Positions 1 through 32,000 of a stretch of DNA of 32,000 bases are shown one piece after another. Made by a program: the position numbers and the translations under genes. A model generated the notes under the pieces. The model worked only from the letters and a program-made list of their open reading frames with translations. It was not told where the DNA came from and did not search any database. The DNA comes from Rhodococcus sp. T7. GTDB lineage: Bacteria > Actinomycetota > Actinomycetes > Mycobacteriales > Mycobacteriaceae. The stretch is taken from positions 127,791 to 159,790 of the forward strand of contig NZ_WXYH01000111.1 of NCBI RefSeq assembly GCF_009872365.1, given 5' to 3'. Positions within the stretch are counted from its first letter, which is position 1. Each line of letters starts with the position of its first letter.

Positions 1-3000
1 TCTCCGAGGCGACGGCACCGATCTCGTCGAGCGCGCCGGGCAGTTCGGCGTACTCGGCGACGGCGGAGACCAGGTTCAGGCGCTCGCCGAGCAGGTCGAA
101 GTTGCCGGTGACGAAACGGCGTCCGTTGCGTTCGAAGGACGTGACGTCCTCGAGCGTGCGGATGTCGTAGTAGCGCCGGGTGACGACCTCCAGCAGCGGG
201 CCGACGGTCGTGCTCTTGCGCGCGATCCGCTGTCCGAGGAGCTCGGTCAGCGACTGCGGGGTGGCGACCAGGGCTTCGAGGCGTTCCTGGTAGTCGCCGG
301 CGGCGGGGTTCTCGGCGAGGTACTCGAGGCTGCCGCGGACACCGTCGTACACCTGCTCGCGGGCCTTGCGGATCTGCGGCTCGTCGAAGAAGCGGAACCG
401 CACGTTGCGGGCGACGTTGCCGATGACCGGGTAACGGACCTGGGTGGCGGTGATGAGCCGGTCCAGGACCTCGCCGAGTCCGCTGGGTGCGCGGCCGGGA
501 GCGTTGCCCTCGTTCAGCCACCGGTCGAGCAGGGCGGCGATGACGGGAACCTGGTTGTCCATGCGCTGCTGCGCGAGGAACAGGCGGTAGACCGCCTCCT
601 CCAGCTCGCCGGTGCGCTCGAGGTCGGTGACGTCGTAGTGACGCAGCGCCCGCGACAACCGGGTCGTGAACGACTCCGGCAGGCCTTCGAGTTCGACGTC
701 GAGGGTGTGCAGGTAGGTGTGGAAGTGCTCGCGCGGGCTGTGGACGCGCTCGTCAGCGTCCTCCTCGGCTGCGGTGGGACGGTTACGTCCGATCTCGCAG
801 ATGTCCGCGAACGTGTTCAGCAGGGCGAGTTCCGCCTGCACCAGATCCGCGTCGCCCGCGATTTCGGAGCGCAGCTTCTCGTAGTCGGCGAGGAGCACGC
901 CTGCCCGCTTCGCGCTGACGTCGTAACCGGTGAGCAGCGCGGCGAGCGCGTCGATCTGCTCGAGGGCGTCGGTGCGGACGTCGCCCTTCGAGGCGGGGAC
1001 GGCGACCTCGAATTCGACGCGCGGCGACTTCGGAGCGGTGGACTCCTCCGCGGTCTCCTCGACGCGCAGCAGTGCGGTGCCGGCGTCGACCTGGGAGTTG
1101 ACCATCGCGAGAACTTCGCGGACCCGGCCTGCGACGGGCGCACGGACGGCGGTCTCCATCTTCATGCTCTCGAGGACGACCAGCGTGTCGCCGACCTCGA
1201 CCTCGTCGCCGACGGACACGGGCACCGCGACCACGACTGCGGGAGCGGGTGCGCGGACGACGCCGGCCTCGTCCTGGCTGATCTGGTGGCTGATGCCGTC
1301 GACCTCGACGAGGTACTGGGCGCGGCCGGCGACCGACACCACGTGGTGGCGGCGGGTGCCGACGACGAGGCGGCTCTCGAATTCGCTGAGCCGGTCGACC
1401 TCGACCTCGACGTCGGGGCTGTCGCCGTCGACGCGGTAGCTGTGGGCGCCGACCTGCGTGACGGTGAGGCCGTAGGCCTGACCCTGGTAGCTGAGCTCGA
1501 CCTTGCGGCCGATGGCGTGACCGGCGCGGGGGCGTCCACCGCGAGCGGAGGAGAGGAACGCCTCGCGCTCGAGCTTCTCCTCGGCGTCGTAGACGTCGAT
1601 GGCGGCGGCGATCAGTGCGACATCGGCCACCTTGGTGGGCGTCGTGACGCTACCGACGCCGGTGCGGTCGAGCCAGCCGGTGTCCGCGGACGCGGAGATG
1701 ACCTCTTCGCGGTCGAGCAGTTCGAGGAGGAACGACTTCGTGGTGGTGCCGCCCTGCAGCACGACGGTGGTCTCGCGGAGCGCGGTGCGCAGACGCGCGA
1801 GGGCCTCGGAGCGGTCGCGACCCCAGGCGATGACCTTGGCGACCATCGAGTCGTAGTCGGGCGGGATGACGTCGCCCTGGGCGATGCCGGTGTCGACGCG
1901 GAGACCGCTGCCGAGCGGGAACTTGAGCAGCTGCACGGCGCCGGGTGCGGGAGCGAAGCCGTTGGCGGCGTCCTCCGCGTTGAGGCGGGCCTCGACGGCA
2001 TGACCGAACTCGGGCGGGCAGTCGCCGACGAGCGGCTCGCCGCTCGCGACGAGGATCTGCAGCTTCACCAGGTCGATGCCCGTGGTGGCCTCGGTGATGG
2101 GGTGCTCCACCTGCAGGCGGGTGTTGACCTCGAGGAACGTGAACGTCTTCTGCTCGGGCTGGTACAGGTACTCGACCGTGCCGGCGCCGCGGTAGCCGGC
2201 GGCGCGCACGAGCTCGGCGGAGACGGTGCGCAGGTGGTTCGACTGCTCGGCGGTGAGGAGCGGGGAGCTGGACTCCTCGATGACCTTCTGGTTCTTGCGC
2301 TGGATGGAGCAGTCGCGCACACCGGGAGCCCAGACGTTGCCGAAGTTGTCGGCGATGACCTGTACCTCTACGTGGCGTGCGTCGGTGACCAGCCGTTCGA
2401 TGAACACGACGGGGTCGCCGAAGGACCGCTGGGCCTCACCCTGGGTGCGTTCGAGCGCGAGTTCGAGCTCGTCTTCCGACCACACCTTGCGGATACCACG
2501 GCCACCGCCGCCGGAGCGGGCCTTGATGATGAGCGGGTAGCCGATGGCCTGGGCGTGACGACGGGCGTCGGCGCGGGTGGCGACGGGGCCACCGCTCCAC
2601 GGCGCGACCGGGACCTCTACCTTCTCGGCGAGGAGCTTGGCCTCGACCTTGTCGCCCAGCAGGCGCATCGCTTCGGCGGGCGGGCCGATGAACGTGATGC
2701 CGAGTTGCTCGCAGACCTCGACGAACGCCGGATCCTCGGCGACGAAGCCCCAGCCGACCCACACGGCGTCGGCCTTGCTCTCGCGCAGCGCGCGGGCCAG
2801 CTCGGCGTGATCGAGGTAGGCGGTGCCGGTCTTGACTGTGCGCAAGCACACACCTTCGTCGGCCTGCCGGACGAACATCGCGCGACGCTCGGCCTCGGTG
2901 TGCAGGGCGATCGTGCGGATGCCGTAGTTGTGCTCGGCGTTCAGTTCGCGCACCGCACGAATCAGGCGGACGGCCGCCTCGCCGCGGTTCACTATCGCTA

Positions 3001-3013
3001 TTCGCTTGAACAT
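1..3013 (-). CDS. Multidomain acyl-CoA carboxylase, 5' part (biotin carboxylase + BCCP + additional C-terminal region); 3' end lies beyond window start
   Basis: Reverse-complement of 3013 downward reads ATG TTC AAG... = MFKRIAIVNRGEAAVRLIRAVRELN (biotin carboxylase N-terminus). Gly-rich ATP loop AIGYPLIIKARSGGGGRG is encoded at about 2497-2549. Biotinylation motif ESMKME is at 1154-1171. The frame stays open to position 2, so there are at least 386 codons after the biotinyl-Lys. This ORF is absent from the supplied track because it has no in-window stop. Confidence 0.85.
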   Translation of the reverse strand, partial: MFKRIAIVNRGEAAVRLIRAVRELNAEHNYGIRTIALHTEAERRAMFVRQADEGVCLRTVKTGTAYLDHAELARALRESKADAVWVGWGFVAEDPAFVEVCEQLGITFIGPPAEAMRLLGDKVEAKLLAEKVEVPVAPWSGGPVATRADARRHAQAIGYPLIIKARSGGGGRGIRKVWSEDELELALERTQGEAQRSFGDPVVFIERLVTDARHVEVQVIADNFGNVWAPGVRDCSIQRKNQKVIEESSSPLLTAEQSNHLRTVSAELVRAAGYRGAGTVEYLYQPEQKTFTFLEVNTRLQVEHPITEATTGIDLVKLQILVASGEPLVGDCPPEFGHAVEARLNAEDAANGFAPAPGAVQLLKFPLGSGLRVDTGIAQGDVIPPDYDSMVAKVIAWGRDRSEALARLRTALRETTVVLQGGTTTKSFLLELLDREEVISASADTGWLDRTGVGSVTTPTKVADVALIAAAIDVYDAEEKLEREAFLSSARGGRPRAGHAIGRKVELSYQGQAYGLTVTQVGAHSYRVDGDSPDVEVEVDRLSEFESRLVVGTRRHHVVSVAGRAQYLVEVDGISHQISQDEAGVVRAPAPAVVVAVPVSVGDEVEVGDTLVVLESMKMETAVRAPVAGRVREVLAMVNSQVDAGTALLRVEETAEESTAPKSPRVEFEVAVPASKGDVRTDALEQIDALAALLTGYDVSAKRAGVLLADYEKLRSEIAGDADLVQAELALLNTFADICEIGRNRPTAAEEDADERVHSPREHFHTYLHTLDVELEGLPESFTTRLSRALRHYDVTDLERTGELEEAVYRLFLAQQRMDNQVPVIAALLDRWLNEGNAPGRAPSGLGEVLDRLITATQVRYPVIGNVARNVRFRFFDEPQIRKAREQVYDGVRGSLEYLAENPAAGDYQERLEALVATPQSLTELLGQRIARKSTTVGPLLEVVTRRYYDIRTLEDVTSFERNGRRFVTGNFDLLGERLNLVSAVAEYAELPGALDEIGAVASE
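1154..1171 (-). other. BCCP biotin-attachment motif E-S-M-K-M-E (Lys618 codon at 1160-1162)
   Basis: Plus strand ctccatcttcatgctctc reverse-complements to gag agc atg aag atg gag, in frame with the ATG at 3013. Confidence 0.85.
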
Positions 3014-3429
3014 CTGTTATCGCTCCGTTTCCGTAAAACTCATTGATCCGCAGAGTGTTTCGATGGCCAAGGCCATGTCCGCCGAGGACTGGGTGCCGCC
3101 TTCGCGGACACGTGCACCCCTGCACAACCCACTTGACTTCCTCCAGGGGCGCCCCGAACGCGATCGTCGAACCTGCGTCGTTGCAGGGCCGATGCTCGGG
3201 GAATGCGAGCATAACGTCGAAAATATGTACCCGCGCGTAACTTCTGCGAGGCCCGGATCGGCTTGTCAAGTCTTCAAGGACTTGCGTGTCGACCCTACGA
3301 GAGAGTAAGAAGGCCGGAATTCCGTCGAGCTGGGCGTCCTTCGGCAAACTATCTGCAACCCGTTGTCACGGAGTCGGTTTCGTCCGGTTTTTCGAGATGT
3401 TCTCGCAGACGGGAACTTTCACACGGAAG

Positions 3430-5169
3430 TTACTGAGGGTTCACCTTCGGTTCGGCGGTGGCCGGTTCGGTCGCGTGCGCCACCGCGCCCCGCAGGCCCA
3501 CGTGCGCCTCGCGGTGCATCCGGTCGACCATGTGCGGATAGTGCAGTTCGAACGCAGGCCGCTCGGAGCGGATGCGCGGCAACTCGGTGAAGTTGTGCCG
3601 CGGCGGCGGGCAGCTGGTCGCCCACTCCAGGGAGTTGCCGAAACCCCACGGGTCGTCCACGTTCACCACCTCGCCGTACCGGTAGCTCTTGAAGACATTC
3701 CAGACGAACGGCACCGTCGACGCGCCGAGGACGAACGCGAACACCGTCGACACCGAGTTGAGGACGGTGAAGCCGTCCGAGGGCAGGTAGTCGGCGTAGC
3801 GGCGCGGCATCCCCTCCGCTCCGAGCCAGTGCTGGACGAGGAACGTGCCGTGGAACCCGGTGAACGTCGTCCAGAAGTGCCACTTGCCGAGGCGTTCGTC
3901 GAGCATGCGTCCGGTCATCTTCGGGAACCAGAAGTAGATGCCGGCGTACGTGGCGAACACGATCGTCCCGAACAGCACGTAGTGGAAGTGGGCGATCACG
4001 AAGTAGCTGTCCGTCACGTGGAAGTCCAGCGGCGGGCTCGCGAGGATGACGCCGGTGAGGCCGCCGAAGATGAACGTGATGAGGAAGCCGAGCGAGAACA
4101 GCATCGGGGTCTCGAACGTCAGCTGACCCTTCCACATCGTGCCGACCCAGTTGAAGATCTTCACCCCGGTCGGCACCGCGATCAGGAACGTCATGAACGA
4201 GAAGAACGGCAGCAGCACCGCGCCGGTCGCGTACATGTGATGCGCCCACACGGCGATCGACAGCGCCCCGATGGCGATCGTCGCGTAGACGAGCCCGCTG
4301 TACCCGAACACCGGTTTGCGGCTGAACACCGGGAAGACCTCCGTGACGATGCCGAAGAACGGCAGCGCCACGATGTACACCTCGGGGTGGCCGAAGAACC
4401 AGAACAGGTGCTGCCACAGCAGCACGCCGCCGTTCGCCGGGTCGTACAGGTGCCCGCCCAGATGCCGGTCGACGAACAGGCCCATCAGCGCGGCGGTGAG
4501 GATCGGGAACGCCACCAGGATGAGGATGCTGGTGACGAAGATGTTCCACGTGAAGATCGGCATCCGGAACATGATCATGCCCGGCGCCCGCAGGCAGATG
4601 ACGGTGGTGATCATGTTGACACCGCCGAGGATGGTGCCGAGGCCCGACAACGCCAGCCCCATGATCCACAGGTCGGCGCCGACCCCCGGGGAGTGCAGCG
4701 TGCTCGTCAGCGGCGAGTACGCCGTCCAGCCGAAGTCCGCGGCGCCGCCCGGGGTGACGAACCCCGCGATCGCGATGGTCCCGCCGAACAGGAACGCCCA
4801 GTAACTGAACGCGTTGAGACGCGGGAACGCCACGTCGGGCGCGCCGATCTGCAGCGGCAGGATGTAGTTGGCGAACCCGAACACGATCGGCGTCGCATAC
4901 AGCAGCAGCATGATCGTGCCGTGCATCGTGAACAACTGGTTGTACTGCTCGTTCGACAGGAACTGCAGACCCGGGACGGCCAGTTCGCCGCGGATCAGCA
5001 GCGCCATCAGACCGCCGGCCATGAAAAATGCGAACGACGTGATCAGGTACAGAATCCCCAGGTCCTTGGGGTCCGTCGTCGTGATCATCTTGTAGAAGAA
5101 GGCGCCCTTGGGGCGACGCCGGGCCGGATACGGACGGACCGGACGATGCTGTTGAAATGCCAGATTCAC
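3430..5169 (-). CDS. ctaD: Cytochrome c oxidase (aa3) subunit I
   Basis: 579-aa ORF with hallmark heme-copper oxidase subunit I sequence ([37 protein letters not shown]). GTG start at 5169, preceded by a G-rich SD-like tract. Confidence 0.93.
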
Positions 5170-5285
5170 GACGCCCCCCGAAGGGTCCGAGGCGGTTCGG
5201 GTCCGGTGTGGACTCCGTTACCAGGGTAGTCACCCGGTGCCCGGAGAGCGGCACTTTCGCACCCCGAAACAAGGCCCGGAAACGA

Positions 5286-5324
5286 CGCTGCCGCAGGTGC
5301 GCGTGATGCGCGCCTGCGGCAGCG
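5286..5324 (-). terminator. GC-rich hairpin downstream of leuA (12-bp perfect stem)
   Basis: CGCTGCCGCAGG (5286-5297) and CCTGCGGCAGCG (5313-5324) are exact reverse complements, with a 15-nt loop. It lies 16 nt past the leuA stop. There is no clear U-tract, which is typical of actinobacterial terminators. Confidence 0.55.
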
Positions 5325-5339
5325 GTGGTGCGGGAGCGG

Positions 5340-7286
<1,947 letters not shown>

Positions 7287-7291
7287 TCAGC

Positions 7292-7297
7292 ACTGTA
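7292..7297 (-). promoter_or_regulatory. Candidate -10 hexamer TACAGT for the (possibly leaderless) leu leader transcript
   Basis: The minus strand reads ggagTACAGTgctgagtATG. The hexamer ends 7 nt before the leader-peptide ATG and no SD lies between them. No convincing -35 was found. Confidence 0.4.
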
Positions 7298-7352
7298 CTC
7301 CGGGCACCGTCGTCCGCGTGCCGGGGTTCGAAGTCCGAGTGAGGAGAGAGCG

Positions 7353-8360
7353 GTGGGCCGCAGCGCGACGGTGGTATCACCGCTGGTGGCCGCCGTTTTT
7401 GCGATGGTGCTGGTGTCGTGTTCCGGCGTCGTCGCGGGGGCGCCGAGCGTCGCGGGGGAAGGTGAGCCGATCTACGGCCTGCCGGTCAGCGAGCACACCC
7501 GCGCGGAGTTGGCCGTCGCCGCCGCGGCCCGCGACCTCGCACCGTGCGGACTGCTCGACGGGGATCTGGTCGCCGCGTTCGGGCAGGTCACCGCGTACGG
7601 ACCCGTCGGCGATCTGTCGACCTGCCACGCCGAACTGGTGCCTGCGCGCGGCACCCCCGCCAACCCCGTCTGGGTCGAGGTGACGGTGGGTGAACGCGAA
7701 ACCACGGAGCGCACCGGCGCGGGGGAGGCGGCGTCGGGAATCGAGGTGCGTTCCGCGGCCGGCGCACTGCCGGGCACGTGCACCCTCTACTTCTCGCTGC
7801 CGCCGGTCCCGGACGCCGCCGCCCCCGGTCGCTGGGGTCATGTGTCGTACCTCGACGGGGCCGGCGGGACGGGCGACTCCGCGGCCGGGGACGACTGCGC
7901 GGAGGCTCGGACGGTACTCGGATCGGTCGTGGGCAGGCTGGGGTCGCCGGTGTCTGGACCGTCGGATATTCCTCTTGCGCAACAGGATCCGTGCCGGGTG
8001 GTCGAGAAGCTGTCCGTCGAGACGTTCACCCCCGGCAGCCGCCCCTTCGAATGCCTCCTGACACTCCGCGGCGGCGCCGAGGCGTCCGTGCAACTGGCGC
8101 TGTCGCCGGAACCGTCGCAGGCCGGCGGCCCCGAAACGGTCGAACTCGACGGCAAGCCGTTCACCTACTTCCGGGACGCGATCGAATGCCACTACTACTT
8201 CTATCCGGGGTCCGTGTTCGACACGAACCTGCCGTCGAGTCCGGTGAGCGAACGGGACAAAATCGGCAACCGGCTGACGGCGTCCGTCGCGGCGTCCGCA
8301 CCTAGCTGCGACGACGCGGAAACGCTGGTGCTCGCCGCGACCGAAGTGTTCGACTACTGA
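7353..8360 (+). CDS. Secreted lipoprotein, 335 aa, two tandem 4-Cys modules (DUF3558-like)
   Basis: GTG at 7353 is preceded by GAGGAGAGAG. The signal peptide ends in the lipobox L-V-S-C (Cys23). This is only the 3' third of the track's 1011-aa ORF (5325..8360); the upstream part is antisense to leuA. Confidence 0.75.
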   Translation: MGRSATVVSPLVAAVFAMVLVSCSGVVAGAPSVAGEGEPIYGLPVSEHTRAELAVAAAARDLAPCGLLDGDLVAAFGQVTAYGPVGDLSTCHAELVPARGTPANPVWVEVTVGERETTERTGAGEAASGIEVRSAAGALPGTCTLYFSLPPVPDAAAPGRWGHVSYLDGAGGTGDSAAGDDCAEARTVLGSVVGRLGSPVSGPSDIPLAQQDPCRVVEKLSVETFTPGSRPFECLLTLRGGAEASVQLALSPEPSQAGGPETVELDGKPFTYFRDAIECHYYFYPGSVFDTNLPSSPVSERDKIGNRLTASVAASAPSCDDAETLVLAATEVFDY

Positions 8361-8361
8361 G

Positions 8362-8712
8362 ATGAACACACAGGTCGATGTCGCCCGGGCCTACCTGGAC
8401 GCGTTGCTCAGCCACGACGGCAACTCGGTGCCCATCGAACCCCGGGCCGTGCGATACGAGATGGGGCTGAAGACGGCGTTCTCCGGAAATCACCTGCGCC
8501 GAAGCCTGTCCGGCGGTCCGCAGTACCGGGTGATCCGGTCGATCCGCGACTGCGTGTGGACGGTCGACGGCGACGACGTCACCGTCGACTACCTCCTCGA
8601 CGCCGGACTCCTCGGCCGCACCCTCGCGACGGTCCGGGTGGTCGAGACGTTCCGGATCCCGCCGCATGACCTGCGCATCCACCGCATCGACGCGAAGATC
8701 CGGCGCCCCTGA
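8362..8712 (+). CDS. Small NTF2/SnoaL-like fold protein (116 aa), function unknown
   Basis: The ATG lies 1 nt after the lipoprotein stop, suggesting coupled translation. The N-terminus VARAYLDALLSHDG and the size are typical of SnoaL-like proteins. The family call rests on pattern recognition only. Confidence 0.55.
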   Translation: MNTQVDVARAYLDALLSHDGNSVPIEPRAVRYEMGLKTAFSGNHLRRSLSGGPQYRVIRSIRDCVWTVDGDDVTVDYLLDAGLLGRTLATVRVVETFRIPPHDLRIHRIDAKIRRP

Positions 8713-8753
8713 GCGGTAGCTTCCGATCGGGCTGTCGCGCTGGGACTTCCGGC

Positions 8754-8797
8754 ACGTGAGTGGCAAAGTGTGCTCCCGCACGCTTTGCCACTCACGT
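8754..8797. repeat. Palindromic REP-like element, copy 1 (probable bidirectional terminator)
   Basis: ACGTGAGTGGCAAAG (8754-8768) and CTTTGCCACTCACGT (8783-8797) are perfect reverse complements, and the stem extends into the 14-nt spacer. It lies between convergent gene ends (8712 and 8803). A second copy is at 22158-22197. Confidence 0.8.
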
Positions 8798-8802
8798 ACC
8801 CG

Positions 8803-9768
8803 TCAGGCGAGTGTTTCGTGCGCTGCGGGAACGGAACCCAGGCGGCCGGCCTGGAAGTCCTCGAACGCCTGCAGCACCTCGGCCTTGGTGTTCATGACGA
8901 ACGGTCCGGCCATCGCGACGGGCTCGCGGATCGGCTTGCCGCCGAGGACGAACACCTCGAACGACTCGGTCCGCGAATCCTGCGTGTCGGCCGCGGCGAT
9001 CGTCAGGGTGTCACCGCGCCCGAAGACGGCGGTCTGACCCATGCGGATCGGCCGGCGCTCGGATCCGACGAGTCCGTCGCCCGCGAGGACGTAGGCGAGC
9101 GCGTTGAACTCGGGGTTCCACGGCAGCGTCAGGCTCGCACCCGGCGCGACCGTCGCGTGCACGAGGCTGATCGGCGTGTAGGTGGACCCGGGACCGTGGT
9201 GACCGCCCACGTCACCGGCGATCACGCGAACGAGGGCGCCGCCGTCGGGCGAGGACAGCAGGGCCACCTTCGCGCCGGTGATGTCCTGGTAGCGGGGTGC
9301 GGCCATCTTGTTGTCGCGCGGCAGGTTCACCCACAACTGGACGCCGTGGAACAGGCCGCCGCTCGTCACCAGGTGCTCGGGCGGGGTCTCGATGTGCAGG
9401 ATGCCGCCACCCGCGGTCATCCACTGGGTGTCGCCGCCGCCGATGGTGCCGCCGCCGCCGTTGGAATCCTGGTGCTCCATGATGCCGTCGATCATGTAGG
9501 TGACGGTCTCGAAGCCGCGGTGCGGATGCCACGGTGTGCCCTTGGGTTCACCGGGTGCGTAGTCGACCTCGCCCATCTGGTCCATGTGGATGAACGGGTC
9601 GAGGGCCGACAGGTCGATGCCGGCGAACGCGCGGCGCACCGGGAAGCCTTCACCCTCGTACCCGACGGGTGCGGTGGTGAGCGAACGGACCGGGCGGTCG
9701 ACGGCGCCGGGAGCAGGTGCGTCGATACGCGGCAGGGCAAGGATGTTGTCGACCGTCACGGCTGGCAT
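8803..9768 (-). CDS. Pirin family (bicupin) protein, 321 aa
   Basis: Contains HPHRGFETVTY, QWMTAGGGILHIE and GVQLWVNLP motifs. SD GAGGAGA lies 7 nt upstream of the ATG. Confidence 0.88.
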   Translation of the reverse strand: MPAVTVDNILALPRIDAPAPGAVDRPVRSLTTAPVGYEGEGFPVRRAFAGIDLSALDPFIHMDQMGEVDYAPGEPKGTPWHPHRGFETVTYMIDGIMEHQDSNGGGGTIGGGDTQWMTAGGGILHIETPPEHLVTSGGLFHGVQLWVNLPRDNKMAAPRYQDITGAKVALLSSPDGGALVRVIAGDVGGHHGPGSTYTPISLVHATVAPGASLTLPWNPEFNALAYVLAGDGLVGSERRPIRMGQTAVFGRGDTLTIAAADTQDSRTESFEVFVLGGKPIREPVAMAGPFVMNTKAEVLQAFEDFQAGRLGSVPAAHETLA

Positions 9769-9789
9769 GGGGTGTCTCCTCGTACTCAG

Positions 9790-9809
9790 GTAATTGATTG
9801 TTCAACTAC
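9790..9809. promoter_or_regulatory. AT-rich imperfect palindrome upstream of pirin (candidate operator/promoter)
   Basis: GTAATTGA-ttgt-TCAACTAC has 8-nt arms with 1 mismatch. It is the most AT-rich spot in this neighbourhood, 22-41 nt upstream of the pirin ATG. Confidence 0.3.
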
Positions 9810-9848
9810 TTCATGCTGTGTAACACCCGCGGGGGAAATAAATTCCCC

Positions 9849-9888
9849 GTGCGCCTTTCTGGTAGCTGCAGCAACCAGAAAGGCGCAC
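9849..9888 (-). terminator. Intrinsic terminator after the DUF732-like lipoprotein gene
   Basis: GTGCGCCTTTCTGGT (9849-9863) and ACCAGAAAGGCGCAC (9874-9888) form a perfect 15-bp stem with a 10-nt loop, 14 nt past the stop. On the minus strand it is followed by GGGGAAUUUAUUUCCCC. Confidence 0.65.
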
Positions 9889-9901
9889 GGGCGCGAAGCG
9901 C

Positions 9902-10315
9902 CTAGTTGAGGACGTTCTCGTGGTCCGGGCAGTACCGCGTGATCGCGCCGATGATGTACGGGTAGACGCCGTCGTTGGTGAGCATCGGCGTCCACTCCTC
10001 ACGCACCTGGTCGAGGGGCTTGCCCGCGTCGAGGGCGGTGCAGATCTCGCCGGCCTGATGCACCGCCAGGTCGTCGTCGGTGACGGTCTGGTTGTTCGCG
10101 CGCAGGTAGGCCAGGTAGTCGGCGGCCGTCTGCGGGTCGTCGGCGACCGCGAACACTCGGCTGCCGGGGGCTGTGGCGGCGGTCGTCCGCGCCGCCACGG
10201 ACGCCGAGGCGGACGTGGTCTCGGATGCTGAGGTGTCGGTGTCGCCACCACCGCAGGCGGTGAGGAGTGCCGCGGAGCAGACGGTGAGGGCGGTCAGAGC
10301 AAGGGTGCGGCGCAT
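9902..10315 (-). CDS. Lipoprotein, DUF732-like, 137 aa
   Basis: The signal peptide has the lipobox L-T-A-C (Cys21), followed by a Thr/Ser/Ala-rich linker and a C-terminal domain with two Cys (EICTAL, RYCPDH), as in mycobacterial DUF732 proteins. It lies 95 nt downstream of the PKS on the same strand. Confidence 0.7.
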   Translation of the reverse strand: MRRTLALTALTVCSAALLTACGGGDTDTSASETTSASASVAARTTAATAPGSRVFAVADDPQTAADYLAYLRANNQTVTDDDLAVHQAGEICTALDAGKPLDQVREEWTPMLTNDGVYPYIIGAITRYCPDHENVLN

Positions 10316-10409
10316 GGGGCGTGTGATTCCTTTCGAGGCCTGTGACGGCGACGATCGTATCGCCTGCGGGGCCGGTGTTCCCGGCGGCGATCACCCACGC
10401 TGTTCCCGG

Positions 10410-20987
<10,578 letters not shown>

Positions 20988-21004
20988 ACGAGGTCCTATC
21001 CGAG

Positions 21005-21058
21005 ATCCGCCGTACGTAGCGCGGAAACCTCGATTGTATCCGCCGACACGATGCGGAT
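21005..21058. promoter_or_regulatory. Two related inverted-repeat motifs in the PKS / methyltransferase divergent region
   Basis: ATCCGC-cgtacgtagc-GCGGA (21005-21025) and ATCCGC-cgacacgat-GCGGAT (21038-21058). The shared 8-mer ATCCGCCG is repeated 33 nt apart, 18-71 nt upstream of the PKS ATG. Confidence 0.35.
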
Positions 21059-21335
21059 GGAGCGGTCTGAGCTTCGCGCCGACGACCGATCTACCTGGTC
21101 AGCTCGGCACGCCAAGGGGATACCCAGCGGCGCTCCGGTGTATGCCGATTCCGGCTGTTCGGCTTCCCGGCGACCACCGCTGTCGGTAGTGTTGCGACTC
21201 CCAGCAGGATCCGTATCGAGGAGGTGAGAACCGTGTCCGTTCGTTCAGGTCGGGTGCTCTCACTTCGCGACCGCGCGGTCGTACCGACATAAGGTGACCG
21301 GGAGAGCGCCCATCGGCATTCCGAAAGGCTCTCCC

Positions 21336-22124
21336 ATGCCAGTGTCTCTCTCCCCGTCCCTCGAATTCGTCCTCGTCACGAGGCTTCGCGCCGCCGGCTG
21401 TGTGTTCGCCGAGGACGAGGCGCGCCTGATCGTCTCCGCCGCCCGCACGTCGGACGAACTCGCCTCGATGCTCGACCGCCGCGTCGCCGGCGTCCCCCTC
21501 GAACACGTCCTCGGCTGGGCCGAATTCTGCGGGCTCCGGATCGAGGTCGATCCGCGGGTGTTCGTGCCGCGGCGCCGCACCGCGTTCCTCGTCGAGCAGG
21601 CCGCCGCCCTCGCATGCCCGCACGCGGTCGTGGTCGACCTGTGCTGCGGTTCGGGGGCGGTGGGCGCCGCGCTCGCAGACACTCTCGACGGCATCGAGTT
21701 GTGCGCGGTGGACATCGACCCCGCCGCGGTCCGGTGTGCGCGGCGCAACCTCGCCGAACCGGCCCGGGTGTTCGAGGGCGACCTGTACGCACCGTTACCC
21801 CCGGCGCTGAGGGGACGCATCGACGTCCTGGTGGCCAACGCCCCCTACGTGCCGACCGATGCGATCAGGTTGATGCCGCCGGAGGCCCGGTTCCACGAAC
21901 CGCGGGTCTCACTCGACGGCGGCGCCGACGGACTCGACGTCCAGCGGCGCGTCACCGCCGGGGCGTGCGACTGGCTCGCGCCGGGCGGTCACCTGCTGAT
22001 CGAGACCAGCGCGAGTCAGGCCCCGCTCACCGCCGCGGCGTTCGCGGAGGCCGGGCTCACCACCCGGATCGAGACGTCCGAAGACGTGGGCGCCACCGTC
22101 GTCGTCGGCACCAATCCCAGGTGA
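21336..22124 (+). CDS. PrmC/HemK-related SAM-dependent methyltransferase (actinobacterial PrmC-related subfamily), about 262 aa
   Basis: Contains LRAAGCVFAEDEARL, the SAM-binding VVDLCCGSGAVG, and a NAPY variant of the NPPY motif (VANAPYVP). The ATG at 21336 has GAAAGG 7 nt upstream; an alternative GTG lies at 21294. Confidence 0.78.
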   Translation: MPVSLSPSLEFVLVTRLRAAGCVFAEDEARLIVSAARTSDELASMLDRRVAGVPLEHVLGWAEFCGLRIEVDPRVFVPRRRTAFLVEQAAALACPHAVVVDLCCGSGAVGAALADTLDGIELCAVDIDPAAVRCARRNLAEPARVFEGDLYAPLPPALRGRIDVLVANAPYVPTDAIRLMPPEARFHEPRVSLDGGADGLDVQRRVTAGACDWLAPGGHLLIETSASQAPLTAAAFAEAGLTTRIETSEDVGATVVVGTNPR

Positions 22125-22157
22125 GCGACCACTCCAGGTGAGCGCGACCATCCTCAG

Positions 22158-22197
22158 GTGAGTGGCAAAGCGTCCCGGGGGACACTTTGTCACTCAC
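22158..22197. repeat. Palindromic REP-like element, copy 2 (inverted relative to copy 1)
   Basis: GTGAGTGGCAAAG (22158-22170) pairs with CTTTGTCACTCAC (22185-22197), with one mismatch. The reverse complement of this copy aligns with copy 1 at about 38 of 44 positions. It lies between convergent gene ends and overlaps the last 3 codons of the regulator gene. Confidence 0.8.
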
Positions 22198-22864
22198 GTG
22201 GGGAGTCGATCCGCACGCAGCAGTACCCCTCGGCCGGGGCCAGAGTCGCGTGGCGGTCCTCGCAGCCCGCGCCGTCGAGCAGCCCGGACAGCAGTGCGAG
22301 GTTCATCCCGCACACCATGTCGGTGTGCTGCCGGGCGAGCGCATGGAACGGGCAGTTGACCAGCACGATGGTCCCGTCGCTGCTCCGCGGTTCGTAACCG
22401 CACTCCGCGAGCGCCGCGGTCAGGTCGTCCTCCGAGCAGCCGAGGTCGGCGCCGAGGCCGCGCCCGAAGTCGTGCGCCCGCGCGGACAGGGCGTCGCGCG
22501 GAGAGGCGCCGGTCGCGTCGGCGTCTTCGATCGCCCGCGCGAACAGCTCGCCGGCGAGCGCGTACGTGCGTTCGGGGAGGTGCACCGCGAACTCGCGGTC
22601 GGACCGCCGGTACAGCTTGGCGGGTCGTCCCGCGCCCGGTCCCGAGCGCCCGCCGCGCCGCGCGAACTCGACCGCCAGCAGTCCCTCGTCGGCCAGTTTC
22701 TCGAGATGGAACGCGGACGTCGAGCGGGCGAGACCCAGCGCCTCGGCGACGTCGTCGCGGCTGACGGGGGACGGCTGCGTGCGCACGTGGTCGTACACCT
22801 GCCTGCGGACCGGTTCGCCGAGGGCGGAGACGGCCGAGACGTCCGAGCGTGGTGTGGCATCCAT
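22190..22864 (-). CDS. Winged-helix transcriptional regulator (ArsR/MarR-like HTH) with Cys-rich C-terminal domain, 224 aa
   Basis: The N-terminal HTH segment reads RRQVYDHVRTQPSPVSRDDVAEALGLARSTSAFHLEKLADEGLL. The C-terminal half carries NCPFH, CGMN, GC and CC motifs (7 Cys in the last 85 aa). Confidence 0.65.
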   Translation of the reverse strand: MDATPRSDVSAVSALGEPVRRQVYDHVRTQPSPVSRDDVAEALGLARSTSAFHLEKLADEGLLAVEFARRGGRSGPGAGRPAKLYRRSDREFAVHLPERTYALAGELFARAIEDADATGASPRDALSARAHDFGRGLGADLGCSEDDLTAALAECGYEPRSSDGTIVLVNCPFHALARQHTDMVCGMNLALLSGLLDGAGCEDRHATLAPAEGYCCVRIDSPRE

Positions 22865-22889
22865 GAGCCCATTGTAAAACTCAGAATCG

Positions 22890-22922
22890 TTGACTAAATT
22901 GCGCGCGGAATTCTATAGTCAA
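22890..22922 (+). promoter_or_regulatory. Promoter (TTGACT-18 nt-TATAGT) overlapped by inverted repeat TTGACTA / TAGTCAA; candidate operator of the adjacent regulator
   Basis: -35 TTGACT is at 22890-22895 and -10 TATAGT at 22914-22919, upstream of the 22950 gene. TTGACTA (22890-22896) and TAGTCAA (22916-22922) are exact reverse complements. The region is strongly AT-rich for this genome. Confidence 0.55.
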
Positions 22923-22949
22923 AGAACATAGTTTTTAGAAGGAGTCATC

Positions 22950-23387
22950 ATGGCTACCAACACACCCCACCAGGTCAGCCACGGTTCGCACACCCTGTCC
23001 GAACCCGGCTACCAGGCCTTTCTCGTGCTGCGCACGGTCTTCACGGTGGCACCCATCCTGTTCGGGCTCGACAAGTTCACGAACTGGCTCACCGACTGGC
23101 CCCAATATCTGGCGCCGTGGATCGACGACATCCTGCCGGGCACCGCGCAACAGGGCATGTACGTCGTCGGCGTGATCGAAGTGATCGCCGGAATCCTCGT
23201 CGCCGTGGCACCGCGGATCGGCGCCTGGGTCGTCGTCGCCTGGCTGGCCGGGATCATCGTCAACCTGCTCACGCTGTCCGGCTACTACGACGTCGCACTG
23301 CGCGACTTCGGATTGCTCGCCGGCGCCGCCGCCCTCGGCCTGCTCGCCGCCGAGTACGGGCGCCCGATCCACCGCCCACACACCTGA
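22950..23387 (+). CDS. Small integral membrane protein, DoxX-like, 145 aa
   Basis: Predicted hydrophobic helices (FLVLRTVFTVAPILFGLDKF, MYVVGVIEVIAGILVAVA, AWVVVAWLAGIIVNLL, FGLLAGAAALGLLA). SD GAAGGAG lies 5 nt upstream of the ATG. The family call is tentative. Confidence 0.55.
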   Translation: MATNTPHQVSHGSHTLSEPGYQAFLVLRTVFTVAPILFGLDKFTNWLTDWPQYLAPWIDDILPGTAQQGMYVVGVIEVIAGILVAVAPRIGAWVVVAWLAGIIVNLLTLSGYYDVALRDFGLLAGAAALGLLAAEYGRPIHRPHT

Positions 23388-23436
23388 TCGGAGCCGCGCA
23401 CCGCACGTGAGATGCACCTCATCGACTGTTTCGAGT

Positions 23437-23469
23437 GACACGACCGCTCGTAGGGTGAGTGGTCGTGTC
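23437..23469 (+). terminator. Hairpin after the DoxX-like gene
   Basis: GACACGACC (23437-23445) and GGTCGTGTC (23461-23469) form a 9-bp perfect stem with a 15-nt loop. It overlaps the GTG at 23459 that the ORF track uses as the next gene's start. Confidence 0.4.
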
Positions 23470-25078
23470 GGTAGGTGCGCAGGATCAGGGAACCGGATCG
23501 CGGGATCACGGTGTGCCGATCCCTGCGCCGGCCCCGGCACGGTCTTTGCTTCTCGGAGTGCCCAAGCTGGGTCGGCGCTGGCCGGGTGTGGTCCGTGCCG
23601 GCGTGGCCGTGGGCCTGCCCGCGCTGGCGGGGGTCGCGCTCGGACATTCGGCTGTCGCGGCGACCGCCACCCTGGGGGCGTTCGCCGTCGTCTACGGCGA
23701 GGGCCGCGCATACCGGGTGCGGTGGCGGGTGGTGTCGATCGCCGCTGCCGTGATGGTGCTCCTGGCCGGGGTGGGCGCGGCGGTCGGCGGGTTCGTGCAC
23801 GACCTGACCGCGTCGGGAGGGTCCGCGCTGTGGGGGATGGCGCTCGTCCTCACGATGACCGTGGTCGTCGCCGTCTGCGCCTTCGTCGTCGACGGACTGC
23901 GACTTGGCGCGCCGGGCGCCTTCCTTCCGCTGCTCACCGTGGAGATCGCGTCCGCGCTGCCCGCGCTCGGTGTCGGCGTGGCGGAGGTGGTCGTCTGGGC
24001 GGCGGTCGGCGCGTTGTCGGCGTTGCTCGTGTCGATGTCGGGACTGATCGTTCGTCCCCGCACCCCCGAGCGTGCCGCGGTCGCGACCGCGGTCGCTGCA
24101 GTAGACACCGCACTCTCCGACCCGTCGTCGCCCGGTTCCCGGCGGGACGCGGTGCGGTCGCTGCACACCGCCTGGCAATGCCTCCACGACGCCGCCCTCG
24201 TCGGCCGTGATCATCCGCTGACCCGCACGTTGCGTGCGGCGCATCTGCGGTGTGCGGCGACCGTGGACGGTGTCGACGCGGACCATGCCTCGGACGACGA
24301 CGACCTGCGGCCGCAGGTCCCGCTGCCGCGTCCGTCGATCCGCTACCGGCTCCGCCGAGCGTCGCATCTGCGGGGCCGGTCCTGGACGATCGTCGCGCGA
24401 CTGCTGGTCGCGTGCCCCGCGGCCGGTCTCCTGGCGCTGGGCTTCGGTGTCGGCAGGCCCGACTGGGCGGTGATCACCGCGGCAATGATCCTGCACCAGG
24501 GACCGGACCGGGTGCTGGGGACGTACCGCGGGCTGCACCGGTTCTTCGGAACGGTGCTCGGACTGGTCGTGCTCGCCGTGCTGTCATCGCTCGACCTGCC
24601 TGCGGCGGCGCTGGTGCTCGTGGTGGCGGGTCTGATGGCGGGGATCGAGGCGTTCCTCGTCCGCAATTACGGGCTGGCGATGGTGTTCATCACCCCGCTC
24701 GCCCTGGTTCTCGGCAGCCGCGGCACGCACGTGGACCTGACGACGGTGTCCCGCGACCGGCTCGTCGAGACCGTGCTCGGTGTCGCGGTGGCGCTGGTGG
24801 TGCTGTGGACCGTGCTCCCCGGTTCCTACCGGCGGATCCTGAGCGACGCGGACGAGCAGGTGGCCGCGACGATCGGCCGGCTCGGCGACGCCCGGGAACC
24901 GGCTGCCGTCGCCGCACTCCGCCGGGACCTCGAGTTCGACCTGCACGCCTCCACGACCGCCGCGATCACCGCCGCCCACACCGACCCGGCGTGGACCCGC
25001 GACCGGTGGCCCGAGCACCACCACCTTCACGAACTCGGCTACCGAATCCTCAGCCGGCACTTCGGACCTCGCCTTTAG
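23459..25078 (+). CDS. FUSC / aromatic-acid-exporter-like integral membrane protein (about 500-539 aa; start uncertain)
   Basis: Two hydrophobic multi-helix blocks flank a soluble linker. The second block begins GRPDWAVITAAMILHQG...TYRGLHRFFGTVLG, as in FUSC/YccS-type proteins. The true start may be downstream (for example GTG 23513), because 23459 sits inside a hairpin. Confidence 0.6.
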   Translation: MVVSVGAQDQGTGSRDHGVPIPAPAPARSLLLGVPKLGRRWPGVVRAGVAVGLPALAGVALGHSAVAATATLGAFAVVYGEGRAYRVRWRVVSIAAAVMVLLAGVGAAVGGFVHDLTASGGSALWGMALVLTMTVVVAVCAFVVDGLRLGAPGAFLPLLTVEIASALPALGVGVAEVVVWAAVGALSALLVSMSGLIVRPRTPERAAVATAVAAVDTALSDPSSPGSRRDAVRSLHTAWQCLHDAALVGRDHPLTRTLRAAHLRCAATVDGVDADHASDDDDLRPQVPLPRPSIRYRLRRASHLRGRSWTIVARLLVACPAAGLLALGFGVGRPDWAVITAAMILHQGPDRVLGTYRGLHRFFGTVLGLVVLAVLSSLDLPAAALVLVVAGLMAGIEAFLVRNYGLAMVFITPLALVLGSRGTHVDLTTVSRDRLVETVLGVAVALVVLWTVLPGSYRRILSDADEQVAATIGRLGDAREPAAVAALRRDLEFDLHASTTAAITAAHTDPAWTRDRWPEHHHLHELGYRILSRHFGPRL

Positions 25079-25112
25079 CCGGTTGTCGCCGGATTTCCGC
25101 TGTTAGGGTTCG

Positions 25113-27086
25113 GTGATGGGTCCTGTGACGGGAATCGGAACAGTATTTCGGGCCTCGTTGGCCGCGGCTCTCTGCGTCGGGGTGCTGGCCGCGTGCTCGT
25201 CGGACGAGGAACCGCAGAGCGATCCGGCGGCCACGTGCGCGGACGTCCCCAACGGCACCCCGGTGTCCAAGGCGCCGCCGCCTCCCGGCCCGGCGCCGAC
25301 CACCCAGAATCTCGCGACCAACCCCGAGATCGCCACCGTGTACCGCTCCGGGATGACGCCCGTGACCACCGCGTCGTACGCGGTCTCCACCGCCAATCCG
25401 GTGTCGACGCAGGCCGCGTGCGAGGTACTCCGGGACGGCGGGACGGCCGCCGACGCGCTGATCGTGGCCCAGACCGTTCTCGGTCTCGTCGAACCGCAAT
25501 CCTCCGGAATCGGTGGCGGCGCGTTCCTGCTCTATTACGACGCCGGGCAGAACAGTGTCGAGGCGTACGACGGGCGGGAGGTCGCGCCGATGGCCGCGAC
25601 GGAGAACTACCTCCGCTGGATCAGCGACACCGACCGCACCGAGCCCAAGCCCGACGCCCGCGCGAGCGGACGGTCCATCGGTGTCCCCGGCGTGGTGCGG
25701 ATGCTCGAGATGGCGCACCGCGACCACGGGCGGGACGCGTGGCGGGAATTGTTCGACCCGGCCATCTCCCTCGCCGACCAGGGCCTCGAGATCAGCCCGC
25801 GGATGGCCGGGCAGATCGCCGAGTCCGCGCCCGACCTGGCCGTCGACGAGCCGTCGAAGGCGTATTTTCTGAACCCCGACGGCAGCCCGAAGCCGGCCGG
25901 GACGAAGCTGACGAACCCGGCCATGGCCAAGACGCTCGGAGCGATCGCCGCGGGCGGCGCGGACGCCTTCTACACCGGGGCCGTCGCCCAGGGCATCGTC
26001 GACGCGACGGCGACCGCGTCGGGCGGCCGCACCCCCGGCCAGATGACTCTCGACGACCTCGCCAACTATCAGGCGAAGAAGCGGACACCGCTGTGCACGC
26101 CGTACCGGGACCACGAGATCTGCGGCATGCCGAACCCCTCGTCCGGTGGCACCGCGGTCGCGGCGACGCTCGGCATCCTGGAGAACTTCGACCTGTCGCA
26201 GTACGGGCCGACGAACCTCGACGACAACGGCGGAAAGCCGACTGCGGAGGCCGTGCACCTCATCTCCGAGGCCGAGCGACTGGCGTACGCAGACCGGGAC
26301 AAGTACGTCGCGGACTCCGATTTCGTTCCACTGCCCGGCAATTCCCTCGACACACTGCTGAACGAGGACTACCTGAAGCAGCGGGCCGCCCTCATCGACC
26401 CGGGCAAGAGCATGGGCACCGCGCAACCCGGCAACTTCGGGCCCGTTCCGCTCGGCGTGCAACCGCAGGACAAGGAACACGGCACCAGCCACATCTCGAT
26501 CGCCGACAAGTACGGCAACGTCGCATCGATGACGACGACGGTGGAATCGGCGTTCGGCTCGTTCCACATGACCGACGGATTCGTGCTCAACAATCAGCTC
26601 ACCGACTTCTCGGCCCAGCCGGTCGGCCCCGACGGCGCGCCCCTCGCCAACCGCGTCGAACCGGGTAAGCGGCCCCGGAGTTCGATGGCGCCGACGCTCG
26701 TCTTCGACCGCGGCAGCGACGGTTCACGCCGCGACGTCCAGTTCGCGACCGGGTCACCGGGTGGTTCGGTGATCATCCAGTTCGTCGTGAAAACGCTCGT
26801 GGGAATGCTGGATTGGGGCCTGAACCCGCAGCAGGCCGTGTCGGCGGTCGACTTCGGGGCGGCCAACACACCGGTCACCGGTGTCGGCGGAGAGCATCCG
26901 AACATCGACGCGGTCAACGACGGCGCGACCGACCCGTTGATCGTGCAACTGCGGGCGATGGGTCACCAGGTGTCGGTCGCGCCGCAGTCCAGTGGGCTCA
27001 GTGCGCTGCAGCGTCAGGACTCGGGGTGGGTCGGCGGCGCGGACCCGCGGCGCGAGGGCGCGGTGATGGGTGACGGGACGGGATAA
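25113..27086 (+). CDS. ggt: Gamma-glutamyltransferase, lipoprotein precursor, 657 aa
   Basis: Lipobox L-A-A-C. GGT motifs include SSGIGGGAFLLYYD, the autoprocessing/nucleophile Thr in EHGTSHISIADKYGN (Thr458 codon at 26484-26486), and PGKRPRSSMAPTLVF. GTG 25113 or ATG 25116 could be the start. Confidence 0.9.
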   Translation: MMGPVTGIGTVFRASLAAALCVGVLAACSSDEEPQSDPAATCADVPNGTPVSKAPPPPGPAPTTQNLATNPEIATVYRSGMTPVTTASYAVSTANPVSTQAACEVLRDGGTAADALIVAQTVLGLVEPQSSGIGGGAFLLYYDAGQNSVEAYDGREVAPMAATENYLRWISDTDRTEPKPDARASGRSIGVPGVVRMLEMAHRDHGRDAWRELFDPAISLADQGLEISPRMAGQIAESAPDLAVDEPSKAYFLNPDGSPKPAGTKLTNPAMAKTLGAIAAGGADAFYTGAVAQGIVDATATASGGRTPGQMTLDDLANYQAKKRTPLCTPYRDHEICGMPNPSSGGTAVAATLGILENFDLSQYGPTNLDDNGGKPTAEAVHLISEAERLAYADRDKYVADSDFVPLPGNSLDTLLNEDYLKQRAALIDPGKSMGTAQPGNFGPVPLGVQPQDKEHGTSHISIADKYGNVASMTTTVESAFGSFHMTDGFVLNNQLTDFSAQPVGPDGAPLANRVEPGKRPRSSMAPTLVFDRGSDGSRRDVQFATGSPGGSVIIQFVVKTLVGMLDWGLNPQQAVSAVDFGAANTPVTGVGGEHPNIDAVNDGATDPLIVQLRAMGHQVSVAPQSSGLSALQRQDSGWVGGADPRREGAVMGDGTG

Positions 27087-27221
27087 TCGATCCGATGGTT
27101 CAGACCCCGATCCGCGGGGAACCCATCGACCATGGCGAACAACGATGTGAACGATCCCCCGGACGGCACCTGGGCGTTCTTCGACCATTCCGAGGGTGCC
27201 ACAGGGAAATAGAGGCCCATC

Positions 27222-28316
27222 GTGCTCGTCAGCGACCCACGGAAAGTGGGGGTCGAAGAGGAATTCCATCTCATCGATCGCAAGACCCGGCGCCTGACCA
27301 CCCGCGCGCCGGAATTGCTGGCACGACTTCCCGACGACGTGTACGTCGACGAACTCCAGCAGTGTGTCGTCGAGGTCAACAGCGGTGTGTATGCCGACCT
27401 CGACGGCCTGCGCAGCGATCTGGAGCGGCACCGGACGGTGCTGATCGACGCGGCCGAGGGACTCGGGATCGGGGTGGCGGCCGCGGGTTCGATGCCGCTG
27501 GCGCTGCCCGCCGAGATGCACGTGACGGGGACGCAGCGCTACCGGCGGATGCTCGCGGACTACCAGATGCTCGCCCGTGAGCAGCTGATCTGCGGCACCC
27601 AGGTTCACGTCGACCTCCCCGACCGTGACGAGGCCGTGCAGGTCGCGCACCGCATCGCCCCGCACATGCCCGTCCTCCTGGCGCTCAGCGCGAGTTCCCC
27701 GTTCCGGTCCGACGGTGCCGACACCGGCTATGCCAGCGCACGGACGCTTCTGTGGTTGCGCTGGCCCAGCACCGGTCCGGCCGCGCCCGTCTCCTCGGCC
27801 GCCGAGTACAGCGCCCTGATCGACGACCTGGTTGCGAGCGGGGTGATCAGCGACCCGGGTATGGCGTATTTCGACGTCCGGCCGTCGGTGAAGCTTCCGA
27901 CCCTGGAATTGCGGGTGTGCGACAGCTGCCCGCGGCTGGACACGGTCATTCTCGTCGCCGCCCTGTTCCGGGCGCTCGTCGAACGCGAGGTGGAGGGTCT
28001 GCGCGCCGGGACCAAGGGCGTCGAGGTGGTCCCGACCCTGACGCGGGCTGCGCTGTGGCGGGCGGCGCGGTCGGGGTTGGAGGGAGACCTCGTCGACGTG
28101 CGGTTTCCGCAGGCGCGTCCCGCGTCGGAACTCGTCGGCGACTTCGTGAACTCGCTGCGACCGCAGCTCGAGCAGACCGGCGACTGGGACACGGTGGTGG
28201 AGCTGTCCGCGGAGGCGTCCGCGCACGGGAGTTCCGCCGCGAGGCAACGTCACGCGCTCGCTCGCCGGGGCCGGCTCACCGACGTCGTCGATCTGCTGCT
28301 CGCGGAGACGGCGGGC
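27222..28316 (+). other. GCS2 (glutamate-cysteine ligase family 2 / carboxylate-amine ligase) domain, aa 1-365
   Basis: See the motifs listed for the CDS. The length matches stand-alone YbdK-like proteins (about 370 aa). Confidence 0.8.
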
Positions 28317-29606
28317 CGCACCGAGCACCTCCCCGAGGTAGAGGCCCCGCCCGCACCGCCGCAGACGGGCCCGACCTCGATCGGTGCTCGCCGGACTCGA
28401 CGGTATTGGAGCGCCAGGCTCTGGGATCGCGGCGACACCGCCGACATGACGTGGACGGAGTCGACGGAGCTCGACGAGAAGAAGCTGATCGAGTGGCGCC
28501 GGGATCTGCACGCGCATCCGGAGTTGTCGTTCGAGGAACGCCGGACCACCGGAATCGTGCGGAACCACCTCGTCGGTCTCGGACTCGAACCCGTCATGTT
28601 GCCCGGCGGCACCGGCCTGTGGTGCGACCTCGGGCCGGAGACGGGTGAATGCGTCGCCCTGCGCGCCGACCTCGACGCACTGCCGGTCGCCGAGACGACG
28701 GGTCTCCCGTTCGAGTCGACGGTCCCCGGGGTGTCGCACGCCTGCGGTCACGACGCGCACACCACGATGCTGATGGGGGCGGCGTCGGTCCTCGTCAGGC
28801 ACCCGCCGACGACCCGGGTCCGGCTCATCTTCCAACCCGCCGAGGAGACGACACCCGGCGGTTCCGTCGACACGATCGCCGCGGGAGCACTCGACGGGGT
28901 GGCGAAGATCTTCGCACTGCACTGCGACCCGCATCTCGAAGTCGGCAAGCTCGCCACCCGGACCGGGCCGATCACGTCGTCCAACGATTCCGTCACCGTG
29001 CGGTTGTGGTCGGCGGGTGGGCACACTGCGCGACCGCACCTGACCGGGGATCTGATCCACGCCGCCGCCGTCCTGGTGACGGGGCTCGCGTCCGTGCTCG
29101 ACCGACGCGTCGACGCCCGCACCGCGACGGTCCTCACCTGGGGCAAGGTGGCCGCGGGGCAGGTCGCGAACTCCGTGCCCGAGTCGGGTGAACTGGTCGG
29201 GACTCTCCGCAGCGCGTCCCGCGAGACGTGGGCCTTGCTCGAACCGCTGGTCACGGACGCGATCTGCCACCTGCTCGCCCCGTACAACGTGCGGTACGAA
29301 CTCTCCTACCGGCAAGGCGTCCCGCCCGTCGTCAACGATCCCGACTGCACCGCCGACCTGCGGGAGGCGATCGAATCGGTGGTCGGCTTCGACCACCTCG
29401 GCGAGGCCCACCAGTCCAGCGGCGGCGAGGACTTCGCCTGGTACCTGGAGAAGGTCCCGGGCGCGATGGCCAGGCTCGGCGTGTGGAACGGCACCGGCAC
29501 ACCCCAGGAGCTGCACCAGCCGGGGTTCAACCTCGACGAACGCGCCATGGTGCACGGGGTCCGGACGCTGGTCGCGCTCACCCGGCTCGAAGACGAGTCG
29601 GAGTGA
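27222..29606 (+). CDS. Single ORF fusing a GCS2-family carboxylate-amine ligase (YbdK-like) to an M20D amidohydrolase, 794 aa
   Basis: GTG 27222 has AGAGG 6 nt upstream. N-terminal half: KVGVEEEFHLID, LICGTQVHV, LALSASSPF, YFDVRPSVKLPTLELRVCD. C-terminal half: WRRDLHAHPELSFEE, SHACGHDAHT, FQPAEE. No in-frame stop occurs between them. Confidence 0.8.
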   Translation: MLVSDPRKVGVEEEFHLIDRKTRRLTTRAPELLARLPDDVYVDELQQCVVEVNSGVYADLDGLRSDLERHRTVLIDAAEGLGIGVAAAGSMPLALPAEMHVTGTQRYRRMLADYQMLAREQLICGTQVHVDLPDRDEAVQVAHRIAPHMPVLLALSASSPFRSDGADTGYASARTLLWLRWPSTGPAAPVSSAAEYSALIDDLVASGVISDPGMAYFDVRPSVKLPTLELRVCDSCPRLDTVILVAALFRALVEREVEGLRAGTKGVEVVPTLTRAALWRAARSGLEGDLVDVRFPQARPASELVGDFVNSLRPQLEQTGDWDTVVELSAEASAHGSSAARQRHALARRGRLTDVVDLLLAETAGRTEHLPEVEAPPAPPQTGPTSIGARRTRRYWSARLWDRGDTADMTWTESTELDEKKLIEWRRDLHAHPELSFEERRTTGIVRNHLVGLGLEPVMLPGGTGLWCDLGPETGECVALRADLDALPVAETTGLPFESTVPGVSHACGHDAHTTMLMGAASVLVRHPPTTRVRLIFQPAEETTPGGSVDTIAAGALDGVAKIFALHCDPHLEVGKLATRTGPITSSNDSVTVRLWSAGGHTARPHLTGDLIHAAAVLVTGLASVLDRRVDARTATVLTWGKVAAGQVANSVPESGELVGTLRSASRETWALLEPLVTDAICHLLAPYNVRYELSYRQGVPPVVNDPDCTADLREAIESVVGFDHLGEAHQSSGGEDFAWYLEKVPGAMARLGVWNGTGTPQELHQPGFNLDERAMVHGVRTLVALTRLEDESE
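28446..29606 (+). other. M20D peptidase / N-acyl-amino-acid amidohydrolase domain, aa 409-794 (begins at an internal ATG)
   Basis: A complete M20D-length unit starts at Met409 (MTWTESTELDEKKLIEWRRDLHAHPE). The metal ligand motifs HACGHD and PAEE are intact. Confidence 0.8.
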
Positions 29607-29680
29607 ACGTCAGGCCGGTTCGACGAGCATTCGGCGCCGTCTTCGCTGCCGGACGAGCACGCTGACCTGCAGGGACTTGC

Positions 29681-29926
29681 TCAGCGGCTGTGCATCTGCG
29701 GCGGATACGGGGGAGTCGGCTCCGGAATCGGCGGACCCGGAGGCGGCGTCGGCCCCGGCGGACCCGGCTGCGGTCCAGGCTCGGGCGGTGCGGGTTCCGG
29801 ACCCGGCTCCGGCGGAAACGGATGCGGCGGTGTCGGCGTCGGCGGCACGGGAGGTGGGCTCGGTGACGGCGGCACCGGCTCCGGGTCGGGCACAGGATTG
29901 CCGTGCTCGTCGCGCGCACTCGCCAT
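29681..29926 (-). CDS. Proline-rich small protein, 81 aa (about 49% Pro)
   Basis: ATG 29926 is preceded by GGAAGGTGG 7 nt upstream. The ORF is dominated by CCG codons (the preferred Pro codon in high-GC actinobacteria). No signal peptide or TM segment. The track's 100-aa version starts further upstream without an SD. Confidence 0.5.
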   Translation of the reverse strand: MASARDEHGNPVPDPEPVPPSPSPPPVPPTPTPPHPFPPEPGPEPAPPEPGPQPGPPGPTPPPGPPIPEPTPPYPPQMHSR

Positions 29927-30103
29927 CGACAGACCACCTTCCGATCGGCTGATTGAGTGGTACCCGGAACGGGCATCCCGCAATCACAGAGCTAGCTGTG
30001 GCCGCCCGGGAACAAAATGCGGGATCGGTGCGTTGTCTAGCAACCGTGCCCCGCAAGTGTGGAATTTCACGACGCGGGGAACATGAGCCAAAGGGAGGAA
30101 GTC

Positions 30104-30403
30104 ATGGCAACCGACTACGACGCACCACGGGTTACCGTCGACGATGAACTCGCCGCGGACTCGCTCGAAGAACTGAAGACACGGAGGAACGACTCGCAGT
30201 CGTCCGTCGTCGACGTCGAGGAGACCGACACGGCGGAGTCCTTCGAACTGCCCGGCGCCGACCTGTCCGGTGAGGAACTCACGGTCCGCGTCATCCCGAA
30301 GAGGGCCGACGAATTCACCTGCAGCAGTTGCTTCCTCGTCCATCATCGGTCGCGTCTCGCGTCCGAAGAGGGCGGGCAGCTGATCTGCCGCGACTGCGCA
30401 TAG
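30104..30403 (+). CDS. DUF4193 family protein (conserved actinobacterial zinc-ribbon protein), 99 aa
   Basis: Starts MATDYDAPR... with an acidic middle region and a C-terminal CSSC...CRDC zinc ribbon. SD AAGGGAGGA ends 4 nt upstream of ATG 30104. Confidence 0.8.
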   Translation: MATDYDAPRVTVDDELAADSLEELKTRRNDSQSSVVDVEETDTAESFELPGADLSGEELTVRVIPKRADEFTCSSCFLVHHRSRLASEEGGQLICRDCA

Positions 30404-30412
30404 GAGGCCCGC

Positions 30413-30847
30413 GTGGCCGACGTCAGCAGAACGTTCACCGTCGCCTCACCGCTCGGGGAAGTCGTCGCATACCTGCGTGACTTCGCGAACACCACGGCCT
30501 GGGATCCCGGGACCGAGAAGTGCGAGCAGACCACCCCCGGTCCGGTGGCGGTGGGCACCGAATGGCACAACGTGTCCTCGTTCTTCGGGCGCACCACCGA
30601 ACTCACCTACCGCATGACCCGCGACGACCCCGATCACGTCGTGTTCGAGGGTCGCAACGGAACCGCGATCACGTCGGACGACCTGTCGTTCGAGAAGGTG
30701 GACGACGCCTCGACGTCGATCACCTACCGCGCGCATCTCGAATTCACCGGTCTGGCGCGCGTCGCGGACCCCGCCGCCCGCCTCGCGTTCGAGGTGCTCG
30801 CGGCCAAGACCGTCAAACAGATGACCGGGGTTCTCGAGGCGAGGTAA
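30413..30847 (+). CDS. SRPBCC (START / polyketide cyclase-dehydrase-like) family protein, 144 aa
   Basis: GTG 30413 follows TAGGAGG, which overlaps the DUF4193 stop. Size and pattern (RTFTVASPLGEVVAYLRDFANTTAWDPG) are typical of SRPBCC ligand-binding proteins. Confidence 0.65.
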   Translation: MADVSRTFTVASPLGEVVAYLRDFANTTAWDPGTEKCEQTTPGPVAVGTEWHNVSSFFGRTTELTYRMTRDDPDHVVFEGRNGTAITSDDLSFEKVDDASTSITYRAHLEFTGLARVADPAARLAFEVLAAKTVKQMTGVLEAR

Positions 30848-30890
30848 CGATCCGCCGCACACCGGTTTTGGTCGCGCACACAATGCGCAT

Positions 30891-30921
30891 GCGGGCGCCC
30901 CGCACGATACGAGGCGCCCGC
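30891..30921. terminator. Hairpin between convergent genes (probable bidirectional terminator)
   Basis: GCGGGCGCC (30891-30899) and GGCGCCCGC (30913-30921) form a 9-bp perfect stem with a 13-nt loop. Confidence 0.45.
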
Positions 30922-30937
30922 GATACGTCGTCGCCGA

Positions 30938-32000
30938 TCAGCTGAGGTGATGCACCTCCTGCAGCCCGTACACCGGTGTCGGGATCTCCTCGTGCCGCGC
31001 CTTGAGTTGCAGGGCGAGGTACAGCGAGTAGTGCCGCGACTGGTGCAGGTTGCCGCCGTGGAACCACAGCGCTTCCTGTTGGGTGGGCTTCCACATGTTG
31101 CGCTGTTCGCCCTCCCACGGCCCGGGGTCCTTGGTGGTGTCGGAGCCGAGACCCCAGCACTTTCCGACCTTGTCGGCCACGTCCTGGCCCATGAGGTCGG
31201 CGGCCCAGCCGTTCATCGACCCGTAGCCGGTGGCGTAGACGACGAGGTCGGCAGGCAACTCGGTGCCGTCGGTGAGAACCACGGCGTCCTCGCTGAGGTG
31301 GTCGACCTGCCCGGACACCAGGTGGATGCTGCCGTCCGCGACGAGTTCGGACGCGCCGACGTCGATGTAGTAGCCGGAACCGCGGCGCAGGTACTTCATG
31401 AACAGACCGGACCCGTCGTCACCGAAATCGAGCTTGAAACCGGCCTTTTCGAGTCGCGCGTAGAAGTCTTTGTCCCGTTCGGCGATCTTCTGATACACCG
31501 GGATCTGGAACTCGTGCATGATCCTGTACGGCAGCGACGCGAACGTGAGGTCTGCCTTCTCCGTCGTCATGCCCGCCGCGAGCGCGCGCTCCGAGTAGAG
31601 GTCGCCGAGGCCGAGGTCCATCAGCGAATCCGACTTCACGATGTGCGTGGACGACCGTTGCAGCATCGTCACGTCGGCGCCGGTCTCGAAGAGCGCCTTG
31701 CAGATGTCGTGCGCCGAGTTGTTTGCCCCGACGACGACGACGCGCTTGTCGACGTACGCGTCCGGGCCGGGGTGCCGGCTCGAATGGTGCTGTTCGCCGC
31801 GGAAGACGTCCTGGCCGGGGAACGTCGGAACGTTCGGTTTGCCCGACATGCCGGTGGCGAGCACCAATTGCTTCGGGTGCAGCACCACCTCTTCGCCGTC
31901 GCGGTCGAGGACGACGGTCCACTCCTTCGTCTCTTCGTCGAACTTCGCAGACGTGCACGTGGTGGACGCCCAGTACGGAATCTCCATCACCTTCGTGTAC
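30938..32000 (-). CDS. Flavin-containing (class B, FMO/BVMO-like) NAD(P)H-dependent monooxygenase, C-terminal part; 5' end beyond window
   Basis: Second dinucleotide-binding region VVVVGANNSAHDI, plus LVLATGMSGKP and VVYATGY motifs. The frame stays open to the window edge; the track's Met at 31990 is internal. Confidence 0.78.
   Translation of the reverse strand, partial: YTKVMEIPYWASTTCTSAKFDEETKEWTVVLDRDGEEVVLHPKQLVLATGMSGKPNVPTFPGQDVFRGEQHHSSRHPGPDAYVDKRVVVVGANNSAHDICKALFETGADVTMLQRSSTHIVKSDSLMDLGLGDLYSERALAAGMTTEKADLTFASLPYRIMHEFQIPVYQKIAERDKDFYARLEKAGFKLDFGDDGSGLFMKYLRRGSGYYIDVGASELVADGSIHLVSGQVDHLSEDAVVLTDGTELPADLVVYATGYGSMNGWAADLMGQDVADKVGKCWGLGSDTTKDPGPWEGEQRNMWKPTQQEALWFHGGNLHQSRHYSLYLALQLKARHEEIPTPVYGLQEVHHLS

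What the first reader, a model, noticed from the sequence alone, without database searches (positions are those of the whole stretch)
27222..29606. In-frame fusion of a GCS2 carboxylate-amine ligase and an M20D amidohydrolase
One uninterrupted 794-codon ORF carries two complete units:
- A YbdK/GCS2-type ATP-dependent carboxylate-amine ligase (aa 1-365; GVEEEFHLID, QVHV, YFDVRPS...LELRVCD).
- An M20D amidohydrolase (aa 409-794; HACGHDAH, QPAEE).

To my knowledge these are normally separate proteins. The fusion links an amide-bond-forming enzyme (gamma-glutamyl-type ligation) to an amide-bond-hydrolysing enzyme. Possible roles are a coupled make-and-trim or proofreading pathway, or a salvage cycle for a gamma-glutamyl or N-acyl amino acid conjugate. 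Neither substrate can be deduced from the sequence.
Basis: partly seen in the sequence, partly recalled or inferred. Interest (0 to 1): 0.62.

Follow-up and report, generated by a model that had tools for sequence, protein, structure and literature searches.

The report
Ligase–hydrolase fusion from a collapsed operon
This is a real, conserved Rhodococcus gene that joins an amide-forming ligase to an amide-cleaving hydrolase; the two halves come from the first and last genes of an uncharacterised osmolyte-like peptide-amide operon, which makes it a modest but useful clue that the two enzymes work together.

Summary
Window 27222-29606 (+) is one 794-codon ORF with a complete GCS2/YbdK ligase (aa 7-364) and a complete M20D amidohydrolase (aa ~417-786), joined by a ~50-aa linker.

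It is not an assembly artefact. The intact fusion occurs in 26 species genomes of five GTDB genera (R. opacus/jostii group and relatives). Both domains are under purifying selection (dN/dS 0.05-0.28). The linker drifts almost neutrally but never loses frame.

Each half is ~71-72% identical to one end of a four-gene cluster in sister rhodococci: [GCS2-ATP-grasp][NAGGN-type amidotransferase][S9 peptidase][M20D]. Trees place all fusion sequences in one clade beside that cluster. No sampled genome has both forms, and fusion carriers lack the amidotransferase. The fusion therefore arose once, by loss of the ATP-grasp domain and the two middle genes.

An exhaustive scan of 1.84 billion proteins found no second GCS2+M20D lineage.

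Function is inferred only: a stand-alone ligase/deacylase pair acting on an N-capped (probably gamma-glutamyl or N-acyl) amino acid.

Earlier agents of this scan had already described the parent operon on other DNA. The fusion itself is already auto-annotated in databases but is uncharacterised.

The parts
27222..29606 (+). Complete CDS of the 794-aa GCS2-M20D fusion protein (GTG start, TGA stop)
   Evidence: The same-length frame without stops is found in 26 species genomes. Public orthologues begin at the same start (P0002).
27211..27215 (+). AGAGG, a possible Shine-Dalgarno sequence 6 nt before the GTG start (inference only)
   Evidence: Read directly from the sequence. No promoter-like site was found in the 135-nt gap after the GGT gene.
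27240..28313 (+). GCS2/YbdK-type ATP-dependent carboxylate-amine ligase domain (aa 7-364)
   Evidence: NCBIfam PRK13517.1-1 and TIGR02050, Pfam PF04107. 72% identical to aa 7-378 of the R. aetherivorans GCS2-CP_ATPgrasp protein P0014. PDB relatives are YbdK 1r8g and 1tt4. dN/dS 0.055-0.28.
28320..28469 (+). Inter-domain linker (aa 367-416), Pro/Arg-rich and poorly conserved. It contains a non-conserved internal ATG at 28446-28448 (Met409) with no obvious SD.
   Evidence: Alignments: length about 33-55 aa across lineages, only in-frame indels, no stops. dN/dS is 0.4-1.0 in divergent pairs. No detectable similarity to the ATP-grasp 5' end, the S9 3' end or the ATP-grasp tail.
28470..29579 (+). 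M20D (aminoacylase/ILR1/YxeP-type) amidohydrolase domain (aa 417-786), including the satellite domain
   Evidence: TIGR01891 positions 1-365 of 366, PF01546. 71% identical to the M20 gene that ends the R. aetherivorans cluster, P0122 aa 3-372. PDB relatives are YxeP 1ysj (2.8e-66), 4ewt, ILL2 1xmb and N-acyl-glutamine aminoacylase 6slf. dN/dS 0.075-0.175.
28737..28754 (+). HACGHD motif (aa 506-511); Cys508 and His510 are the M20D metal ligands according to general knowledge of the family
   Evidence: Invariant in all 11 fusion proteins, and identical in fusion and cluster forms.
28833..28847 (+). QPAEE motif (aa 538-542); Glu541 and Glu542 are the catalytic base and a metal ligand according to general knowledge of M20 enzymes
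   Evidence: Q538, P539, E541 and E542 are invariant.
25113..27086 (+). Upstream gamma-glutamyltranspeptidase gene: context only, not a conserved partner
   Evidence: PF01019, 7.8e-151. Upstream of the fusion in 18 of 19 carriers in the window's genus. In about half of those it sits about 1.3 kb away, with an opposite-strand gene in between where examined (L022). It is absent from the flanks in the other four genera.

Best explanation
The ORF encodes one ~85-kDa bifunctional protein: an N-terminal GCS2/YbdK ATP-dependent carboxylate-amine ligase and a C-terminal M20D N-acyl-amino-acid amidohydrolase, joined by a disordered, freely evolving linker.

Origin (well supported, by inference from comparison). 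It arose once, in an ancestor within the Rhodococcus group. The source was a four-gene cluster, [GCS2-circularly permuted ATP-grasp][NAGGN-type AsnO amidotransferase][S9 peptidase][M20D], itself a ligase-swapped relative of the NAGGN osmolyte system. The ATP-grasp domain and the two middle genes were lost, and the first domain was joined in frame to the last gene. Selection has since kept both enzymes and the fused frame. Carriers have lost the rest of the pathway, so the protein works on its own.

Mechanism (inferred, not shown). The ligase half makes an N-capped amino acid (a gamma-glutamyl or other N-acyl amino acid) at the cost of ATP. The M20D half deacylates an N-acyl amino acid of the same small pathway. 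Either it frees the amine that the ligase then caps, or it removes the cap to control the product level. Physical linkage keeps the two activities in 1:1 stoichiometry and close together.
For: Real and complete.

Not an artefact: the intact frame occurs in 19 of 41 genomes of the genus and 7 more in four other genera, several on complete chromosomes. Named public orthologues exist in R. opacus, R. jostii, R. koreensis, R. wratislaviensis and R. oxybenzonivorans.

Both halves map to the two ends of one cluster: 72% identity to P0014 aa 7-378 and 71% to P0122.

Trees: in the GCS2 half, all 28 fusion sequences form one clade (SH-aLRT 96). That clade groups with the rhodococcal cluster forms, with mycobacterial forms and G084 outside. 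In the M20 half, fusion and cluster M20 form one clade (100), far from the housekeeping paralog.

Precedent: form B of the cluster lost its ATP-grasp by in-frame deletion and keeps the tail motif NSLRGGGGKDTW.

Exclusive distribution: no sampled genome carries both forms. The own genome and 5 of 5 other carriers lack the TIGR03104 amidotransferase, whereas 4 of 4 cluster carriers have it inside the cluster.

Selection: dN/dS is 0.055-0.28 (GCS2) and 0.075-0.175 (M20). The linker reaches 0.4-1.0, with in-frame indels only and no stops. There are no fixed differences between fusion and cluster forms, and 126 and 172 columns are invariant in all.

Identity of the parent cluster: the AsnB-like gene scores 958 bits on TIGR03104 against a cutoff of 570. 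The canonical NAGGN operon is described in PMC8070244.
Against: The breakpoints cannot be traced. The linker has no detectable similarity to the ATP-grasp, the S9 3' end or the intergenic DNA, so one deletion cannot be told from several steps.

Fusion loci share no flanking genes with cluster loci, so in-situ collapse is not shown. The gene sits in different neighbourhoods in different genera.

In the M20 tree, monophyly of the fusion sequences has only weak support (75).

A ligase and a hydrolase acting on the same bond would burn ATP in a futile cycle. The substrates are unknown.

The AF2 model was too poor (pLDDT 43) to say anything about domain contacts.
Confidence: 0.7

Rival explanations
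1. Assembly or sequencing error: a stop codon or frameshift between two adjacent genes was lost in this draft assembly.
For: The genome is a 393-contig draft with 6.7% contamination. Reads could not be inspected.
Against: The same uninterrupted 776-797-aa frame occurs in 25 other species genomes, including complete chromosomes, and in about 10 public protein clusters. Linker indels are always in frame.
Confidence: 0.01
2. Independent gene fusion. A GCS2 gene and an M20D gene that were not part of one cluster were brought together by rearrangement or transfer, and the resemblance to the four-gene cluster is only shared ancestry of each family.
For: No flank synteny links fusion and cluster loci. 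The linker origin is untraceable. The fusion gene sits in different contexts in different genera.
Against: For both halves the nearest non-fusion relatives are the first and last genes of the same cluster, not the other 5 GCS2 or 5+ M20 paralogs in the genome. The two forms are mutually exclusive in the genomes sampled. G084, which branches outside in both trees, already has GCS2-ATPgrasp and M20 in one cluster.
Confidence: 0.12
3. Decaying relic. After the pathway was lost, the fusion is a leftover in which one or both domains are no longer functional.
For: Carriers lack the amidotransferase, the ATP-grasp and the S9 peptidase of the parent pathway. One relative (G056) retains only a stand-alone M20.
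Against: dN/dS is 0.05-0.28 in both domains at saturated dS. The catalytic motifs are invariant, and no stops or frameshifts occur in 26 genomes across five genera.
Confidence: 0.05
4. One ORF, two products. In this genome the M20D half is also (or mainly) translated separately from the internal ATG at 28446 (Met409), so the hydrolase acts as a free ~42-kDa enzyme.
For: An in-frame ATG lies 8 codons upstream of the point where homology to stand-alone M20 begins. It is conserved in the closest 16 relatives.
Against: There is no Shine-Dalgarno-like sequence before it. The Met is replaced by Leu, Pro or other residues in the remaining fusion lineages. The codon aligned with the ancestral M20 start is no longer a start codon in any lineage. 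Preservation of the frame through a neutrally drifting linker argues that the fused product is what selection sees.
Confidence: 0.1

Closest known systems
Ligase-swapped NAGGN-like operon of Actinomycetota: [GCS2-circularly permuted ATP-grasp][TIGR03104 AsnO-type amidotransferase][S9 peptidase], plus an M20D gene in rhodococci
   Same: Both halves of the fusion are 71-72% identical to the first domain and the last gene of the rhodococcal four-gene version, and group with them in trees.
   Different: The fusion lacks the ATP-grasp ligase, the amidotransferase and the S9 peptidase, and its carriers lack them genome-wide. It cannot make a dipeptide amide. The parent operon is itself uncharacterised.
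Canonical NAGGN osmoprotectant system (AsnO / Ngg / aminopeptidase; P. aeruginosa PA3459-PA3461, S. meliloti asnO-ngg)
   Same: The parent cluster's amidotransferase is an equivalog-level match to AsnO. The overall logic matches: a capping and peptide-forming ligase, an amidotransferase and a peptidase (PMC8070244).
   Different: There is no GNAT/ATP-grasp Ngg and no AsnO in this genome. The capping enzyme here is an ATP-dependent GCS2 ligase rather than an acetyl-CoA-dependent GNAT. No link to osmotic stress has been tested.
E. coli YbdK (PDB 1R8G) and the GCS2 family of carboxylate-amine ligases
   Same: Full-length family match. The conserved GS-fold acidic, His and Arg positions (EEE 12-14, E51, H129, R220, E229, R231) are invariant.
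   Different: YbdK is a stand-alone ~372-aa protein with weak gamma-Glu-Cys ligase activity and no known physiological substrate. Here the domain is fused to a hydrolase. Equivalog-level glutamate-cysteine ligase models are not reached.
M20D amidohydrolases: B. subtilis YxeP (1YSJ), Arabidopsis ILL2 (1XMB), Corynebacterium N-alpha-acyl-glutamine aminoacylase (6SLF), mycobacterial AmiA1
   Same: Full-length TIGR01891 match with the HxCGHD, xxEE and His motifs. These enzymes remove N-acyl groups from amino acids.
   Different: They are stand-alone ~390-aa enzymes. The genome's AmiA1-like housekeeping copy is only 57% identical and is a separate lineage. The substrate of the fused copy is unknown.
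Bifunctional GshF/GshAB (gamma-glutamylcysteine ligase fused to an ATP-grasp glutathione synthetase), recalled from general knowledge
   Same: It is a domain fusion that joins consecutive enzymes of a gamma-glutamyl peptide pathway. The parent GCS2-ATP-grasp protein has the same logic.
   Different: GshF fuses two ligases. This protein fuses a ligase to a hydrolase, an architecture found in only one 50%-identity cluster among 1.84 billion representatives.

Membership tests
GCS2 / YbdK carboxylate-amine ligase (PF04107, TIGR02050) | Full-length profile match above the curated cutoff | tested here: met
   PF04107: 172.9 bits (cutoff 21), aa 9-286, model positions 1-291 of 291. TIGR02050: 267.7 bits (cutoff 176.4). 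PRK13517.1-1: 345 bits (cutoff 332), aa 7-364.
GCS2 / YbdK carboxylate-amine ligase (PF04107, TIGR02050) | Conserved GS-fold active-site acidic, His and Arg residues | tested here: met
   E12-E14, E51, N53, Q127, H129, R220, E229 and R231 are invariant in 11 fusion proteins, and these columns do not differ from the cluster forms. The roles of these residues are taken from the literature (PMC2588565), not verified here.
GCS2 / YbdK carboxylate-amine ligase (PF04107, TIGR02050) | ATP-dependent ligation of a carboxylate to an amine | not testable with these tools
   Needs an enzyme assay.
Bona fide glutamate-cysteine ligase (the usual database label) | Equivalog-level match to a characterised gamma-GCS model | tested here: not met
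   NF010043: 257 bits against a cutoff of 409. NF010042: 189 against 427. NF010044: 173 against 437. TIGR02048 gshA_cyano: 36 against 249. Only a subfamily-level model passes, so the label 'glutamate--cysteine ligase' is not supported as a specific function.
M20D amidohydrolase / aminoacylase (TIGR01891, PF01546) | Full-length profile match above the curated cutoff, including the satellite domain | tested here: met
   TIGR01891: 314.8 bits (cutoff 153.75), aa 422-778, model positions 1-365 of 366. PF01546: 130.9 bits (cutoff 24.6). Best PDB relative is YxeP, 2.8e-66.
M20D amidohydrolase / aminoacylase (TIGR01891, PF01546) | Metal-binding and catalytic motifs (Cys/His in HxCGHD, Glu-Glu, two further His) | tested here: met
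   C508, H510, E541, E542, H567 and H765 are invariant across the fusion proteins. Ligand roles are taken from general knowledge of the family.
M20D amidohydrolase / aminoacylase (TIGR01891, PF01546) | Specific characterised subfamily (CpsA carboxypeptidase, DoeB2 deacetylase) | tested here: not met
   NF040868: 278.5 bits against a cutoff of 500. NF038260: 236.9 against 550.
NAGGN-type (or ligase-swapped NAGGN-like) peptide-amide system | AsnO-type amidotransferase (TIGR03104) present | tested here: not met
   The best hit in the own genome is 358 bits against a cutoff of 570. None was found in 5 of 5 other fusion carriers at E <= 1e-100. It is present in 4 of 4 cluster carriers.
NAGGN-type (or ligase-swapped NAGGN-like) peptide-amide system | Peptide-forming ligase (Ngg TIGR03103, or an ATP-grasp fused to the GCS2) | tested here: not met
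   No Ngg is present. The two CP_ATPgrasp genes in the genome lie elsewhere, and no GCS2 outside the fusion exceeds 41% identity to it.
NAGGN-type (or ligase-swapped NAGGN-like) peptide-amide system | Descent of the gene from a member operon | tested here: met
   Both halves group with the operon's genes. The fusion is therefore a derivative of the system, not a member of it.

The most novel reading that the evidence does not exclude
The fusion is a self-contained 'cap and uncap' enzyme. It would be a minimal module, distilled from the NAGGN-like pathway, in which an ATP-driven ligase and an aminoacylase on one chain set the cellular level of a single gamma-glutamyl or N-acyl amino acid (a one-step compatible solute or nitrogen buffer). 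Alternatively it would carry out a deacylate-then-religate exchange of N-caps. Identifying its product would also reveal the first chemical step of the widespread, still uncharacterised actinobacterial ligase-swapped NAGGN-like operon.
Probability: 0.2. Interest if true: 0.6.

Novelty: new variant of a known kind. Interest (0 to 1): 0.4.

Why it matters
Both enzyme families are well known and the gene is already in public databases, usually under the unsupported name 'glutamate--cysteine ligase'. The gene itself is therefore not a discovery.

What is new is its history. It is the only GCS2+M20D lineage detectable among 1.84 billion representative proteins, and it is a reduced derivative of an uncharacterised, widespread actinobacterial variant of the NAGGN osmolyte operon.

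As a 'Rosetta stone' fusion it argues that the GCS2 ligase and the M20D hydrolase of that operon act on the same small molecule. It also shows that this pair is worth keeping when the rest of the pathway is lost.

That gives a simpler, single-protein entry point for finding the substrate of an orphan pathway. R. jostii RHA1 and R. opacus are tractable laboratory strains. The case also gives a clean natural series of operon reduction: four genes; four genes with the ATP-grasp deleted in frame; one fused gene; M20 alone.

Tried and rejected

2. Structure prediction on the 11-sequence alignment gave mean pLDDT 43 and pTM 0.31. That is too poor to use, so no fold search was run.

3. Origin of the linker. 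blastn-short of the linker DNA against the 240 nt after the GCS2 domain and the 236 nt before M20 in 14 cluster loci gave only scattered 11-14-nt matches. The 'TWT' resemblance to the ATP-grasp tail motif GGGKDTW was not better than shuffled linkers (p 0.07-0.99). Rejected.

4. Apparent intermediates in G056 and G084, where M20 matches ran upstream across a stop. These were alignment over-extension. G056 has a normal stand-alone M20 start, and the upstream part in G084 is about 23% identical.

5. Synteny between fusion and cluster loci. The 454-aa gene upstream in R. olei is unrelated to the genes upstream of the cluster. An all-against-all comparison of flanking ORFs found only antisense shadow ORFs inside the genes themselves.

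6. GGT as a functional partner. The adjacency is limited to the window's genus and is often interrupted by an opposite-strand gene, so it is not used as evidence.

7. A second fusion at the M20D paralog on contig C24 (774-aa open frame). It is two tandem M20 genes overlapping by 4 nt.

8. Rfam and the promoter/terminator scans around the gene found nothing.

9. Literature. No paper on the fusion, the accessions or the cluster was found in the held library. The Iyer et al. 2009 amidoligase survey is not held.
Full report
**Observation.** Window 27222-29606 (+) is a single ORF of 794 codons with a GTG start and no internal stop. Its third-position GC is 0.89, like the neighbouring genes.

Pfam finds GCS2 at aa 9-286 and Peptidase_M20 at aa 479-786. 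NCBIfam gives end-to-end matches above curated cutoffs for both units. The YbdK-type ligase subfamily model PRK13517.1-1 matches aa 7-364, covering 5-365 of 368 positions. The M20D 'amidohydrolases' model TIGR01891 matches aa 422-778, covering 1-365 of 366 positions.

**Is it an artefact?** No. A search limited to proteins of similar length found ten public 90%-identity clusters with the same two-domain architecture (776-797 aa, 72-99% identity) in Rhodococcus and Prescottella species.

In whole genomes, 19 of the 41 species representatives of the window's GTDB genus carry the full-length frame without stops. Seven genomes in four other genera of the family carry it too, several on complete chromosomes.

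Named carriers include R. opacus, R. jostii, R. koreensis, R. wratislaviensis and R. oxybenzonivorans. The usual label is 'glutamate--cysteine ligase', and some pipelines write 'amidohydrolase/YbdK family carboxylate-amine ligase'.

The comparative evidence makes that check unnecessary for the question asked.

**Where the two halves come from.** The next-best relatives of the ligase half (about 70% identity) are ~870-aa proteins in which GCS2 is fused to a circularly permuted ATP-grasp.

In R. aetherivorans that gene heads a same-strand cluster: GCS2-ATPgrasp, an Asn-synthase-like gene, an S9 peptidase and an M20 amidohydrolase. Fusion residues 7-378 are 72% identical to residues 7-378 of the first protein. 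Residues 417-786 are 71% identical to residues 3-372 of the last protein.

Across 15 fetched loci the cluster exists in three forms:
- Form A has all four genes.
- Form B has the same genes but a stand-alone GCS2.
- Mycobacterium and Mycolicibacterium have a three-gene form without M20.

Form B GCS2 proteins still end in NSLRGGGGKDTW, the extreme C-terminal motif of the ATP-grasp domain. Form B therefore arose by an in-frame internal deletion of that domain, a precedent for this kind of event in the same gene.

**Phylogeny and distribution.** In a tree of the ligase half, all 28 fusion sequences form one clade (SH-aLRT 96). That clade groups with the rhodococcal cluster forms, with mycobacterial sequences and G084 outside.

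In a tree of the hydrolase half, fusion and cluster M20 sequences form one clade (100). A long branch separates them from the housekeeping M20D paralog that every genome of the genus also has. The fusion sequences fall on one side of a branch, but with weak support (75).

G084 branches outside in both trees and already has the four-gene form. The four-gene cluster is therefore ancestral and the fusion is derived.

In the 301-genome family sample no genome has both forms.

**What the parent cluster is.** The cluster's Asn-synthase-like protein is an equivalog-level, full-length match to TIGR03104, N-acetylglutaminylglutamine amidotransferase (958 bits, cutoff 570). The parent is thus a variant of the NAGGN osmolyte system, whose canonical operon is AsnO, Ngg and an aminopeptidase (PMC8070244).

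Earlier agents of this scan reached the same reading of the three-gene operon on other genomes. I had obtained the TIGR03104 result independently before seeing their notes.

The window's genome has no protein above the TIGR03104 cutoff and no Ngg. Five of five fusion carriers in other genera also lack the amidotransferase, while four of four cluster carriers have it inside the cluster. The fusion is what remains after the rest of the pathway was lost, and it does not work with those enzymes in trans.

**Is it still functional, and is the fusion itself selected?** Pairwise dN/dS is 0.055-0.28 for the ligase half and 0.075-0.175 for the hydrolase half, at dS up to and beyond 1.

For the linker (aa 367-416), dN/dS rises to 0.4-1.0 in divergent pairs. 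Linker length varies from about 33 to 55 residues, yet every indel is in frame and no lineage has a stop.

Catalytic motifs are invariant. No column is fixed differently between fusion and cluster forms, and 126 of 366 and 172 of 376 columns are invariant in all. So there is no sign of a change in specificity.

The codon aligned with the ancestral M20 start is no longer a start codon in any lineage. The internal ATG at 28446 in this genome lacks a Shine-Dalgarno sequence and is not conserved outside the closest relatives. Selection therefore acts on a single fused polypeptide.

**How unusual is the architecture?** phmmer of the whole protein against 1.84 billion representatives at 50% identity returned exactly one protein that matches across both domains (P0010, 780 aa). 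All other top hits are single-domain. A second fusion with even moderately similar domains would have ranked high because domain scores add. Very divergent fusions could still be missed.

**Context in the window.** A gamma-glutamyltranspeptidase gene lies 135 nt upstream on the same strand. It is upstream in 18 of 19 carriers of the genus. In about half of them it is about 1.3 kb away, with an opposite-strand gene in between where examined (L022). It is absent near the fusion in the other genera. I therefore do not treat it as a partner.

No promoter-like, terminator-like or Rfam element was found around the gene.

**Mechanism (inference).** Three points are shown:
- The two complete enzymes are intact.
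- They descend from one cluster.
- The fused frame is maintained.

The rest is inferred. In the parent pathway the GCS2 domain occupies the place of the capping step of Ngg, making an N-capped amino acid with ATP. M20D enzymes typically remove N-acyl groups from amino acids; the structural relatives include YxeP and an N-acyl-glutamine aminoacylase.

The fused pair therefore most likely handles one N-capped (gamma-glutamyl or N-acyl) amino acid, in one of two ways:
- Sequentially: the hydrolase frees the amine that the ligase caps.
- As opposed activities that set the product level.

A plain futile cycle on one bond is unlikely to be selected, which favours the sequential reading or a regulated one. 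I cannot distinguish these from sequence.

The database name 'glutamate--cysteine ligase' is not supported, because all equivalog-level gamma-GCS models fall far below their cutoffs.

**Limits.**
- The breakpoints are untraceable, so one deletion cannot be told from several.
- No flanking gene is shared between fusion and cluster loci, so collapse in place is not demonstrated. The gene may have moved, or spread by transfer, after it formed.
- The structure prediction failed.
- No expression or biochemical data exist in the held literature.

**Verdict.** This is a real, conserved, single-origin bifunctional gene and a reduced derivative of a ligase-swapped NAGGN-like operon. It is a new variant of known kinds and is already present, but mislabelled and unstudied, in public databases. 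Interest is moderate. Its main value is as a Rosetta-stone link and a simple experimental handle on an orphan actinobacterial pathway.

Noticed in passing
L057-L064 (genus g10 cluster loci), compared with L012: Within the parent cluster, the ATP-grasp domain of the GCS2-ATPgrasp gene has been removed by in-frame deletion. The remnant tail motif (NSLRGGGGKDTW) is eroded to different degrees in different species: SRRGGRDTWTVTG, then ETAGGGDTWTG, then gone. AsnO, S9 and M20 are retained, so the pathway apparently tolerates loss of its second ligase.
   Followed up: partly
L066 (G056:C7:60000-69718), M20 at 8322-9446: One relative keeps only a stand-alone M20 of the cluster lineage (70% identical to the cluster M20). 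It has no GCS2, AsnO or S9 nearby and no TIGR03104 in the genome. This is a fourth reduction state of the cluster.
   Followed up: partly
window 10410-20987 (-): A 3525-aa type I polyketide synthase with two modules (two copies each of KS, AT, KR and ACP, DH domains, and an N-terminal docking domain). It is flanked by a DUF732 protein and a methyltransferase gene.
   Followed up: no
window 26754-29555 (-): A 933-aa antisense ORF overlaps almost the whole fusion gene. It is a high-GC shadow frame, not a gene, and such shadow ORFs even give cross-genome BLAST hits.
   Followed up: yes
window 29607-30412: About 800 nt downstream of the fusion has lower GC (0.60-0.67) and no ORF with coding-like GC3. 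Only short ORFs without Pfam hits are present (29610-30056 -, 29984-30346 -, 30059-30403 +).
   Followed up: no
L002 (G000:C24:44-4153): Two tandem M20-family genes (386 and 387 aa, overlapping by 4 nt) lie next to an lpdA-like gene. From memory this resembles the mycobacterial lpdA-amiA1-amiB1 arrangement. The second gene is the 57%-identical housekeeping paralog of the fusion's hydrolase half.
   Followed up: partly
G000 contigs C103:768-1838 and C323:530511-531581; C282:3969-4997 and C323:7401-8429: Pairs of places in the assembly give identical scores to the same query segments. This suggests duplicated contigs or redundancy in this 393-contig, 10.7-Mb draft (contamination estimate 6.7%).
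   Followed up: no
L010 / L011 (6771-7913, just upstream of the fusion at 8001-10346): In one fusion-carrying lineage (genus g28) a stand-alone 380-aa GCS2 paralog sits immediately upstream of the fusion. The pair lies between a HisKA_3 kinase gene and a GerE-type response regulator gene, inside the gatCA-pfk-gatB region.
   Followed up: no
window 22190-25078: Upstream of the GGT gene lie an HTH_20 regulator (-), a DoxX-like membrane protein (+) and a FUSC_2 (fusaric-acid-resistance-like) membrane protein (+). No link to the fusion was found.
   Followed up: no
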